A DNA stretch of 63,707 nt, counting the filler. It is 6 parts of 6 records of this genome, joined end to end, with 100 filler letters (N's around TTAATTAATTAA, not from the genome) between each part and the next. Parts side by side here need not be neighbours in the genome. Positions count along the whole stretch, not along the records: positions 1 to 8,741 come from SRR31147125_14104; 5 more parts are not named here. One strand, given 5' to 3'. The notes beneath the pieces are model-generated. The model made no database searches and was not told the origin of the DNA. It was given only the letters and a program-made list of their open reading frames with translations. A program made the position numbers and the translations under genes. This document shows, in pieces, positions 1 through 63,707 of this stretch (positions are counted from its first letter, which is position 1; each line of letters begins with the position of its first letter).

Positions 1-501
1 GGAACTTCGTTGTGGCTTGCTTTTTCTGATGATATGGCTGATTTGGAAAATGAAGACCCTGTTTTAAGGGAGTCTACACGACTAACATGTGCGGGTGCTT
101 TTGCATCGCAGTCGACTTACGATATTTTTCAATGGGATGATATTATTGGATTACCTAATGAAAAAACACCAGAGAAACTACTCGAAATTGCCCGGGCATT
201 TGGTTTTAAAACAGCTGAAGGATTAGAAACCTTTGAAGCTGAAATAATTCGCAGAGACCTCGATTTTCTGGGTAAAATGAATAAAAATGCTTCTCCGTTT
301 TATGTTTTTAACAAACAGGCAGGTGGATTGCCAACCAACCAGGATGAATTAAATCATCATCCGCTGCACGCAAAAACATTAAAAGACAAAGCAGACAAAA
401 TAGGAGCCGAAGCAATTGTTTATGCACCTGAAATAGGTATTGTAGATTCTTCAGGAAAAGATTTGGTAGAGTTTTTTCTGGAGAAATTTTATTTAGGATA
501 G
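1..501 (+). CDS. Alpha/beta-hydrolase (esterase-like), C-terminal part; 5' end cut by the window edge
   Basis: Frame is open from base 1 (GTSLWLAFSDDMAD...DPVLRESTRL..A...QSTYD) and ends with a HHP motif; this resembles the region after the nucleophile in alpha/beta-hydrolases. Confidence 0.55.
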   Translation, partial: GTSLWLAFSDDMADLENEDPVLRESTRLTCAGAFASQSTYDIFQWDDIIGLPNEKTPEKLLEIARAFGFKTAEGLETFEAEIIRRDLDFLGKMNKNASPFYVFNKQAGGLPTNQDELNHHPLHAKTLKDKADKIGAEAIVYAPEIGIVDSSGKDLVEFFLEKFYLG

Positions 502-683
502 CAGGTAGTTGTTTTCGTGAAAATTGAATTTGTGTTTTTCTTTAGGCTTCTTTATTAAGTTTTATTTCTAGTTATATAGAATCAATTTAAATGGTGTTTG
601 TGAATTGACCATATGATTCTAAATCAATAAATTTAAAGGATTAAATATGTGATTATTTAAATCACAACTAACCTTTTATAACC

Positions 684-1394
684 ATGTCCTTAAGTGTGTA
701 TGCAGAAACTACTGCAGGCAATGTACGTAGCGACAACGAAGATTATGTTATAGCAGATAATAATAATAAAATATTTATTATTGCAGATGGTGTTGGAGGC
801 AATCAGGCTGGAGAAATTGCAAGTAAATTTGTTGCAACAGCAATTTATCAATTTTTATCCGATGATTTAACCAAAAATACCAAAGAAAATCTGAATTCCA
901 TTCTTGTTCAAATTAACAAAGATCTAATTTCCAAGTCCGAAAATGATCCCTTACTAATGGGGATGAGCACTACATTAGTATTTTCATTAATTATAGAAGA
1001 AAGTTTTTTAATTGGGAATATTGGCGATTCACGTGGTTATCTATTTCGAAATGGCAAACTCACCCAAATCACAAAAGACCATAGCGTTGTTCAGGAATTG
1101 TTAGACTCAGGAGTAATAAATGAAGAGGAGGCTTTTAATCATCATTTGAAGCATATGATCACCATGGCATTAGGAAACAATACTGTTGAACCTGATTTTT
1201 ATGAGAGTGAATTTCGAAAAGGTGATATTTTAATTCTTTGTTCCGATGGTTTGTCAGATATGGTAACCGACCTTGAGATTGAATCGATTTTAAATATAAA
1301 TGAAACACCTAAAGCAAAACTTAAAATGCTTTCAAATAAAGCTTTGGAAAATGGAGGTTTTGATAACATTTCAATTATCCTAATAAATAAATAG
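684..1394 (+). CDS. PP2C-family (Stp1/PrpC-like) Ser/Thr protein phosphatase
   Basis: Motifs R..NED, IADGVGG, MSTT, NIGDSRGY, TKDHS, LCSDGL and GGFDNIS. Confidence 0.95.
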   Translation: MSLSVYAETTAGNVRSDNEDYVIADNNNKIFIIADGVGGNQAGEIASKFVATAIYQFLSDDLTKNTKENLNSILVQINKDLISKSENDPLLMGMSTTLVFSLIIEESFLIGNIGDSRGYLFRNGKLTQITKDHSVVQELLDSGVINEEEAFNHHLKHMITMALGNNTVEPDFYESEFRKGDILILCSDGLSDMVTDLEIESILNINETPKAKLKMLSNKALENGGFDNISIILINK

Positions 1395-1398
1395 TATT

Positions 1399-2622
1399 AT
1401 GAGTTTAGAGGGACAACAAGCATTTCAGATCCAGAAGGAACTTGGAGGCGGTGGATTTGCTACAGCTTTTAAAGCACTTGTTATTGATCCACGAATTTTT
1501 AAAAACTGGGGATGTAAGGATACGGTTGTTTTAAAAGTTCCAAACGATGAAGACAGCGCTATTTCATTAAGTAAGGAAATAGAAATTAACAATGCTCTTA
1601 AAGTTCTGTGTAATAAGGAAGAATTAGAATATTTATGTGAAGTTTATGGTTCATATTCACTCAATACCAATTTTGGTTCTAAGTTGGTTATGGTTATGGA
1701 GTTTATGCCTGAAGGTAACTTAAGAAATAAAATTCAGAATAAACTTTGCGACTTAAATAATACATTACAAATTTTAAAGGAGATTTTACAAGGATTAAGT
1801 ATTGTCCATAAACATAAAATATTACACAGAGATATAAAACCCGAAAATATTCTTTTCAAAAAAAACAGGGCAAGAATAACTGATTTAGGAGTTGGTAAAG
1901 CCATGCATGATCAGGAATCTACCAAAACTATCGCAGGGACTTTATTTTACATGTCCCCGGAAATGTTATTAAATAAAAAAGGATACACTTACAATGTTGA
2001 TATTTGGTCGGTAGGTGTAATGTTACACGAAATGCAATTTGGATGTTTGCCATTTGATATAAAATATTCTGATCCTCAGGGTGTAGTTGTCTCTAAAATT
2101 GTATCTGCTGAAATTTATAAAAAACCGGATAATTCTGATATTCCAACAGGTCTTAATGCTATTCTGAAAAAAGCGCTTGACAAAGATTCTCAGAAAAGAT
2201 ATCAGACAGCAAACGAAATTATTGATGATATTATAAAATTTGAGCATTCGATAATTAAGGAACGTGAAGATTATAAGGAGTTTATAATAAAACGGAATAG
2301 TGGGAAGCATGATGAAGCAATTGTACTCATTAATAATTTGATTTCTCAATTTAAAGAGTGTAGCGATTTGTATTATGAATTAGGATGTATTTACAATCGG
2401 CTGGCAAGTTACGATAAAGCAGTTAATTCTTTCAAAGCAGGAATAGAATATATTCCTGAATGTGGAATTTTGCATTTGGAAACCGGAAAGGCATTAAGTA
2501 AAACTAATGCCGAATTAGAAGCAATAACCTATTTGAATAATGCTATTGAACTTGGACTCTCCAAAAGAAATGAAATAATAGCTAAAACAATTATCAGTAA
2601 CATTAAAAAACAACAAAAATGA
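1399..2622 (+). CDS. Hanks-type Ser/Thr protein kinase with C-terminal TPR-like repeats
   Basis: LGGGGFATAFKA, VVLK, HRDIKPEN, DLG, GT..YMSPE and DIWSVG; C-terminal helical repeats (LYYELGCIY..., LHLETGKAL...). No TM segment. Confidence 0.93.
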   Translation: MSLEGQQAFQIQKELGGGGFATAFKALVIDPRIFKNWGCKDTVVLKVPNDEDSAISLSKEIEINNALKVLCNKEELEYLCEVYGSYSLNTNFGSKLVMVMEFMPEGNLRNKIQNKLCDLNNTLQILKEILQGLSIVHKHKILHRDIKPENILFKKNRARITDLGVGKAMHDQESTKTIAGTLFYMSPEMLLNKKGYTYNVDIWSVGVMLHEMQFGCLPFDIKYSDPQGVVVSKIVSAEIYKKPDNSDIPTGLNAILKKALDKDSQKRYQTANEIIDDIIKFEHSIIKEREDYKEFIIKRNSGKHDEAIVLINNLISQFKECSDLYYELGCIYNRLASYDKAVNSFKAGIEYIPECGILHLETGKALSKTNAELEAITYLNNAIELGLSKRNEIIAKTIISNIKKQQK

Positions 2623-3077
2623 GCTCGCCTTTGGAGGATATTGAACTGGATGTTAGGAATTATATGAATGAGAATGTTGATCTCAAAAGTGAATTGGAAG
2701 ATTGTAAGCACGAAAAAGTGAAACAACACAGAAAATTACTTCTTGGGATATTGGAAGTTGTTGATTCTATGGAAAATAGATTTGAGGGATTTACAAAAGA
2801 AGAACAAAACCTGAGCGACGAAACTAAAACGTGGGTAAAGAAATTCAGGATTAGTTATAAAAAGATAATCCGATTATTAAAAGAAGAAAATGTAGTTGCA
2901 ATTGAAACAAATATTGGTCAGAAGGTAAATCCAGATTGGCATCAAATAATCGACACATTACAAATAGAGGAAGGTGAAGAAAATGCAATAAGCGAAGTAC
3001 ACCAAAAAGGATATTTACTAAAAGGAAAATTACTTAGAGAATCAACAGTCACAATAATAAAAAATAGTATAACATGA
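2619..3077 (+). CDS. grpE: GrpE-like nucleotide exchange factor (short, divergent)
   Basis: Coiled coil followed by LLxxLEVVDSME and GQKVNPDWHQII...EVHQKGYLLKGKLLRESTV, the GrpE beta-domain pattern. ATGA overlaps with both neighbours. Confidence 0.85.
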   Translation: MSSPLEDIELDVRNYMNENVDLKSELEDCKHEKVKQHRKLLLGILEVVDSMENRFEGFTKEEQNLSDETKTWVKKFRISYKKIIRLLKEENVVAIETNIGQKVNPDWHQIIDTLQIEEGEENAISEVHQKGYLLKGKLLRESTVTIIKNSIT

Positions 3078-5444
3078 AAATAGGAATTGACTTAGGAACA
3101 ACAAATTCAGTAGTAGCCATTGTTGAAACAAAAGGAACACGAATTTTAGACAATAAAGAGGGAGAACAAATGACCCCTTCGGTTGTAGCAGGGAAAAAGG
3201 GGGAAATTATAGTTGGTTCTGTTGGAAGGAAAAGGTTAGTAATGGATCCGTTAAACACTATTTATTCGGTTAAACGATTAATGGGGAGAGGCTTCAAAGA
3301 TGACGAAGTTAAAAAAATGATTAGTGATGTACCCTATAAAATTATCAGACCTCAAAACGGAACTGAAGAAAGTTTATCCATAATGTTAAATGGCAGAGAA
3401 TATACACCAATTGAAATTTCATCGGCGATTTTAAAAAAAATAAAAGATGATGTTGAATTTCGGGTAGGAGAGGAAGTTAAAGATGCTGTAATTACGGTTC
3501 CTGCATATTTTTCTGAGATACAGAAAAGAGCAACAATGGAAGCAGGTAAAATGGCAGGACTTAATGTAATGCGAATAATCGATGAGCCAACGGCGGCGGC
3601 TATTTCTTATGGTATTGTTGAAGAAGCAGAAACCGATGAACCCAAAATGGCTTTGGTTTTCGATTTGGGCGGAGGTACTTTCGATATTTCTGTGATAGCA
3701 TTGTCCGGGGGATCTACTGTACAATTAAACCTGGAAGGAGATATGTGGTTGGGCGGAGATAATTTTGATCAGGTAATAATTGACCATTTAATAGAAAAGA
3801 TTAAGGAAGAGGAGAATGTTGATGTTCGGAATGATTCCAAAATGATGGCTGTTATAAAAAGAGAAGCCCAAAATGCGAAGGAAACATTGTCACATTCGAG
3901 AAGTGCCGATATTATTATTGAAGGAAGAGACCTGGATTTTGAGATAGAAATTACCCGGGAGCAGTTTGAAAACTGGATAGAGCCCTTAATCGTCAAATGT
4001 CAGAACCTGGTTGATAAGGCAATTCTGGGAGCCGGATTCGAAGGTGCACAAGACATTGATATTGTAATAATGGCCGGAAATTCAACATTAATCCCGGCAG
4101 TTCAGCAAAGCATGGAGGCAAAATTTGGATTGGAGAAAGTAAAGAGGAAATTGCATCCAAAATTATGTGTTGCCGATGGTGCAGCAAAAGCAGCAGCAAT
4201 ATGGCCGGAAGATAGTCGGCAATGCATAAGATGTAATACAACAAACGCTGTAAATGAAAAAAAATGTACCAAATGCGGATTTAATTTTGTTGAAGAAGAA
4301 TCAGGTCAGCTGGCATTTTCATACGGGATAGAACAAATAGGTGATAGGTTTAATATTTTTTATGAAAAAGGAACGCCATATCCCATTAAACCCGAAGATC
4401 AAGTTACCAAAACTGTAAATACCAATTTTAATAATCAACGTATGATATTGGTTGCAATTTATGGTGGAGAGCATGAAAAAGTTTCACAAAATGAAAAGCA
4501 AGGTGAAGTGTTTGCTGTTTTACCACATGGGCTCCCTAATGGAGCCGGAGTAAAAAATAAAACTCTGGATAAATAAGGATGGATTATTTGAACTGCAAAC
4601 CATGCTTGAAACAGGGGAAACTTTGCAATGCATTATATTAAGAGGACATTCAGATTCAAAAGCTGTTAATGAGGCATATAAAAAGTTAGATGATTATTCC
4701 ACAAAAAAAGCACAAATACCTCATGATGAGCAATTAAAAATTGAGAAAAAGTTAGACGAAGTATTAAACCGACTAATAAATGGAGAATTTGATGATGCTA
4801 TTTCAGAATGTAAAGAAATAAAAATTGAAGAAATTAAGAGTAGTAGTGAGAATGGAACTCCTCCTGCATTTGATTATCAGCAGGCATTAACTATAGTCAA
4901 TAATATAATGGCACAATACGGCGATTATTTATCACCTACTCAAAGGTATAAATTGCAGGATAAAAAGGAAGAATTAACAAATGCAATTAACAGCGGGAAT
5001 ACTGCATTAGGTAAAAAAATTGCTAATGAGGTTTTAAAAATGATTGATGATTTTATGTTTGAGGATATAAATGGACAAAAAATGCCATCTGTTTTTGGCA
5101 TCGTTATAATTTCTCAGAGTTCATTAATGCAGGCTGAACAAAAAGATCCCGCTGAAGTAGGAAGGCAAAGATTAAAAGAAAAAAGAGAAGAAGCGTTGAT
5201 TGAGATTAGGATGGGAAATAAAACAAAAGGCATTATGGATCTGAGTATGGTCATGATGAAAGCTCAAGAAATTATTGGGAAAGGAACATCCGTTCCAGGA
5301 ATGATTAAATGTCCGCATTGTGGAAAAATGACTCCAAGAAATAAACCGACATGTAATTATTGTACGAAACCAATAATTATTGGAGGAGATCAAATAGGTG
5401 CCGAAAGTAGTAGTTACCTGAATAGTTTTACTGTTGGTAGTTAA
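3074..5444 (+). CDS. Non-canonical Hsp70/DnaK-family protein with two zinc ribbons (about 789 aa once the frameshift at A6 4552-4557 is corrected)
   Basis: GIDLGTTNS, TPSVV, VITVPAYF, DEPTAAA, DLGGGTFD, LGGDNFD. Removing one A joins ORFs 3074-4576 and 4602-5444 through VKIKLWINKDGLFELQT, matching the DnaK IEVTFDIDANGIL strand. Confidence 0.88.
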
Positions 5445-5644
5445 TGACTTATGGTGTGTAGCTAATATGAATTGCTAATACAACAAACAATTTAGTAATA
5501 ATCTTCTCCAAAATAATTTAATACTTCAAATATTTGAGATAACGATTATATGTTGGATTGTATTTTTGCCTGGTTGCGACATGAATTTAAAATGAATATA
5601 AGAATGGTTTATTTATTAATCTCTGCTTAAATTTTTTGGAAAGC

Positions 5645-8219
5645 ATGAAAGATCCATTACAAAAAGAATTGACTGAATATGAGATTCTTAATATTCAGGA
5701 AGATGCAAAGAAAGAAGAAATTCAACCGGCTTTTATTAAGGCATTAAAAGGAAAAATAGAACAAAGCGGCAGGAGCGAGAAAAATACTCCTGAATGAAAT
5801 AGAAAGGATAAAAGTTGATTTTTTTCAATACGATAATATATTTTTTGAGAAGCTTGAAAAAGGCTTGGAAATTGAAAAAAAGTTAATCTCGCAAAGAATA
5901 AGTGTCGCAAATGATTGGCAGCTTGAACAATCAAATTTATTTCCTGAGATTAGTTCTATTGCGCATTCACTTAATGTGTTATGGTTTTGGACGGCGTTAA
6001 ATGTATCTGAGAATTGCTTTCAAAAGTTATCAGTAGATCCAGAATCAATTGCAACAGATGATTTAAACAAGTTAGAGAATGCCTGGAATAAAGCTATTGC
6101 CTATTTCACAGCATCTATAAACTCCGATTTATTTTTAAATAATTGGCTAAAAAGCAGGAATTATTTCCAAAATGGATCAACGAATAATATAAAATCAGAA
6201 ATTAAAGAAAAACTAATTCAAAAAGTTGAAAACAAGCTACAATATTATTACGGTAATTCTGTCTCAACAAGCGTTCCCCTTAAGGTTCTTTTTCAAAAAC
6301 TTTTAGACAATTTAAAACTGGAATTAAGTATTTCTAATAAAATTAGAAGTTTAAAGATAAATGTAGATACAAAAATAAATGGTTCGCAAAGAGTTGAAGG
6401 ACTAGGTAAAATATTTCTGGAAGAATACGGTTATATTGAAAAAGTAAGAAATATTATTTCTGATTTAAATTCCGCGAGTAATAATGAAAAAATAAATGAT
6501 TTGTTGATTGCATTATCCCCTTTTGCAAATATTCAATCGTTGGTAAATAAAAAACAGTTTAAAAGTGCACTGGATGAAATTGAAAAACTACCCCAAGCTG
6601 ATAAGACAACACCTGAACTGAAAAAACTTAAACAAGACTCTATTGTAGGATTAGCACGTTTTTGTATTTCAGGAGGTGTTTTAACCGAATTTCTTGAATT
6701 TAAAAATAATTATTTGAAAGCCAGAACTGTTGCTACCAGCAAGGTTGTTCAGATAATTGCAGATGATATTTTTAAGCTGGTTGCTAGTTTAAAAAATGTC
6801 AATCAGGATAAAATGATTGAATTACTTGCATGGGTTAATTCCAATGCTCCGGAGCATAAAAATATACGGCTAAAATTAGCGAATCTTTACCTTGAACGGG
6901 GAATTCAAACCTATAATAAAGGACAAAGAGCTTACGAGAAAGAACCCACAGAAAAGAATAGATTGTTGATGGAGAAAGGATTTGAAGATGCAGAAAAGGC
7001 CAAAAAATTAAATCCTACAGAAAAACGCATCCTTCAAAATCATGATGTCATGAAAAGGGGCGTTAATATTTCTAATCCGGTAATAAGTGAAGCTTCAAAA
7101 AATAATGGGGAAGGTGTTAAATTGCTTAGTCAGGCAAATAACGATTTAAAAGCAGGCAATGTAAACGAGGCTAAAGAAAAAATACAGAAAGCGAAAAGTT
7201 TGTTTGAAGCTGCATTGAAAGTTGAGCCCAACAATAACGTTTTTAAGGATAATAGAAAAATAGCAGTGGATTATCTTCAGCAGATAACTAAAGTTGAAAC
7301 AGATTTAAAAAATCAGCAAAAAGCAAGAAAAGATAACGATGATGGTGTGCTGATTTTAAATGGCTGCCAGAATGATTATGTGAAATATATGCAGGCCAAA
7401 AATACATTAAAACAAATTAAACAAATAAAATTGCCCGATGGCGCGCAATTAAATGCAAAAGGACAAGAACTTTTATCAGAATCGTTGGACACTGTAAATT
7501 CATTGGTTGATAGTTTGAAAAGAAGAATTGAAGAGGCGTTTGATTTTTTTGAATCAGCCCTTGATATGTTTCCCAATAATGAAACGTACAAAAAAAATCG
7601 GGATTATGCTTATGATATGTATGCTGAGGTCCAAACATTTGAAGAAATTATTTACGATAAGCCAGCTAAAAAATTACAAAAAGGATATCCTCAAAATAAA
7701 CCTGCCGGGGGATACTCGTTGAACAAACCAAGAAGTAGTTATACATCTACAACGCCTAAAAGGGATTATTCCCGTAAAAAACCGGCAACCAATTACACCA
7801 AAAAAAGTACACCCAAATATAATCCAGGCAGAAAGAAAACTTACAATTACTCTTCAGCTAAAACAAACTCAACAAAACTTCTTAAAGGTGTAAAAGATGT
7901 TTTTTATTTTATTGTAGGCGCTATTATGTTTTTGCTAGTCATGGTCTTGGCTATGGCTTCTGTTGAGGTGTATAAATTTCTCGATTTATATTTAGATAAA
8001 GGACAGTTTTTAGTATCTGCAGGCAAAATTGCTTTTGCAACCCTTCAAACAATATCATTTTATTTAATTATCATAAAAGGTAGACAGGCGTGGTTATTTA
8101 TATGGTATTTAATCGGCATTGCGGGTATCTGGGAATCAGGATTGGGTATGTTTTGGTTTGTATTGTATTGTATTGGATTTGTAGTCTCTGTTATTCTCTA
8201 TTTTACAACACGGGAGTGA
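5645..8219 (+). CDS. Large membrane-anchored TPR-like protein with a degenerate N-terminal J-like domain (frameshift near 5757-5765)
   Basis: ATG 5645 gives MKDPLQKELTEYEILNIQEDAKKEEIQPAFIKALK. The next frame continues KAAGARKILLNEIERIKVDFFQY into ORF 5865-8219, which has TPR-like repeats, a K/S/T/Y/P-rich linker and about 4 C-terminal TM helices. Confidence 0.7.
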
Positions 8220-8232
8220 TTAAAAATTTATT

Positions 8233-8741
8233 ATGGAATTAAAAATTGATTGTATTTGTAAATATGGTAAAGGTTTACCTTTGGATACCAAAAGATGCCC
8301 CAAATGTGGATTAAACCTGGAAACAATAGCAAAACTTTATAAGTTATCCGGAGATTTAATAGTACAAGGCGATGAATCTTTTAAAGAGAATAAAACTGGC
8401 TTAGCTGTTTCTTTTTACCATGCAGCGCATCATCTTTCAATTATTCCTGAGCCAGAGCCGTTTGTAAAGGCAATTGAAATCTATATAAATGAAAAAAATG
8501 GTAAGCTGGCAGGTGAATTACTGAAGTACTCAAAAATACATTTTCCTGATGAAAAGGTCTGGAATGATCTTGAAAATAGAGTTAATGAATTATTGAATGA
8601 GGAAAATGAAAAAAAGAAACAACAACAAAAAGTAGTTAAAAATTTCCGATTTTTTAAAAATGCTTTTTACGCTTCAATTGGAATATTATTTGTATTAGTA
8701 GTATTCAATTTTACTAAACAATTTTTAATTCCTAACGATGA
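8233..8741 (+). CDS. Zinc-ribbon + TPR-like + transmembrane protein; 3' end cut by the contig end
   Basis: N-terminal CIC...CPKCG, a TPR-like helix pair, a coiled coil, then hydrophobic AFYASIGILFVLVVF. Confidence 0.7.
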
Positions 8742-8841
8742 NNNNNNNNNNNNNNNNNNNNNNNNNNNNNNNNNNNNNNNNNNNNTTAATTAATTAANNN
8801 NNNNNNNNNNNNNNNNNNNNNNNNNNNNNNNNNNNNNNNNN
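8742..8841. other. Artificial contig linker (N44-TTAATTAATTAA-N44)
   Basis: N runs flank a 12-mer that has stops in all six frames; the same linker occurs five times. Confidence 0.97.
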
Positions 8842-9646
8842 GTTCTTATTCATGAATAGTGATAAATTACCTACAGAAGACGAACAATACGCAGCATATA
8901 AAGAAGTTGCTGAAACATTAGCTGGAAAACCAGTAACTATCAGAACGATGGATATCGGTGGAGATAAGGCACTTCCATACATGGAACTTCCTAAAGAGGA
9001 AAATCCATTCCTTGGATATAGAGCACTTAGAGTATCTCTAGATAGAACTGATATGTTTAAAACTCAGCTAAGAGCATTACTAAGAGCGTCAGCTCACGGG
9101 CAAGTTAAAATTATGTTCCCAATGGTAATCTCGTTAGCAGAAATTAGAAAATCTAAAGCCTTATTAGAAGAGTGTAAAGAAGAATTAAGAAATGAAGGAA
9201 TCGCATTTGATGAAGATGTAAAAGTTGGAATCATGATAGAAACTCCTGCATCTGCAATTAGAGCTAGACAGTTCGGAAAAGAAGTAGACTTCTTCTCTAT
9301 TGGAACTAATGACTTAACTCAGTATACACTTGCAGTAGATAGAGGAAATGAAAATATTTCTGACCTTTATGATTCATATAACCCAGCAGTACTTGAAGCG
9401 GTCAAATTAGCTATCGACGGAGCACATGCAAATGGAATTACATGTTCAATGTGTGGAGAGTTCGCTGGAGATGCTAAAGCAACTAAACTATTACTAGGAT
9501 TAGGATTAGATGCATTTTCAATGAGTGCTACATCAATTCCTCAAGTTAAGAAAAATGTTAGAGAGTCTGATTGTGTGCAAGCTAAGAAATTTGCAGAAGA
9601 GATGTTAGCTCTTGATACAGCTGAAGAGATAAAAAATAACTTATAA
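8842..9646 (+). CDS. ptsI: PTS enzyme I, C-terminal PEP-binding domain (5'-truncated)
   Basis: IRTMDIGGDK, EENPFLGYRALR, MIETP, FFSIGTNDLTQY, CGEFAGD. Confidence 0.95.
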
Positions 9647-9675
9647 TTATATATTAAATTAGCCATCCCTGTTTG

Positions 9676-9724
9676 GAGGGCACTGAAAAAGGGCATAACT
9701 TTATATGCCCTTTTTTAGTGCTCT
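9676..9724 (+). terminator. Intrinsic terminator hairpin after ptsI
   Basis: gagggcactgaaaaagggcata-acttta-tatgcccttttttagtgctct: stem with A and T tracts on either side. Confidence 0.75.
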
Positions 9725-10112
9725 AATCCTTTGCGACGAGTTTCTTCATTGTATCAATGGTCTCAATAACATTTTCTTTAGTGTAAGATATAATATTTTT
9801 AGCTAAAATAGGAGATCTGGCAGGATATCTTCCTAGTTTTAAAATTCACCACAAACAACTCTATTCAAATAAATTAAAATATATATTAGGTATATTTCAT
9901 ATTAGATGGTACAATAAGGAGTTACTGTTTATTTAAGAATGATGTTATGCGAACATCATTTGAGTAAATCGAGCATTTGTTGAAAAAACAGCTTAATTTA
10001 TTTAGATTATAGTTTTTTGAAGTTGAGACATTTAATAATAGAATCCTCTATTTATTCAAGATATTATAATTTTTAATATAACTGTAAAATATAATATCTT
10101 TGGGAGGAAAAA

Positions 10113-11063
10113 TTGAAAAAAATAGTTAAAAAGGGATCTAGGCCAAAAACTAGAGTGCTTAATGTACAGGAAGATTCAGCTTTAATGGAGTTTTTATTAG
10201 AAAAGTTAGATGGAAAAAGTAGAAATAACGTAAAAAGATTATTAGGTGAAAGACAGGTTCTAGTAAATGGAGCAATTCAAACTCACTTTAAAACACCATT
10301 AGCAAAAGGCGATAAAGTAGAGATACTATTTGGAAAAGTAAGAGGGCAAGATATCAAGGGTCTTAAAATAGTATTTGAAGACGAAGATATCATAGTTGTT
10401 GACAAAGAATCAGGTCTGTTATCAATGGCAACTGACAAAGAGAGAAATAAAACAGCATACGAGATGCTAAAAAATCACGTAAAAGCTAGAGATGCTGAGA
10501 ATAAAATATTCATAGTACATAGATTAGACAGAGATACATCTGGTGTAATGATATTTGCTAAAAATGCAGAGATGCAACAGAAATTACAATCAAACTGGTC
10601 TGACATAGTTAGAGAGAGAACATATGTAGCAGTTGTAGAGGGAAAAGTTAAGAAGGATAAAGACACTATAACTTCTTACTTAAAAGAAAACTCGGCATTT
10701 GTTAGTTTCTCAAGTGATGTACCTGTAGAGGGTGGAAAACTAGCTGTGAGTAATTATAAGGTAGTAAAGAGAAGTCCAGCATTTACAATGGTAGAGGTAA
10801 AACTAGATACAGGAAGAAAGAACCAAATCCGTGTACATATGAAGGAGTTAGGTCATCCAATAATTGGTGACTCGAAATATGGTTCAAGTAAAGATCCAAT
10901 TAGAAGATTAGGACTTCACGCGAAAAATATTATATTCAAACATCCGGCTACTGGAAAAATAATTGAATTTGCATCTCCTGTACCTGTTAGATTTAATGAG
11001 ATGTTTAAAAGTACTAAAAATAAGACTAAAACTAAGAAAAAAAGAGATAGATTTTTTACATAA
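10113..11063 (+). CDS. RluA/RluD-family RNA pseudouridine synthase with S4-like N-terminus
   Basis: VHRLDRDTSG catalytic motif, TGRKNQIRVH, HPIIGDSKYG; GGGAGG RBS before a TTG start. Confidence 0.93.
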   Translation: MKKIVKKGSRPKTRVLNVQEDSALMEFLLEKLDGKSRNNVKRLLGERQVLVNGAIQTHFKTPLAKGDKVEILFGKVRGQDIKGLKIVFEDEDIIVVDKESGLLSMATDKERNKTAYEMLKNHVKARDAENKIFIVHRLDRDTSGVMIFAKNAEMQQKLQSNWSDIVRERTYVAVVEGKVKKDKDTITSYLKENSAFVSFSSDVPVEGGKLAVSNYKVVKRSPAFTMVEVKLDTGRKNQIRVHMKELGHPIIGDSKYGSSKDPIRRLGLHAKNIIFKHPATGKIIEFASPVPVRFNEMFKSTKNKTKTKKKRDRFFT

Positions 11064-11065
11064 AC

Positions 11066-11102
11066 AAAGGCTGTAATCCAAGATGATGGATTACAGCCTT
11101 TT
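11066..11102. terminator. Bidirectional terminator between convergent genes
   Basis: aaaggctgtaatcca-agatga-tggattacagcctttt. Confidence 0.8.
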
Positions 11103-11118
11103 AAATTTTCCAAGATAT

Positions 11119-11886
11119 TTATATTTGTTCTTCGACTATAACTTCCATGGCCTGATTGTCGTTAAATGGAATAGAAGCTAGTTTGATAAGGGTAACTGCC
11201 ATAATTATTTTTACAAAGGGACTAGTAATTAGACCTAAGAGATTGATGGTTTTAAAAATTGTAATATTAGAGGTGAAATTCTTTAAGATCATTCCAGAAT
11301 ACCCTATTATATTATATGGTAAAAGTATAAAAAATACTTTGTCAAAATTTCCTTTAACTAAATTGGAACTTAAATCAAAAAGTTCTTGTTTTTCTCCTAA
11401 CACAATTGGAATTAATGGAGCAAAAGCAAATTTAGCCTGAATTAATAAAAGAAGTACTAAAGCAGAAATTTGGCTTACTGATCTTTGAATGGGAGATTTA
11501 TTAAGAAAGCTCGCAATAAGAATGATAATAGGAATAATCCCAATTAATCCAAGTTTAATATAATTAACAAAATAGTTCCAAATAAATGACCTACATTTAG
11601 CGAATAAATTTGATAGAACAAATTTCTCTTTAGAAGAAATATTTCGAATGCATTGAAGCACAGTAACACTGATTAATCCATTTATAATAGGAATTACTAT
11701 TACAACTAGCAACGTAATATAGATATTCGTTCTGTCCCCTGTTTTCCGTAGCTCCTTTACAAAATCATAGAAATAATTTAGTAAAAAAGATATTCCAATA
11801 AGAAGCAAAAGCGCTATATTTCCTTTTACATAATTAAATGTTGTAGCATAAATGTCCCTAACACTAATCTTGTTTTCTTTGTTCAT
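11119..11886 (-). CDS. Hypothetical multi-pass membrane protein
   Basis: 255-aa ORF with about 6 hydrophobic segments and an upstream RBS-like GGGGA/CAGGG. Confidence 0.7.
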   Translation of the reverse strand: MNKENKISVRDIYATTFNYVKGNIALLLLIGISFLLNYFYDFVKELRKTGDRTNIYITLLVVIVIPIINGLISVTVLQCIRNISSKEKFVLSNLFAKCRSFIWNYFVNYIKLGLIGIIPIIILIASFLNKSPIQRSVSQISALVLLLLIQAKFAFAPLIPIVLGEKQELFDLSSNLVKGNFDKVFFILLPYNIIGYSGMILKNFTSNITIFKTINLLGLITSPFVKIIMAVTLIKLASIPFNDNQAMEVIVEEQI

Positions 11887-12142
11887 TTTCCCTGTCCCCT
11901 TTTGTATTGTTTATTATGTTGATTTGTTTAAATTTTCCCTTAATCGTACTAATCTACTTATTTTAATACCTGTTCAAAATTCCCTGAATAAAATTAGTTT
12001 TATTTTCACAATATTTTGCACTATTAAATTTATGAGCTTTTGCTAACTCAAACTTAAGTTAGGAATATTTATCCCTTGTTTCAAGATTTGTGAGTAAGCA
12101 CTCACGTAATGCAATATGCTCCTGAAATTTGAGCTTTTGTAT

Positions 12143-13122
12143 TTATATTTGTTTTTTTATTATAATCTCTAGTTTGTCTTTATTTGCAACTAGTTTAATT
12201 CTCCCACCTATAGGAAGAGTGACCATAGGCATTGTATGTCCAAAATCTAATCCTGCTACAATAGGAATATTTAATGGTTTTAGGTTTCTTTCTATCATTT
12301 TTTTAATATCTCCAAATGATATCTTACTGTTACTTTCAAAGCGCCCAAACAAAATTCCAATTATATTTTTTGAATTTTCTTGATAATACAATGACTTAAA
12401 TAATCGCTCTAGATTAATTAAACTAGTTTCATTATCTTCAATAATTAATATAGTATTTTGGGGTATCAATAGATATTTCGTTCCAAAGAGCAAAGACAGT
12501 GTGCTTAAATGCCCACCTATAATTTGTCCTTCTGCTTCTCCCTCATTTATAATTGAATAACCTTCGTTTTCATAAAACTCCCTATTCTCTTGGTCAAAAT
12601 ACCATTGGTCTTCACTCCAAAGTTTTGAAGGGATAAGTTTATATTCTTCAGCTTCTAGAAAATTTTTAGATAAATACTCTAGAATATACTCACTATTTTT
12701 TATCATTCCTAAAATTGAAAAATTAGGTCCATAATATGTGACTAAATTACTTTTAGCATATATTGCATTACATAAAGTTGTAATGTCTGAAAACCCACAA
12801 AAAATTTTAGGATTATTTCGAATTAAATTATAATCAATTTTATTAAGTAACTCAATTGAATTACTCCCCCTCTTGATGCAAAAATAGCCTTAACTTTCTT
12901 ATCCGAAAAAGCCTCATGAAGGTCATAGATCTTTTCCTCTATAGAAATATCTCTATTTTTATTATCACTTTTATAGTATTTTGAATATGTAACATTGAAG
13001 CCTAGTGCTTTGAGCTTATTTTCAGCTTCTTCAAGAATATCATCGGATATAAATTCTAAACTTCCTGATGGAGAAATAATTCTAATTTCATCTCCAATTT
13101 TTATTTTTGTAGGTAGTGGCAT
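12143..13122 (-). CDS. S66-family (LD-carboxypeptidase/MccF-like) peptidase, split by a frameshift at C5 12866-12870
   Basis: Adding one G restores SRGGSNSIELLNKIDYNLIRNNPKIFCGFSDIT. The Ser-Glu-His triad is in FSDIT, IIEDN and DFGHT. Confidence 0.85.
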
Positions 13123-13152
13123 AAGTCCTCCTAGTATTTAAGTGTTTTTGTT

Positions 13153-13628
13153 CTATTGTTGAGTATCTTTATTCTCCTTTTTCTTTGAGGTAGAGTAAAA
13201 TAAATGATATATGATTATTGTTCCTGTAATTATAACAAAAAATATAGTGGGAATGCTAGTGTTGAAATTGTGCAATTCATTTAATGCAATTTTGATTATT
13301 TGGTTTTCTAATATAAACATCATAAATGTGATCTCAAATATTACTACAGAGTACATTTCATTTGTTTTTTCTTTTGACTTTAATTTTGGTAGTACGAAAT
13401 TATTATCATTAAGGTTCTGGATAAGGTACGCAGTGCCTGTAATAAAGCCAAGTAAAAGATGATATAGTAAGAAAAAAATTTATGAGCATTTAAACTGGGC
13501 GTACCGTCAGCATTAAATCTCACAGGTAAATTAGTAGGAAGTTTAGCCCAGAATATAGCTATGTATATGGTCATTGCTATAAAAATAGATACTGATAAAG
13601 TTAAAAATATCTTTTTCTTATTAATCAT
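13153..13628 (-). CDS. DUF1648/SdpI-like membrane protein, split by a frameshift at the A7 run near 13472-13478
   Basis: LPTNLPVRFNADGTP motif; adding one T joins the two ORFs in frame (KFFFLLYHLLLG...EMYSVVIFE). Confidence 0.7.
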
Positions 13629-13718
13629 CCTTGATTCCTCCGACTCCTATTTGTCAAAGCAATTTATGTAATAGTTTTCTGCTAATTTATTTACTATGAC
13701 GAGATAAATATTGATATT

Positions 13719-14206
13719 TTAATCCTGCTTATATACGAAATGTACAATTTCATCAGGTAATGAAATCAAGTACTCTTTGATATTAGTTGGGTAAATAAGA
13801 ATGTTATCTAACTCCGCTAGAGGCACCCATATGAAGTCTAAATCAACAGTTTTATTATCAAAACTATCTCTTGATTCAAATGTGCCCTCAAGAGGAATTT
13901 GATTTTCATCGATCAATGAATGTAATACATGTTAACTTGCTGGCATGGTTTCGTCCCCCATGGAAAGAAGTTTTCTCCCACTAATACTAATCTATTTATT
14001 CTAATATCTGCATTAATTTCCTCTTTGAATTCTCTAATAAGTGTTTCTTCACTGGTTTCACCGAAATCTACATGTCCTCCAGGGATAGAGTAGCCAATAT
14101 CACCTTTAGGACGTTGAAGTAATACTTTTTCGTCTCTTATCAATATGCCTGCAACTCGGTAAGAGAATACAAAATCATCTGTTTTAAATATAATATCTCT
14201 GCTCAA
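13719..14206 (-). CDS. NUDIX hydrolase, split by a frameshift near 13920
   Basis: Nudix box GGHVDFGETSEETLIREFKEE; GGAGG RBS before TTG at 14206; adding one T joins to ISLIDENQIP... Confidence 0.85.
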
Positions 14207-14240
14207 AATAACCTCCATAGGTTTATGTAATTTATTAATA

Positions 14241-15316
14241 TTACTCTTTAACTTCAAATTGTTCTGTAGCTGGTCGATTCTTCCATACCCTTCCATTTGA
14301 ACGATAAAATTTTCTCACAATCGAACCATCAAACTTAGTGTAATCAACCATAAAAACTTGTCCTTCTTCGATGAGCATAGGGTAACTATAATATGATAAG
14401 ACATTTTTTATTTTTTTATTGTTCCTAAAATCCTCATAGGCTTCTTCAATTCTCCAGAAATTCCTATATTTATAATCTTTCAGGTTTTTTAAATTCTTTT
14501 GACCGAAATATGAAGTTTGATATTCTTTACCACCGATTTCTATAGTGTCTATTCTGGATGGTTCTATATCTTTAACTAAATAACTTAAATCTTCAGAATG
14601 GATGTTGTCAGAATATCTTTTTTGAAGTTGAGTAGCCATATTAGGGACATTACCTGTATAATCTATAGAGTTTAATCTAGTATGAGCTCCTCCATAAACA
14701 GCCATGACATTTTCGTTGCCCAATGTATCTATCTCTCGAATAAAGTTTTCAACCATTCTATTTTCTCGATAACCACTATTTTGTGTTCTATAAAAAGCTT
14801 TTCCTTGTTCAATGTTTTCTTTTGTAAGTTTGTACTGCTCTGAGCCACCAAGGTTATTATCCTCAAGGTAAGTTAAATATTCTTGCCCTGTTGTATCATA
14901 TTGGTGCCCAACATCTGTTCCGTGAAATATAGTTTCAGGGCACTGTTCTTTTATTTTTTTATAATACTCCTTAACCATTAGGTGATGTGCCATTGTGCCT
15001 TCTAAATTATCATAAACCATATTTAGAATATCATCACTATCTGTCTTCATCCATAAGTTAAGAAATTTACCTGTGAAATAAGGTTGCTCAATGAATAAGT
15101 GTCTTATTCCAGATTTATGGTAATAGTCAGACCATAGTTCAAATTTTCTATTCATAATTTTTGTACACTATGTAGCTCCCCGTACATATATATATGACCA
15201 CTGTACTGAGTTGCTTCAGTTGGGATAGTTGCAACAGGTTCTTTATTTGAACAGGCTGCAAATAGAAGTATAATAGTAATTCCAAATATTAAATTAATAG
15301 CGTTTCCCTTTCTCAT
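14241..15316 (-). CDS. Lipoprotein with an EreA/ChaN/TraB-like hydrolase fold; frameshift at T5 near 15158-15162
   Basis: ATG 15316 after AGGAG gives a signal peptide with LFAAC lipobox, then IYMYGELH. Adding one A joins ORF 14241-15155 (HLFIE, FHGTDVGH, VYGGAH). Confidence 0.65.
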
Positions 15317-15425
15317 TCCCTAAATCTCCTTATGTATTATTTAATTTTGCTACTTCAAAAACAGAATCTTCATGTTCACAACTAAGTTACCTACAATATC
15401 CATCAACGCCAGACATTACATAGAT

Positions 15426-15710
15426 TTAGGCTCTCTTCATCGCGTTTTTTATCATATAGGCTAATAAACATTTGATACCTCCGATATATAAACTATTTAG
15501 GGCCTTTGACTTTGGTATAGTTGGTGAGATAACAATACAAAATCCAAGTGCTATACCAACTGGAATTCTTAACACTGGTTCTCTTAATCCGAAGAATTTA
15601 TTAATAAATTGAGCAAAAATCTGAAGGTGTACAGCAATAATAAACCATATAATTACCTTTGCAGTCTGACTGGTAATTTTTCCAAATCTTTTTTCGTTTT
15701 TCTTTTTCAT
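15426..15710 (-). CDS. Small hypothetical membrane protein
   Basis: 94-aa ORF with hydrophobic stretches and an AAAGGGG RBS. Confidence 0.55.
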   Translation of the reverse strand: MKKKNEKRFGKITSQTAKVIIWFIIAVHLQIFAQFINKFFGLREPVLRIPVGIALGFCIVISPTIPKSKALNSLYIGGIKCLLAYMIKNAMKRA

Positions 15711-15900
15711 AATTTCCCCTTTCTAGTCCCTTCAGTTATACTACACCATTTTAAATTATAAATCTTTATTTTTAGAAAACCCTTAAAGTGTAAAATGTAA
15801 ATTTGATGGAAGAAGATAACTAATAGTTATTGATTAGTTAATAGAAACTTGAACCTAAAGAAGATTGATATTTAGAGGTATGAAATTTAAAAAAACAAGA

Positions 15901-15929
15901 TTGACTGATCAGTCTAGTGGTGGTATACT
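15901..15929 (+). promoter_or_regulatory. Sigma70 promoter overlapped by the perfect palindrome GACTGATCAGTC (candidate TetR operator)
   Basis: TTGACT (15901-15906), 17-nt spacer, TG-n-TATACT (15924-15929); palindrome at 15903-15914. Confidence 0.75.
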
Positions 15930-15982
15930 TAATCATAAGATAAGAGTAGTGGCTTGTTATTTAATTGATTAAGGAGGAGGAA

Positions 15983-17455
15983 ATGAGTTCAAAAGCAGCT
16001 TTAAATGATAAAAATAAAAAGTATGTAGGCCAAAGCTTAAATATGAATACTAGACTTAATGTTGGAGAATTAAATCTAGAGATAGAATTGAAGATGCTAA
16101 GGAAGTTATACACAGGGAATGCCTACCCTAGTTTGGCTGAAAGACAGTTGGTTCTAGCAAATATAAAAAAGATACTAATAGAAAATCATGAGATTTTTTC
16201 GAATGCGCTAAGTAAAGATTATGGTTATCGAAGTGAGTTCGATTCATTTGTATCTGACTTTATACCAGTTATCAGTTATGTTAAATATATAAGTAAAAAA
16301 ATAAAGAAATGGATGAAAAAAGAAAAACGACATACACCGTTAATGTTAATTCCATCAAATATCGAAGTTAGATATCAGCCCTTAGGCGTTGTTGGCGTTG
16401 TGGTTCCTTGGAATTTTCCAATAAACCTAGCACTTAGTCCGGCTATAAGCGCTATTGGTGCAGGTAATAAAGTAATGGTTAAGATGAGTGAATTTACACC
16501 ATATACCAATAGAGAGCTGATAAAGGCATTTGAACCACTGAAAGATCATATTAGGTTTTATGAAGGAGAGGTAGAGGTGGCCTCTAAATTCACAAGTCTC
16601 CCATTTGATCATTTATTATTCACAGGTTCAACAAATGTAGGAAGAATAGTCGCAAAAGCAGCAGCACAAAATCTAACTCCAATTACTCTTGAGCTTGGAG
16701 GAAAATCACCGATCATTATCACTCAAAATGCTAATCTAGATATAGCCATTGATAACATAATACTGGGGAAAACTCTTAACTCAGGGCAGATATGTGTTGC
16801 TCCCGACTATCTATTTATTCATAGTTCATTACATGACCGATTTATCAAACTATTTGTTAGTAAAGTTATAACAATTTATAGTGAGAGTCAGGAAGATGAT
16901 CTTACCCATATTATTAGTAAACATCACTATGATAGATTGACTAGTTATATAGAGGATGCAAAATCAAAAGGAGCAAAAGTAATTAAAACAATAGAACTAA
17001 CGAAGTCTGAGAAATTAACAAGACTATATCCAACACTTGTTACAGATGTAAGTGATGATATGAAAATCATGCAGGAGGAGATTTTCGGCTCTCTATTACC
17101 TGTAATGTGTTATAATGATTTGGCTGAAGTATATGACTATATTCAAAAAAAACCAAGACCATTGGCACTATATATTATGTCCAATAATAGAGCTGAGGCT
17201 GATGAGATTATAGATGAAACCCATAGTGGAGGAGTTTGCGTAAATGACACCATTGTGCATGTTGGTGCAGACGATGCTCCTTTTGGTGGGATTGGTGATT
17301 CCGGAATGGGTCAATATCATGGACGAGAAGGATTTTTAACTTTCTCAAAGGTGAAAACAGTGGTTCTATCATCAGGGATTATCCCTAAAAATAGAATATT
17401 GATGAGAAATAAAGATCTAGTATTAAAATTACTTAAAAGGGTGTATTTGCGATGA
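15983..17455 (+). CDS. Aldehyde dehydrogenase (ALDH3/coniferyl-aldehyde dehydrogenase-like)
   Basis: PWNFP, FTGS, LELGGKSP, NSGQICVAPDY, EEIFG, PFGGIGDSGMG; AAGGAGG RBS. Confidence 0.92.
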   Translation: MSSKAALNDKNKKYVGQSLNMNTRLNVGELNLEIELKMLRKLYTGNAYPSLAERQLVLANIKKILIENHEIFSNALSKDYGYRSEFDSFVSDFIPVISYVKYISKKIKKWMKKEKRHTPLMLIPSNIEVRYQPLGVVGVVVPWNFPINLALSPAISAIGAGNKVMVKMSEFTPYTNRELIKAFEPLKDHIRFYEGEVEVASKFTSLPFDHLLFTGSTNVGRIVAKAAAQNLTPITLELGGKSPIIITQNANLDIAIDNIILGKTLNSGQICVAPDYLFIHSSLHDRFIKLFVSKVITIYSESQEDDLTHIISKHHYDRLTSYIEDAKSKGAKVIKTIELTKSEKLTRLYPTLVTDVSDDMKIMQEEIFGSLLPVMCYNDLAEVYDYIQKKPRPLALYIMSNNRAEADEIIDETHSGGVCVNDTIVHVGADDAPFGGIGDSGMGQYHGREGFLTFSKVKTVVLSSGIIPKNRILMRNKDLVLKLLKRVYLR

Positions 17456-18012
17456 ATGATAAAAAAGAAAGAATTATTGCAGCGGCATTGGAACTGTTTA
17501 CGGAGAAGGGGATTGACTCAACTTCTACTGCGTCTATTGCAAAAAAAGCAGGTATTGGAACAGGAACGTTGTTTCATTATTTCAGTAATAAAGAAGCACT
17601 TGTACATGAATGTTTTGCATCTATTAAGATGAAAATACGTGAAACTTTATTGGAAATTCAATCAGAAGATAATCCTGATCTACCTGAAAACTACTGGCGA
17701 GCTACAATAAATTGGTATTTGGAAAATAGGAATGAAATGACTTTTTTGTGTATCTATCAAAATGATCCAAAAGTTAATAATGGAAAGAGTCTCTCTGTAA
17801 TAACAGGCTTATCTGACTATATAATTGAATTTTTTAGAATGAGAAAAGAGCAAGGTAATATTAGGGATTTTTCACCGGAATATATGCTTCTACTAGCCCA
17901 TAACTCCACAATGTTAGCAGCACAATATCTTATAGAAAATCCTGAAACTGATAAAGAATATTTTATTAAACAGAGTTTAGAGTTGTTTTGGAATGGTATT
18001 AGAGTTAAGTAG
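17452..18012 (+). CDS. TetR/AcrR-family transcriptional regulator
   Basis: N-terminal HTH (IIAAALELFTEKG...IAKKAGIGTGTLFHYFSNKEAL); ATGA overlap with the ALDH gene. Confidence 0.93.
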   Translation: MNDKKERIIAAALELFTEKGIDSTSTASIAKKAGIGTGTLFHYFSNKEALVHECFASIKMKIRETLLEIQSEDNPDLPENYWRATINWYLENRNEMTFLCIYQNDPKVNNGKSLSVITGLSDYIIEFFRMRKEQGNIRDFSPEYMLLLAHNSTMLAAQYLIENPETDKEYFIKQSLELFWNGIRVK

Positions 18013-18063
18013 AACAAACAAAACCCTCAAGCCTAAAAGCTTGAGGGTTTTGTTTGTTCTACT
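18008..18063. terminator. Bidirectional terminator with a 25-bp perfect stem
   Basis: agtagaacaaacaaaaccctcaagc-ctaaaa-gcttgagggttttgtttgttctact between convergent genes. Confidence 0.8.
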
Positions 18064-18158
18064 ATAGGAAAGTATAGATTTACTAAGTTTTGTGTGAAAA
18101 CTTAAATAATATTTACACTCAAAAAGTTAGACTTTCTTTTGAACTTTATTATTTCAAG

Positions 18159-19418
18159 TTACTCAGTACTTTGATAGACATGATTTCGTCTAACACTTAT
18201 ATACGAGAAGAGAATAATTGAGATTATTCCACCAGAGATAGGCAGAGCATAACTTGGTAATTTATCTAATAACAGACCTGATAAAATCAGACCAATGGGA
18301 CTTATTATTTTAGCTCCCATAATTGAGATACTGATTACTCGTCCTCTCAGTTCACTGGGTACCTCAGATTGGAGAAAATACATGATCGGTATATCGATGA
18401 AAGCAACGACTATTCCCACTGCAAACATCAAACTGGAGTAATACACAAGATACCCTGTAGTTTCCAAACTAATAAAGTTAGTAAAAACGGGAAGACCGAT
18501 AGCTATCAGAATCAAAGATAATGTGATTTGTGCTGATTTAGGAGGTCTTATAGATCGAGCCTTATTCATAGCATAATTAGTTGCGCCAGCACCTATCAAT
18601 ATTCCTATTGGAAAGAAGCTCTCCACAACTCCATAGACTTTTGGATCTAGTTGCAAGACTTGGTTAAGGATATAAGGCAAAGGAACTATGATAGATAAAG
18701 ACATCAAAAAATTCATTGCAGTTAGTAAATATATAGTTAGAGTCAACTCTTGATTTGTCTTGATATATTTAACACCCTCCATTAACTCCTCTATAAAATT
18801 GAATGAACTTTTTTGTTTCTCAATATTCTTTTTATTTAAATTAAAATCAATTAAACTTTCAAAGATAGCTGATATAAAAAATGAAATTCCGTTTATCAAT
18901 ATTAACAACCTAATATCAATTAAAACAAATATAATTCCACCTATTACAGGACCTCCTATTCTTCCGATTGAACCGACAGCTTTGCTTACTACATTTATTT
19001 TTATCAGACTATCGTCACTTACCAACCTGGGTTTTGCAGCATCAAATGTAACCTCAAATACTGTGGTTAATCCAGTAGTTAAAAATGTACTGGTGTATAT
19101 GATCGATAGGTTTAATCCTTTGTATTTGTCGATAAAAAATAGAACAATAAACATTATCCCGTTTAATAGATCCATTGTAATAATCAGATTTTTCTTCTTA
19201 AACCTATCTGCCATAACTCCAGCTATTGGGTTAAATATTAGTGTAGCTAAAATTCCTGACATCAGTGTAATTGAAAAATTCATTCCAGAATTTGTCAGTT
19301 TTAAGACATATAGTCCCATTGTGAAGGTGTAAATTGTTGAGCCTAAAACTGATATTAACGTTCCTCCGGAAAAAAGTGAAATATTCAGTTTTTCCCCTTT
19401 TAAAGCATTCATTGACAT
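18159..19418 (-). CDS. MFS transporter (DHA3/macrolide-efflux-like)
   Basis: About 12 TM segments, motif A (GVMADRFKKK), and QSEVPSELRGRV. Confidence 0.88.
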   Translation of the reverse strand: MSMNALKGEKLNISLFSGGTLISVLGSTIYTFTMGLYVLKLTNSGMNFSITLMSGILATLIFNPIAGVMADRFKKKNLIITMDLLNGIMFIVLFFIDKYKGLNLSIIYTSTFLTTGLTTVFEVTFDAAKPRLVSDDSLIKINVVSKAVGSIGRIGGPVIGGIIFVLIDIRLLILINGISFFISAIFESLIDFNLNKKNIEKQKSSFNFIEELMEGVKYIKTNQELTLTIYLLTAMNFLMSLSIIVPLPYILNQVLQLDPKVYGVVESFFPIGILIGAGATNYAMNKARSIRPPKSAQITLSLILIAIGLPVFTNFISLETTGYLVYYSSLMFAVGIVVAFIDIPIMYFLQSEVPSELRGRVISISIMGAKIISPIGLILSGLLLDKLPSYALPISGGIISIILFSYISVRRNHVYQSTE

Positions 19419-19515
19419 TTTATCACTCCCATTAGTTTAGAATATTTCTATTGCAAAACTCCTTAGTTGATTCTGTTTAATGTGTAAATAAGCAAGAGTT
19501 TGTTTAGTTATAGAG

Positions 19516-19546
19516 ATGATACAATGTCGTCTACTCCTCATGTCAA
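19516..19546 (-). promoter_or_regulatory. MerR-type promoter (19-bp spacer) for the MFS gene
   Basis: Minus strand: TTGACA, 19 nt, TATCAT, with a partial dyad (ATG...CAT) in the spacer. Confidence 0.7.
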
Positions 19547-19592
19547 TAAGGTTTAGATTGTTATTTTGGGTAAAATATAAAAAAAGGTCGGG

Positions 19593-20816
19593 CTAACCCA
19601 ACCTTTTACCATAGAAGTTATATGCAAATACTGTATCACCATCAACAAAATAATTATCATAGATTCCACCTTTATTTAATTGATCAGTAAAATATTCATA
19701 AAGAATTTTGTATCCAAGTACAGATATTTTATCCTTAAGATTATTCAAAATATAATTCTCTCTAAACTCCTCTTCAATTAGACTGTTTTTTGAAAAATTA
19801 TTAAATGTAGCGTAAGTGCCTATAAGAGCAGCATTATTACTTATATAAGGGTCGATTTCATTAAGTAAAAACTCTTTGTTAGAAAAGTTATAGCAAGTTG
19901 TCCCATATGAGTCTATTACTATGTCTATACTTTTTTCTGCAATTGGGACTTCTTTAAAGTCAGCATGGACAAAAAGAATATCTTTTTTCACATCTGACAT
20001 TTCTAGTATATTCTTTAAAAAATAAATTTTTTCAATATCATAATCAACTGCTATATATAAGCAACTATCTGGTAATAAACTATAGAGATTTCGTAGCATA
20101 AAACCAAATCCTGGGCCTAGTTCTAAGAGTGTTTTTGATTCTAATTCTAGTTCTAGAATAGTCTTTATAGACCAATCTAAACTTTTGTAGACTTCCCCGA
20201 GGTAATCACTATCTGTGGTATTTATATAATCTGTGACGATATCATTTTCAAATTCTATACCTATTTTATCCGTAGTTTTTTCTATCACTACAATACCATC
20301 TTTTATCTCATATGTTTCATTACACTGACAGTTTAGAGTTCCAGATATTATTTGATCATCAATAATATTACCGTTTTTAATATTTAATTTTGATTTGCAT
20401 TTCAAACACCTTAATTTAGAAATGGCGTTGAAACTAACACCAATAGTATATTTCTTATCGGTTTTAAGTTCCGATAATTTATTAAGTTCAGTAGTTAAAT
20501 TATTGTCCACTTTTCTTAATTCTGCAATTTCATTTAAAATATTGGCACGCTTTTTCTCAAAAATCATACGATAGTATTCATCTTTCTGATAACCAGTCAT
20601 ACTTCCAAGTAGTTTGAATATTATGATTTTCTTTATCTCATTTAACTTAAAGCCCATCTGCTTCAATGTTAATATATCATTCATATTTTGCTGGCACTGA
20701 TTATCAAATCGATACTGTCCCTGAACCTTTGTTGGGAATAAGAGCCCCAGATCAATATAGTGCCTCACTGTGTCAATAGTTACATTATTCTTTTTCGAAA
20801 ATTGACTTATTCGCAT
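19593..20816 (-). CDS. MerR-family regulator fused to a Trm112-like Cys finger and a class I SAM-methyltransferase-like domain
   Basis: MRISQFSKKNNVTIDTVRHYIDLGLL (MerR HTH); CLKC...CQC...YEIKDGI; LLELGPGFG (motif I). Confidence 0.8.
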   Translation of the reverse strand: MRISQFSKKNNVTIDTVRHYIDLGLLFPTKVQGQYRFDNQCQQNMNDILTLKQMGFKLNEIKKIIIFKLLGSMTGYQKDEYYRMIFEKKRANILNEIAELRKVDNNLTTELNKLSELKTDKKYTIGVSFNAISKLRCLKCKSKLNIKNGNIIDDQIISGTLNCQCNETYEIKDGIVVIEKTTDKIGIEFENDIVTDYINTTDSDYLGEVYKSLDWSIKTILELELESKTLLELGPGFGFMLRNLYSLLPDSCLYIAVDYDIEKIYFLKNILEMSDVKKDILFVHADFKEVPIAEKSIDIVIDSYGTTCYNFSNKEFLLNEIDPYISNNAALIGTYATFNNFSKNSLIEEEFRENYILNNLKDKISVLGYKILYEYFTDQLNKGGIYDNYFVDGDTVFAYNFYGKRLG

Positions 20817-21110
20817 AATTCCCCCTTTTTAAACTAATAACTCTTTTAAATTATATTACTATTATAGCACGATTATGCCTATTCTACCTGACCCATAATC
20901 AACTTATCAAAACCTTTATCGTTATTTATATCTAATTAAGTTGAATAACGCATTAAAAATATAAATCCTATCACCTTTTTTAAAGAGTGGAAACTAAAAA
21001 AAGGAAGAAATTATCAATTGAATTAAAGGGAAATAGGAGTTTTAATCGAAAATATTTACGAGAGAATTAATAATGATTTTTATAAATCAACTTTGGGAGT
21101 GGGTGATATT

Positions 21111-23387
21111 ATGAAAAAAATACGTTTTATGATTTCCCTAGTACTAACTGTTGTTGTAGTACTTTTTATTTACGGTCAATTGAAACTATATAAAGATATA
21201 GAACGTAAAATGGCAAATGAAACATTGACATTTAATGATCTGTTCTATAATACATCAGTTGCAAAACTTCATGAAATTGAGACAGTTCTTGATTTAATAG
21301 GTGCTCAATTAATATTTGAAGATATTTATAAGGATGCAGAAAAAACAGGGAAACTACTTCGATTTATGCGGGCAAGAATTAAGGATTCTTTGGGAATTGC
21401 TTTTATTGAGCCAAATGGGGATTATTTAACGATAGGTTCAGATATAGATATAACGAAGACCAAAAACTTACATAAACTTGAAGCAACGCGAGAAAGTTTT
21501 GAATTAACACTGAATAGTGAAAAAATGATATTAGGTAGAGTTTACTTCTTTGAAGCTAGTCAAGAATGGATTTTACCTCTTAGGAAAGCTATTCGAGATG
21601 CAGATGGCAATGTAATTGGTGTTATAAGTACTGCCTTGATTTTAGATGATTCGACTGGCTTTATAAATGACACTAAATTATACCCAAAACAAGTCTCAAT
21701 GCTAGTAAATGGTAGAGGTAATTATAGAGTTTACGTGACTCCGCTAGAAAAAAATAAATATGAGGAATTTTATTCTCATCCAATTTCACAGAAAGCTATT
21801 GATAAAGTATCTTTTGCAGGAGATGCCGACATAAATCTCCTTACTAGCTATAGAAACTCTATTTTATATAATGTAGATTCTGATATCGATCTGAAACAAA
21901 TTTTAGGAGCAATTAGATATAGCGAGTACTATGATTTATGGATTGTAAGCTCAAGATCAAGAGATTATGCTAAAGATGAGTTTTTAAAAGGCGGATTAAT
22001 TCTGCGAGCCTCAATTTTTGCAATAGTTGTAATAGTAGTAGTGATACTTTTTGTTATCATTGTGGAAAAAGAGGAAGAAATTAAGCGAAACTTGAATTTT
22101 AAAGCAAAACACGACTTTTTAACGGGACTGTATAATAGGAATATATTGGATGAACTTGCTGATAAGTGGATGAAACCAAATGCAGCTCCATTTATTTTAA
22201 TTTTTATTGACCTTGATAATTTTAAAAATATAAATGATGCTTTTGGACATTCGTGTGGAGACGTAATCTTGACTCAGGTTGCTGATAGATTAAGAGAGCT
22301 TTTTCCACGGGGAGCAGAACTGGTAAGACATGGTGGAGATGAGTTCGCAATACTAGTAAAATCAGAGAACCTAACCTCTATGAATCTAACAGGTGTAAGC
22401 ATAGTTAAGAAGTTATCTGAATCATATTATGTTTCGGGAATGAAGCTACATATTGGAGTAAGTGTAGGTATATCAAGTTTTCCTCATGATGGAATGACTA
22501 TGGAGCAACTGATGATTTCGGCTGACCTAGCAATGTACAAAGCAAAAAAGACAAAAAATAGTTATGCTATCTACGACAAAGAGTTGAAAGATATAATCCG
22601 TAAAAAGATAAACATTGAACATGAACTTCGTCATGCCCTGCAAAGTGGAGATGAGCTGTATATGGTTTATCAACCTCAAATAGATAAGATAGGTATTGTC
22701 CACGGTTGTGAAGCACTGGTTCGTTGGGACAGTAGAAGATTAGGCTTTATACCGCCAAATGAGTTTGTTAGTGTTGCGGAAGAATCTGGTTTGATGGAGG
22801 CTTTAGGAAGCTTTATTTTGGAGAAATCATGTTCGGAGTTTAGTGAAGTGATGAAAAAATGTGGTGATAGATGTCTAAAACAAAATTTATCAATCAATAT
22901 TTCGGTTAAGCAGATTTTGGAAAAGAATTTTAAAGATAAACTACTTGAGACTATACGGAAGTATAATATTAGCCCAAGTCAAGTAACTATAGAGATAACA
23001 GAATCATTATTCATTGATAATCTTGAATATATTTTGCCTCTTTTATACGATATACGAAAAACTAAGGTTATGATTTCACTTGATGATTTTGGAACAGGTT
23101 ACTCTTCACTTAGTATGCTTAGAACACTACCAATTGATGAATTGAAAATAGATAAAAGTTTCATAGATAATATTTGTAATAATGAGCAAGATTCTAAAAT
23201 GGTTAACTCTATAATCGATATGGGACATAATATGAATATGCATGTATTATCAGAAGGCGTCGAGGAAAAGAGTCAACTCAAGATGTTAGCAACTTTTGGA
23301 TGTGATTACTATCAAGGTTACCACTTCTCCAAACCACTAAGAATGGAAGAGTTTATGGAGTTTGTAAAAGAGTTTAACAGTAACTAA
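21111..23387 (+). CDS. Membrane diguanylate cyclase/phosphodiesterase (TM, Cache-like, TM, GGDEF, EAL)
   Basis: HDFLTGLYNR, DLDNFKNIND, GGDEF, EAL and DDFGTGYSSL are all intact. Confidence 0.93.
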   Translation: MKKIRFMISLVLTVVVVLFIYGQLKLYKDIERKMANETLTFNDLFYNTSVAKLHEIETVLDLIGAQLIFEDIYKDAEKTGKLLRFMRARIKDSLGIAFIEPNGDYLTIGSDIDITKTKNLHKLEATRESFELTLNSEKMILGRVYFFEASQEWILPLRKAIRDADGNVIGVISTALILDDSTGFINDTKLYPKQVSMLVNGRGNYRVYVTPLEKNKYEEFYSHPISQKAIDKVSFAGDADINLLTSYRNSILYNVDSDIDLKQILGAIRYSEYYDLWIVSSRSRDYAKDEFLKGGLILRASIFAIVVIVVVILFVIIVEKEEEIKRNLNFKAKHDFLTGLYNRNILDELADKWMKPNAAPFILIFIDLDNFKNINDAFGHSCGDVILTQVADRLRELFPRGAELVRHGGDEFAILVKSENLTSMNLTGVSIVKKLSESYYVSGMKLHIGVSVGISSFPHDGMTMEQLMISADLAMYKAKKTKNSYAIYDKELKDIIRKKINIEHELRHALQSGDELYMVYQPQIDKIGIVHGCEALVRWDSRRLGFIPPNEFVSVAEESGLMEALGSFILEKSCSEFSEVMKKCGDRCLKQNLSINISVKQILEKNFKDKLLETIRKYNISPSQVTIEITESLFIDNLEYILPLLYDIRKTKVMISLDDFGTGYSSLSMLRTLPIDELKIDKSFIDNICNNEQDSKMVNSIIDMGHNMNMHVLSEGVEEKSQLKMLATFGCDYYQGYHFSKPLRMEEFMEFVKEFNSN

Positions 23388-23437
23388 AAAAATATGACTC
23401 TAGTTTTCTAAAATTAGAAATTAGGGTCATATTTTTT
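23387..23437. terminator. Bidirectional terminator
   Basis: aaaaaatatgactctagttttcta...tagaaattagggtcatatttttt, an imperfect stem between convergent genes. Confidence 0.7.
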
Positions 23438-23497
23438 GAAATATCTCATGGTTTGTTTTAATATAAAGAGTTTAGGTTAGTTATATATTTGATAATT

Positions 23498-24088
23498 TTA
23501 ATATTTATAAGAAGTATTGGAATAATAGCGAGATGATTCATTATAATTTTCCACATATTCTATAATGATATTAGGTGCAAAAGCATCATATGAATACTTT
23601 ACACCTTTTTGTAGCTCAATCTTTCCTGTAGAAATCCATCCGTTGTTAGCAAAGGCTTTTGCTCCTATTTTTCCCCGTAACATGTGAATGTTTATAAATT
23701 GGATATTATTTTCTGAAAATGCATTCTCACCAATTATTTTCACATTTTCAGGAATAACTATGCTGGTGATATTATTATCGGAAAAAGCGTTCCACCCTAT
23801 TTCTTCAAGTGTATCAGGCAAGGTTATGCTAATAATTCCTTTATTTTGAAATGCAGAATCACCAATAGATTTTACTCTTTTACCATTGATAAAAGAGGGG
23901 ATGGTAATGTTTTTTGTTAAATTATTTATATAATCGCTAATCACTATACCGTCATAAAACTCTTCAAATACAAAACTATTTTTAAAAATATTTTCCCTTT
24001 CATATTTCCCTTGATAATAATTATGTTCGTCTGTAGAAAAGCATAAAATACTGAATGTTAAATGAATGAAAAGAATTATTTTTTTCAT
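23498..24088 (-). CDS. Secreted BspA-type (LRR_5) leucine-rich repeat protein
   Basis: Signal peptide plus repeats SIGDSAF...ITLPDTLEEIGWNAF...IVIPENVKIIGENAF. Confidence 0.85.
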   Translation of the reverse strand: MKKIILFIHLTFSILCFSTDEHNYYQGKYERENIFKNSFVFEEFYDGIVISDYINNLTKNITIPSFINGKRVKSIGDSAFQNKGIISITLPDTLEEIGWNAFSDNNITSIVIPENVKIIGENAFSENNIQFINIHMLRGKIGAKAFANNGWISTGKIELQKGVKYSYDAFAPNIIIEYVENYNESSRYYSNTSYKY

Positions 24089-24290
24089 GTTTCCTCCTGT
24101 AAAAAATATATTTATATCTATAATAGTTTACCATACAAATGCTAATGATGCAACATTTATAAAAAACACACTATTTGACGAGTTTAAAAATCTTCTTAAA
24201 AATGCTTACGGATTTTGAATGTCAATACTTTTTCGGAACAAAACAAGTATTTTCATTTAATGTGAATACAAAAAAAATTTACTAAAATAG

Positions 24291-24351
24291 TAAGTAAAAA
24301 ATATAAATAGGGACTTGCCACTGGCAAGTCCCTATTTATATTTTTTACTTA
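24291..24351. terminator. 30-bp perfect inverted repeat (terminator of punA)
   Basis: taagtaaaaaatataaatagggacttgcca-c-tggcaagtccctatttatattttttactta. Confidence 0.75.
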
Positions 24352-24376
24352 TACTTCCTTAAATTGAGCTCTTAAA

Positions 24377-24944
24377 TTACATTTTTTCAATAATATGAAC
24401 TACCCATTCACAGAAAACTACTCCTGTTCTTTTAGCGACCTCAACAACTCTATCATGTGAATGTTTAACTTTCTGAATACCAGTAGCCATATTTGTTACA
24501 CATGAGATACCTAGTACATTCATTCCTAAGTAGTTTGCGGCGATAGTTTCAGGCACAGTTGACATACCGACTACATCAGCCCCCTGTGCAGCCATCATTC
24601 TAATCTCTGCTGCAGTTTCGTAGCATGGTCCCATAAATCCCAGGTAGACACCCTCTTCATGTTTAATTCCTAAATCTTTAGCAACGGATTTAGCAGTTTC
24701 AATTAACTCTAAACTATATGGTTCAGACATATCTGGAAATCTAGGTCCAAATCTTTCATCATTTGGTCCAATTAATGGATTAGTTCCAAATTGATTAATG
24801 AAATCATTTATGATCATTAATGTTCCTGGTTCATATGATTTATTCATACCACCACATGCATTACTAACTATCATGTTTTCAATTCCAAACATCTTCATAA
24901 CATACACTGGATATGTTACAGTTTTCATGTCATATCCTTCGTAG
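24377..24944 (-). CDS. punA: Purine nucleoside phosphorylase (trimeric PNP-I type), 5'-truncated
   Basis: NACGG, NPLIGPND..FGPRFPDM, GPCYETAAE, VGMSTVPE, TNMA. Confidence 0.92.
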
Positions 24945-25044
24945 NNNNNNNNNNNNNNNNNNNNNNNNNNNNNNNNNNNNNNNNNNNNTTAATTAATTAA
25001 NNNNNNNNNNNNNNNNNNNNNNNNNNNNNNNNNNNNNNNNNNNN
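24945..25044. other. Artificial contig linker
   Basis: N44-TTAATTAATTAA-N44. Confidence 0.97.
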
Positions 25045-27190
25045 TTGTGGTAAAACAACAATGTTGAATCTAATTGGTGGACTTGACCGTTATACAAGTG
25101 GTGACTTACTTGTTGATGGTAAATCTACAAAAGGATATAAAGATCAAGATTGGGATGCATATAGAAATGCAACCATAGGATTTGTTTTTCAAACATATAA
25201 TTTAATTTCGCATTTATCGGTTTTAAATAATGTTGAAATGGCACTTCGTTTAAGTGGTGTATCACCTGCTGAGAGAAAAGCACGTTCAATTAAAGTTTTA
25301 GAAGATGTTGGACTTAAAGATCACTTATACAAGAGACCTAATCAATTATCTGGTGGTCAAATGCAAAGGGTTGCGATTGCTAGAGCTTTAGTTAATAATC
25401 CTAAGATTTTACTCGCTGATGAACCTACGGGTGCACTTGATTCAAAAACAAGTGAACAAATCATGGGACTTATTAAGGAAATATCAAAAGATCGCCTTGT
25501 TATTATGGTGACTCATAATCAAGATATAGCAGAAGCATATAGTGATCGTGTGGTTAATTTATTAGATGGATTAGTCGTGGATGATTCAAAACCAAGCGAA
25601 AATATTGATTATAAAGAAAATAAGAAACTTGAAAACAAAAAAACAGCGATGTCATATTGGACAGCACTACTTACAAGTTTTAATAACTTATTAACAAAAA
25701 AAGGTAGAACTTTAATTACTGCTTTAGCAGGAAGTATTGGTATTATTGGTATTGCACTTGTTTTAGCTGTATCAAATGGTATGACAGGTTATGTTGATGA
25801 ACTTCAAAGTGACACACTTGCAGGATTTCCACTTACCATTGAACCATACTATGTAGATTTTGCATCTGTTGGGCAAGAACGACTATCTGAAGAAGGATAT
25901 TTCCCTGAAACAGATAACGTTGAAGGATATGATCCTGAGAGCGAATTTATTACACATGCTAATATTATTACAGATGAGTTTCTTACATATTTAGAGGGAC
26001 TTGATGAAGAGACATATAATTCTATTTCATATACGCAATCAATGCCACTTTATATGGGTGCTGAGTTAGAATCTGGAAGTTATGGATTAGTAGATGATGG
26101 TTATTATAGTGAATTGCCTGATAATCAAACGTTTTTAGAATCGCAATATGATCTACTTTATGGTGAATATGGTACATCAATGACAGATGTTGTCATTGTT
26201 GTTGATGCAAAAAATAGATTAGAAAATGATTTTTTAACTCAAATTGGACTATCAGCAAATGAAGCATATGACTTTGAAGATCTCATTGGACTAGAAGTTG
26301 AATTATTCCCAAATAATGTGTATTATAACGAAGTTGGGGGAATATTTGTCCCAACAGCTGATCTATCAACGATTTATGATGATAATGATGCAATCACATT
26401 AACCGTTACAGGAATTATTCGTGTTGATGAAGATGCTTCAACAGATTTAGTCGATCCAGGGTTCGGTTATTCAAAAGAACTGACAACTTATATGTTAAAC
26501 GATGCGATGGTATCAGATGTTGTCATTGCACAAAAAGCTAGTACTGATACTTATGTCGTAGGTGGTATTGCGTTTACTGAGAATTTCACTTATGAAATGG
26601 GATTAAAATCACTTGGTGGTGATGATACTCCTGTTGGTATTCAAATTTATCCAGTATCATTTGATTCAAAAGAAGAAATTAAGGATTATATAGAAGCATA
26701 CAATGAAACTGTTGATGAAACTTATGCGATTTATGCAACTGATTTAGCAGCAATGATTTCAGATAGTATTAGTTCATTAATTAATACAATTACGATTATA
26801 TTATCTGCATTTGCCGGTATATCTCTAGTTGTATCATCAATTATGATTGGTATTATTACATATGTATCAGTCGTTGAGAGAACTAAAGAAATTGGTATCA
26901 TGCGTTCTTTAGGTGCTCGTAAAAAAGATATTTCTAGAATCTTTAACGCAGAAACAATTTTAGTAGGATTCACATCAGGGTTCTTAGGTGTTGTCATAAC
27001 TGCATTACTTATCATTCCAATTAATATTGTGTTATCAAATCTTCTTGATGTTACAGGTTTTGCAAGTCTTGCATGGAGCGCTGCAATTGGTTTAGTTGTC
27101 TTATCAACATTCCTTACATTAATTGCTGGTTTAATTCCAAGTAGAATTGCTGCACAAAAAGATCCAGTCACTGCACTTAGAACTGAATAA
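25045..27190 (+). CDS. Fused ABC ATPase/FtsX-type permease (MacB-like), 5'-truncated in Walker A
   Basis: CGKTT at the contig edge, LSGGQMQR, ADEPTGALD, and C-terminal VERTKEIGIMRSLGA...DPVTALRTE. Confidence 0.9.
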
Positions 27191-27220
27191 TTATGATAAA
27201 ATAATGATAGAGGTGATCGT

Positions 27221-27889
27221 ATGTTAAATATATTAATCGTAGAAGATGATCTACACATTAGAGCACTACTCACTAAATTTTTAGAAAATAATCACTTTCA
27301 TATCATACAAGCTAAAAACGGCAAGGAAGCTCTTGCCGTTTTTGAGCAACAACATATAGATTTGATGATCACAGATGTTTTAATGCCAGAGTTAAATGGG
27401 CACCATTTAACACATAGAGTCAGACAATTTAATAAAACCATACCGATTTTAATGCTAACTGCTCTTGATCAGTATGATGAAAAAGAAAAAGGATTTGTCT
27501 CTGGTGTTGATGATTATATGACAAAACCTGTTGATTTAAATGAAATGTTATTAAGAATCAAGGCTTTACTTAGAAGATATAATATTACAAAATCAAAAGA
27601 AATGCGATTTGATCATAGCATTCTAAACGAAGAGCAGTTATGCTGCGAAGTCAATGGAGAAAACATTGAGCTAACAGCAAAAGCATTTCAGTTACTTTAT
27701 AAATTACTATCATATCCCAATAAAATATTTACAAGAGAACAACTCATGAATGATATTTGGGGCTATGATAGCAATTCATATGAGCGTACAGTAGATACGC
27801 ATGTTAAAAAGATAAGAGAACAAGTACCCATGATAGATTTTGATATAATCACTGTTCGTGGGTTGGGCTATAAGGCGGTTATAAAGTGA
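27221..27889 (+). CDS. OmpR-family response regulator
   Basis: ILIVEDD, DVLMP, DDYMTKP, and winged helix RTVDTHVKKIR...TVRGLGY. Confidence 0.93.
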   Translation: MLNILIVEDDLHIRALLTKFLENNHFHIIQAKNGKEALAVFEQQHIDLMITDVLMPELNGHHLTHRVRQFNKTIPILMLTALDQYDEKEKGFVSGVDDYMTKPVDLNEMLLRIKALLRRYNITKSKEMRFDHSILNEEQLCCEVNGENIELTAKAFQLLYKLLSYPNKIFTREQLMNDIWGYDSNSYERTVDTHVKKIREQVPMIDFDIITVRGLGYKAVIK

Positions 27890-28893
27890 GAAAAATACAA
27901 GTAAAAATAATTTTAGCACTTTTTCTAATTACTTTAGTCACGTTGTTAATACCACGTATTATTGTTGAAATGGTCTATGGTGACGCCATTGATGAATTAG
28001 ATTGGGCATCTGTTTATTTAGTGGGTGCTTTATTTAGTGGAGCGATGTTTGTATTCTTTGCAAACATAGGACTAAATTTTATGATTGTGAAACGAATAAA
28101 AAGACTAAATATTGCAACTAAGCATATTACGGAAGGTAATTTCAATGAAACAGTTGTTGTCTATGGTCATGATGAAATATCAGAATTGTCTCATCATTTC
28201 AATACAATGACTTATGCACTTAGAGATAATTACTATGTTAATCAATCATTTATGAAAGATTATGCGCATGAGTTTCAAACACCTATTAGTGTGATTAAAG
28301 GTTATGCAGATCTCATTGCAAGCAGCGATGATATTGATGAAATGAAAGATTATGCCCAAATTATTTCAAAACAATCTCAAGGTTTATCCCTCTTATCACA
28401 AAATATACTTGAATTATCACTCCTTGAAAATGAACAAGTTGTAAGAATAGATGACCGCTATGATATAGCAAGACAACTCAGAGAAATTATTCAAGTTATG
28501 CAACCAAAATGGGAAGAGAAAAATCTTGAGCTCGACATAGATCTCAAAGAGATTGAGATAGAAGGCAATGAGAAATTCTCATATGTAATGCTTAGAAATC
28601 TTATTGATAATGCTATTAAATATGCGTATCATGATTCAATATTGCATGTATTGATGACAAAAGAAGATGCACATATACGTATTTCCATAACGAATCAAGG
28701 TGATACTATTGAATCAGAAAATCTCAATAAAATCTTTGATTTATTTTATCGTTCTGAAAAAAGTAAAGATGCATATGGCCATGGTGTTGGCTTGTCAATT
28801 GTAAAAAAAATCGTGGATAAATTATCATATGATATCACCGTTAAATCAAAAAATAATGTCACGACATTTTCAATTTATATAAAAGACTCATAA
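27886..28893 (+). CDS. HAMP-containing sensor histidine kinase
   Basis: Two TM helices, HAMP, AHEFQTP, NLIDNAIKY, GHGVGLSIV. Confidence 0.93.
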   Translation: MRKIQVKIILALFLITLVTLLIPRIIVEMVYGDAIDELDWASVYLVGALFSGAMFVFFANIGLNFMIVKRIKRLNIATKHITEGNFNETVVVYGHDEISELSHHFNTMTYALRDNYYVNQSFMKDYAHEFQTPISVIKGYADLIASSDDIDEMKDYAQIISKQSQGLSLLSQNILELSLLENEQVVRIDDRYDIARQLREIIQVMQPKWEEKNLELDIDLKEIEIEGNEKFSYVMLRNLIDNAIKYAYHDSILHVLMTKEDAHIRISITNQGDTIESENLNKIFDLFYRSEKSKDAYGHGVGLSIVKKIVDKLSYDITVKSKNNVTTFSIYIKDS

Positions 28894-28907
28894 TATGGGT
28901 CTTTTTT
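28881..28907 (+). terminator. Intrinsic terminator after the histidine kinase
   Basis: aaaagactcat-aat-atgggtctttttt. Confidence 0.65.
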
Positions 28908-28972
28908 ATTTTATATGTTATACATAACAAATATATGGTTAATAAAACAAAATAAATATTCTTTATAATATA

Positions 28973-28999
28973 CAAAAGCGCTTACGTTTAAGTTAAAAT
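28973..28999 (+). promoter_or_regulatory. LacI/CcpA(cre)-like operator plus -10 element
   Basis: CAAAAGCGCTTACG followed by TAAAAT; a near-identical motif lies at 33186-33198. Confidence 0.55.
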
Positions 29000-29027
29000 A
29001 TAAGATATATCAATACAAGGAGGATAC

Positions 29028-30137
29028 ATGATGCGCATATTGTCAGTGGTCGATTCTTTTAAAGGCACATTATCATCAAAAGAAATTTCAGAAATGATAA
29101 AAAATCATTTCACTCATCAAAATCATGAAGTGAGAACAGTATCTATATCAGATGGAGGGGAAGGCTTTATAGAAGCTATAAAGAGTTCTATTGATGCAAA
29201 ACTTATCACAATGAAAACAAAAGGACCGCTTGGACATATGATAGATGCGACATACCTTGTAAGCAAAGATAAGGCTTTTATCGAATTGAATCAATCTTCT
29301 GGTCTGACAAAAATTAAAGAACATGAATTGAATCCTTTTAAAACATCAACATACGGATTAGGATTAATGATCAAAGACGCTATAGAAAAGCAACATGTTA
29401 AACATATCATCATTGGAATTGGTGGTAGTTCAACCAATGATGGTGGTGCAGGTATGCTTCAAGCGCTTGGTCTTAAATTCTACACTGAGGGTAGAGAAAT
29501 TAAACAAGAAATGAATGGAGAAAATATTAAACTAATTGATAGCATTGACGATGATGAACTTCGAAAATGCATCAAAGATATATCCTTTTTAATTGCATCA
29601 GATGTAGATAATCCTTTATTAGGGGAACATGGGTGCTCATATGTTTATGCACCCCAAAAAGGCGCAAGTCAAGACATGACAAAAATACTTGATGAGCATA
29701 TGTGTAGATATGCAAATCAAGTAGAAAACTATGTGGGTCAATCGTATAGAGAGGTTCCAGGATCTGGTGCAGCGGGTGGTGTTGGTTTTGCAGCATTATC
29801 TTTTCTTAATGCAAAAATCACACGTGGTGTTGAATTTGTTATGAAGCATCTCAATGTAGAAAAACTTATTAAAGAAGCTGATGTTGTCATTGTAGGAGAA
29901 GGAAGAATAGACCATCAAACCATGCGTGGAAAAGCTCCTTTAGGAATAGCAACACTCGCGAAAAAATTTCATAAAAAAGTGATTGCGATTTGTGCAATTA
30001 ATGAAAGTGAACAGCATGAATCATATATTGATGAGATATATGCGATTGTACCAGAATATGCAAATAAAATAGAGTCACTTAAAAATCCTAAAGGCTCATT
30101 AAAAAAATTATTAGAAAGTATGAGGATTGAATCATGA
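29028..30137 (+). CDS. glxK: Glycerate kinase (GlxK/GarK family)
   Basis: DSFKGTL, SDGGEG, IGGSSTNDGGAG, DVDNPLLG, GAAGG, GEGRID..T..GK. Confidence 0.92.
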   Translation: MMRILSVVDSFKGTLSSKEISEMIKNHFTHQNHEVRTVSISDGGEGFIEAIKSSIDAKLITMKTKGPLGHMIDATYLVSKDKAFIELNQSSGLTKIKEHELNPFKTSTYGLGLMIKDAIEKQHVKHIIIGIGGSSTNDGGAGMLQALGLKFYTEGREIKQEMNGENIKLIDSIDDDELRKCIKDISFLIASDVDNPLLGEHGCSYVYAPQKGASQDMTKILDEHMCRYANQVENYVGQSYREVPGSGAAGGVGFAALSFLNAKITRGVEFVMKHLNVEKLIKEADVVIVGEGRIDHQTMRGKAPLGIATLAKKFHKKVIAICAINESEQHESYIDEIYAIVPEYANKIESLKNPKGSLKKLLESMRIES

Positions 30138-31792
30138 TTGATTTAAAAGACAGTTTAAAAACCTTATATCCGGATTCATTTGAAGAAGCTTATCATGAGA
30201 TTAATGAACTTATAGAAACTTCTAAAACAACAAGTACAAACGCTAAATTTACAGATCAAAATGATGTATTAGTCATCACTTATGGTGATTCAATTATAAA
30301 AAAAGGTGAAAAACCTTTAAAAACCTTAAAAACATTTTTGGATAGATATGTATATCCTCATATAAATAGTGTCCATATTCTGCCAATGTTTCCATATTCT
30401 TCAGATGATGGATTTTCAGTCATAGAATATGAAAAAATTAATCCTGATTTTGGTGATTGGGATGATATTAAAGCACTATCTTTAAATTATGATTTAATGT
30501 TTGATGCAGTGATTAATCATATATCTGCTCAAAGTGATTGGTTTAAGAAATATCAGCAAGATGATCCTAAATATCGCGCGTATTTTAAGCAATGTTTTGA
30601 AGATGTTGATTATCATCAGGTGATTAGACCAAGAGCATTACCATTATATTATGCATATGATACAAAGCATGGTCCCGAATTCTTGTGGGCTACGTTTAGT
30701 AAAGATCAATTAGATTTAAACTATGAAAATTATCATGTGCTCATACATGTCCTAAAAGTTTTAGCCTTATATGCAAAAAAAGGTTCAAGATTTATTCGAT
30801 TCGATGCAGTTGGATTTTTATGGAAAGATGAAAATACAACATCAATGCATCTTCCGCAAACACATCTATTAATAAAAATTATGAGATATGTATTAGATCG
30901 CATGTATCCAGGGACTATAATCATTACAGAGACAAATGTGCCACATGAAGAAAATGTCAGCTATTTTGGTAGTGATAATGATGAAGCACATATGGTTTAT
31001 CAATTTCCACTACCTCCACTTACCTTATTTAGTATTTTAAGTCAAAATGCAAGTAAATTATCACATTGGGCGAATCAATTAAAAGATACGCCACTTTCAG
31101 ATGAAAACACGTATTTTAATTTTCTAGCAAGCCACGATGGCATTGGTATGCGACCAGTTGAAAATATATTATCAAAGGATGAAAAACAATTAATGGTTGA
31201 TCATGTCATCAAACGTCGTGGTCGTATCGGTTATAAAAATAATGCTGATGGTAGTGTTTCACCTTATGAATTAAATATTAATTATTTTGATGCCATGAGT
31301 GATGAAAATGACAATCAATTAACAAATATCGACAAATTCATTGCTGCACATGTAATTTTACTTTCAATGAAAGGCATGCCTGCCATTTATATTCATAGTC
31401 TATTAGGATCTCATAATGACATTGAAGGTCTTGAAGAGTCTGGCATAAATCGTCGCATTAATCGAGAAAAACTCAACTTTGATATATTAGATAATGCATT
31501 AAAAGATCATCACAGTGATCGATATCTCATATTAAATACACTATTAAAACTGATTGAAGTAAGAAAAAAATATGATGCATTTGACCCAAAAGCAGATCAA
31601 ACGATACACTTTATAGATGATAGAGTATTTGCATTATCACGTCATGGCAAACAATCTGATGTTGATGTATTTGTAAATGTCTCTAAAGATGATATTTATA
31701 TTGATTGTGCAAGAGGTTATGATATTGTTAATCAAAAAAAAGTTAATGGTATGTTTTTAAAACCATATCAGTTTACTTGGATAGAAAAGTAA
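30134..31792 (+). CDS. GH13_18 sugar phosphorylase, glucosylglycerate phosphorylase type
   Basis: ITYGD, SSDDGF, RFDAVGF, ITETNVP, ASHDGIG, PYELN. The ETN and YELN residues match glucosylglycerate phosphorylase rather than sucrose phosphorylase (EIH/YQVN). Confidence 0.85.
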   Translation: MIDLKDSLKTLYPDSFEEAYHEINELIETSKTTSTNAKFTDQNDVLVITYGDSIIKKGEKPLKTLKTFLDRYVYPHINSVHILPMFPYSSDDGFSVIEYEKINPDFGDWDDIKALSLNYDLMFDAVINHISAQSDWFKKYQQDDPKYRAYFKQCFEDVDYHQVIRPRALPLYYAYDTKHGPEFLWATFSKDQLDLNYENYHVLIHVLKVLALYAKKGSRFIRFDAVGFLWKDENTTSMHLPQTHLLIKIMRYVLDRMYPGTIIITETNVPHEENVSYFGSDNDEAHMVYQFPLPPLTLFSILSQNASKLSHWANQLKDTPLSDENTYFNFLASHDGIGMRPVENILSKDEKQLMVDHVIKRRGRIGYKNNADGSVSPYELNINYFDAMSDENDNQLTNIDKFIAAHVILLSMKGMPAIYIHSLLGSHNDIEGLEESGINRRINREKLNFDILDNALKDHHSDRYLILNTLLKLIEVRKKYDAFDPKADQTIHFIDDRVFALSRHGKQSDVDVFVNVSKDDIYIDCARGYDIVNQKKVNGMFLKPYQFTWIEK

Positions 31793-31803
31793 GGGGGTTA
31801 TTT

Positions 31804-33147
31804 ATGAATATAGCACTCGCACATTTTAGAGTAGGATTTACTGATGGTGTTTCTTTGGAGATGGATAAGTGGAAAAAAGCATTAGAATCCTTAGGACATC
31901 AAGTTATTTATATTGCAGGGGATGCACATTTAGTAGATGCTAGAATAATACCTGAATTAAGCATTACGTCAAATAAGCATAAACAATTATTTCATTTATG
32001 TTATGAATCACTTGATATGATGGATGAACAAGCACTAAATGATATCATTTTGGAAGATGCAAATCGTATTGAAAAATCACTTTTAGAAGTGATAAACAAT
32101 GAAAAAATAGATATGATCATACCAAATAATATTTTTTCACTAGGACTTCACATACCTGCAGCACTAGCGTTTAAACAAGTGATAAAGCAAACAGGAATAG
32201 AAGTGATCAATCATCATCATGATTTTTATTGGGAGCGTGATCGATATAATGATCCAACGACTCAAAGTGTTAAAAAATATTTAAAAGATTTATTTCCATA
32301 TCATAAAAAAGGTATTTCGCATGTCGTCATTAATAAGATTGGACAAGATGCACTTAACCAAAGAAAAGGCATAAAAAGCATTGTTGTTCCTAATGTGTTT
32401 GATTTTGAACAACAACCTTTTGAAATTGATCCATACAACAAAGATTTATTTGATAAACTTGGTATAGAAAACAACGATATTGTATTTGTTCAAGCAACAC
32501 GTATTGAAGATCGCAAAGCTATTGAACTCGCTATTGATGTTGTCAATCAAGTACATAAAGATTTAGATAAATACATCGGTAAAACGATGTATAATCAGAA
32601 ATTAATTACAAAAACAACACGTATACACTTACTTATGCCTGGTTTAAATGAATTAAAATCATCTAAAATGAAAATACTTCAAGAAAAGATTGATCAATCG
32701 CCTGTCGATATTCAATTGATTAACCAATTGATTGGTGCGAAAAGAAGTGATAATCAAAAACAAAAAACTTATGCTTTATGGGATATGTATGCAATTGCTG
32801 ATATGATAACCTATCCTTCAATACTTGAAGGATGGGGGAATCAATTTTTAGAAGCTATATTTGCAAAAAAACCACTTGTAATTTATGAATATCCAGTCTT
32901 TTTAACGGATATTAAACAATATCATTTTGACGTTGTTTCGCTGGGGCATACATACCAAAAATGTGAAAATGGCTTAGTTTCTGTTAAAAACCGTATAAAT
33001 CAAGCATCACAGCAACTTTTAGAAATTTTAACAGATCAAAAGAAGTATTCAAAAATTGTTAACGAAAATTACGAAAAAGGCAAAAAACATTTATCTGTAA
33101 AACAACTTAAGAACATGCTTAATACTATTATTAGTAACAACATATAA
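31804..33147 (+). CDS. GT4/GT-B glycosyltransferase, mannosylglucosylglycerate-synthase-like
   Basis: TDGVSLEMDKW, HHHDFYWER, TRIEDRKAIE, YPSILEGWGNQFLEA. Confidence 0.75.
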   Translation: MNIALAHFRVGFTDGVSLEMDKWKKALESLGHQVIYIAGDAHLVDARIIPELSITSNKHKQLFHLCYESLDMMDEQALNDIILEDANRIEKSLLEVINNEKIDMIIPNNIFSLGLHIPAALAFKQVIKQTGIEVINHHHDFYWERDRYNDPTTQSVKKYLKDLFPYHKKGISHVVINKIGQDALNQRKGIKSIVVPNVFDFEQQPFEIDPYNKDLFDKLGIENNDIVFVQATRIEDRKAIELAIDVVNQVHKDLDKYIGKTMYNQKLITKTTRIHLLMPGLNELKSSKMKILQEKIDQSPVDIQLINQLIGAKRSDNQKQKTYALWDMYAIADMITYPSILEGWGNQFLEAIFAKKPLVIYEYPVFLTDIKQYHFDVVSLGHTYQKCENGLVSVKNRINQASQQLLEILTDQKKYSKIVNENYEKGKKHLSVKQLKNMLNTIISNNI

Positions 33148-33185
33148 TATAATTATAATGCCTTATTTGTTTTTCATAACATAGA

Positions 33186-33210
33186 TAAAACGCTTACACA
33201 ATGCTATAAT
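33186..33210 (+). promoter_or_regulatory. LacI/cre-like operator plus extended -10 (TGcTATAAT)
   Basis: TAAAACGCTTACA then TGCTATAAT, upstream of the substrate-binding protein gene. Confidence 0.55.
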
Positions 33211-33243
33211 TTTTATATAAATAAATATAAGGGAGAGAGTAAA

Positions 33244-34485
33244 ATGAAAAAAGTTTTAGTAGTTTTTATGGCTGCACTAGCATTAACTTTGTTAGCTAGT
33301 TGTGGTGATGGTGATGCAACTACATTGGTAATCTACAGTGATTTCGGTAGAGAAGTAGTTGAAAAAGAATTGTATCAATCAGAAATATTTGATGCATTTG
33401 AAGAAGAACATAATGTAGATATTCAGTTTGAAACACTTGCACAAGCCGAAGATACATTTAATAAAATTGATACTGAACAAAAAGCGGACAATTTCACAAT
33501 TGATTTATTAATTTCACATTTTGGGACAATGGCTGATTATATAAACGCTGGTTATGTTCAAACTGTCGATGACTTAGAAGATGAAATGGATGATCGTACA
33601 TTCCTATCAACATTTGATGGTTCAACAAATGATGGTGGTAACCGTTATTTCTTCCCAATTAACTCTGATGTTTACTTATCTTATGCTAATAAAGATGCAT
33701 TTGATAATTTGCCTACAGGTTTAACAAAAGAAGATATTCTTGCTGGCGACTATACATGGGAAGATTATGCAGCATGGGGTGCTGAATTAGGTGCTAATTC
33801 AATTCACATGAAAGCATTACCTTTAAAAATGTTAACTTATCAAATTGGTGGTATGGCACTATCAAATGGTGGTTCATATCCTGCATTTGATGATGCTGGT
33901 AACTTAAAAGCATGGCAAGATGTTATTGCGATGAAAGATTATATTCATCCTGAAAGTGCGACAACTTCAGATAGTGCAACATTAATGGCTGATGAGTCTG
34001 TCATGTTATCATTTGAACTTATGGCACCACTTGCAACAGCTTATTCATCTGCTCCAGCTAAATACGAAGTATTCCCTGGTCCTAAAGGTACATCAGGTAA
34101 AGCTGGATCTATTATTGGTGGTCATGGTATTGGTATTGTTGAAGGTGCACCACATCAAGAAATGGCAGAAGAATTTATTAAATGGTTTACAGCACCAGAA
34201 CAAATTGTTGATGCAGCACTTGGTACTATTCCAACAATTGAAGAAGCAACAGCAGCATTAACTGATGATCCTGCAGATCTTGTGATTAAACAAGGTTTAG
34301 AAACAGTTAAAAACGCTAATGTTGAAGGACTTCAAATGATTTCTGATTATACTTCATGGTCAGAAGTTAAAGCAGTTTATGATTCAGTATATACAGGCAT
34401 TATGGATGGATCAATCACATTGGATAATTTAGCAGCAACACTGACACAAAAACAAGCAGACCTTGATGCATTATTAGCAGATTAG
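33244..34485 (+). CDS. Sugar ABC transporter substrate-binding lipoprotein
   Basis: LASC lipobox and SBP family 1 features (FEEEHNVDIQF, GGHGIGI, AEEFIKWFT). Confidence 0.88.
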   Translation: MKKVLVVFMAALALTLLASCGDGDATTLVIYSDFGREVVEKELYQSEIFDAFEEEHNVDIQFETLAQAEDTFNKIDTEQKADNFTIDLLISHFGTMADYINAGYVQTVDDLEDEMDDRTFLSTFDGSTNDGGNRYFFPINSDVYLSYANKDAFDNLPTGLTKEDILAGDYTWEDYAAWGAELGANSIHMKALPLKMLTYQIGGMALSNGGSYPAFDDAGNLKAWQDVIAMKDYIHPESATTSDSATLMADESVMLSFELMAPLATAYSSAPAKYEVFPGPKGTSGKAGSIIGGHGIGIVEGAPHQEMAEEFIKWFTAPEQIVDAALGTIPTIEEATAALTDDPADLVIKQGLETVKNANVEGLQMISDYTSWSEVKAVYDSVYTGIMDGSITLDNLAATLTQKQADLDALLAD

Positions 34486-34504
34486 GTTAACAATAATTTA
34501 AACG

Positions 34505-34543
34505 TGAAAAATACAAGGAGGTACTTCCTTCTTGTATTTTTCA
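34505..34543 (+). terminator. Stem-loop after the SBP gene (terminator or mRNA stabiliser)
   Basis: tgaaaaatacaaggagg-tactt-ccttcttgtatttttca; a further gene begins at about 34571 (TTG) and is cut by the linker. Confidence 0.6.
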
Positions 34544-34599
34544 TAACTATTATGTAGAAGAGGTGGAATATTGAATGCAACAGTAGAAGTAAAGAAAAA

Positions 34600-34699
34600 N
34601 NNNNNNNNNNNNNNNNNNNNNNNNNNNNNNNNNNNNNNNNNNNTTAATTAATTAANNNNNNNNNNNNNNNNNNNNNNNNNNNNNNNNNNNNNNNNNNNN
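34600..34699. other. Artificial contig linker
   Basis: N44-TTAATTAATTAA-N44. Confidence 0.97.
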
Positions 34700-34882
34700 T
34701 TTTTTTATTCTATCAGCCAACTCTTGCTGTGTAATCCCATTATTGTAAAAAATCTCCATTAATACAGCCCATTGTTCAATTAATATTGGGAACCCATTTT
34801 CCTGAAGAACACGGTTCAAGTGTATATGAATCGCTCTATCTGCCTGATAAATTAAATAAGTTATGGGTATTTGATTGTTCAT
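34700..34882 (-). CDS. MarR-family regulator, 3'-truncated
   Basis: EQWAVLMEIFYNNGITQQELADRIKK, a MarR HTH. Confidence 0.8.
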
Positions 34883-35063
34883 TCTTTACACATACTAGTT
34901 GCGCTACCAACGAGTTTGCAATTTCTTTTACTTCTATCATTTTTCCAATTCTTTTTTCTTAATATTTGTTATTGAACCAAAAAAATAACTCAAATAGCAC
35001 TCTTGAGAAATTAAGAAATACAAAACATAGTGTTTTTATCAGCTATCGATCAATCTGTTTTTA

Positions 35064-35071
35064 TAACTTTG
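35064..35071 (+). promoter_or_regulatory. Bacteroidota -7 promoter element (TAnnTTTG) for nadB
   Basis: TAACTTTG 27 nt upstream of the ATG; no SD sequence, as is typical of Bacteroidota. Confidence 0.6.
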
Positions 35072-35097
35072 CAGTTCAATAAAAAGGCTGGTTCTTC

Positions 35098-36667
35098 ATG
35101 CAAACACTAAATTTCGACACCATTATTGTTGGCAGTGGTCTCGCAGGGTTAACTGCGGCTTACCATGCTTCCAAACACGGATCTGTCGCCATTATCACCA
35201 AGTCTCAACTTGACACGAGTAACTCTTACTATGCGCAAGGCGGTATTGCAGGAGCAATTACTCGCGATGACTCCCCTGAACTTCACTACCATGATACTCT
35301 TTTGGCTGGCAGAGGGCTTTGCGAAAAAGATGCAGTACAAATTTTGGTAAATGAAGGTCGTGATCGAATTTTAGAACTAATTGAGCTTGGGATGGAATTT
35401 GACCAGAATAATGATGAATACGTCTTAGGACTTGAAGGTGGACACAACAAACGACGAATATTACATGCTGGAGGAGATGCAACAGGCAAAAAGCTAACGA
35501 TGTTTATGCTAAAAAAACAATGGAACAACCAACTGTTTCTGTTTTTGAATACACAGCTGTTACCCGTCTAATTATTGAAAAAGCGAATGCATTGGATTGC
35601 AAGCCCTCGATTTTGTTTCTGGAGAAAATCAGATATTTACAGCACAGGCTACTATTTTAGCAACTGGTGGATTGTCGCGTATTTTTAATCGATCTACGAA
35701 CCCACATACAGCTACTGGCGATGGTATTGCACTTGCATTTGAAGCCGGTGCCCGATTGGCTGACATGGAATTTATCCAGTTTCATCCTTCGGCACTATCA
35801 GTAGAAGGGAAAGATGCATTTTTAATTAGCGAGGCTGTTCGTGGCGAAGGAGCCTGGCTACTTAATGAGAATGGCGAACGTTTTATGAAAGAGGTTCATC
35901 CCCTTGCAGAATTGGCACCACGTGATATTGTAGCATTTTCGATTTTTAAACAAATGCAAAAGCACAATAGTCCGCATATCTATCTTTCGGTTAAACATTT
36001 GGATGCAACAAAAATTAAAACCCGTTTTTCAAACATCAATAAAAAACTGAAAGAATACGGCTTTAATATGACCAAAGATCTACTACCAATTGCCCCTGCT
36101 GCACATTATATGGTTGGTGGAATTCGTACTGATTTAAATGGCGAAACGAACATCCCCGGATTATTTGCATGTGGAGAAGTTGCCTCAACAGGTGTAATGG
36201 GCGCAAATCGTCTGGCAAGCAACTCATTACTCGAATGCCTTGTTTTTGGAAAGCGTGCTAGTGAAAAAGCTGCTGGAAGAAAAAAACATGCCATAAAAAT
36301 TCAAAAACAAAAAGAACTCACAAACCTGGAGCAACATGAAGGTTTCTTTTTAGATATTAAAAATGAAATTGCAGATTTAATGTCAAAAAATGTAGGAATT
36401 GTAAGGCATGGCAACTCATTAAAAGAAACACTGTACCGCATTCAGGCAATAAAAAACAGAATACCCGAAAATCCGGAAGACTATAATATCCTTAAAGCTG
36501 AACAAACCGTTGATATTTGCTCATTGATTATCCAGTCGGCCATTAAACGCGAGGAAAGCAGAGGCGGACATATTCGTGAAGATTTTCAACATGAGAACCC
36601 AGACTTCAGGGTACATATCATTCAACAAAAAAATAAAGAACCCGAATTTATACCTTTACTAAAATGA
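35098..36667 (+). CDS. nadB: L-aspartate oxidase; two single-base deletions (A7 35511-35517 and about 35578-35583)
   Basis: GSGLAG, SYYAQGGIA, LEGGH..RRILH, FIQFHP, ISEAVRGEG, AHYMVGG, GANRLASNSLLE. Correction restores ...IEKGECIGLQALD. Confidence 0.9.
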
Positions 36668-37506
36668 TGAATAAGAAAGAGCTGGAAGCAGCAAAAATAT
36701 TAATTGATCTGGCCATGGAAGAAGATGTTTCTACCGGGGATATTACAACTAACAATGTAATTCCTGCAGAAACAAGAAGAAAAGCCTATATGGTAGCAAA
36801 AGCTGATGGTGTTATTGCCGGGCTTGAAGTTGCTGAAATGGTATTTCGCCAATTGGATGACAGCCTTAATTGGAAACCAACAGTAAAAGATGGTGATACT
36901 GTCAAGAATGGCGATATCATTGTTCAGTTTGATGCTTCTTATCGTGCCTTATTAACCGGCGAACGTACTGCACTAAACTTTTTTCAGCGCATGTGCGGTA
37001 TTGCAAGTATGTCTGCAATTTATGCTGATGCAGTTAAAGATTTCAAAACTGTAATCTTAGATACCCGCAAAACCTTACCTGGATTCAGAATGCTAGACAA
37101 ATATTCGGTAAAAACAGGTGGCGCAAGCAATCATCGAATTGGTCTGTTCGACATGGCAATGATCAAGGACAATCATATTGAAGTAGCTGGCGGAATTACT
37201 CCTGCTGTAGAGCAAATCCGTTCAAAAATTCCTGCCGATATTAAAATTGAAGTAGAAACCACATCGCTCAATCAAGTTCAGGAAGCATTGGATGCTGGTG
37301 CTGACATTATCATGCTGGATAATATGGACAATGAAACCATGACCCAAGCGGTAGAGTTAATCAATGGGAAAGCCAAAGTTGAAGCATCTGGTAATATGAC
37401 ATTAAAAAGGCTGCGGGAAGTTGCAGCAACCGGAGTTGATTTTATTTCTATTGGAGCACTAACCCACTCTGTGAGTGCAATGGATATTAGCCAACGTCTT
37501 GAATAA
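36664..37506 (+). CDS. nadC: Nicotinate-nucleotide pyrophosphorylase (QAPRTase)
   Basis: GERTALN, DTRKTLPG, HRIGL, IKDNH, MLDNM, EASG, GALTHS. Confidence 0.96.
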   Translation: MMNKKELEAAKILIDLAMEEDVSTGDITTNNVIPAETRRKAYMVAKADGVIAGLEVAEMVFRQLDDSLNWKPTVKDGDTVKNGDIIVQFDASYRALLTGERTALNFFQRMCGIASMSAIYADAVKDFKTVILDTRKTLPGFRMLDKYSVKTGGASNHRIGLFDMAMIKDNHIEVAGGITPAVEQIRSKIPADIKIEVETTSLNQVQEALDAGADIIMLDNMDNETMTQAVELINGKAKVEASGNMTLKRLREVAATGVDFISIGALTHSVSAMDISQRLE

Positions 37507-38240
37507 TGAATCTGGTAATTGACATAGGAAATACACGAACAAAACTTGCGTTGTTCAAGAATGATGAAATCACCTTGAACACCATACTGGATGAATTGAA
37601 ATTTGAAGATATCCAAAAGATAATCAATGATTATCCGAAAATAGCCAATGGTATAATTTCTTGTGTAAAAGATTATCCAATTAAAATAAAAGAATATCTA
37701 AAAAGTACTCTTCCTCATTTTATAGAGTTGGATAATAAAACATCAATCCCGATAAAAAACCGATACAAAACACCAGAAACGTTAGGCAGAGATAGACTGG
37801 CAGCTGCAGTTGGAGCAAACCAATTATTTCCTAATCAAAATCTATTAATTATTGATGCAGGAACTGCCATTACATTTGACTTTGTTTCGAAAGAAAATGA
37901 ATATTTGGGTGGGAACATTTCACCAGGAATTGAAACACGATTTAAAGCGCTTCATCAATATACAGGTAAGCTGCCTTTGGTTTATCACAAGAACGAGTAT
38001 AGCGAAATTGGAACAGATACTGAATCTGCAATAAGAGCAGGAGTACAACTTGGAGCTACTTTCGAAGTTGAACAATATATTGAGCACTTTAACAATCTTT
38101 ATCAAAATTTACAAATCATTATAACCGGGGGTGATGCTAAATTCTTTGATAAGAAGTTAAAAAAAACCATCTTTGTAGACTTTAATTTAAACCTGTTTGG
38201 ATTAAACAGAATACTGGAACATAATGTTGAAGAGACTTAG
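37506..38240 (+). CDS. coaX: Type III pantothenate kinase
   Basis: DIGNTRTK, TLGRDR, IIDAGTA, GGNISPG, TGGDA. Confidence 0.95.
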   Translation: MNLVIDIGNTRTKLALFKNDEITLNTILDELKFEDIQKIINDYPKIANGIISCVKDYPIKIKEYLKSTLPHFIELDNKTSIPIKNRYKTPETLGRDRLAAAVGANQLFPNQNLLIIDAGTAITFDFVSKENEYLGGNISPGIETRFKALHQYTGKLPLVYHKNEYSEIGTDTESAIRAGVQLGATFEVEQYIEHFNNLYQNLQIIITGGDAKFFDKKLKKTIFVDFNLNLFGLNRILEHNVEET

Positions 38241-39500
38241 CGGATTATTTATACTTGGACTTTTGCTTATTAGCAGTTTGTCTTCTTTTGCTCAAAATGA
38301 AAATACTTCATCACCATATAGTCGATTTGGATTAGGTGACATCCACCCATACTCATTTGGTCGATTCGCAGCAATGGGAGGTGCTTCAATTGGTAGTCGG
38401 CACAATATTCAAATCAACACGAGTAACCCTGCCTCTTATTCATCAATTGATAGTTTAACATTTATATTTGAATTTGGTGCTGATGGACGTTTCTCTGATT
38501 TTAAATCTGGAGATACAAAGTTAACTTCAAATGATGTAAACTTCAGATACTTTGCATTGAGTTGGCCAATTACACACTGGGCTGCTACAAGTATGGGAGT
38601 ATTGCCATATGCAGATAAGGGGTATGAAATATATTATGAAGTTGATGATACTGATTTTGGACGTGCAGCCCATAGCTACGCAGGTTCTGGAACAATATCG
38701 AAAGCATTTTTTGGTGCTGGATTTGATATTTCAAAAGCTCTTTCTCTTGGTATTAATGTTTATTACCTTTTTGGAACACAAAGCAATAACAGTTCAATTT
38801 TCTTTATTGACGATAACCAAGCGTATGACTTTTCTGAAATTGAACGAACCCGAATTCGTGATTTTGCATATCAATTAGGTATTCAATATGATTTTCAGTT
38901 AAAAAATGACAAATTCTTAACAGTTGGTGGAACTTTTGAAAATGAACCTGAATTTACGGCATTTCAAAGTCTCCGCAAAATATTCTTCAAACAGGAGAAG
39001 GGCTTTTAGTAGATACTCTTGACTTTAAAGATGAAGAACGAAATACAATAAAGCTACCTACAACCTACTCCTTAGGTGTATCATTTGCAAAGCTTAATAA
39101 ATTCGAAATTAATGCAGACTATTATTTTGCCAAATGGAGTGAAGCAAAGCTTTTTGGAATGACTTTAGCAGAACTAACTAACCAAAGTCGTTTCTCAATT
39201 GGAGGGGAATATATCCCAGAGGCTGCTTCAATTCGAAGCTATATCAAAAAAATCAGATATCGTGCTGGGCTGCACTATGAAAAATCCTATTTAAACATTG
39301 GCGGTCAGCAAATTAATGAGTTTGGCATGAGTTTTGGTTTAGGATTACCAGTTAATCGTTCTAAATCAACTATCAATTTAGCAGTTGAAGTTGGTCGAAA
39401 AGGAACTACAACCAATAATTTGATACGAGAGAATTACACAAAGCTAAGTTTATATTTAAATTTAAGCGACACTTGGTTCTATCAGCGAAAGTTTGATTAA
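38224..39500 (+). CDS. Bacteroidota outer-membrane beta-barrel protein (FadL-like), split by a frameshift at about 38960-38980
   Basis: Signal peptide, SPYSRFGLG, NPAS, C-terminal WFYQRKFD; the second frame is open from about 38976 to 39500. Confidence 0.75.
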
Positions 39501-39526
39501 TAAGATAAAAGTAATTATATAATATT

Positions 39527-39829
39527 TTGATCATGAAACCTTTATTCACAAAAACAATCCTACTAACATTCACAATTGCTATTCTGGTGAGTGTTTCAGC
39601 TGTTGCCCAGAGGGTGATTACGGGAACAGTATATCGCGAGGGGAAAGTAGCTGCAGGCGTGACTGTTGAAGCACACAAATCATCTGAAACTTTTATGACA
39701 AGTTTTGACGGAAAATATGAAATCAAAGCTGATGCAAAAAGTAAGTACCTCAAATTTACATTTATTGATGATACACGTAAATTTGATATCGAAGGAAATA
39801 GCAGCAATGTATTTGATTTTAGCTTTGAC
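39527..39829 (+). CDS. Exported protein with an N-terminal carboxypeptidase-regulatory-like domain, 3'-truncated
   Basis: Signal peptide (AVA-Q), then ITGTVY..G...AGVTV...TSFDGKYEI. Confidence 0.65.
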
Positions 39830-39929
39830 NNNNNNNNNNNNNNNNNNNNNNNNNNNNNNNNNNNNNNNNNNNNTTAATTAATTAANNNNNNNNNNNNNNN
39901 NNNNNNNNNNNNNNNNNNNNNNNNNNNNN
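39830..39929. other. Artificial contig linker
   Basis: N44-TTAATTAATTAA-N44. Confidence 0.97.
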
Positions 39930-40181
39930 ACACATATTTATCCAAATTATCAAGTACCACCATTTTATGATTCTTTGCTGGCAAAACTTATTGTACACGC
40001 ACCAACTAGAAGAGAAGCTATCAAAAAGATGCGTATGGCACTTGAACAATTTGTGATTGAAGGTATTACAACAAATATCGAATATCAATATTTAATTATG
40101 TATCATACGGATTTTATGAGAGGAAATTATGATACGGGATTTATTTCGAGATTCCAAAAACTAGTGGAGGATCGTAAGTAA
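39930..40181 (+). CDS. accC: Biotin carboxylase, C-terminal fragment
   Basis: VPPFYDSLLAKLIVHAPTRREAI..M..AL...IEGITTNI. Confidence 0.9.
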   Translation, partial: THIYPNYQVPPFYDSLLAKLIVHAPTRREAIKKMRMALEQFVIEGITTNIEYQYLIMYHTDFMRGNYDTGFISRFQKLVEDRK

Positions 40182-41053
40182 TGCATACATTTTTAGATGA
40201 AAGAAAAAAACAATTAGAAACATTTAAAAAAGATATTAGAAAACAAAAACATACATCTATACCAACTGAAATTCCAGATGGATTATTTGTTAAATGTGAT
40301 AGTTGTCAGGAAGTTATTTATAGAAAGACACTTATTGATCATTTAATGGTTTGTCCGGTGTGTCAAAATCATTTTATTATATCTGCTAGAAATCGACTAC
40401 ACATGACAGTAGATAGTGGCTCTTTTCATGAGTTATTTGTCCACATCAAATCATCGAATCCTCTTGATATGCAAGGATATGAAGATAAACTTAAAAAAGG
40501 ATTTAAATCGAGTGGTGAAGAAAGTGCATTTTTATGTGGTCGCGCAACCATTAATGACTTAAAAGTAAATATTGGTATTTTAGATCCATTATTTATGATG
40601 GGATCCATGGGTAGTGTTGTTGGTGAGAAATTAACGCGATTAATTGAAGATGCGATTGAGGAAGAAAGGCCTTTAGTCATCTTTTCTGCATCAGGTGGCG
40701 CACGGATGCAAGAAGGTATATTATCACTGATGCAAATGGCGAAAACCAGTGCAGCACTAACGAAACTAAGTGATGCCGGATTGCTATTTATAAGTGTTTT
40801 AACCTATCCGACGACAGGTGGTGTGGCAGCAAGTTTTGCATCACTTGGTGATATTATGATAGCTGAAGAAAAAGCGATGATAGGGTTTGCTGGTGCTAGA
40901 GTCATCAAGCAAACCATTAAACAAGATTTGCCAGAAGGCTTTCAAACAGATAAATTTCAATTAGAACATGGTCAAGTTGATATGATTGTTCATCGCAAAG
41001 ATATGAAAAAGATGTTATATAAACTTATTAAAATACATCAGGTGAGCCTATGA
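40181..41053 (+). CDS. accD: Acetyl-CoA carboxylase carboxyltransferase beta subunit
   Basis: CDSC...CPVC zinc finger, MGSMGSVVGEK, SGGARMQEG, TTGGVAAS. Confidence 0.96.
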   Translation: MHTFLDERKKQLETFKKDIRKQKHTSIPTEIPDGLFVKCDSCQEVIYRKTLIDHLMVCPVCQNHFIISARNRLHMTVDSGSFHELFVHIKSSNPLDMQGYEDKLKKGFKSSGEESAFLCGRATINDLKVNIGILDPLFMMGSMGSVVGEKLTRLIEDAIEEERPLVIFSASGGARMQEGILSLMQMAKTSAALTKLSDAGLLFISVLTYPTTGGVAASFASLGDIMIAEEKAMIGFAGARVIKQTIKQDLPEGFQTDKFQLEHGQVDMIVHRKDMKKMLYKLIKIHQVSL

Positions 41054-41853
41054 CTAATCATGCGTGGGATAGAGTCTTACTTGCAAGACATCAAGATAGA
41101 ATAACTGCAAAAACACTGATAAAATACTTCATTGATGATTTTATTGAATTAAAAGGTGATAGGCTTTATCGTGATGATGAAGCTATTATTGGTGGTATTG
41201 GATATCTTGGAGATATGCCAGTGACTGTGATTGCTGAAGAAAAAGGCAAGCGTACACAAGAAAAAATTTATCATAATTTTGGTATGCCACATCCTGAAGG
41301 ATATCGTAAAGCTTTAAGGTTGATGAAACAAGCTGAAAAGTTTAACCGACCGATTATAACGATTATTGATACACCTGGTGCATATCCAGGGATTGAAGCC
41401 GAAGAACGTGGGCAAGCAAGAGCTATTGCATCAAATTTGTATGAAATGGCTCAACTAAGCGTTCCTATTATCGTGATTATACTCAGTGAAGGTGGATCAG
41501 GTGGTGCACTTGCTATTGGTGTTGGTGATTATATGATGATGTATGAAAATGCAATTTATTCAATTTTATCACCTGAAGGTTTCGCATCAATTTTATATAA
41601 AGATAGTACAAAGGCAAGCGAAGCAGCCAAGCATATGAAATTAACAGCCAAAGATTTATTTGATTTAAATATTATTGATGAAATCATTTTAGAACATGAA
41701 GGATTGCATATCAATCCTAAAGATGGATTAGAACAGCTTTGTTTATCACTTAAAAAACAAATGAAGTATTTTTCTAAATTAGATAAGCGAAAACTTATCG
41801 AAAAAAGATATCAAAAATTTAGAAAAATAGGATCATTCACACACAAGGAGTAA
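41050..41853 (+). CDS. accA: Acetyl-CoA carboxylase carboxyltransferase alpha subunit
   Basis: NFGMPHPEGYRKALR, DTPGAYPG..AEERGQ, EGGSGGALA. Confidence 0.96.
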   Translation: MTNHAWDRVLLARHQDRITAKTLIKYFIDDFIELKGDRLYRDDEAIIGGIGYLGDMPVTVIAEEKGKRTQEKIYHNFGMPHPEGYRKALRLMKQAEKFNRPIITIIDTPGAYPGIEAEERGQARAIASNLYEMAQLSVPIIVIILSEGGSGGALAIGVGDYMMMYENAIYSILSPEGFASILYKDSTKASEAAKHMKLTAKDLFDLNIIDEIILEHEGLHINPKDGLEQLCLSLKKQMKYFSKLDKRKLIEKRYQKFRKIGSFTHKE

Positions 41854-41856
41854 TAT

Positions 41857-42783
41857 ATGGCATCAACACACATAAAATTAATTTCAACAGGTAAATACTT
41901 ACCTAAAAAAATATTAACAAATGATGATTTAGAAAAAATGGTAGACACATCTGATGAGTGGATTACAACTAGAACAGGTATTAAAGAAAGACGCATAGCA
42001 GCAAGTGATGAATATGCTGCAGACCTTGCTTATGAAGCTGCTAAAAAAGCAATTAAAAAAGCAAATTATGATAAAGAAAATATTGATCTCATTATTGTTG
42101 CATCGATCACAGGACAACAGATGACACCATCTGTTGCCAATCGTGTACAACAAAAATTAGGGATTACTTCATGTATGAGTTTTGATGTAAATGCTGCATG
42201 CACAGGGTTTATTTATGCATTAGAAGTTGCATCTGCGATGTTACAATCAAAAACTTATCGTTCAGCACTCGTAATTGGTGCTGAAAAATTATCGTCAATC
42301 TTAGACTATACAGATAGAAATACATGTATTTTATTTGGTGATGGAGCCGGTGCAATGCTTATTGAACCTAGCGACACATTTAATGCATATTTTTATAATC
42401 AAGCAAAAGCGGATGAAACAGATGCTCTAACAGTTAAACAATATATTAAGATGGATGGTCGAAAGGTTTTCTTATTTGCAGTTGATGCAATTAAAAAAAG
42501 TATAGCAGAAATTGTAAAACAGTCAAATGTTTCCCTTGATCAAATCACTCAAATTATTCCTCATCAAGCAAACCTTAGAATTATTCAATCAGTATCAAAA
42601 TCACTTGATATTGATATCGATAAATTTATGGTTAATCTTGATAAATATGGTAATACTTCAGCTGCAAGTATTCCCATTGCACTCGATGAGTATCTTGATC
42701 AAAAAAGAAGTGATGCATATGTCTTACTTGTAGGTTTTGGTGGAGGATTCACTTGGGGTTCTGCATTGTTACAATTAAAATAA
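41857..42783 (+). CDS. fabH: 3-oxoacyl-ACP synthase III
   Basis: DTSDEWI..RTGIKERR, AACTGF, PHQANLRI, GNTSAAS. Confidence 0.96.
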   Translation: MASTHIKLISTGKYLPKKILTNDDLEKMVDTSDEWITTRTGIKERRIAASDEYAADLAYEAAKKAIKKANYDKENIDLIIVASITGQQMTPSVANRVQQKLGITSCMSFDVNAACTGFIYALEVASAMLQSKTYRSALVIGAEKLSSILDYTDRNTCILFGDGAGAMLIEPSDTFNAYFYNQAKADETDALTVKQYIKMDGRKVFLFAVDAIKKSIAEIVKQSNVSLDQITQIIPHQANLRIIQSVSKSLDIDIDKFMVNLDKYGNTSAASIPIALDEYLDQKRSDAYVLLVGFGGGFTWGSALLQLK

Positions 42784-42793
42784 GGAGTTTGCG

Positions 42794-43726
42794 ATGAAAA
42801 ATATTACAGAATTACTCAAAACGAAATATCCTGTCATTCAAGGTGGTATGGCAAATATAGCAACTGCTGAACTAGCATCAGCTGTATCAAATGCTGGAGG
42901 GTTAGGCTTAATTGGTGCTGGCGGATATGATGAAAATTGGGTGAGAGATGAAATCAGAAAAATGAAAAAACTTACTGATAAACCTTTTGGCGTTAATTTG
43001 ATGCTTATGAGTCCACATGCACCTAAAATTGCTGAAGTAGTCATTGAAGAAGGTGTGAAGATTGTAACAACCGGTGCAGGAAGTCCAGGTATATATATGG
43101 ATAAATGGAAAGCAAACAATATGGTTGTTATACCTGTTGTGCCAAGTGTAGCACTTGCAAGAAGAGTCGAACGTATGGGTGCTGATGCAGTAGTTGTTGA
43201 AGGTACTGAGGCTGGTGGGCACATTGGTGAAACGACAACTATGGCGATTGTGCCACAAGTTGCCGATGCAATTCATATTCCAGTCATTGCAGCAGGGGGT
43301 ATCGCTGATCATAGAGGTGTGCTTGCAGCATTTGCATTAGGCGCTAAAGGTGTTCAAATTGGGACTGTGTTACTTGCAACAAAGGAATGTCCAATTCATG
43401 AAAACTATAAAAATAGAATCGTAAGAGCTAAAGACATTGACAGTATTGTAACAGGTAGAAATACAAAAGCTCCTGTAAGAGTATTAAAAAATCCAATGGC
43501 TGTCAAATATATTGAAATGACAAAACAAGGCTATGATTTAATGGCATTAGAAAAATTAACTTTAGGATCACTTAGAAAAGCTGTTTTTGATGGAGATATG
43601 GAAAATGGATCAATTATGGCAGGTCAAATTGCTGGGCTTGTTAAATCAGTATTAACAGTTAAAGAAGTCTTAGACCATATGTTTGAAGGTCTAAATGCAT
43701 ATAAAGACGATTTGGAAGTGATGTAA
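42794..43726 (+). CDS. fabK: Enoyl-ACP reductase II
   Basis: IQGGMA, PFGVNLML, EGTEAGGHIG, AAGGIAD, MAGQIAG; located in the fab cluster. Confidence 0.93.
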   Translation: MKNITELLKTKYPVIQGGMANIATAELASAVSNAGGLGLIGAGGYDENWVRDEIRKMKKLTDKPFGVNLMLMSPHAPKIAEVVIEEGVKIVTTGAGSPGIYMDKWKANNMVVIPVVPSVALARRVERMGADAVVVEGTEAGGHIGETTTMAIVPQVADAIHIPVIAAGGIADHRGVLAAFALGAKGVQIGTVLLATKECPIHENYKNRIVRAKDIDSIVTGRNTKAPVRVLKNPMAVKYIEMTKQGYDLMALEKLTLGSLRKAVFDGDMENGSIMAGQIAGLVKSVLTVKEVLDHMFEGLNAYKDDLEVM

Positions 43727-44665
43727 TGCCGAAGTTAGCGATATGCTTTTCTGGTCAAGGTAGTCAATATAAGGGTATGGCGATGGACTATATAGAAGCA
43801 AACAATGAACTAAAAAAAATAGTAAAAGACTTAAAAGAAACAACAAATATAGATTTTATAAAGAGTTTTCAATCTGAAGAAGACTATCATAAAACAAGTA
43901 TTGTTCAACCAATGATTGTTTTAAAATCAATTTTAGGATTAAAAGCTTTAGGGATAAATAAATATTTAGTAGATGCTTATTTTGGGTTTAGTCTTGGTGA
44001 AATCACCGCATATTATGCAAGTGGGGTCTATGCTTATGATGACTTGATGAATATCGCAAAAATGAGAGGAGAATTTATGCAACAAGCTTGTGATAAAGTT
44101 GATGGTCGCATGGCAGCAATCATAGGCTTAGATATTGAGCAAGTTAAACAAGCGATTGCACCTCTTCAAGAACAAGGTGTCATTGAAGTTGCTAACTATA
44201 ATGGATATCTCCAGTATGTCATCTCTGGCGAATCTCAATTAATTGAGCAAGCGATACCTTTGTTAAAACAAACAGGGGCAAGACGGGCTGTCATTCTTAA
44301 AGTAAGTGGCGCATTTCATACAACACTGATGCATCAAGCAAGTCAATCAATGATTAAGCATATGCAATCAATGCAAAGACATCCGCTTCAATGTCCTATG
44401 TTGATGAATAAAGATGCTTCATGGTTAAAAGAAGAAGATGTGATTGAACATTTAGCACAACAAATCATATCACCTGTCAGGTTTATTCAAATGATTGAAA
44501 AACTTAAAGCAGAAGGATTTACACATATTTTAGAAATAGGACCTGGTAAGGTACTTACAGGATTAATAAAAAAATTGATAAACAAATCGAAGTCTTCAAC
44601 TTCGATCAATTTGATCAACTTGAAGATGTTGAAAGGTGGTTAGATACACATGGATTTAAAAATAA
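43726..44665 (+). CDS. fabD: Malonyl-CoA:ACP transacylase; C-terminus affected by a homopolymer indel (A7 near 44568-44574), end approximate
   Basis: FSGQGSQ, GFSLGE, VSGAFHT, EIGPGKVLTGL. Confidence 0.9.
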
Positions 44666-45392
44666 AGTTGCGATTGTTACAGGTGGTGCATCAGGTATAG
44701 GTCGTGCCATTGCTTTTGAGCTTGCAAACCAAGGTTGTCGTGTTGTAATTAATTATAATCGAAGTGCATCACAAGCAGAATCTCTCATTCAAGAAATCCA
44801 AGCTATGGGTCAAGAAGCTGTTGCAGTTCAAGCAAATATTAGTGTGCTTGAAGATGCTAAAAAAATAGCGTCTACAGCGATAGAAGCATTTGGTGGTATT
44901 GATATTGTCGTAAATAATGCAGGTATTACAAATGATCAATTGTTGCTTCGTATGAAAGAAGAACAATTTGATGATGTGATAGGCGTTAATCTAAAGGGTG
45001 TTTGGAATATGTGTAAAGCAAGTGTGAGATATATTCTAAAATCACAACAAGGCCGTATCATTAATATTTCAAGTGTTTCAGGATTAACAGGAAATGTTGG
45101 ACAATCAAATTATAGTGCAGCAAAAGCTGGGGTTATTGGTCTTACTAAAACACTTGCAAGAGAACTTGCAACTAGAAATGTAACTGTTAATGCGATTGCA
45201 CCTGGTTTTATTGAAACAAAGATGACTGAAAAATTAGATGAAGAAACAAAAGCATATTTTAAAGAACAAATTGCATTAAAACGTTTTGGGAAACCTGAAG
45301 ATATTGCACAAGCAGTATGCTTTATCGCCAGCGATAAAGCATCATATATGACAGGACAAACATTAGTCATTGATGGAGGTATGGTTATATGA
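44650..45392 (+). CDS. fabG: 3-oxoacyl-ACP reductase; start at ATG 44650 needs one extra A in the A5 run at 44658-44662
   Basis: AAAGGTGG RBS; MDLKNKVAIVTGGASGIG after correction; NNAG, YSAAK, APGFIET. Confidence 0.9.
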
Positions 45393-46630
45393 AAAGACGT
45401 GTGGTAGTTACAGGTATGGGACTTGTAAGTCCTTTAGGCAATAGTGTCGATGCATCTTTTGATGCCATGATTAAAGGTGAAAATGGTGTTGATTTTATCA
45501 CACTATTTGATACAACAAATTGGAAAGTCAAAATTGCAGGAGAAGTTAAAAACTTAGATTTTGAAAAGTATATGGATAGAAAAGAATTGAAAAGATCTGA
45601 TCGCGTCACACAACTTGCATTAGTTGCTGCAGATGAAGCATACAAACAATCAGGATTAGAAAACCATCAAGTTGATCCATATCGTTTTGCGACATACATT
45701 GGTAGTGGTATTGGTGGATTAACTACCATTTACAAAGAAGCAAAGACTTCCGTAGAGCGTGGACAATCACGTATCTCTCCATTTTTTATTCCTAGTTCAA
45801 TTATTAATATGGTTGGGGCTCAATTAGGTATTAAATATCAAGCAAAAGGTGGTAATCTTCCATCTGTAACAGCATGTTCAGCTGCAACAAATGCGATTGG
45901 AGAAGCATTTAGAGCCATACGTGATGGTTATATAGACATCGCAATCACAGGTGGTGCTGAGGCACCCATTAATGATTTGGGGTTGGGTGGATTTTCTAGT
46001 TTGAAAGCACTAGATTTTTCAAATGATCCAGAGCATGCTTCTCGACCATTCGATAAGACAAGAAGTGGGTTTGTGATTGCAGAAGGTGCAGGTATATTAA
46101 TACTTGAAACACTAGAACATGCACAACAAAGAGGCGCACAAATATTTGCAGAAGTCATAGGCTATGGCACAACATCAGATGCATATCACATGACAGCCCC
46201 AGATGAAGAAGCCATGGGTGTTACACGTGCTATTTTAAATGCACTAGATGATGGTAAGCTTCAAAGAGAAGATATTGGCTATATTAATGCACACGGTACG
46301 TCAACATATTTAAATGATAAGTTAGAAACACTAGGATTTAAAAAAGCATTTAAAGAACATGCAAAAAATTTGCTTGTAAGTTCAACAAAATCAATGACAG
46401 GTCATGCACTTGGAGCTGCTGGTGCAATAGAATCAATTGCAGTCATTAAAGCACTTCAAACATCAAAAGTACCTCCAACAATCCATCTTAATACACCCGA
46501 TGAAGATTGTGATCTAGATTATGTCTCAAACGCCTATAAAACAAAAGATATGCAATATGCCATGAATATCAACATTGGTTTTGGTGGTCAAAATGCATGT
46601 GTTATTTTTAAGAAAGGCAGTGAACTATGA
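45389..46630 (+). CDS. fabF: 3-oxoacyl-ACP synthase II
   Basis: RRVVVTGMG, TACS, NAHGTST, KSMTGHALGAAG, GFGGQN. Confidence 0.96.
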   Translation: MKRRVVVTGMGLVSPLGNSVDASFDAMIKGENGVDFITLFDTTNWKVKIAGEVKNLDFEKYMDRKELKRSDRVTQLALVAADEAYKQSGLENHQVDPYRFATYIGSGIGGLTTIYKEAKTSVERGQSRISPFFIPSSIINMVGAQLGIKYQAKGGNLPSVTACSAATNAIGEAFRAIRDGYIDIAITGGAEAPINDLGLGGFSSLKALDFSNDPEHASRPFDKTRSGFVIAEGAGILILETLEHAQQRGAQIFAEVIGYGTTSDAYHMTAPDEEAMGVTRAILNALDDGKLQREDIGYINAHGTSTYLNDKLETLGFKKAFKEHAKNLLVSSTKSMTGHALGAAGAIESIAVIKALQTSKVPPTIHLNTPDEDCDLDYVSNAYKTKDMQYAMNINIGFGGQNACVIFKKGSEL

Positions 46631-47055
46631 GATTAGATTTAGAAAATATTAAAAAAATTATTCCACATCGTGATCCATTTTTACTCATTGATGAAATTAT
46701 AGAATTAGAATCAATGGATTATGCAATAGGCATCAAAAAAATCGAAGATACTGAATTCTATTTCAAAGGACATTTTCCAAATAAACCAGTAGTTCCTGGT
46801 GTAATCATTATTGAATCTCTTGCACAAGTTGGTGCTGTTGTCATCTTATCATCAAAAAAATTCTTAGGTAAAATCGCATATTTTACAGGCATTAAACAAG
46901 CTAAGTTTAGAAAAAGCGTATTACCAGGTGACAAACTTATCTTAAAGTGTACAATTACAAAAATTAAAGGTGTATTTGGGTTTGGCCGAGGTGAAGCATA
47001 CGTAGGTGATGATCTTGTATGTGAAGCTGATATATCATTTGCGATTGGCACATAA
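46627..47055 (+). CDS. fabZ: 3-hydroxyacyl-ACP dehydratase
   Basis: IPHRDPFLLID, FKGHFP..PVVPGV.IIE..AQ. Confidence 0.96.
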   Translation: MRLDLENIKKIIPHRDPFLLIDEIIELESMDYAIGIKKIEDTEFYFKGHFPNKPVVPGVIIIESLAQVGAVVILSSKKFLGKIAYFTGIKQAKFRKSVLPGDKLILKCTITKIKGVFGFGRGEAYVGDDLVCEADISFAIGT

Positions 47056-47567
47056 TGCAACCCACGATTATATCTTTTAAAGAAATCGATTCAACTAATG
47101 ATTATTTAAAAATACATGCATATGATTTACCGCATTTAACAATAGTTTTTACGGATTTTCAACGAAAAGGCCGTGGACAATTTGATCATGTGTGGATATC
47201 AAATAAAGGTGAAAATATATTATGCTCTCTGTTAATTAAAAATGTTGATAATCTTAATCCTCATCATATAAAAGATGAGTTGATTAAATTATTAAAAGTA
47301 TTTTTCCAATCATTTGATATCCATACTTTATTTAAAGAACCCAATGATCTTTATGTGGATCATGAAAAGATTTGTGGTATTTTGATTGAATCTAAATATA
47401 GTGATAAACATTTAGAATATATCATTGTAGGGTTAGGTATAAATATTAATCAAGTTTCTTTTGGGGATTTACAAGCTACATCAATGAAACGAATTAATAA
47501 TCAAACTTATCATCTTGATAATGTTAAACAGAGATTGATTCAATGCTTATCCCAATCATTTAAGTAA
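47055..47567 (+). CDS. birA: Biotin-protein ligase, monofunctional (no HTH)
   Basis: DSTN, QRKGRG, KEPNDL, KICGILIE, GLGIN. Confidence 0.9.
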   Translation: MQPTIISFKEIDSTNDYLKIHAYDLPHLTIVFTDFQRKGRGQFDHVWISNKGENILCSLLIKNVDNLNPHHIKDELIKLLKVFFQSFDIHTLFKEPNDLYVDHEKICGILIESKYSDKHLEYIIVGLGININQVSFGDLQATSMKRINNQTYHLDNVKQRLIQCLSQSFK

Positions 47568-47594
47568 AATACATGACGTATCATGTATTTTTTT
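47566..47594 (+). terminator. Intrinsic terminator of the acc/fab operon
   Basis: aaaatacatga-cgta-tcatgtattttttt. Confidence 0.75.
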
Positions 47595-47663
47595 GTATTT
47601 GATAGTGTTTTGATGACACTTTAACCCTAGATTTCTATGTTATAATAGGAATGAGGTAATAAA

Positions 47664-49715
47664 ATGAAAAATGTATATTTATTGTTCTATGAACAACAAA
47701 CAAGAAAACTTGATGATGATATGTTTAAAGATGTTGATTTAGCGCAATATCCACATCTTTTTTTAGAAGATGGACATGTCTTATTAAAACCATATGTATT
47801 AATTGGTAGACTAGATAGAAAACCGCATTTCGGATTTCTAAGACAAGAAACTAAAGATGTATATATCGAAAAAGATGAATTAAAAGATGCGATGCACGAT
47901 GATATTATTTTAGTAGATATTAGAAAACAAGCTAAAATTATTGAAATTGTTGAACGCTCACTAAAAACTGTAGTCGCAACTGTAAAAAAACGTAAAAACG
48001 GATTTAAGTTTTTTACAGATGTCTTTTTAAATAAAAGATTAGAAGTAGAGCCTTATGAGCGTTTAGTCAACGGTCATGTCGTTAGTTTAGATGTTCTACA
48101 TATTGATAAAGATAAAATTTTTGCAAAAGTCAATCATATTATTGGTCATGTCAATGATCCAGATATTGAAACATTAAAAATTGTCAGTGGATATGAATGG
48201 CCACAAGCATTTCGTGATGAAGTATTAGATTCGATTAAAGATATCGGTATTGATATGGATCAAGAAAGAAAAGTACGTGAAGACTTTAGAGATCAATTGA
48301 TTATCACGATTGATGGTAGTGATGCAAAAGATTTAGATGATGCGATTAGCTTATCATATCAAGATGGTGTGTATGAATTATCAGTACACATTGCAGATGT
48401 CAGTCATTTTGTCAGAGAAAAAACGCTATTAAATGAAACGGCATATGAACGTGCAACATCTGTATATTTAGCAGATAGAGTCATACCTATGTTGCCACAT
48501 ATTTTATCAAATGATTGGTGTTCTCTAAATCCAGATGAAGAAAAGTTAACATTATCATGTGTCATGAAATTAGATGATCAAGGAAATGTCATTGATTATC
48601 GTATTGTAAAATCAATCATTACATCCAAACGTAGACTAACATATCAAGCGGTTAATCAATTTTTAAATGATGATGTATCACTTGAACATCAAGAGATTGA
48701 AACCATGCTTATTCACATGAATGAGCTATCACAAAAATTACAATTGCTCAGACGAAAACGTGGAGAAATAGAATTTGACTCAACTGAGTTAGGTTTTAAA
48801 GTGAATAAAGATGGACAAGTGATTGACATTTATCAAAGAGATACTGATGTTGCAGAAGCACTCATTGAATCATTTATGTTAGTTGCTAATGAGACTGTGG
48901 CTAAACATATGCATGATGTCAATTTACCATCTATTTATCGTATCCATGAAAAACCTGATGTTTTAAAATTGAAAATGGCACTAGAAACAATATCTAAACT
49001 TGGCGTCCCTGTTCAATTAAAACATATTGGTGATCCACAAATATTACAAAAAATTACTGATCAAACAGCAGATACACCTATGGGTTCTATTGTACATATG
49101 TTGTTATTACGATCTATGCAAAAAGCAAAATATGCACATCAATCAGATATACATTTTGGCTTAGGTGCAAGATATTATACACATTTTACATCCCCGATTA
49201 GAAGATATCCAGATTTGATGTTACATCGTATGATTCATCGTTTTGTCTTAAATGAAACAAAACATTATGAAAAAGATTATCAATATTACGAATCCATCAT
49301 GGATGAAGTTGCAAAACATACATCGACACAAGAACGAAAAGCCATACAACTTGAGCGAGATGTTGCCAAACTTAAGAGTTGTGAGTATATGTCAAATAAA
49401 ATCGATGAAACATTTAAAGCAACCATCACTCAAATGATGCCATCAGGTATGTTTGTTGCACTTGATAATGGTATTGAAGGATTCGTTCCACTAAGATTAC
49501 TTGATGATTTTTATCAATATGATGAAAATTATTTAATGTATGTGGGTAGACGAGGACATCGCTATAAACTAGGTGATCAAGTTAAAGTAGTACTCGTGTC
49601 TGTAGACATGTTAGAAAGAAAAATGGATTTTGATATGGTTAAAACAAAAGCACAAAAATCAAAATCAAAAAGACCAAAGCAAAAGTCTAGAAGAAAAAAA
49701 GAAGGTAACACATGA
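47664..49715 (+). CDS. rnr: Ribonuclease R
   Basis: [32 protein letters not shown]1 domain and basic tail; adjacent to smpB. Confidence 0.95.
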
Positions 49716-50152
49716 AAATTATCGCAAACAATAAAAAAGCATATCATGATTATTTTATTGAAGAAACCTATGAAGCTGGGATTCAGTTAAAAGGTAGTGA
49801 AATTAAATCAATAAGACAAGGTAAAGTCAATTTAAGCGATAGTTATGTAACATTTAGGCATAGCGAAGCATTCGTCATTAATATGCATATTTCAAAATAT
49901 GATTATTCGAATATGTTTAATCACGAAGAAACAAGAACAAGAAAACTCTTATTACATAAAAGCCAAATCGTCAAACTACTCACACAAACTAAACTTCAAG
50001 GTATGTCAGTCATTCCATTAAAAGTATATTTAAAAGATGGATTGTGTAAAATAGAAATAGGTTTAGCTAAAGGTAAAAAAGATTATGACAAACGTCAAAC
50101 ATTGAAAGAAAAGGATATGAAAAGAAGAATCTCAAAACAACTTAAGAGGTAA
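49712..50152 (+). CDS. smpB: SsrA-binding protein
   Basis: [38 protein letters not shown]. Confidence 0.97.
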
Positions 50153-50155
50153 TTT

Positions 50156-51076
50156 ATGAATCATAAAATAGGTTTAGCACTAGGTGGGGGCGGCGCACGT
50201 GGTAGTTTTCAATTAGGTGTGATAGAAGTCCTTGTAAACCTAGGTATTCTTGATCAAATTAAATATGTTTCAGGTACATCAATTGGAGCTATTAACACGT
50301 TAATGATTATGAATGATTTATCTTATGATCGTATGCTTGAAATTTGGCAAATGATCGATAATTCAGACATATATGGTGATGGGGCTGATCGTTTTAAGTT
50401 GGATAAAAAAGGTATTTTCTCCATTCAAGATTTGTTTAAAAAACTTAAAAAAGAAATCTCTATTTCAGAGATTAAAGAAAGCAAGGTCAAAGGGTTTGCG
50501 ACGACAGTAAAAATCCCTAAACAATCATTGATTGATCAAGTGATGTTTAATCGTATGGAAAAAGAGGTTTTAAACTTAAATCAAATGGAAGATCCTGCTA
50601 AAGGTGCACTTGCAAGTGCATCTATGCCAGTTATTTTTGGCTCAACGCATATCGAAGATGATTATTATATTGATGGTGGCGTCCTAGATAATTGCCCCAT
50701 TCAACCACTCATTGAAGAAGGTTGCGATATCATTATTGCAGTACCCATTCAAGGGGGATTAAAGTTAAGAAAACATAAAGATAAAGATATATTGATTATT
50801 GTGATTGAACCGCATTTTTTATTTAATCCATTATTAATTGATGTGATTAATTTTGATCCTAAAGAAATCCCACATCGTGTTGCATATGGTAAAATGCTTG
50901 CTCAATTTATTTTTAATAAATTAAGTGATGAAGGTGTTTATGAAATGGTTAAAAATCAATGGTATAAACCAGAAGGTTTTAAATCTTATCGCATTAAACG
51001 TGAAGAAGAATTAAAACTCAAATTTAATCAAAGAAAGGCAGCGAAAGATGATGCAAATCATGAAGAAGACATTTAA
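50156..51076 (+). CDS. Patatin-like phospholipase
   Basis: GGGGARG, GTSIG, ASASMP, DGG. Confidence 0.92.
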   Translation: MNHKIGLALGGGGARGSFQLGVIEVLVNLGILDQIKYVSGTSIGAINTLMIMNDLSYDRMLEIWQMIDNSDIYGDGADRFKLDKKGIFSIQDLFKKLKKEISISEIKESKVKGFATTVKIPKQSLIDQVMFNRMEKEVLNLNQMEDPAKGALASASMPVIFGSTHIEDDYYIDGGVLDNCPIQPLIEEGCDIIIAVPIQGGLKLRKHKDKDILIIVIEPHFLFNPLLIDVINFDPKEIPHRVAYGKMLAQFIFNKLSDEGVYEMVKNQWYKPEGFKSYRIKREEELKLKFNQRKAAKDDANHEEDI

Positions 51077-51485
51077 TGAATTAAGTGCACAAGACATTTA
51101 TCATATCCTAAACTTAAGATTAGAAGTATTTCTGATTGAACAAAATATTATTTATGTTGATACTGATTATGTGGATCAAAAGTCAATCCATTATTTTATC
51201 GAAGAAGATGATAAAATCGTTAGTTATCTAAGATTGATTCCAAAAGGGTACAAATATATAGAGTATTCAATTGGACGTGTTGTTACAGATAAAGTCTATC
51301 GTCAAAAAGGATATTCAACAGCACTTATTCAAGCTGCACTATCAGATGTACAAGGTGAAAAAGTGAGAATATCTGGTCAAGCTTATTTACAAAAATATTA
51401 TGAAAAATTAGGGTTTAAAACAGTCAGTGATGCATACATGGAAGAAGGTATTCTTCATTATGAAATGCTAAATGATAATAAATGA
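51048..51485 (+). CDS. ElaA-like GNAT acetyltransferase
   Basis: FNELS..DIY..L.LR.EVF..EQ, IGRVV, Q.YLQKYY..LGF, EEGILH. Confidence 0.88.
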   Translation: MMQIMKKTFNELSAQDIYHILNLRLEVFLIEQNIIYVDTDYVDQKSIHYFIEEDDKIVSYLRLIPKGYKYIEYSIGRVVTDKVYRQKGYSTALIQAALSDVQGEKVRISGQAYLQKYYEKLGFKTVSDAYMEEGILHYEMLNDNK

Positions 51486-51529
51486 ATTGATATCTTGTTA
51501 TAATTGATAAAACATGATAATATATAGTT

Positions 51530-51686
51530 GCAATGATAAGAGATGAGTAATAAGTGATTCTTTGATAGAGAGTTCGTGGCTGGTGTAAACGAATAAAGAA
51601 CCTTGTGAATGCTACTCTAGGAGCACATAGTAAATCGGCTATAACGATATATGAGGGCTAGAATTTATTCTAGAACTAAGGTGGTA
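51530..51686 (+). ncRNA. T-box riboswitch leader (probably Ala-specific), cut by the contig end
   Basis: Stem I motifs AGAGA and GGUGnAA, specifier region GAAUGCUACUC, and T-box AACUAAGGUGGUA at the contig end. Confidence 0.85.
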
Positions 51687-51786
51687 NNNNNNNNNNNNNN
51701 NNNNNNNNNNNNNNNNNNNNNNNNNNNNNNTTAATTAATTAANNNNNNNNNNNNNNNNNNNNNNNNNNNNNNNNNNNNNNNNNNNN
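51687..51786. other. Artificial contig linker
   Basis: N44-TTAATTAATTAA-N44. Confidence 0.97.
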
Positions 51787-51837
51787 GGTTCATATAGATT
51801 TAAGTTAACAGAAATAAAAAATACACAAGGAGAAAAG

Positions 51838-52083
51838 ATGGAGAAGAAAATAATTGAATTTTTAGAAAATAGCGTTCGTCACAAAATTCAAGGTGACGGT
51901 GGAGACTTTGAACTAGTTGCAATTGATGAGAAAGGTTTACACCTTAATTTAATAGCAGAGTGTTCAAGATGTCCTATAACAAATGAATGTTACAAAGATT
52001 GGCTTAAACAGGAGTTAAAGGAAAAATTAGATATTGATATAGCTATTATAACTAAGCAAAAGAAACCATACTTTTGGGGTTAA
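51838..52083 (+). CDS. Small NifU/NfuA C-terminal-domain protein
   Basis: VRHKIQGDGGDFELV...L..ECSRCP (CxxC); AAGGAG RBS. Confidence 0.75.
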   Translation: MEKKIIEFLENSVRHKIQGDGGDFELVAIDEKGLHLNLIAECSRCPITNECYKDWLKQELKEKLDIDIAIITKQKKPYFWG

Positions 52084-52179
52084 ATGTTTGTATGTAGGTC
52101 AAGAATTTCGTAATAAAATTTTTTAATCGATCTAACATAATCTAAATAAATTATTGAAAGAAAAGGGTGAGGATAAAAG

Positions 52180-55100
52180 ATGGCACATGGTAAGGTAGCT
52201 AGAAGGTCAATGGGTGAACTAGACTGGATAACTCTTAGAGCTAAAAAAGTGAAAGAATCAATAATAGAAAAAAGCATGCCTCTTGATGGTTGGTTACTAA
52301 GAGAGGGAAGACAAATAAGTGAAATGAACTACGAGTTTTACTCAGATGATTATAGAGAGATAAATGACGGCGAATATTACTTCTCGCCAGATGGTACAGT
52401 GTTTTTGAAAAATGAGATAACTATTCCTGATAGCATGATTGACGATGAACTATGGTTCTCACTGAAAACTGCTGCTGAGATGATAATAAAAGTAAATGGT
52501 AAATGGGCTGGTGGACTTGATCCTAATAGAAATAGAATACTTATTAAAAAAGCAGAAGATAAAACAACGAAGTTTTCTATCGATATAGAGGGTTACAACA
52601 GATCAAAACCTGATGATGAGAGAAACCTAGAAACAAGTTTCTTGAGAGGTTGTAGACAGATATTTGATAGTGGGGCAATTGTAAGTATCAACAAAGAGTT
52701 AGAAGCTCTTTCGCACGACCTTAACATTTTGATTGACACAATTGATTCGAAATTTACAAGTGATTTCCAGATTGATCTAATTGTTAGAGAATTAGGAATC
52801 GCTCTAAACTTTATAGACACTCAAATTCAAGGTTTTGCTGCTGATAAAGAGGGAATAAACAAAGTTAGAGCCTATATAGCAGAAAAAATATTTAAAAATA
52901 ATACTTATGGTAAAAGCGGTAAAGTTGCCCTTGTATCTCATTCGCATCTAGATATTGCTTATTACTGGAGACAGATTCACACTATACAGAAAAATGCTAG
53001 AACTTGCCTGATTCAGCTTAAACTTATGGAGGAGTATCCAGAGTTTAAATACAGTCATTCGCAAGCCTATACATATGAAATGTTAGAAAAATATTATCCT
53101 GACATGTTCGAAGATGTAAAGAAAAAGATAGAAGATGGTAGCTTTGAAATCGTAGGTGGAATGTATATCGAGCCAGATTGTAATGTTCCATCAGCAGAAT
53201 CATTAGCGAGACAATGTATGTATGGTCAACACTATTTTAGAGAGAAATTTAACAAAACTATTAATAACTGCTGGCTACCTGATGTATTTGGAAATTCATG
53301 GATACTTCCGCAAATTCTAAAAAAATCTGGAATGGAGTATTTTGTATCAAATAAAATGTCTACATGGAATGACACGAATAAATTCCCATACAATAGTTTC
53401 AAATGGAGAGGAATAGATGGAAGTGAAGTACTTGCATCTGTACCGCCGACACACTTTATCACTTGGAATACCCCTGAGCAGATTGCAGAAAACTGGAATG
53501 ATTACCAAGATAAAGAGACTTGTGATGAGACTCTAAACATGTTTGGATTTGGTGACGGTGGAAGTGGAGCAACTAGAGAAATGTTGGAATATATGGATAG
53601 ACTAGAGTATATATCTGAAATCCCTGAAACTAGACACGTAACAGCAGCTCAATATTTAGAAGAAAATTTAAAAGATAATGATGATCTGGGAATATGGGAC
53701 GGAGAGCTTTATCTAGAGATGCATAGAGGAACGTTTACAACAAAAGGTCATATGAAAAAAGCTAATAGAGAGCTTGAAGTTTTAATGAAAAATATAGAAC
53801 TAATGGCAACTTATGCTTACTTGAAGGGTATGGAATATCCAAAAGAGAGAATTGATGAACTGTGGAAAAAATTACTTGTTAATCAGTTCCATGACATTGT
53901 AACTGGTACTCATGTTACACCTGTTGCTAGAGATACAATGGAGACATATAACTATGTTGAGCAGGAGGGAGAAAAACTCCTTGCAGAGTGTTTGGCATAT
54001 TTAGCAACTGATGCAGATGAAAACAGCCTAAATGTTCTGAACACTATATGTAACGACAGAAAAGGTGAAATATTTGTAGCTGGAGAGTTTGATTCAAAAA
54101 CTGTTAAAGGATTTGAAGCCCAAAGAGGACAGAGAAAAGATGCCAAGGGTATCTGGATAGATTCAAAATCGATAGAAGCAATGTCTATGCAAAAGTTTGA
54201 CTTGGTAGATGACAATACAGCTAGTAAAACTGACTGGTTTTCTTATGACCAAGAGACTCACTGCTTAGAGACACCTCATTATCAGTTTATATTCAATCAT
54301 GACAGTTCTATCTTAAGTTTAGTTAGAAAAAGCGGCCTTCGTGAAGTGGTGAAAAAAGGCGACGCAATCAATAAACTTAAGATTTATCATGACTACCCTG
54401 GTATGTATGATGCGTGGGATATATTGAAGAACTACAAAGATGTAGAGGAACCTGTATCAGTAATTGAAGAGATTAAATTAGTTGAGCAAGGGAACCTATT
54501 TGTAGCATTTGAAGCTAAGTTAAAAGTAAATAAATCAGTATTTACCAGTAGAGTAAGAGTATATAAAAATAGTGAGAAAATTGATTTCGAATATTTAGTA
54601 GATTGGAGCGAAAAAAGTAGACTTGCTAAACTTGAGTTTAACCTAAACCTACTATCTAGATATGCTAAATGTGACACTAGTGCAGGAATAATATCTAGAG
54701 AAACTCATAAAAATACAACATGGCAACAAGCTAAATTTGAGGTTGTTGGGCATAAATGGGTAGACCTATCTGAAAATGGTTTTGGTGTGGCTATTCTAAA
54801 TGATGGTAAATATGGTTATGGTTTTGAACAAGATCAAATAGGGATATCGCTACTTAAGGGATCGTTAAGACCAGATCCGCATAGTGATATTGGTCAACAC
54901 TCTTTCATGTTCTCTATGATTCCGCACGAAGGTAGAGTAGAGGAAACATTAGTTGAATGTGAAGCACTTGCCCTTAACACACCAGTTATTAACCTTGGAA
55001 ATAAAGAGATCGATTTCAACTTTATTAAGCTTCAAGCTGATAATTTAGAAATACAGGCTATAAAGAAACCTCAATACTCAGATGAAAAAGAGTTTATTCT

Positions 55101-55290
55101 AAGAGTAGTAGAAACTAAAGGTAAAAGAGGAATGGCAAAAGCTATCTCTAGTTTTGATTTATCGAAGGTAGAAGAGGTAAATCTTTTAGAAGATATTGAG
55201 GAAAATCAAGATGTTACGGTTTTAAATAATCAAATTGCATTTGAATGTAAGCCGTTTGAGATTAAGAGTTTTAAAGTTACATTGAAATAA
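52180..55290 (+). CDS. GH38 alpha-mannosidase
   Basis: HSHLDIAYYW, WLPDVFG, GFGDGGSG, WDGELYLEMHRGTFT, NQFHDIVTG. Confidence 0.92.
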   Translation: MAHGKVARRSMGELDWITLRAKKVKESIIEKSMPLDGWLLREGRQISEMNYEFYSDDYREINDGEYYFSPDGTVFLKNEITIPDSMIDDELWFSLKTAAEMIIKVNGKWAGGLDPNRNRILIKKAEDKTTKFSIDIEGYNRSKPDDERNLETSFLRGCRQIFDSGAIVSINKELEALSHDLNILIDTIDSKFTSDFQIDLIVRELGIALNFIDTQIQGFAADKEGINKVRAYIAEKIFKNNTYGKSGKVALVSHSHLDIAYYWRQIHTIQKNARTCLIQLKLMEEYPEFKYSHSQAYTYEMLEKYYPDMFEDVKKKIEDGSFEIVGGMYIEPDCNVPSAESLARQCMYGQHYFREKFNKTINNCWLPDVFGNSWILPQILKKSGMEYFVSNKMSTWNDTNKFPYNSFKWRGIDGSEVLASVPPTHFITWNTPEQIAENWNDYQDKETCDETLNMFGFGDGGSGATREMLEYMDRLEYISEIPETRHVTAAQYLEENLKDNDDLGIWDGELYLEMHRGTFTTKGHMKKANRELEVLMKNIELMATYAYLKGMEYPKERIDELWKKLLVNQFHDIVTGTHVTPVARDTMETYNYVEQEGEKLLAECLAYLATDADENSLNVLNTICNDRKGEIFVAGEFDSKTVKGFEAQRGQRKDAKGIWIDSKSIEAMSMQKFDLVDDNTASKTDWFSYDQETHCLETPHYQFIFNHDSSILSLVRKSGLREVVKKGDAINKLKIYHDYPGMYDAWDILKNYKDVEEPVSVIEEIKLVEQGNLFVAFEAKLKVNKSVFTSRVRVYKNSEKIDFEYLVDWSEKSRLAKLEFNLNLLSRYAKCDTSAGIISRETHKNTTWQQAKFEVVGHKWVDLSENGFGVAILNDGKYGYGFEQDQIGISLLKGSLRPDPHSDIGQHSFMFSMIPHEGRVEETLVECEALALNTPVINLGNKEIDFNFIKLQADNLEIQAIKKPQYSDEKEFILRVVETKGKRGMAKAISSFDLSKVEEVNLLEDIEENQDVTVLNNQIAFECKPFEIKSFKVTLK

Positions 55291-55310
55291 AAATTGGTAA
55301 CAGGGAATAT

Positions 55311-55340
55311 AAAAAGCCTGTGAAAAATCACGGGCTTTTT
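55311..55340. terminator. Bidirectional terminator
   Basis: aaaaagcctgtga-aaaa-tcacgggcttttt between convergent genes. Confidence 0.8.
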
Positions 55341-55347
55341 ATATGAA

Positions 55348-56364
55348 TTATGTATAAGCTTTTGTTGATTCTCTTTCAAGAATCTCATATTCCGAATAAA
55401 GTTTTTTGTTTATAGGATACTTTTCGTTAAGTAAGTCAATAAAGAGTTTAGCGGCGTTAGTTCCTAAAAGGTGCATTTTCTGATCAACAGTAGTTAGTGA
55501 AGGTGATATTAAAGATGAGATTTCGGTATTACTATAACCGATTACACTAACTTGTTCTGGAATTTTGATTCCCTGTGTTATCAACTCCCTTACAGCACCA
55601 ATTGCAATCATATCTGAAGAACAGAATATTGTGAATGGGAATTTAGGTTTGTTTTCAAGGATAATTTTAACTCCGTCAATTCCACTTTGATAACTATACC
55701 TACATTCAATTATTTTATTTTTATCAAAAGTAAGGCTGTTGTTTTTTAGAACTTCTTTTAAGGCGTTTATTTTAGAAACTGTGGTTTTCCAGTCTGAATC
55801 TCCAAAGAGGTAGATGTTTTTATGTCCTTTTGAAAGCATTAATGACAGCATGTCATAACTTGCTTTTTTTTCATCCACAAGGATAGAGTACATCTTGTCT
55901 CCCCCTCGAATGTAATTGTTGATAAGGACAACTGGAAATTTACTACTTAAATCTCTAATAAATCCTGCATTATTATCTTTTATAGGTCTGCTTCCTGCAA
56001 TAATGAAGCCTTCGACTTTTTTCTGAACCAACATCTCGATTTCTTTTCGCTCGATTTCTGAGTTGTTATTAGTTGAGCATAGGATGATTTTGTATTCCTT
56101 TTGCTGGCAGATGGAGTCGATACCTTTAACTAGCTCAGCGAAAAAAGGGTTTCCTATATCAGAGATGATTACTCCAATGGTTTTCATACTTATTTTATTT
56201 AAACCTCTTGCTAATGCATTAGGGGAATAGTTTTTTTCTTTCATAACAGATAATATTTTCTGTTTGGTCTGTTCTTTAACAGAACCATTATTATTTATAA
56301 CTCTCGATATTGTTGCGACGGATACGTTGCAGTCTTTGGCTAAATCGTAAATAGTGTAACTCAT
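55348..56364 (-). CDS. LacI-family transcriptional regulator
   Basis: TIYDLAKDCNVSVATISRVIN, YSPNALARGL, PSLTTVDQ. Confidence 0.95.
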   Translation of the reverse strand: MSYTIYDLAKDCNVSVATISRVINNNGSVKEQTKQKILSVMKEKNYSPNALARGLNKISMKTIGVIISDIGNPFFAELVKGIDSICQQKEYKIILCSTNNNSEIERKEIEMLVQKKVEGFIIAGSRPIKDNNAGFIRDLSSKFPVVLINNYIRGGDKMYSILVDEKKASYDMLSLMLSKGHKNIYLFGDSDWKTTVSKINALKEVLKNNSLTFDKNKIIECRYSYQSGIDGVKIILENKPKFPFTIFCSSDMIAIGAVRELITQGIKIPEQVSVIGYSNTEISSLISPSLTTVDQKMHLLGTNAAKLFIDLLNEKYPINKKLYSEYEILERESTKAYT

Positions 56365-56498
56365 AGTTAATTCCTTTCTTTAGGTGGTGATATAAAAGTT
56401 TTGGTTCTTGGATTTGTTACGAAAAAATTCGTATATCCAGTATTATACAATATTAAATAAAATTTATCCAGATCTTTAGCAAATATGATAATAAAAAA

Positions 56499-56911
56499 TG
56501 GAACCAGTTACATTTTTAAATGTTTTTGACTTTACAAAACGGATTATATGGTATATAATCGGGATGTAAAGATTGGATATGAAACATTTCTAGAGTATTT
56601 ATAGCTAGAAAGTTCATTTCTTTTTTTACTATAAAATGTAACAGGTTACAAAAAATAAACCTGTAAAACCTACATGTGTAGGGATGGGTTTAGGGAAAAG
56701 CTAAGAAATGGAGATACGCTTTAAATTAGAATAGACATAAAATTCCTAAACTATTTGGGGAATTATTTGTAATTCTAAGGCGAAAAAATCAAAGAAATTA
56801 ACTATTTAATTTTGCTAAAGAACCAGAACAATTATGTCAAAAAAACACTTAAATGTTTTTCGATGTAAACATTAAGGAGGGATGACGGAAGTATCAGTGT
56901 AACAGGTTACG
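56499..56911. promoter_or_regulatory. Three LacI-type operators (TGTAACnnGTTACA) and a sigma70 promoter
   Basis: TGGAACCAGTTACA 56499-56512, TGTAACAGGTTACA 56637-56650, TGTAACAGGTTACG 56898-56911; TTTACA-17-TATAAT at 56531-56559. Confidence 0.75.
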
Positions 56912-56968
56912 GAATAATGTGAGGTTACTTATTAGTCAATGTACAAATATCTAAGGAGGAAAAAATTA

Positions 56969-57981
56969 ATGAAAAGATCGAAGAAAATTACTTTATTGGT
57001 TGTAATTATGCTATTATCATTTGCTTCAGTTTCATACTCGTTTTTAGGATTTGGTAAAAAGAAAAAAGTAAGAACCAAGTACTTAAACTTGCTCATAACT
57101 TAAATGAACAACATACAGTGCATATAGCTTTAATGGATTTTGCAAAACGTGTTGAGGAAAAAACAGGTGGGCAATTAAAAGTTCAAATATATCCGAATGG
57201 TCAATTAGGTGGAGAAGCAGAAGTATTAGAACAACTTCAAGTTGGGGCGGTTGCGATGACAAAAGTATCTGCGGCTGCATTAACTACTTATGCAGAAGGA
57301 TATAACGCTTTCACACTTCCGTATGTATTTAAAGATGAAAAACACTACTTCGACTGTATGGAATCAGAAGCAGTAGCAAAATTGTATGATAGTACAGCAG
57401 AAAAAGGTTTTGTTGGGCTGACTTTCTATAACTCAGGAGCGAGATCATTTTATACGGTTGATAAACCTATCTTAAAACCATCTGATTTAAAGGGTGTTAA
57501 AATTAGAGTAATGGGATTCCCATCTCAAACTGACATGATTCAAGCACTTGGCGGAACTCCAGTAGGACTACCGTATGGAGAGGTATATACTTCACTACAA
57601 AGTGGAATCATTGATGGTGCAGAGAGTAATGAAACAGCATTAACAAATGGTAAGCATGGAGAAGTTGCTAAAACATTTAGTTTTGATGAGCATACGAGAA
57701 TTCCTGATATTCTAGTAATCAGTTCAAGAGTGTTTGATAAATTAACTGTTGAACAAAAAAAAGCTGTAAAAGATGCTGCAATGGAATCAACGAATGTGCA
57801 TAAAGGTTTATGGACTGCTTCAATTGATGCTGCAAAAGAAGAAGCTAAATCTAAATTAGGTGTTACTTTCTATAATGTAGATAAAGAACCGTTTAGACAA
57901 GCTGTTAAACCAATGTTAGAAGAATATGGTAGTAAAATGCCAGAAGTAAAAGAGTTGCTTGATAATTTCGAAAAAATATAA
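56969..57981 (+). CDS. dctP: TRAP transporter substrate-binding protein; frameshift at A6 57062-57067
   Basis: AAGGAGG RBS and signal peptide from ATG 56969; adding one A gives QVLKLAHN...HTVH; YPNGQLG, GARSFY, LKGVKIRV. Confidence 0.9.
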
Positions 57982-58003
57982 TATATGAATAAAATTTGAT
58001 AAA

Positions 58004-58036
58004 AATGAGTGTTGAAAATTATATTCAACACTCATT
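58004..58036 (+). other. Stem-loop after dctP (probable mRNA stabiliser)
   Basis: aatgagtgttgaa-aattata-ttcaacactcatt. Confidence 0.55.
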
Positions 58037-58125
58037 GATAATAAAAAGTTCTGCATATAGCAGAAACTAATTGGATTTATTTATATGCAGAATTTTTTAA
58101 TAGTTGAAAAGTTATGGGAGGCTAA

Positions 58126-58596
58126 ATGGAAACTATAAAAAAATATTTAAATACTGGATTATCATATATTATTTCAACTCTTTTGGTTGTAATGACATTA
58201 CTTGTTTTATGGCAGGTTTTTACTAGATATATAATGAACGATCCAAGTACATTTACAGAAGAATTAGTTATTATCATTTTAGTATGGACATCATTTCTTG
58301 GAGCTGCTTATGCATTTGGTACAAGAGAGCATATGTCCCTTATATTTTTAAAACAGAGTTTGAAAGGTAATAAGAAAAAAATGTTGTGCGTTTTTATAGA
58401 TCTCATTATTTTGATGTTTGCGTTAGTTATATTAGTTGGAGGGGGAAAAGAGATAACAATGGGTGTTATCTCTGTCAGAACTCCAATATTAAAAATATCA
58501 AAAGGTATGATTTATGTATCAACATTTGTGTCAGGAATTATTATATCAATATTTCAGGTTATGAATATTATCGAAGATTTCAAACTTAAAGATTAA
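58126..58596 (+). CDS. dctQ: TRAP small permease
   Basis: Four TM helices, QVFTRY, TEEL, FLGAAY...EH. Confidence 0.92.
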   Translation: METIKKYLNTGLSYIISTLLVVMTLLVLWQVFTRYIMNDPSTFTEELVIIILVWTSFLGAAYAFGTREHMSLIFLKQSLKGNKKKMLCVFIDLIILMFALVILVGGGKEITMGVISVRTPILKISKGMIYVSTFVSGIIISIFQVMNIIEDFKLKD

Positions 58597-58616
58597 TAGA
58601 AGGGGCTGAGAAATAG

Positions 58617-59915
58617 ATGGCATTAGAAGCAGCATTAGTACTGTTTATTGTATTTTTCGTATTTTTAGTAATAGGTGTACCTATCTCAATAGGGATAGGG
58701 ATGGCAGCAATAGTTACAGCTCTCATGGTTGTACCTGCTGATGTAGCAATTTTTACCATTTCACAAAAGATGGTAAGTGGAATTAGTAGTTTTTCACTAT
58801 TAGCGGTTCCATTGTTTGTCCTATCTGGAAACATTATGAATAATGGAGGTATAGCTAAAAGGTTAGTTAATTTCTCAAAAGTGGTAGCAGGTAGGATTCC
58901 AGGATCTCTTGCCCATACAAATGTATTGGGAAACATGTTATTTGGTTCTCTATCAGGTTCAGCTGTTGCATCTTGTGCAGCTATAGGTGGAACTATGGCA
59001 CCTTTAGAAAAAGAGGAAGGTTATGATCCGGCTTTTTCGGCAGCAGTTAATATAGCGTCTTGTGCAACAGGAATGTTAATTCCACCAAGTGGAGTCTTAA
59101 TCCTTTATTCGCTAGTTGCTGGAGGAGTATCGGTATCAGCACTATTTATAGCTGGATACATTCCTGGAATTATGATGGGGCTTGCTGTTATGGGTGTTGC
59201 ATATTATTATGCAAAGAAAAATAACTATCCTGTATCTGAAAAAGTTACTTTTAGTGAAGGGTTAAAAACATTCTTTGATGCTGTTCCAAGCCTCCTATTA
59301 ATAATAATAGTAATAGGAGGAATAGTATTTGGAGTTTTTACAGCAACTGAAGGAGCTGCTGTAGCGGTAGCATATACGTTCATACTTTCACTTTTTTACA
59401 AAACTTTGAATCTACAAATTATGAAACAGATTATATTAAAAACCGCTGTAACAACTGGAGTAATTATGTTCTTAGTTTCAGCATCATCTGCGATGTCTTG
59501 GGTAATGGCTTTTTCAGGTATTCCTCAAGCAATTAGTTCATTAATTATGTCAATTTCTGACAATAAATATATAATTTTATTTATTATAAATATTACCCTT
59601 TTAATCGTAGGAACGTTTATGGATTTAACTCCTGCGGTGCTTATTTTTACCCCGATATTTTTACCTATAGCTACAGAGTTAGGTTTACATCCAGTACATT
59701 TTGGGATATTCCTAGTGTTTAATCTTTGTATAGGGATTATGACACCACCTGTAGGTAGTGTATTGTTTGTTGGGTGTAGTGTTGGTGATGTTTCTATTGA
59801 AAAAGTACTGAAACCATTGTTGCCATTTTTTGCGGCACTTATTTTGGTACTAATGTTACTAACGTATATTCCTGAAATATGCTTGATATTACCTAGATTG
59901 TTCAAACTAATATAG
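58617..59915 (+). CDS. dctM: TRAP large permease
   Basis: LLAVPLF, GSLSGSAVA, LIPPS, FTATEG, TPPVG. Confidence 0.95.
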   Translation: MALEAALVLFIVFFVFLVIGVPISIGIGMAAIVTALMVVPADVAIFTISQKMVSGISSFSLLAVPLFVLSGNIMNNGGIAKRLVNFSKVVAGRIPGSLAHTNVLGNMLFGSLSGSAVASCAAIGGTMAPLEKEEGYDPAFSAAVNIASCATGMLIPPSGVLILYSLVAGGVSVSALFIAGYIPGIMMGLAVMGVAYYYAKKNNYPVSEKVTFSEGLKTFFDAVPSLLLIIIVIGGIVFGVFTATEGAAVAVAYTFILSLFYKTLNLQIMKQIILKTAVTTGVIMFLVSASSAMSWVMAFSGIPQAISSLIMSISDNKYIILFIINITLLIVGTFMDLTPAVLIFTPIFLPIATELGLHPVHFGIFLVFNLCIGIMTPPVGSVLFVGCSVGDVSIEKVLKPLLPFFAALILVLMLLTYIPEICLILPRLFKLI

Positions 59916-59929
59916 CGAGGGGAAGTAAG

Positions 59930-62329
59930 ATGATAAGAAAAAATTATATGTTTGATTTTATTAAGTCTGAAAATAATACATTAACATTTAAACAAAATAA
60001 TGGAAGAACCACTGTAAAAATATTTGTTTTAGAGGAAAAAGTTATTAGAGTGATGTTTTATGAAAAAGAATTAAAATTAGATAAAACATGGCTTGTAGCT
60101 CCTGATATGGACGATATAGCGAAAGAAGGAAGAGATAGGTTTGATTTAGAACCTTTTACTTGTCCAGAATTTATTTATAAAATAAATGAAAAAAGCTGTA
60201 TTATTGAAACCTCTGAAATTAAAGTTGAATTTGACTTAAATGGAATGAGAGCATCATGGTATGCGAAACTCGAAGCTTCAGAAATTTTATTTGCAAGAGA
60301 TAGAAAAACTCAAGCTTACAATATAGAGAATTCTCTAGGTGATGGAATATATCATTATTTAGAAAGAGACCTAAACGAACAATATTACGGCTTAGGTGAA
60401 AAGGCTGGTAACTCAGATAGGCACGGTAAAAGATATAAAATGATGAGTGTTGATCCAATGGGCTATAATGCTGAATTTACAGATCCACTTTATAAACATA
60501 TTCCATTTTATATAACAAGAAATAGCGAGACAGGAATATCATTTGGAATATTTTATGACAACTTGGCAACTTCAACATTTGATATGGGGAATGAACTGGA
60601 TAACTATCATGGATATTATAGATACTACAATGCGATAGATGGAGACTTGGATTATTATATAATTTTAGGACCTGACATCAAAAATGTAACTAAAACAGTG
60701 TCTTGGTTATCGGGAAAAACAATCTTTATGCCAAAATGGAGTATAGGTTACTCTGGCTCAACTATGAGCTACACAGATGCACCTAATGCTCAAGAGCAAT
60801 TACAAAATTTTGTAAAAGACTGTAGAAAACATGATATACCATGCGATTCGTTCCAACTGTCATCTGGTTATACCTCTATAGAGAATAAAAGATATGTATT
60901 TAATTGGAATAAAGAGAAAGTGCCTACTCCAAAAGATATGTCAAAAAGTTTTCATGATAATGGTATAAAATTATGTGCAAATATAAAACCTGCTCTTCTA
61001 ATTGATCATCCAATGTACAAAGAGTTGGAAGAGAAAAAAATGTTTGTTTTAAACAGGTATAGAGATGAAACTGAAGTAGCACAGTTTTGGGATGAGCTTG
61101 GAGCTTATGTTGATTTTACCAATCCAGAAGCATTTAACTGGTGGAAATCACAAGTTACTGAAAAGTTATTAGAGTTTGGAATAGATAGTACTTGGAATGA
61201 TAATAATGAATATGAAATTTGGGATGAAAAAGCAGTTGCTAACGGTTTTGGAAAAGAAGTTAATATAGGTCAAATTCGTCCTTTGCAATCGCTTCTTATG
61301 ATGAAAGCTTCGTATGAGGCACAAAAAGAGTTTGCACCAAATATTAGACCTTACCTTATATCGCGGTCAGGTTGTCCAGGGATGCAAAGATATGTTCAGA
61401 CGTGGTCTGGAGATAATAGAACAAACTACAACTCGTTGAAATTTAATATTAAAATGGGTATAGGTCTAAGCCTAAGCGGTGTATACAATATCGGTCATGA
61501 TGTTGGAGGATTCGCAGGTGAAGCACCTGAACCGGAACTATTTATTAGATGGATTCAAAATGGTATATTTCATCCAAGATTTACGATTCACTCATGGAAT
61601 GATGATGCAACTGTAAATGAACCATGGATGTACACGGAATTTACTCATTTTGTGAGAGATGCTATTAAATTCAGAACAAGAATAACGCCGTATCTTTACA
61701 ACCTTTTATACAAAGCACACAAGGATTACGAGCCAATGGTTAAACCTACTTTTTATGATTTTGAGCATGATCCAAATACCTTCGAAGAGTCAGATGATTT
61801 CATGCTTGGGAATGATATGTTGATAGCGTCAGTTGTGGAAAAATCACAATTTGAGCGAAAAGTTTATTTGCCAAATGCAGAAAATGGCTGGTATGATTAT
61901 TATACGGAATTATGGTATAAGGGAGGACAGGAAGTAACAATACCTGCACCATTACACTACAATCCGTTATTGATAAAAGCTGGGGCAATTATACCAATCA
62001 ACGATGCCGATGTGACTTTTGACACTAAGGCGAAAGATGAAAGAGGATTTATGTTATATCCTGTAAAGGGTGATGGCGAAAGTGACTATACTTTGTTTGA
62101 GGATGATGGCACAAGTTTTGATTATTTGACTGGTGGATATACAGATGTAAGTGTAAGTATGAAATCTGAAGCTGATAAAGTAAGTGTAGAAATATCTAAA
62201 GCAGGAAATTATGAACTTTCGTATAAAACAGTTAGAGTATATTTCCCAAAACAAGAGAAAAGAAAGATTGTATTGAATGGAAATAGTGTTGATGCGAATA
62301 ATGAAAATGTATTTGAAATAACACTTTAA
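59930..62329 (+). CDS. GH31 glycoside hydrolase (Aec37-like subfamily)
   Basis: YGLGEKAG, DPLYKHIPF, FQLSSGYTS, nucleophile WNDNNE, WSGDN, HDVGGF. Confidence 0.88.
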   Translation: MIRKNYMFDFIKSENNTLTFKQNNGRTTVKIFVLEEKVIRVMFYEKELKLDKTWLVAPDMDDIAKEGRDRFDLEPFTCPEFIYKINEKSCIIETSEIKVEFDLNGMRASWYAKLEASEILFARDRKTQAYNIENSLGDGIYHYLERDLNEQYYGLGEKAGNSDRHGKRYKMMSVDPMGYNAEFTDPLYKHIPFYITRNSETGISFGIFYDNLATSTFDMGNELDNYHGYYRYYNAIDGDLDYYIILGPDIKNVTKTVSWLSGKTIFMPKWSIGYSGSTMSYTDAPNAQEQLQNFVKDCRKHDIPCDSFQLSSGYTSIENKRYVFNWNKEKVPTPKDMSKSFHDNGIKLCANIKPALLIDHPMYKELEEKKMFVLNRYRDETEVAQFWDELGAYVDFTNPEAFNWWKSQVTEKLLEFGIDSTWNDNNEYEIWDEKAVANGFGKEVNIGQIRPLQSLLMMKASYEAQKEFAPNIRPYLISRSGCPGMQRYVQTWSGDNRTNYNSLKFNIKMGIGLSLSGVYNIGHDVGGFAGEAPEPELFIRWIQNGIFHPRFTIHSWNDDATVNEPWMYTEFTHFVRDAIKFRTRITPYLYNLLYKAHKDYEPMVKPTFYDFEHDPNTFEESDDFMLGNDMLIASVVEKSQFERKVYLPNAENGWYDYYTELWYKGGQEVTIPAPLHYNPLLIKAGAIIPINDADVTFDTKAKDERGFMLYPVKGDGESDYTLFEDDGTSFDYLTGGYTDVSVSMKSEADKVSVEISKAGNYELSYKTVRVYFPKQEKRKIVLNGNSVDANNENVFEITL

Positions 62330-62496
62330 GAAGTTTTTAAATAAACAAAAATAAAGTTTATTATGAAAAAATCAAGAGTTATACAATTAAACTATTGAAT
62401 TTGAACTTCTAAAGCTCTCTTTATGAATAACAGAAGAAGCATCAGTAATTCATTCGATAGCTAAGAATTTCTAAATTAAACTTAGGAGGTAGTACC

Positions 62497-63537
62497 ATGA
62501 AGATGACCTTTAGGTGGTATGGGGCAGATGACCCAGTAACACTAGAGAACATTAGGCAGATTCCCGGGATGTCAGGGGTAGTTACGGCTATTTACGATAT
62601 ACCAGTTGGGGATGAGTGGCCTATTGAAAAGATTAAAGAACTGAGAGAAACTGTAAATAATGCAGGGCTTGAGATGGAAGTTATCGAGAGTGTTCCTGTA
62701 CATGAAGATATAAAGTTAGGATTAGAAACTAGAGATCTATATATAGAAAACTATAAGAAAAACATCAGAAATTTAGCTGAAAATGGAGTTAAATGTATCT
62801 GCTATAACTTTATGCCAGTATTTGACTGGACTAGATCAAATCTTGATTTTAAACTAGAAGACGGATCGTCGGCACTGGTTTATTTCAAAGATGAAGTTGC
62901 AAAGATGGATCCTAAAACAGGTGAGCTTGATCTACCTGGTTGGGATACGAGTTATGGAGAGGGTGGACTTGGTGGTCTGCTTGATAAATACAAAGATGTA
63001 AGTGAAGAGGATTTATGGAATAACTTACAGTATTTCTTAAAACAAATCATTCCAGTTGCGGAAGAGGTTAGAGTAAAAATGGCTATTCATCCGGATGACC
63101 CACCGTGGCCAATTTTTGGACTACCTAGAGTAATCACAAGTACAGAAAATCTTAGAAGATTCCTAGGGTTAGTTGACTCAGAATATAACGGATTAACTCT
63201 TTGTAGTGGTTCATTAGGAGCATCAAAATCAAATGATATCCCTGAGATGGTTAGAGAGTTTGGAAAGAGAATTCATTTTGCTCATATTAGAAATGTAAAA
63301 ATTCCTGAAGATGGAAGTTTTGAAGAAGCTGCTCATTTATCAAAGTGTGGAGATTTAGATATCGTTAAAATATTAGAAGCATACTATGATACAGGTTTTG
63401 AAGGCTATATTAGACCAGATCACGGTAGAATGATCTGGGGAGAAACAGGAAAACCTGGCTATGGACTTTATGATAGAGCCCTTGGAGCTACATATTTAAA
63501 TGGTATATGGGAAACACTAGAAAAATTAAAGAAATAA
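62497..63537 (+). CDS. uxuA: Mannonate dehydratase
   Basis: [51 protein letters not shown]. Confidence 0.96.
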
Positions 63538-63549
63538 TAAAACTTACAC

Positions 63550-63706
63550 GTACGGACGTTATTTATAACGTCCTTCGTGTGGGTTTAGGGACGTATTAAC
63601 ATTTAGCTAATCATAGTGCTAAGAATGATCGAAAATTAGTAATTGATAATAAATTTTGGGTGTTATAAATAACACCTGTACATTAGGGGCGTATCGACAT
63701 ACGCCC
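63550..63706. repeat. Cluster of REP-like 24-nt palindromes
   Basis: GTACGGACGTTATTTATAACGTCC (63550-63573, +), GTACAGGTGTTATTTATAACACCC (63658-63681, -), TTAGGGGCGTATCGACATACGCCC (63683-63706), and a degenerate copy at about 63585. Confidence 0.55.
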
Positions 63707-63707
63707 A

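Follow-up and report, generated by a model that had tools for sequence, protein, structure and literature searches.

A rare, conserved bacterial gene cluster joins a zinc-ribbon Hsp70 paralogue to a kinase and a phosphatase and, when complete, to an AAA+ protease

A gene cluster was identified in uncultured bacteria carrying about ten different group labels. It joins an extra zinc-finger Hsp70 and its helpers with a Ser/Thr kinase and a phosphatase, and its complete copies add a protein-degrading motor. The cluster is real, conserved and rare, and full-text searches of the literature did not find its layout. The window, which is the whole stretch of 63,707 nucleotides analyzed here, on balance appears to hold the 5′ two-thirds of this conserved accessory operon, which would combine a private Hsp70, eukaryote-like phospho-signalling and, in complete copies, an AAA+ protease. 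The best reading of the cluster is a phosphorylation-gated Hsp70-to-protease module.

The ORF list and Pfam matches place six co-oriented genes at positions 684 to 8741. The phosphatase and kinase genes are separated by 4 nt, the kinase/GrpE and GrpE/Hsp70 junctions are ATGA overlaps, and the last two genes are 13 nt apart, which agrees with the arrangement described in the original prediction. The features are as follows.

684 to 1394, + strand: PP2C-type Ser/Thr phosphatase, 236 aa (Pfam PP2C_2, 4e-14)
1399 to 2622, + strand: Hanks-type Ser/Thr kinase with C-terminal TPR, 407 aa (Pfam Pkinase, 7e-46; TPR_8, 3e-6)
2619 to 3077, + strand: short GrpE-like nucleotide-exchange factor, 152 aa (Pfam GrpE, 3e-21)
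3074 to 5444, + strand: zinc-ribbon Hsp70 paralogue, about 789 aa without one extra A (Pfam HSP70, 4e-119)
4552 to 4557, + strand: A6 run with one extra A, splitting the Hsp70 frame (read-based contig, homologues)
5645 to 8219, + strand: J-like (HPD-less)/TPR/TM gene, frame-broken (ORFs, profiles, AlphaFold2 model)
8233 to 8741, + strand: zinc-ribbon/TPR-like/TM protein (gene 6), 3′ end cut (translation, phmmer)
8742 to 8841, no strand: artificial contig joint, N44-TTAATTAATTAA-N44 (letters of the window)

Gene 6 is cut at 8741 by the contig joint, so the sequence beyond it does not represent the neighbourhood. No AAA+ homologue occurs elsewhere in the 63.7 kb of the window, and such a gene is not visible at this locus because the contig ends. 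Joints of this type occur five times in the window.

The Hsp70 gene of the deposited sequence lies in two frames (3074 to 4576 and 4554 to 5444), and full-length relatives have an uninterrupted frame across the region of 4552 to 4557. A read-based contig of run X1, 15,114 nt long and at depth 64.6, lacks the letter at 4552; without that letter the frame gives a protein of about 789 aa, which indicates that the split is an assembly error. Run X1 is probably the source sample, so the contig evidence is not independent of the organism. The same contig extends about 6.1 kb past the end at 8741. The J-like gene is open in one frame from 5645 to 5797 and from 5760 in the frame of 5865 to 8219, with the break between 5757 and 5766, and the window copy could therefore be defective. 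That the locus is a decaying, nonfunctional remnant in its genome seems improbable to us. The two frame breaks within 8 kb of deposited sequence are what such decay would leave, and the read-based contig lists no indel near the J-like break, but the absence of the Hsp70 break from that contig reveals at least one homopolymer error in the deposited sequence. In addition, the contig spans 8058 letters versus 8057 in the window with "3 gaps"; this arithmetic implies two more inserted letters, given without position, that would restore the J-like frame if located there. All of the other genes are open, with intact catalytic residues.

In the Hsp70, an interdomain linker that holds one zinc ribbon joins the nucleotide-binding domain to a beta substrate-binding domain; a helical lid follows, and the second zinc ribbon is C-terminal. 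Both ribbons (CxxC...CxxC) are seen in the translation, and the Pfam HSP70 match is confined to the nucleotide-binding domain (model positions 2 to 375). Relatives of 757 to 870 aa share 40% to 76% identity with it, and an alignment of 25 rows shows hardly any change in the ATPase motifs or in the cysteines of the zinc ribbons. Among the 120 matches listed, the first 69 are mostly 757 to 870 aa long and score 322 to 831 bits, followed by DnaK-size proteins at about 300 bits. In a phylogenetic tree with YegD, the most distant row, as the outgroup, DnaK, HscA and HscC form one clade (SH-aLRT, 99) that contains no zinc-ribbon row. The window Hsp70 falls within a core group of 30 rows, for which support is moderate (SH-aLRT, 85), and its nearest relatives are L042 (100) and then Bacteroidales loci (100). 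Five peripheral zinc-ribbon rows, including two TIR fusions, lie outside the core group. Three rows are mis-translated frames that appear as long branches, and the clades cited here are unaffected by them.

The order of GrpE followed by Hsp70, together with the lack of a second Hsp70 in the 63.7-kb window, could suggest a housekeeping DnaK-GrpE operon in unusual form. However, the tree that had been proposed as a check does not group this Hsp70 with housekeeping DnaK, and the NCBIfam scores fall far under the cut-offs for both DnaK (374 versus 648 bits) and GrpE (best, 55 versus 200 bits, with every GrpE cut-off missed). A canonical full-length Hsp70 (747 to 878 bits) is present besides the zinc-ribbon Hsp70 (366 to 407 bits) in all five carrier genomes searched, and the cluster occurs in only about 1% of the relatives sampled. 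The housekeeping explanation is thus highly improbable, as originally predicted, and the sequence evidence identifies the Hsp70 as an extra paralogue whose ATPase motifs are intact and which has two zinc ribbons.

The 41 loci retrieved were reduced to 31 non-redundant groups, and neighbours were counted over the groups with enough flank. The kinase is present in 23 of 24 evaluable groups, PP2C in 18 of 25, the GrpE-like gene directly upstream of Hsp70 in 24 of 28, the J-like/TPR gene downstream of Hsp70 in 20 of 23, the zinc-ribbon/TPR family of gene 6 in 14 of 20, an AAA+ gene in 15 of 18 and a second Hsp70-like gene in 10 of 26. The same gene order in 31 non-redundant loci indicates that the arrangement is not due to chance. 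The six predicted genes are therefore present and conserved, with the kinase, phosphatase, GrpE and J-like/TPR neighbours kept by homologues, but the complete unit is larger than the predicted layout, since it includes an AAA+ protease, often a second Hsp70 that consists of a nucleotide-binding domain only, and BON/LysM domains on the gene 6 family. Beyond these, no more than three families are found in three or more groups. PP2C is optional (missing in 7 of 25 groups), GrpE is missing in 4 of 28, and L009/L064 retain the Hsp70 and J-like/TPR gene and nothing else of the cluster, which indicates that the kinase/phosphatase "gate" is not obligatory.

The Hsp70 has its own short GrpE-like factor. 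The Hanks kinase with TPR upstream of Hsp70 is apparently active, judging from the catalytic Lys, alpha-C Glu, HRD, D-L-G and SPE residues kept in at least 90% of 20 rows, and it is listed as cytoplasmic since no TM segment was seen. The PP2C that usually lies upstream scores above the NCBIfam Stp1/IreP cut-off (245 versus 230 bits) and is predicted to be active from metal-binding Asp motifs conserved in 16 aligned rows.

The J-like protein begins with a J-like domain and a conserved all-alpha domain; TPR repeats come next, then a basic region of low complexity, and about four TM helices lie at the C terminus. In Pfam, the 50-aa ORF at 5645 to 5797 matches DnaJ weakly (0.003), and the large ORF has TPR matches. 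A profile of the first 80 aa matches J-domain structures (1.3e-6), with 23 PDB sequences at an E value of ≤0.001, all of them J-domain proteins, and hhalign pairs it with E. coli DnaJ at 96.2% probability, the alignment lacking about 12 residues where DnaJ has the HPD loop. The domain is a J-domain relative from which this loop has been lost, as in all 18 homologues aligned, and the loss makes the "full Hsp70 cycle" of the original prediction doubtful. The marker domain of the J-like protein has 199 representatives at an E value of ≤1e-30 and is N-terminal among the matches listed. The first 330 aa were modelled with AlphaFold2 at a pLDDT of 92.3, and the model has no fold match in the PDB. 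Gene 6 was linked to L001 and L013 by phmmer; its relatives continue into BON and LysM regions and carry Pfam TPR, BON, LysM and Zn_Ribbon matches.

Complete loci end in an AAA+ gene of one of two types. The ClpA-like type is a double-ring unfoldase with an [I/L]G[F/V] loop at the ClpP-docking position of ClpA, and the five Hsp100 partners examined all have this ClpA-type loop and lack the ClpB M domain. The second type is a Clp-D2/FtsH/M41 fusion, with HExxH intact in all five fusions that reach the M41 domain. The M domain of ClpB couples ClpB to DnaK. The lack of an M domain and the presence of a ClpA-type ClpP loop suggest that the output of the Hsp100 partner is likely degradation rather than refolding.

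In the module that we favour, the TPR/zinc-ribbon proteins would act together as a scaffold, which in many members is bound to the membrane, and would select a client or sense a cue; in some members the BON/LysM domains of the scaffold may involve the cell wall. The kinase/PP2C pair would turn the module on or off by way of phosphorylation, either of the chaperone or of its adaptors, and a phosphorylation switch acting on the Hsp70 is purely our inference. The HPD-less J-like domain may tether the Hsp70 without canonical triggering, and the Hsp70, recycled by its GrpE, would pass clients to the AAA+ protease, which would unfold and degrade them, a hand-over to which gene linkage alone points.

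The module may serve as an anti-phage or conflict system, in which the kinase or TPR arrays would sense an invader and the Hsp70/AAA+ arm would destroy invader or host proteins in an abortive-infection-like manner, a role that we regard as possible and advance tentatively. A patchy distribution is consistent with it, with a true match in 1 of 151 sampled genomes in the order of G003 and the cluster in 4 of 301 in the class of G001, yet about ten group labels overall. L061, nested in the core clade as the sister of L046 (SH-aLRT, 90), is fused to TIR_2 and adjoins two more TIR proteins, a TPR protein and a DUF4062-NACHT STAND NTPase, and P0209 and P0240 are two more Hsp70-TIR fusions. The J-like protein has a highly variable TPR/TM tail (total length, 230 to 1386 aa among the 150 rows listed), and parts of the same kit occur in conflict systems described in the available portions of PMC7159879 and PMC11090510. 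However, PADLOC is silent on both Hsp70 pieces, both J-like pieces and gene 6, and gives only generic matches for the kinase and a single one for PP2C, PDC-M21C. Ten flanking proteins from five loci included six with Pfam matches, all ordinary (symporter, PPDK, Rho, AraC, MalT-like and a surface PKD-vWA protein), and four without a match, which indicates that these loci are not in a defence island, the proximity for which a check had been proposed. No member was found in IMG/VR, 0 of 425 plasmid matches cover 80% of the query, and classical toxin domains are absent from the core. Four groups have a GAF-containing sigma-54 activator upstream, which suggests induced expression and also counts against a conflict role.

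Transmissible heat-resistance loci carry ClpK/ClpG and FtsH-like genes. The module would resemble these in kind if it were a horizontally moving protein-quality-control or envelope-stress island that clears damaged membrane or cell-wall-proximal proteins under kinase-reported stress, which we consider rather unlikely. All of the enzymatic parts (Hsp70, GrpE, J relative and Hsp100 or FtsH/M41) belong to proteostasis, and the TM anchors, the BON and LysM domains of the gene 6 family, the sigma-54/GAF activator and the ordinary flanks would suit such an island. An HPD-less J-like adaptor, zinc ribbons, several TPR scaffolds and a kinase/phosphatase pair would, however, be superfluous for general quality control. 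The TIR-fused member fits poorly, the module is very rare even inside one order, and the three extra families include no small heat-shock or other stress gene.

The phosphorylation-gated Hsp70-to-protease module was compared with known systems. As the original prediction supposed, full-text searches of the literature gave no account of this layout. The E. coli analogies of that prediction are also correct according to annotation, with hscC adjoining djlC/djlB and yegD adjoining yegI/pphC/yegL. HscC, too, is not a housekeeping Hsp70 and has its own J-type partners encoded next to it, and its locus includes the Sel1 (TPR-like) protein YbeT. DjlB and DjlC are membrane anchored. HscC differs in lying inside the DnaK/HscA clade, apart from the zinc-ribbon clade, and in having no zinc ribbons; its locus lacks GrpE, kinase, PP2C and AAA+ partners, and it is the J relative of the present cluster that has lost the HPD loop. 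In the TerY-P-type triad of yegD/yegI/pphC/yegL (vWA), an Hsp70-family gene also adjoins a Ser/Thr kinase and PP2C, but YegD is a 450-aa protein, the most distant in the tree, the genes are not one co-oriented operon, GrpE, J-like and AAA+ genes are absent, and a vWA protein is not recurrent among the neighbours of the present cluster. The canonical DnaK-DnaJ-GrpE and ClpB system shares the protein families and the position of GrpE before Hsp70, whereas the present cluster has a J relative without HPD and an Hsp100 partner with a ClpA-type ClpP loop instead of an M domain.

Theme 2 of the GAP1-N2 GTPase-centric conflict systems, in the available text of Kaur, Burroughs, Iyer and Aravind (2020, PMC7159879), combines Hsp70 and GrpE with a DnaJ/TPR partner and sometimes a second, nucleotide-binding-domain-only Hsp70, and a separate theme there combines a kinase, PP2C and a vWA protein. 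As described in that text, those systems are defined by GAP1, one or two GTPases and FNIII-repeat proteins, whereas no GTPase, GAP1 or FNIII family is recurrent in the 31 groups of the present cluster. CoCoNuT type III, in the available portion of Bell et al. (2024, PMC11090510), likewise has Hsp70-like nucleotide-binding and substrate-binding units alongside PP2C and a Ser/Thr kinase that carries a fused zinc ribbon. There, however, the Hsp70-like unit is joined to McrB/McrC homologues, by fusion or by linkage, and has degenerate ATPase motifs, and the kinase is part of a vWA triad, whereas the present cluster has intact Hsp70 ATPase motifs, a GrpE and a J relative.

The operon at 684-8741 reads on the plus strand as six co-oriented ORFs:

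684-1394, plus strand, PP2C phosphatase
1399-2622, plus strand, protein kinase with TPR
2619-3077, plus strand, GrpE-like protein
3074-5444, plus strand, zinc-ribbon Hsp70
5645-8219, plus strand, J-like/TPR protein with transmembrane (TM) segment
8233-8741, plus strand, zinc-ribbon/TPR/TM protein (gene 6)

The spacing was as originally predicted: 4 nt separate the PP2C and kinase genes, ATGA overlaps are located at 2619-2622 and 3074-3077, and 13 nt precede the last gene. Pfam searches of the window ORFs recovered PP2C (4e-14), a protein kinase domain (7e-46) with one TPR, GrpE (3e-21), the Hsp70 nucleotide-binding domain (4e-119), and TPR matches in the large ORF. Because the window consists of six unrelated contigs placed end to end, gene order is meaningless across its five artificial joints, each of the form N44 + TTAATTAATTAA + N44:

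8742-8841, artificial joint
24945-25044, artificial joint
34600-34699, artificial joint
39830-39929, artificial joint
51687-51786, artificial joint

Since the first linker begins at 8742, gene 6 is cut and the genes beyond it are not neighbors of the operon; the window shows only part of the unit. The first ORF of the next contig (8852-9646), which by eye resembles the C-terminal part of a PtsI-like PEP-utilizing enzyme cut at the contig start, is unrelated to the operon. Scans for promoters and terminators gave 33 and 2 sites, fewer than in shuffled sequences (38.0 and 4.5), and neither Rfam nor a tRNA scan gave a match in the window.

Two reading frames in the operon are interrupted. The Hsp70 frame breaks in a run of six A's (A6, 4552-4557), a site across which full-length relatives have an uninterrupted frame. 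A 15,114-nt contig (depth, 64.6) built from the reads of sequencing run X1 spans 684-8740 with one letter fewer at 4552, and this deletion restores a single frame of approximately 789 aa, which indicates that the break is an assembly error. The read-based contig probably comes from the same sample as the window and therefore tests the assembly and not an independent organism. Between 5757 and 5766, the J-like gene shifts into another frame, and no indel is listed there in the read-based contig. The span of that contig is 8058 letters versus 8057 in the window, with "3 gaps," which implies two further inserted letters somewhere in 684-8740; placed at this site, they would restore the J-like frame as well. 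The sole substitution over 8 kb is at 4046 (G in the window and C in the read-based contig), and the contig extends approximately 6.1 kb past 8741. By analogy with the nearest complete relatives (L049-L051), gene 6 is predicted to continue past its TM segment and to be followed by a ClpA-like AAA+ gene of approximately 2.4 kb.

Sequence searches and phylogeny separate the zinc-ribbon Hsp70 from the housekeeping chaperone. Among the best 120 matches to its N-terminal piece, the first 69 were mostly proteins of 757 to 870 aa (322 to 831 bits, 37% to 76% identity), many of them with zinc-ribbon Pfam families, and from rank 70 the matches fell to DnaK of canonical size at approximately 300 bits. 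The 500-aa piece scored 374 bits against a cutoff of 648 and 358 against 823 with the NCBIfam DnaK models (PRK00290/TIGR02350), whole-protein cutoffs that are out of reach for a piece, and these matches were confined to the nucleotide-binding domain. Its score was also far below the NCBIfam HscA cutoff. The Pfam HSP70 match is similarly limited to model positions 1 to 377 in full-length relatives, with 366 to 407 bits. In a tree of 60 rows, three of which are wrong-frame translations visible as long branches, Escherichia coli DnaK, HscA, and HscC formed a clade (SH-aLRT, 99) that contained neither the window protein nor any of the 35 zinc-ribbon rows; E. coli YegD was also included in the tree. 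The window Hsp70 fell inside a core group of 30 rows (SH-aLRT, 85), with five peripheral rows outside, and was sister to that of its nearest relative, locus L042 (100), followed by two Bacteroidales-type loci (100) and three Clostridia-type loci (93). The tree placement and the low NCBIfam scores make housekeeping DnaK very unlikely, as the original prediction had anticipated. In addition, all five carrier genomes searched encode a canonical full-length Hsp70 (747 to 878 bits) alongside the zinc-ribbon protein. In an alignment of 25 rows, the ATPase motifs and zinc-ribbon cysteines of the latter show almost no variation.

Additional Hsp70-like genes accompany the zinc-ribbon Hsp70 in some relatives. 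In L042, it is followed by a tandem copy (9568-10290) with degenerate ATPase motifs, e.g., replacement of the phosphate-1 Asp and Thr-Thr, which could act as a pseudo-ATPase partner; in the window, this place is taken by a gap of 200 nt. In four other loci, a gene encoding only the nucleotide-binding domain lies between the Hsp70 and J-like genes (L005:11026-12324, L010:11111-12913, L056:11108-12961, and L060:1444-3171). The four short proteins end in a SEC-C motif, have TPRs in some cases, and form their own clade (SH-aLRT, 98).

A locus search with a profile of the Hsp70 beta substrate-binding segment retrieved 13 loci from species-representative genomes and 28 from metagenome contigs, and the 41 loci were grouped into 31 groups at 90% Hsp70 identity. 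Neighbors were counted on the same strand from -9 to +10 kb, and loci on contigs that were too short for this were left out of the respective count.

Neighbors of the zinc-ribbon Hsp70 gene (groups with the neighbor/evaluable groups)
Kinase: 23/24
PP2C: 18/25
GrpE-like: 24/28
J-like/TPR: 20/23
Zinc-ribbon/TPR: 14/20
AAA+ ATPase: 15/18
Second Hsp70-like gene of any kind (short ones or a copy as in L042): 10/26

The recurrence of the kinase, PP2C, and J-like/TPR genes bears out the predicted conservation of the neighborhood and supports a conserved, private Hsp70 system with a linked kinase and phosphatase. The predicted composition has to be revised, with PP2C being optional and the unit extending beyond six genes to an AAA+ protease. 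The exceptions are the loci L009/L064, with only the Hsp70 and J-like/TPR genes, and L061. Outside the families of the system itself, recurrence in at least three groups was limited to an unrelated ABC ATPase, a GAF-domain sigma-54 activator, and a Clp_N-like protein (3 groups); no GTPase or vWA family was recurrent among the 31 groups. All 13 genome loci are from metagenome-assembled genomes, which are labeled as Clostridia, Oscillospiraceae, Symbiobacteriaceae, Bacteroidales, Deltaproteobacteria, Planctomycetota, Phycisphaerae, Acidobacteria, Ectothiorhodospiraceae, Anaerolineaceae, and Christensenellales. The operon may have been overlooked so far because all carriers found are uncultured.

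Judging from conserved motifs, both the kinase and PP2C appear to be active. Across 20 kinase rows, conservation is 90% or higher for the catalytic Lys, the alpha-C Glu, HRD, D-L-G, and SPE, and the PP2C metal-binding motifs are retained in 16 rows, with PP2C scoring above the NCBIfam Stp1/IreP cutoff. The GrpE-like protein scored 76.4 bits against a Pfam cutoff of 25.8 and fell under every NCBIfam GrpE equivalog cutoff.

In the window, a 50-aa ORF of the J-like gene (5645-5797) gave a weak DnaJ match (0.003), with 18 bits against the cutoff of 27.8 for PF00226. All homologs inspected begin with [M/V]KDPLQ, followed by ..PYEIL. A profile built from the 80 N-terminal residues of 18 homologs matched the J-domain structure of E. 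coli DnaJ at 1.3e-6; all 23 sequences matched by the J-like profile at an E value of ≤0.001 were J-domain proteins, and hhalign against E. coli DnaJ gave a probability of 96.2%. The hhalign alignment has a deletion of approximately 12 residues exactly over the HPD loop of DnaJ, and the HPD tripeptide between helices II and III is missing in all 18 aligned homologs. The canonical HPD trigger would therefore be out of reach for this relative, and its domain is best regarded as a J-like domain, not a J domain. Of the full Hsp70 cycle claimed in the original prediction, the Hsp70, the GrpE-like factor, and a J relative are present, but the last lacks the HPD loop. The first 330 residues were predicted to be all-alpha (pLDDT, 92.3; pTM, 0.88), and a Foldseek search of this model against the PDB gave no match at an E value of ≤0.001 among the 144 listed. 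Look-alikes in the ESM Atlas (score, ≤0.89) were unnamed actinobacterial clusters and some DnaJ-plus-TPR clusters, which serve as leads only. The J-like marker region matched 915, 400, and 199 representatives out of 1.84 billion at E values of ≤1e-3, ≤1e-10, and ≤1e-30, respectively; in the 150 rows listed, it lies at or near the N terminus, with a highly variable tail length.

The AAA+ proteins downstream in complete loci are of two kinds. The first is a double-ring Hsp100 of approximately 790 to 800 aa that aligns in one piece with ClpA. In all five Hsp100 partners examined, the ClpB M domain is missing (a gap over E. coli ClpB residues ~408 to 525), and IGF, LGF, or IGV aligns with the ClpP-docking IGL loop of ClpA, where ClpB is gapped. 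Identification of the partner as a ClpB disaggregase is rejected by the M-domain gap and by an NCBIfam ClpB score of 607 versus a cutoff of 1232. These partners match a feature of ClpA/ClpC-class unfoldases, and ClpP docking is predicted. The second kind comprises fusions of 1,030 to 1,375 aa containing a Clp-D2-type AAA domain, an FtsH-type AAA domain, and peptidase M41. Both Walker sets are present, and HExxH is intact in all five fusions reaching the domain; three others end at contig ends. The Hsp100 lacking the M domain and having a ClpA-type loop, together with the M41 fusions, points to degradation and not refolding as the output of the operon. No AAA+ homolog was found within the 63.7-kb window, as expected if the gene lies past the contig end. 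In the gene-6 family, L013 and L060 carry BON and LysM domains after the TM segment, which suggests contact with the cell wall. In L001, the Hsp100 gene is followed by three tightly packed co-oriented genes (15794-19108; 323, 317, and 465 aa) with no Pfam match, which may be lineage-specific additions to the system.

The Hsp70 system is apparently undescribed in the literature. A search of article main texts found no description of the operon layout, in line with the original prediction, in which no characterized system with all six parts was known; the source data of PMC7159879 or PMC11090510 may list it. A term search of reviews and of a paper on DnaK duplication found mention of unexplained DnaK paralogs and none of the operon. 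By annotation, E. coli hscC-djlC/djlB and yegD-yegI-pphC are among the nearest known systems. In theme 2 of the GAP1-N2 GTPase systems of Kaur et al. 2020 (PMC7159879), Hsp70 and GrpE occur with an Hsp70 that has only the nucleotide-binding domain and with DnaJ or TPR; the defining components of that theme, GAP1 and GTPases, are missing from the operon. Membership in GAP1-N2 was rejected, as GAP1, TRAFAC GTPase(s), and an FNIII-repeat protein are all absent from the families recurrent in at least three groups. A link to the FtsH ternary systems of the same article was dropped because these need MoxR and vWA. CoCoNuT systems differ in having Hsp70-like units with degenerate ATPase motifs, McrBC, and a vWA triad (PMC11090510). 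The TerY-P triad (vWA, PP2C, and kinase) was also rejected, as no vWA family is recurrent; a vWA domain was seen only once, in a surface protein of 1888 aa that flanks L006.

Extra Hsp70 paralogs are common in bacteria, and their roles are an acknowledged open question in a 2026 review (PMC13580251). The operon gives one such paralog a defined, conserved parts list, i.e., its own exchange factor, an HPD-less J relative, TPR/zinc-ribbon scaffolds, a kinase/phosphatase pair, and a protease. It makes testable how an Hsp70 is driven in the absence of HPD, whether a bacterial chaperone is under the control of Ser/Thr phosphorylation, and whether an Hsp70 selects substrates for a Clp- or FtsH-type protease.

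The biological role was weighed between defence or conflict and quality control or envelope-stress tolerance, both of which are possible but doubtful, the latter slightly more so. The distribution is in favor of the former and at odds with the latter. With the same Hsp70 profile, only 1 of 151 sampled genomes in the order of carrier genome G003 had a true match (five others, at 36 to 38 bits in DnaK-size frames, were not counted), and 4 of 301 matched in the class of carrier genome G001; the carriers nonetheless fall under approximately ten different group labels. PADLOC, however, has no model for the core parts of the operon, and PADLOC-DB 2.0 gave nothing for the Hsp70, J-like, or gene-6 pieces of the window, with the kinase matches being generic (mad6 and PD-T4-6) and PP2C matching PDC-M21C (1e-11). 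Likewise against a defence role, six of ten flanking proteins from five loci belong to ordinary Pfam families and four have no match, IMG/VR contains no relatives, and none of 425 matches in a plasmid collection covers 80% of the query, only partial DnaK- or HscC-like matches being present. Stress tolerance agrees with the parts list and with the sigma-54 activators. In four groups, a GAF-domain-containing sigma-54 enhancer-binding protein is encoded directly upstream of the kinase (L056:4136-5734, with homologs in L008, L057, and L063), a hint at sigma-54-dependent, signal-induced expression of the operon in those lineages.

Fusion to TIR is at odds with a stress role and favors defence. L061 (751-12481), whose Hsp70 belongs to the core clade, encodes a 1093-aa zinc-ribbon Hsp70 with a C-terminal TIR, followed by an Asp-protease-TIR protein, a TIR protein, a TPR protein, and a DUF4062-NACHT STAND NTPase, and constitutes a predicted immune-type island centered on a member of that clade. 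Tentatively, the system could represent a new class of bacterial immune or programmed-proteolysis system, in which a Hanks kinase/PP2C pair would arm the zinc-ribbon Hsp70, an HPD-less J-like/TPR membrane receptor would guide it, and chosen invader or host proteins would be fed to a dedicated AAA+ protease, with the TIR-fused relatives giving the same sensor an alternative output arm. A defence role would add a chaperone-based mechanism to bacterial immunity. A search for longer Hsp70 proteins returned mostly eukaryotic Hsp70 fusions and few useful prokaryotic rows; two further Hsp70-TIR fusions were found.

Follow-up and report, generated by a model that had tools for sequence, protein, structure and literature searches.

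A bacterial Hsp70 subfamily with putative zinc ribbons at the junction of its nucleotide-binding and substrate-binding domains, and its helper genes

The stretch of DNA that was analysed, called the window below, is 63,707 nucleotides long, filler included, and all the features described here lie on its + strand, within the contig that makes up positions 1 to 8,741. The genes start with a PP2C Ser/Thr phosphatase of the Stp1/IreP type (684..1394; Pfam PP2C_2, 4e-14; NCBIfam Stp1_PP2C_phos, 245 bits for a cut-off of 230), followed by a Ser/Thr protein kinase with a C-terminal TPR region (1399..2622; Pfam Pkinase, 7e-46, and TPR_8). A short GrpE-like nucleotide exchange factor of 152 aa comes next (2619..3077), and the ends of its gene overlap both neighbouring genes. 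It matches Pfam GrpE at 2.8e-21, over profile positions 49-165, and stays under every NCBIfam GrpE equivalog cut-off. An Hsp70 paralog, the subject of this report (3074..5444), is then followed by a membrane protein composed of an N-terminal J-like domain devoid of HPD, a TPR-rich middle part and a C-terminal hydrophobic (TM) region (5645..8219). The last gene (8233..8741), cut by the contig end, encodes a small protein that has a CxxC ribbon at its N-terminus as well as a TM segment. Rfam gave no match over the whole window.

As it stands in the window, the Hsp70 gene is split into two ORFs, 3074..4576 and 4602..5444, the first of which encodes 500 aa. The frame is broken at a run of six A (4552-4557), and removal of one surplus A from this run restores a protein of about 789 aa. 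An independent contig of run X1, with a depth of 64.6, contains one base fewer at 4552 and has a single 789-aa frame, and the full-length relatives of the protein measure 785-787 aa and contain no stops. Given the break in the A run, the length of the relatives and the shorter X1 contig, the 500-aa ORF is an artefact: its end at 4576 is not real and is an assembly error, which the first-pass annotation of this DNA had overlooked. In the next gene, the window is two bases short near 5751-5759, leaving a 50-aa ORF and a 784-aa ORF (5865..8219), and comparison with the X1 contig restored one frame over 5645..8219 upon addition of one A after 5751 and one A after 5759. A frameshift in the Hsp70 gene, two bases missing in its neighbour and an odd domain junction could be taken as the marks of a pseudogene, decayed or non-functional. 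Yet the X1 contig, whose run may stem from the same sample as the window, is intact at all three places, the relatives are full length, and the catalytic residues are conserved (see below). We rejected this reading, which appears hardly credible.

The nucleotide-binding domain (NBD) occupies residues 1-377 (3074..4204). Pfam HSP70 matches the window ORF over residues 3-377 (4.4e-119) and stops there, that is, it covers the NBD only; in relative P0001, the same model covers residues 3-564. The six catalytic residues D8, K70, E171, D194, T199 and D201 (DnaK numbering) are all present in the window protein and in 61-66 of the 67 relatives used for residue and linker counts, and together with P143 they are kept in 61-67. 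The domain resembling SBD-beta, the beta part of the substrate-binding domain (4316..4655, from FSYGIE to ILRGHSD), spans the frameshift, and PDB Hsp70 alignments run through it: sequence matches to full-length Hsp70s of the PDB reach query residue 510-563. Beta strands are found at 415-520 in the predicted model of P0001, and K414, T428, Q433, G443, N451, G455 and P466 are invariant in alignment A5. With its actin-like NBD and its beta-sandwich SBD, the window protein is a member of the Hsp70 superfamily (PF00012). At the place of the DnaK lid lies a helical region (4656..5309), with helices at 526-731 in the P0001 model. It is not alignable to DnaK, the alignment with the lid (DnaK 509-607) holding only through the first helix, and its mean pairwise identity among relatives is 0.17. 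A second, C-terminal zinc ribbon, CPHCGKMTPRNKPTCNYC (5310..5363), comes after it and is present in many relatives too. The 500-aa ORF shares 38% identity with E. coli DnaK and does not reach the NCBIfam cut-offs for DnaK (373.9 vs 648 bits and 357.7 vs 822.55 bits, NF001413 / TIGR02350), nor, likewise, those of the HscA models (317 vs 708.55).

The first-pass annotation had reported a C-x2-C-x10-C-x2-C motif at the NBD-SBD junction, and ORF 3074..4576 does read there exactly as it had been quoted, ...GAAKAAAIWPEDSRQCIRCNTTNAVNEKKCTKCGFNFVEEESGQLAFSYGIE..., with Cys at residues 384, 387, 398 and 401. The motif C384-x2-C387-x3-N391-x6-C398-x2-C401 (4223..4276), placed between NBD and SBD-beta, displays the zinc-ribbon pattern of two CxxC knuckles about 10 residues apart, with the customary P, N and G scaffold residues (C-x2-C-x3-N-x6-C-x2-C-G). 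Absence of these Cys from homologs had been named as grounds for refutation, and they are conserved: the four ligand columns hold Cys in 51, 50, 51 and 51 of 53 aligned relatives. The scaffold follows in the same 53 proteins, with N kept in 48, the last Cys followed by G in 41, and L or F found three positions further on in 49. When all relatives with both domain borders located were considered (89), strict CxxC-x5-24-CxxC units were found in 53 of them, with 1, 2, 3 or 4 ribbons per junction in 31, 16, 4 and 2 relatives, respectively. The remaining 36 mostly have 4 or 8 Cys with a variant spacing, and some clades (L032a, L032b, L034, L035) have His in place of one Cys. Since the ligands are so widely kept, and junction Cys are absent in only 3 of the 89 relatives, the ribbon is not a chance motif.

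Pfam DZR (PF12773) was matched by 38 of the 53 relatives at E<=0.01, Zn_Ribbon_1 (PF13240) was matched by 34, and a RanBP2-type zinc-finger model was also matched by 5. The window ORF gave no Pfam ribbon match at E<=0.01; relative P0001 has a DZR match of 2.8e-4, below the cut-off. From their motif, the ribbons are predicted to bind zinc. Pairwise identity is 0.24 in their non-Cys columns, compared with 0.45 in the NBD and 0.36 in SBD-beta; the scaffold of the putative ribbon is conserved, and its surface is not. In the P0001 model, pLDDT over the ribbon is only 63-78.

The family was matched by 124 representatives at E<=1e-3. Left out of all family counts were 8 of 28 loci: the seven metagenome loci L036-L042 were rejected as members, being a different, ribbon-less Hsp70 group with a FVVVDVAPFTLGIE linker, and L043 is a fragment. 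A contig search with the 4-row alignment A3 returned 2 loci. Profile A2, built from a 9-row alignment and run over 301 genomes each of the phyla of genomes G001 and G002, matched strongly in the seed genome only, so that in each phylum the 300 further genomes sampled gave no family member. The 154 further A2 matches obtained in the phylum of G001 (27-37 bits, in frames of 620-690 aa) were read as ordinary DnaK SBDs. A search of the ESM Atlas with P0001 370-787 gave best scores of 0.82-0.83, below the meaningful level, and full-text searches of the literature published outside subscription journals yielded no description of an Hsp70 that has a zinc ribbon placed between its NBD and its SBD. Judging from the sequences gathered, zinc-ribbon Hsp70s form a rare and patchily distributed subfamily, with one to four Cys4 ribbons as its hallmark.

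Between the ribbon and SBD-beta, the position of the linker is degenerate (GFNFVEEESGQLA, 4277..4315), with neither a hydrophobic VLLL nor an equivalent of D393: DnaK residues 389-392 correspond to EEES, and D393 to G. The absence of the hydrophobic linker from the window protein, noted in the first-pass annotation, is therefore correct. The proposal made with it, that the ribbon had been swapped for the linker, has to be modified: the ribbon is rather inserted N-terminal to the linker position, as relatives keep hydrophobic residues behind it. Of 67 relatives, 34 have at least 2 such residues behind the ribbon(s) and the other 33 have 0-1, D is found at the position of D393 in 7 of 67, and a distant clade retains EIVGDVT. 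Behind the ribbon, the window's clade thus has no hydrophobic linker, and about half of the family keeps it in vestigial form. Changes extend into the NBD. The adenosine loop reads GNSTLIP (MAGNSTLIP, aligned with LVGGQTRMP of E. coli DnaK), an alteration that had also been seen at first pass and that is family-wide, with N at G342 in 35 of 67 and a variable R345. Residues contacting the J-domain are altered as well, N170 being never N (D in 47 of 67) and R167 being R in only 14 of 67. Most docking residues are kept: of the 67 relatives, 59 have K414, 65 have R or K at R151, and 50 have D or N at D481; only 4 have D at position 326, which pairs with K414. Among the relatives, F216 correlates with the state of the linker, in a correlation that ignores phylogeny.

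The idea that allostery is rewired in this protein thus stands in part. Rewiring of the J/linker coupling is supported by the degenerate linker, the J-like partner devoid of HPD and the changed J-contact residues. The NBD-SBD docking residues are largely kept. The AF2 model of P0001 (pLDDT 88.9) matches domain-docked, ATP-like BiP/DnaK with a TMt of 0.86-0.87 (rmsd 3.3-6 A), compared to 0.56-0.65 for undocked forms. AlphaFold tends to return Hsp70s docked, and this model is therefore weak evidence for a retained allostery.

We then considered the protein encoded by 5645..8219. Pfam DnaJ (PF00226) matched 10 of 10 N-termini and was the top match in 9 of them, each time below the 27.8-bit cut-off, with E values from 8.8e-6 to 0.17 and over the first half of the profile only. 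The HPD motif was found nowhere in the 17 homologous J-like ORFs, and the aligned loop is variable. An AF2 model of the J-like domain of the L017 homolog (pLDDT 80; helices 11-15, 23-35, 41-49 and 51-61) had almost exclusively J-domains as best PDB matches, with a TMt up to 0.71 and an rmsd of 1.4-2 A (1.5 A for 5nro_B), for Foldseek E values of at least 0.07. According to this model, the N-terminus is a four-helix J fold that has lost HPD.

The gene order recurs in other loci: a GrpE gene lies directly upstream of Hsp70 in 16 of 17 assessable loci, and a J-like/TPR gene downstream in 12 of 17. Of 19 distinct loci, 10 have a homologous kinase-TPR gene and 9 have PP2C beside Hsp70. Both are missing from several loci, such as L019 and L030-L035, so that phospho-control cannot be general. 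Genes for NBD-only Hsp70-TPR proteins occur in L030 and L032, and in other loci TPR-LysM or BON proteins are found where the window has its small protein (8233..8741). Among the named genome records with the cassette are a Bacteroidales MAG and one of Opitutaceae. When the defence models of PADLOC-DB 2.0 were applied, no family was obtained for P0001, the J-like/TPR proteins or the NBD-only Hsp70, and the only matches were generic ones to the kinase domain and PP2C. Genome G001 encodes a canonical DnaK (756 bits) beside its family member, which argues that the zinc-ribbon Hsp70 does not serve general folding. We conclude that the zinc-ribbon Hsp70 is an uncharacterised kind of bacterial chaperone with its own helper genes, and its cassette suggests a chaperone module linked to the envelope and controlled by phosphorylation.

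How such a chaperone may work can be proposed as follows. Cys4 ribbons of the DZR / Zn_Ribbon_1 type would have been inserted in the first, exposed part of the linker between NBD and SBD, and the protein would still cycle between ATP-docked and ADP-undocked states, for which its own GrpE would be needed. The classical trigger, in which the HPD of a J-domain acts with R167/N170 and the VLLL linker, would be weakened or lost, and the J-like domain may serve mainly as a tether of the chaperone to a membrane TPR scaffold. Rigid, stabilised by zinc and looped out of the hinge, the ribbons would set its length and stiffness, and may offer a docking surface beside the IA/IIA cleft. On/off control would be exerted by Ser/Thr phosphorylation and the dedicated exchange factor, not by a canonical J-protein, and the likely job would be the remodelling or holding of a few envelope-associated clients. 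Taken as a whole, this explanation (a ribbon-bearing Hsp70 subfamily, tethered, with a weakened J trigger and ribbons in the hinge) seems to us evenly poised between right and wrong. A further-reaching version is less probable: a self-contained, envelope-tethered Hsp70 machine would have abandoned the HPD/linker trigger in favour of phosphorylation by the kinase and PP2C, or of partner binding at the hinge ribbons, which would then form a new allosteric relay. If true, this would be the first class of Hsp70 in which signalling, instead of a J-protein, gates the coupling of ATPase and substrate.

The ribbons themselves lend themselves to other interpretations. Redox or metal control had been suggested at first pass: upon oxidation or metal stress, zinc would be released, the ribbon would unfold and the tether would become longer, uncoupling NBD from SBD and converting the protein into an ATP-independent holdase. 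Zinc-thiolate redox switching is established in chaperones, the zinc centre of Hsp33 being an example, and zinc-ribbon Hsp70s place 4 to 16 Cys exactly at the allosteric hinge, with another Cys4 ribbon at the C-terminus. We nevertheless consider such a switch unlikely, as the motif is a generic bacterial DZR / Zn_Ribbon_1 scaffold common to many non-redox proteins, the His replacing one Cys in some clades suits a structural site, and no thioredoxin, peroxiredoxin or metal-handling gene was present among 38 scanned neighbours or in the window operon. Rather doubtful, too, is the proposal of a docking module, where a partner or ligand held by the hinge ribbons would gate NBD-SBD docking, and tandem copies would add avidity. 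Candidates for the partner are the TPR of the kinase, the J-like/TPR protein, the NBD-only Hsp70-TPR paralog, the membrane surface and nucleic acid. TPR proteins are abundant in every locus, the number of ribbons varies from 1 to 4, and, besides the 5 of 53 relatives matching the RanBP2-type model, the spacing C-x2-C-x3-N-x6-C-x2-C is that of the RanBP2 family. RanBP2-type fingers bind proteins or RNA. However, the ribbon surface is among the least conserved positions (0.24), which argues against one fixed binding partner or interface.

A comparison with Hep1/Zim17 suggests yet another role. Hep1 is a tetracysteine zinc-finger protein for which the ATPase domain plus the interdomain linker form the smallest unit bound (PMC4890766); in both cases, a Cys4 zinc module is found at the NBD-linker unit of an Hsp70, a mitochondrial one for Hep1. 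The ribbon, which sits exactly at this junction, could be an escort acting in cis, shielding an aggregation-prone NBD-plus-linker and keeping the protein soluble and monomeric. But Hep1/Zim17 is a protein of its own, has a zf-DNL fold and another Cys spacing, and showed no sequence link to the ribbon, so that the likeness is an analogy only. Moreover, the window's clade has no hydrophobic linker to shield, and up to 4 copies would not be needed for shielding. We regard a cis-acting escort as quite improbable.

The zinc-ribbon Hsp70 shares with DnaK the actin-like NBD and its full catalytic set, SBD-beta, a GrpE gene directly upstream and an adjoining J-type partner. It differs by the zinc ribbon(s) in the linker, the degenerate VLLLD, the changes at N170, R167, G342 and R345, the helical region of about 220 aa, apparently unrelated to the lid, that stands in its place and is followed by a C-terminal ribbon, a J partner devoid of HPD, and its presence beside a true DnaK. 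The hydrophobic linker and the HPD of the J-domain are treated as near-universal parts of Hsp70 allostery in two reviews (PMC6843406, PMC8215388). In the zinc-ribbon family, putative folded zinc modules are found in the linker, the hydrophobic part of which has decayed to an extent that varies by clade, and HPD is gone from the cognate J-like partner. The family nevertheless keeps its catalytic site and SBD-beta, along with the docking residues and a GrpE of its own. The resulting graded series, from ribbon with an intact-looking linker to ribbon with a vestigial one, and to ribbon without hydrophobic linker, amounts to a natural experiment on which coupling parts an Hsp70 truly needs.

E. coli HscC with DjlB/DjlC also represents a specialised additional Hsp70 with a membrane-anchored J-type partner, and probably narrow, membrane-related clients (PMC8215388). 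HscC is described there as lacking a GrpE signature, so that GrpE use is not expected, with a conserved linker and true J-domains as partners (Mayer 2021, PMC8215388), whereas the zinc-ribbon family has its own GrpE, ribbons and a J-like partner devoid of HPD. Similar gene content is seen in the GAP1-N2 conflict systems, described mainly in actinobacteria and firmicutes, which are GTPase-centric and combine HSP70, sometimes along with a second, NBD-only HSP70, with GrpE, DnaJ/TPR partners and a nearby kinase-PP2C theme (Kaur et al. 2020, PMC7159879, from the part of the article available). In that part of the article, a ribbon inside HSP70 is not mentioned, and our scan of 38 neighbouring proteins from 7 loci, and of the 7 window proteins, gave no GTPase, GAP1 or FNIII protein; nor did a GTPase family appear among the 18 proteins of L001 and L002. 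Finally, the 'DnaK derivates' of Myxococcus and other bacteria are likewise additional Hsp70 paralogs, whose linkers and lids are modified or missing. They are suggested to have lost activation by J-proteins and substrates while still hydrolysing ATP, and to form a chaperone 'dark matter', in the accessible sections of the article (FEBS J 2026, PMC13580251). Those sections describe N- or C-terminal additions and missing SBD parts, and mention neither a zinc ribbon at the junction nor a conserved cassette. The zinc-ribbon family, by contrast, retains SBD-beta, and it gives a conserved gene cassette to part of this 'dark matter' as outlined there (PMC13580251).

The Hsp70 homolog of the window is represented by an ORF of 500 aa (3074..4576, + strand), of which the Pfam HSP70 profile matches residues 3-377 only (E 4.4e-119). 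The NCBIfam models for DnaK (374 bits vs a cut-off of 648) and HscA (317 vs 708 bits) both match it far below cut-off. After the last helix of the nucleotide-binding domain (NBD), the junction reads ...GAAKAAAIWPEDSRQCIRCNTTNAVNEKKCTKCGFNFVEEESGQLAFSYGIE..., with ribbon cysteines at residues 384, 387, 398 and 401 (nt 4223-4276). Reading of the ORF and alignment with E. coli DnaK (reference L003) confirmed the zinc ribbon that the first-pass annotation had placed at the junction between the NBD and the substrate-binding domain (SBD), with the sequence it quoted, as well as the altered adenosine-loop motif, MAGNSTLIP vs LVGGQTRMP in E. coli DnaK.

A word search for close relatives returned only 3 proteins among 177 candidates. 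These have 785-787 aa and align end to end with this ORF plus the next one, 4602..5444. The two frames join within a run of six A (4552-4557); with five A, translation gives GAGVK-IKLWINKDGLFELQ, as in the relatives. An independently assembled contig from the public sequencing run X1 (15,114 nt, depth 64.6) spans positions 3074-6100 of the window with four differences: one base is absent at 4552, which restores an Hsp70 of 789 aa, an extra A is present after 5751 and another after 5759, both helping to restore the frame of the downstream gene, and G is replaced by C at 4046. As X1 is possibly the source sample of the window, this contig counts as a second assembly, not as a second organism. 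We read the three indels in the window as homopolymer errors, and the Hsp70 gene as intact. Finding three indels of one base each near A-runs, plus the G>C change, within 3 kb suggests that such errors occur across the record; further split ORFs of the window may likewise be artefactual. The window contains five N44-TTAATTAATTAA-N44 spacers (a stop linker for all six frames), at 8742-8841, 24945-25044, 34600-34699, 39830-39929 and 51687-51786. The window is therefore a chain of separate contigs, in which only 1..8741 is physically linked to the Hsp70 gene, and genes flanking a spacer are not known as neighbours.

A full HMMER search with residues 370-500 of the window protein against 1.84 billion cluster representatives matched 124 proteins at E≤1e-3, of which 49 reached ≤1e-10 and 1 reached ≤1e-30. 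Junction borders could be placed on both sides (end of the NBD, start of the SBD) in 89 of 126 proteins (the 124 matches and 2 further relatives from the word search), and the segment between them varied between 13 and 131 aa. Strict CxxC-x5-24-CxxC units were found once in 31 of these junctions, twice in 16, three times in 4 and four times in 2. Among the 36 junctions without a strict unit, 31 still held at least 4 cysteines, many spaced as C-Q-A-P-D...E-C-G...C-x2-C-G, and 2 held three; only P0034, P0048 and P0105 had a Cys-free junction. Conservation of the cysteines in homologs, which had been proposed as a check, was clear in a 53-sequence alignment of the family (A4), where the four ligand columns are Cys in 51, 50, 51 and 51 sequences. 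A Pro follows the first ribbon Cys in 41 of the 53, an Asn lies four residues past the second in 48, a Gly follows the last in 41, and L or F is found three residues on in 49. The remaining positions are freely variable, mean pairwise identity being 0.24 in the non-Cys columns of the ribbon vs 0.45 in the NBD and 0.36 in SBD-beta, the beta part of the SBD. Pfam matches in A4 were DZR (38 sequences), Zn_Ribbon_1 (34), Zn_ribbon_3 (21) and the RanBP2-type finger (5). Judged from these alignments, the ribbon is a hallmark of the family. Many members also have a C-terminal ribbon, at 5310-5363 in the window. A subset carries an extra Cys-rich, ribbon-like insertion inside the NBD besides the hinge ribbon: the genes at 4438-6969 of locus L002 and at 6552-9092 of L029, the latter with a C-x-C...C-x2-C stretch, and P0010, P0024 and P0025, in which the NBD match is interrupted at about 306-328.

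We next numbered linker positions back from the invariant Gly aligned with DnaK G400, in 67 family sequences. The equivalents of V389-L392 contained 0, 1, 2, 3 or 4 hydrophobic residues in 15, 18, 24, 9 and 1 sequences, respectively, and the D393 equivalent was D in 7 of 67 and G in 25. A distant clade retains a near-canonical string straight after the ribbon, such as PLEIVGDVTAMDYGIQ in L030, and in many members GGIAPF-YG comes after two hydrophobic residues. In the window clade the four positions read EEES (window), EESV (P0001), DDSA (P0002) and EESV (P0003), which bears out the claim that the hydrophobic linker is missing from the window protein. These counts and strings place the ribbons in the initial stretch of the linker, which is exposed and hydrophilic. 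The proposal that the ribbon replaces the linker did not hold: the ribbon is inserted ahead of the hydrophobic part, which has decayed to a varying degree across the family and is gone in the window protein. In DnaK the linker pairs with the strand that holds F216 (according to Table 2 of PMC6843406); of the 14 relatives without F or Y at this position, 12 have a decayed linker, a count that ignores kinship.

The catalytic residues are kept almost throughout the 67 sequences (D8 in 61, K70 in 63, P143 in 67, E171 in 66, D194 in 66, T199 in 65, D201 in 66). R151, R167, D326, V389, D393, K414 and D481 are among the allosteric hot spots of PMC6843406. Among docking residues, K414 is found in 59 sequences, R151 as R or K in 65, and D481 as D in 36 and as N in 14. 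The N170 equivalent is N in none of the 67 and D in 47; that of R167 is R in 14 and K in 30, and that of K155 is R in 50. D326 is kept in only 4, the G342 equivalent is N in 35, and that of R345 is variable. With A4 as input alignment, AlphaFold2 gave a model of P0001 (mean pLDDT 88.9, pTM 0.74; pLDDT 63-78 in the ribbon region) in which SBD-beta strands (415-520) are followed by helices (526-731) and the C-terminal ribbon. In Foldseek the model was nearest to domain-docked, ATP-like structures, namely AMPylated or AMP-PNP-bound BiP (6eob, 6eof, 5o4p, 6zmd and 7b7z, TMt 0.86-0.87, rmsd 3.3-6 Å) and ATP-bound DnaK (4b9q, 7ko2 and 5nro, TMt 0.74), and fitted the undocked 2kho (0.56) and 1yuw (0.61) more poorly.

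In the window, the Hsp70 gene (3074-5444) lies in a cassette with genes for a PP2C (684-1394), a kinase-TPR protein (1399-2622), a GrpE-like protein (2619-3077), a J-like/TPR/TM protein (5645-8219) and a small ribbon/TM protein (8233-8741), whose gene is truncated where the contig ends. A scan with an SBD-specific alignment hit 2 loci in species genomes (one in a Bacteroidales MAG, one in an Opitutaceae MAG) and 28 in metagenomes. The latter comprise 20 family loci, 7 loci of a different Hsp70 group that has no ribbon, and 1 fragment. Once near-identical copies were merged, 19 distinct family loci remained, window included. GrpE is encoded directly upstream of Hsp70 in 16 of 17 assessable loci, the exception being L035 (L027 and L028, which begin at a contig edge, were left out of this count). 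The J-like/TPR gene is found downstream in 12 of 17 loci; in L025 and L027 it comes after a second Hsp70-like gene, and L030 and L032-L034 show no more than a weaker TPR match, upstream. Kinase genes occur in 10 and PP2C genes in 9 of the 19 distinct loci. Other neighbours include TPR-LysM or BON proteins, ClpB-like AAA+ ATPases, NBD-only Hsp70-TPR fusions and FHA-kinases. Besides its family member, the L001 genome has a gene for a canonical DnaK (756 bits). In each of the two phyla sampled, with 301 genomes apiece, the seed genome was the sole positive one, so the family is rare and patchy.

The J-like/TPR proteins start with the pattern MKDPL-x-PYEILGI...A...I..AFK...AR..L.DP..RA..D.F.Y. Pfam DnaJ matched all 10 N-termini (E 8.8e-6 to 0.17, all below the 27.8-bit cut-off) and was the top hit in 9, these matches covering only the profile's first half (positions 1-35 at most) and stopping just before the HPD site. 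The HPD motif was absent from all 17 homologous ORFs. The AlphaFold model of this domain (pLDDT 80) has almost only J-domains as best PDB matches, including E. coli DnaJ 5nro_B (rmsd 1.5 Å), with weak E-values of at least 0.07. The copy in the window shares this start, and its C-terminal tail is hydrophobic and of membrane type.

We conclude that a real, conserved ribbon is inserted at the hinge of these Hsp70s, which form a separate subfamily possessing a dedicated exchange factor and a J-like membrane partner that lacks HPD. The insertion probably binds zinc, given its ligand pattern. The ATP cycle and SBD docking would survive, and the classical trigger, in which the HPD of the J-domain acts with R167/N170 and the hydrophobic linker, would be weakened or lost. 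GrpE may have taken over control, together with the kinase-PP2C pair in loci that have one. The ribbons could be rigid, zinc-stabilised hinge modules, and perhaps a docking platform too. Their variable surface, their copy number of 1-4 and their placement in the exposed linker favour such a structural or platform role over one fixed, specific interface. Specific partner binding by the ribbon, redox switching and a shielding role like that of Hep1 (PMC4890766) are possible rival readings.

The Mayer 2021 review (PMC8215388), in its accessible part, lists no prokaryotic Hsp70 types other than DnaK, HscA and HscC. A 2026 review (PMC13580251) treats other bacterial "DnaK derivates" as unexplored dark matter with altered or absent linkers; its section on them mentions no ribbon. 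No paper retrieved by our full-text literature search described a zinc ribbon lying between the NBD and the SBD of an Hsp70. The combination is visible to Pfam, and seems simply undescribed rather than hidden from databases. HSP70-GrpE themes with DnaJ/TPR partners, and kinase-PP2C themes, are found in the GTPase-centred systems of Kaur et al. 2020 (PMC7159879), but the GTPase core of those systems is absent here, no GTPase being seen among the scanned cassette neighbours.

Several minor features of the loci were recorded. A second Hsp70-like gene directly follows the ribbon Hsp70 in L016 (9171-9890, cut by the contig end after 240 aa), L025 (9102-10976), L027 (2552-4405), L030 (9292-10878), L032 (5164-6726) and L034 (4625-6154); Pfam, run on three of them, gave NBD plus TPR repeats without SBD for L030 and L032. 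L032 has two ribbon Hsp70 genes. Small TPR-LysM proteins recur downstream (L019 9435-10157, L030 10918-11814, L032 9212-10102 with BON, L033 7410-8327; LysM only in L026, 7122-7796), and the window gene 8233-8741 has the same position. LysM being a peptidoglycan-binding domain, these proteins point to the cell envelope. Genes for AAA+ ATPases, ClpB-like or other, are found close to the cassette in L019 (1653-4025), L030 (14075-16294) and L002 (11198-14201), the last also with an FtsH-like gene. A 144-aa ORF without Pfam match lies upstream of the GrpE gene in L016 (3745-4176), L030 (5758-6189), L032 (1792-2223) and L033 (4078-4509), immediately before it in the last three; the four were matched by length alone. 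The ribbon-less group (L036-L042, about 550-590 aa, linker FVVVDVAPFTLGIE, C-terminal ...LIADYSY) has a GrpE-like gene upstream in 5 of 7 loci, which are all those whose contig reaches far enough. Finally, one A4 member has a TIR_2 domain (E 6.7e-13), another a CATASP match, and the FHA-kinase of L033 (8669-10771) a weak match, below cut-off, to the ubiquitin-E2-like UQ_con (2.1e-5); these are possible hints of a role in conflict or immunity.
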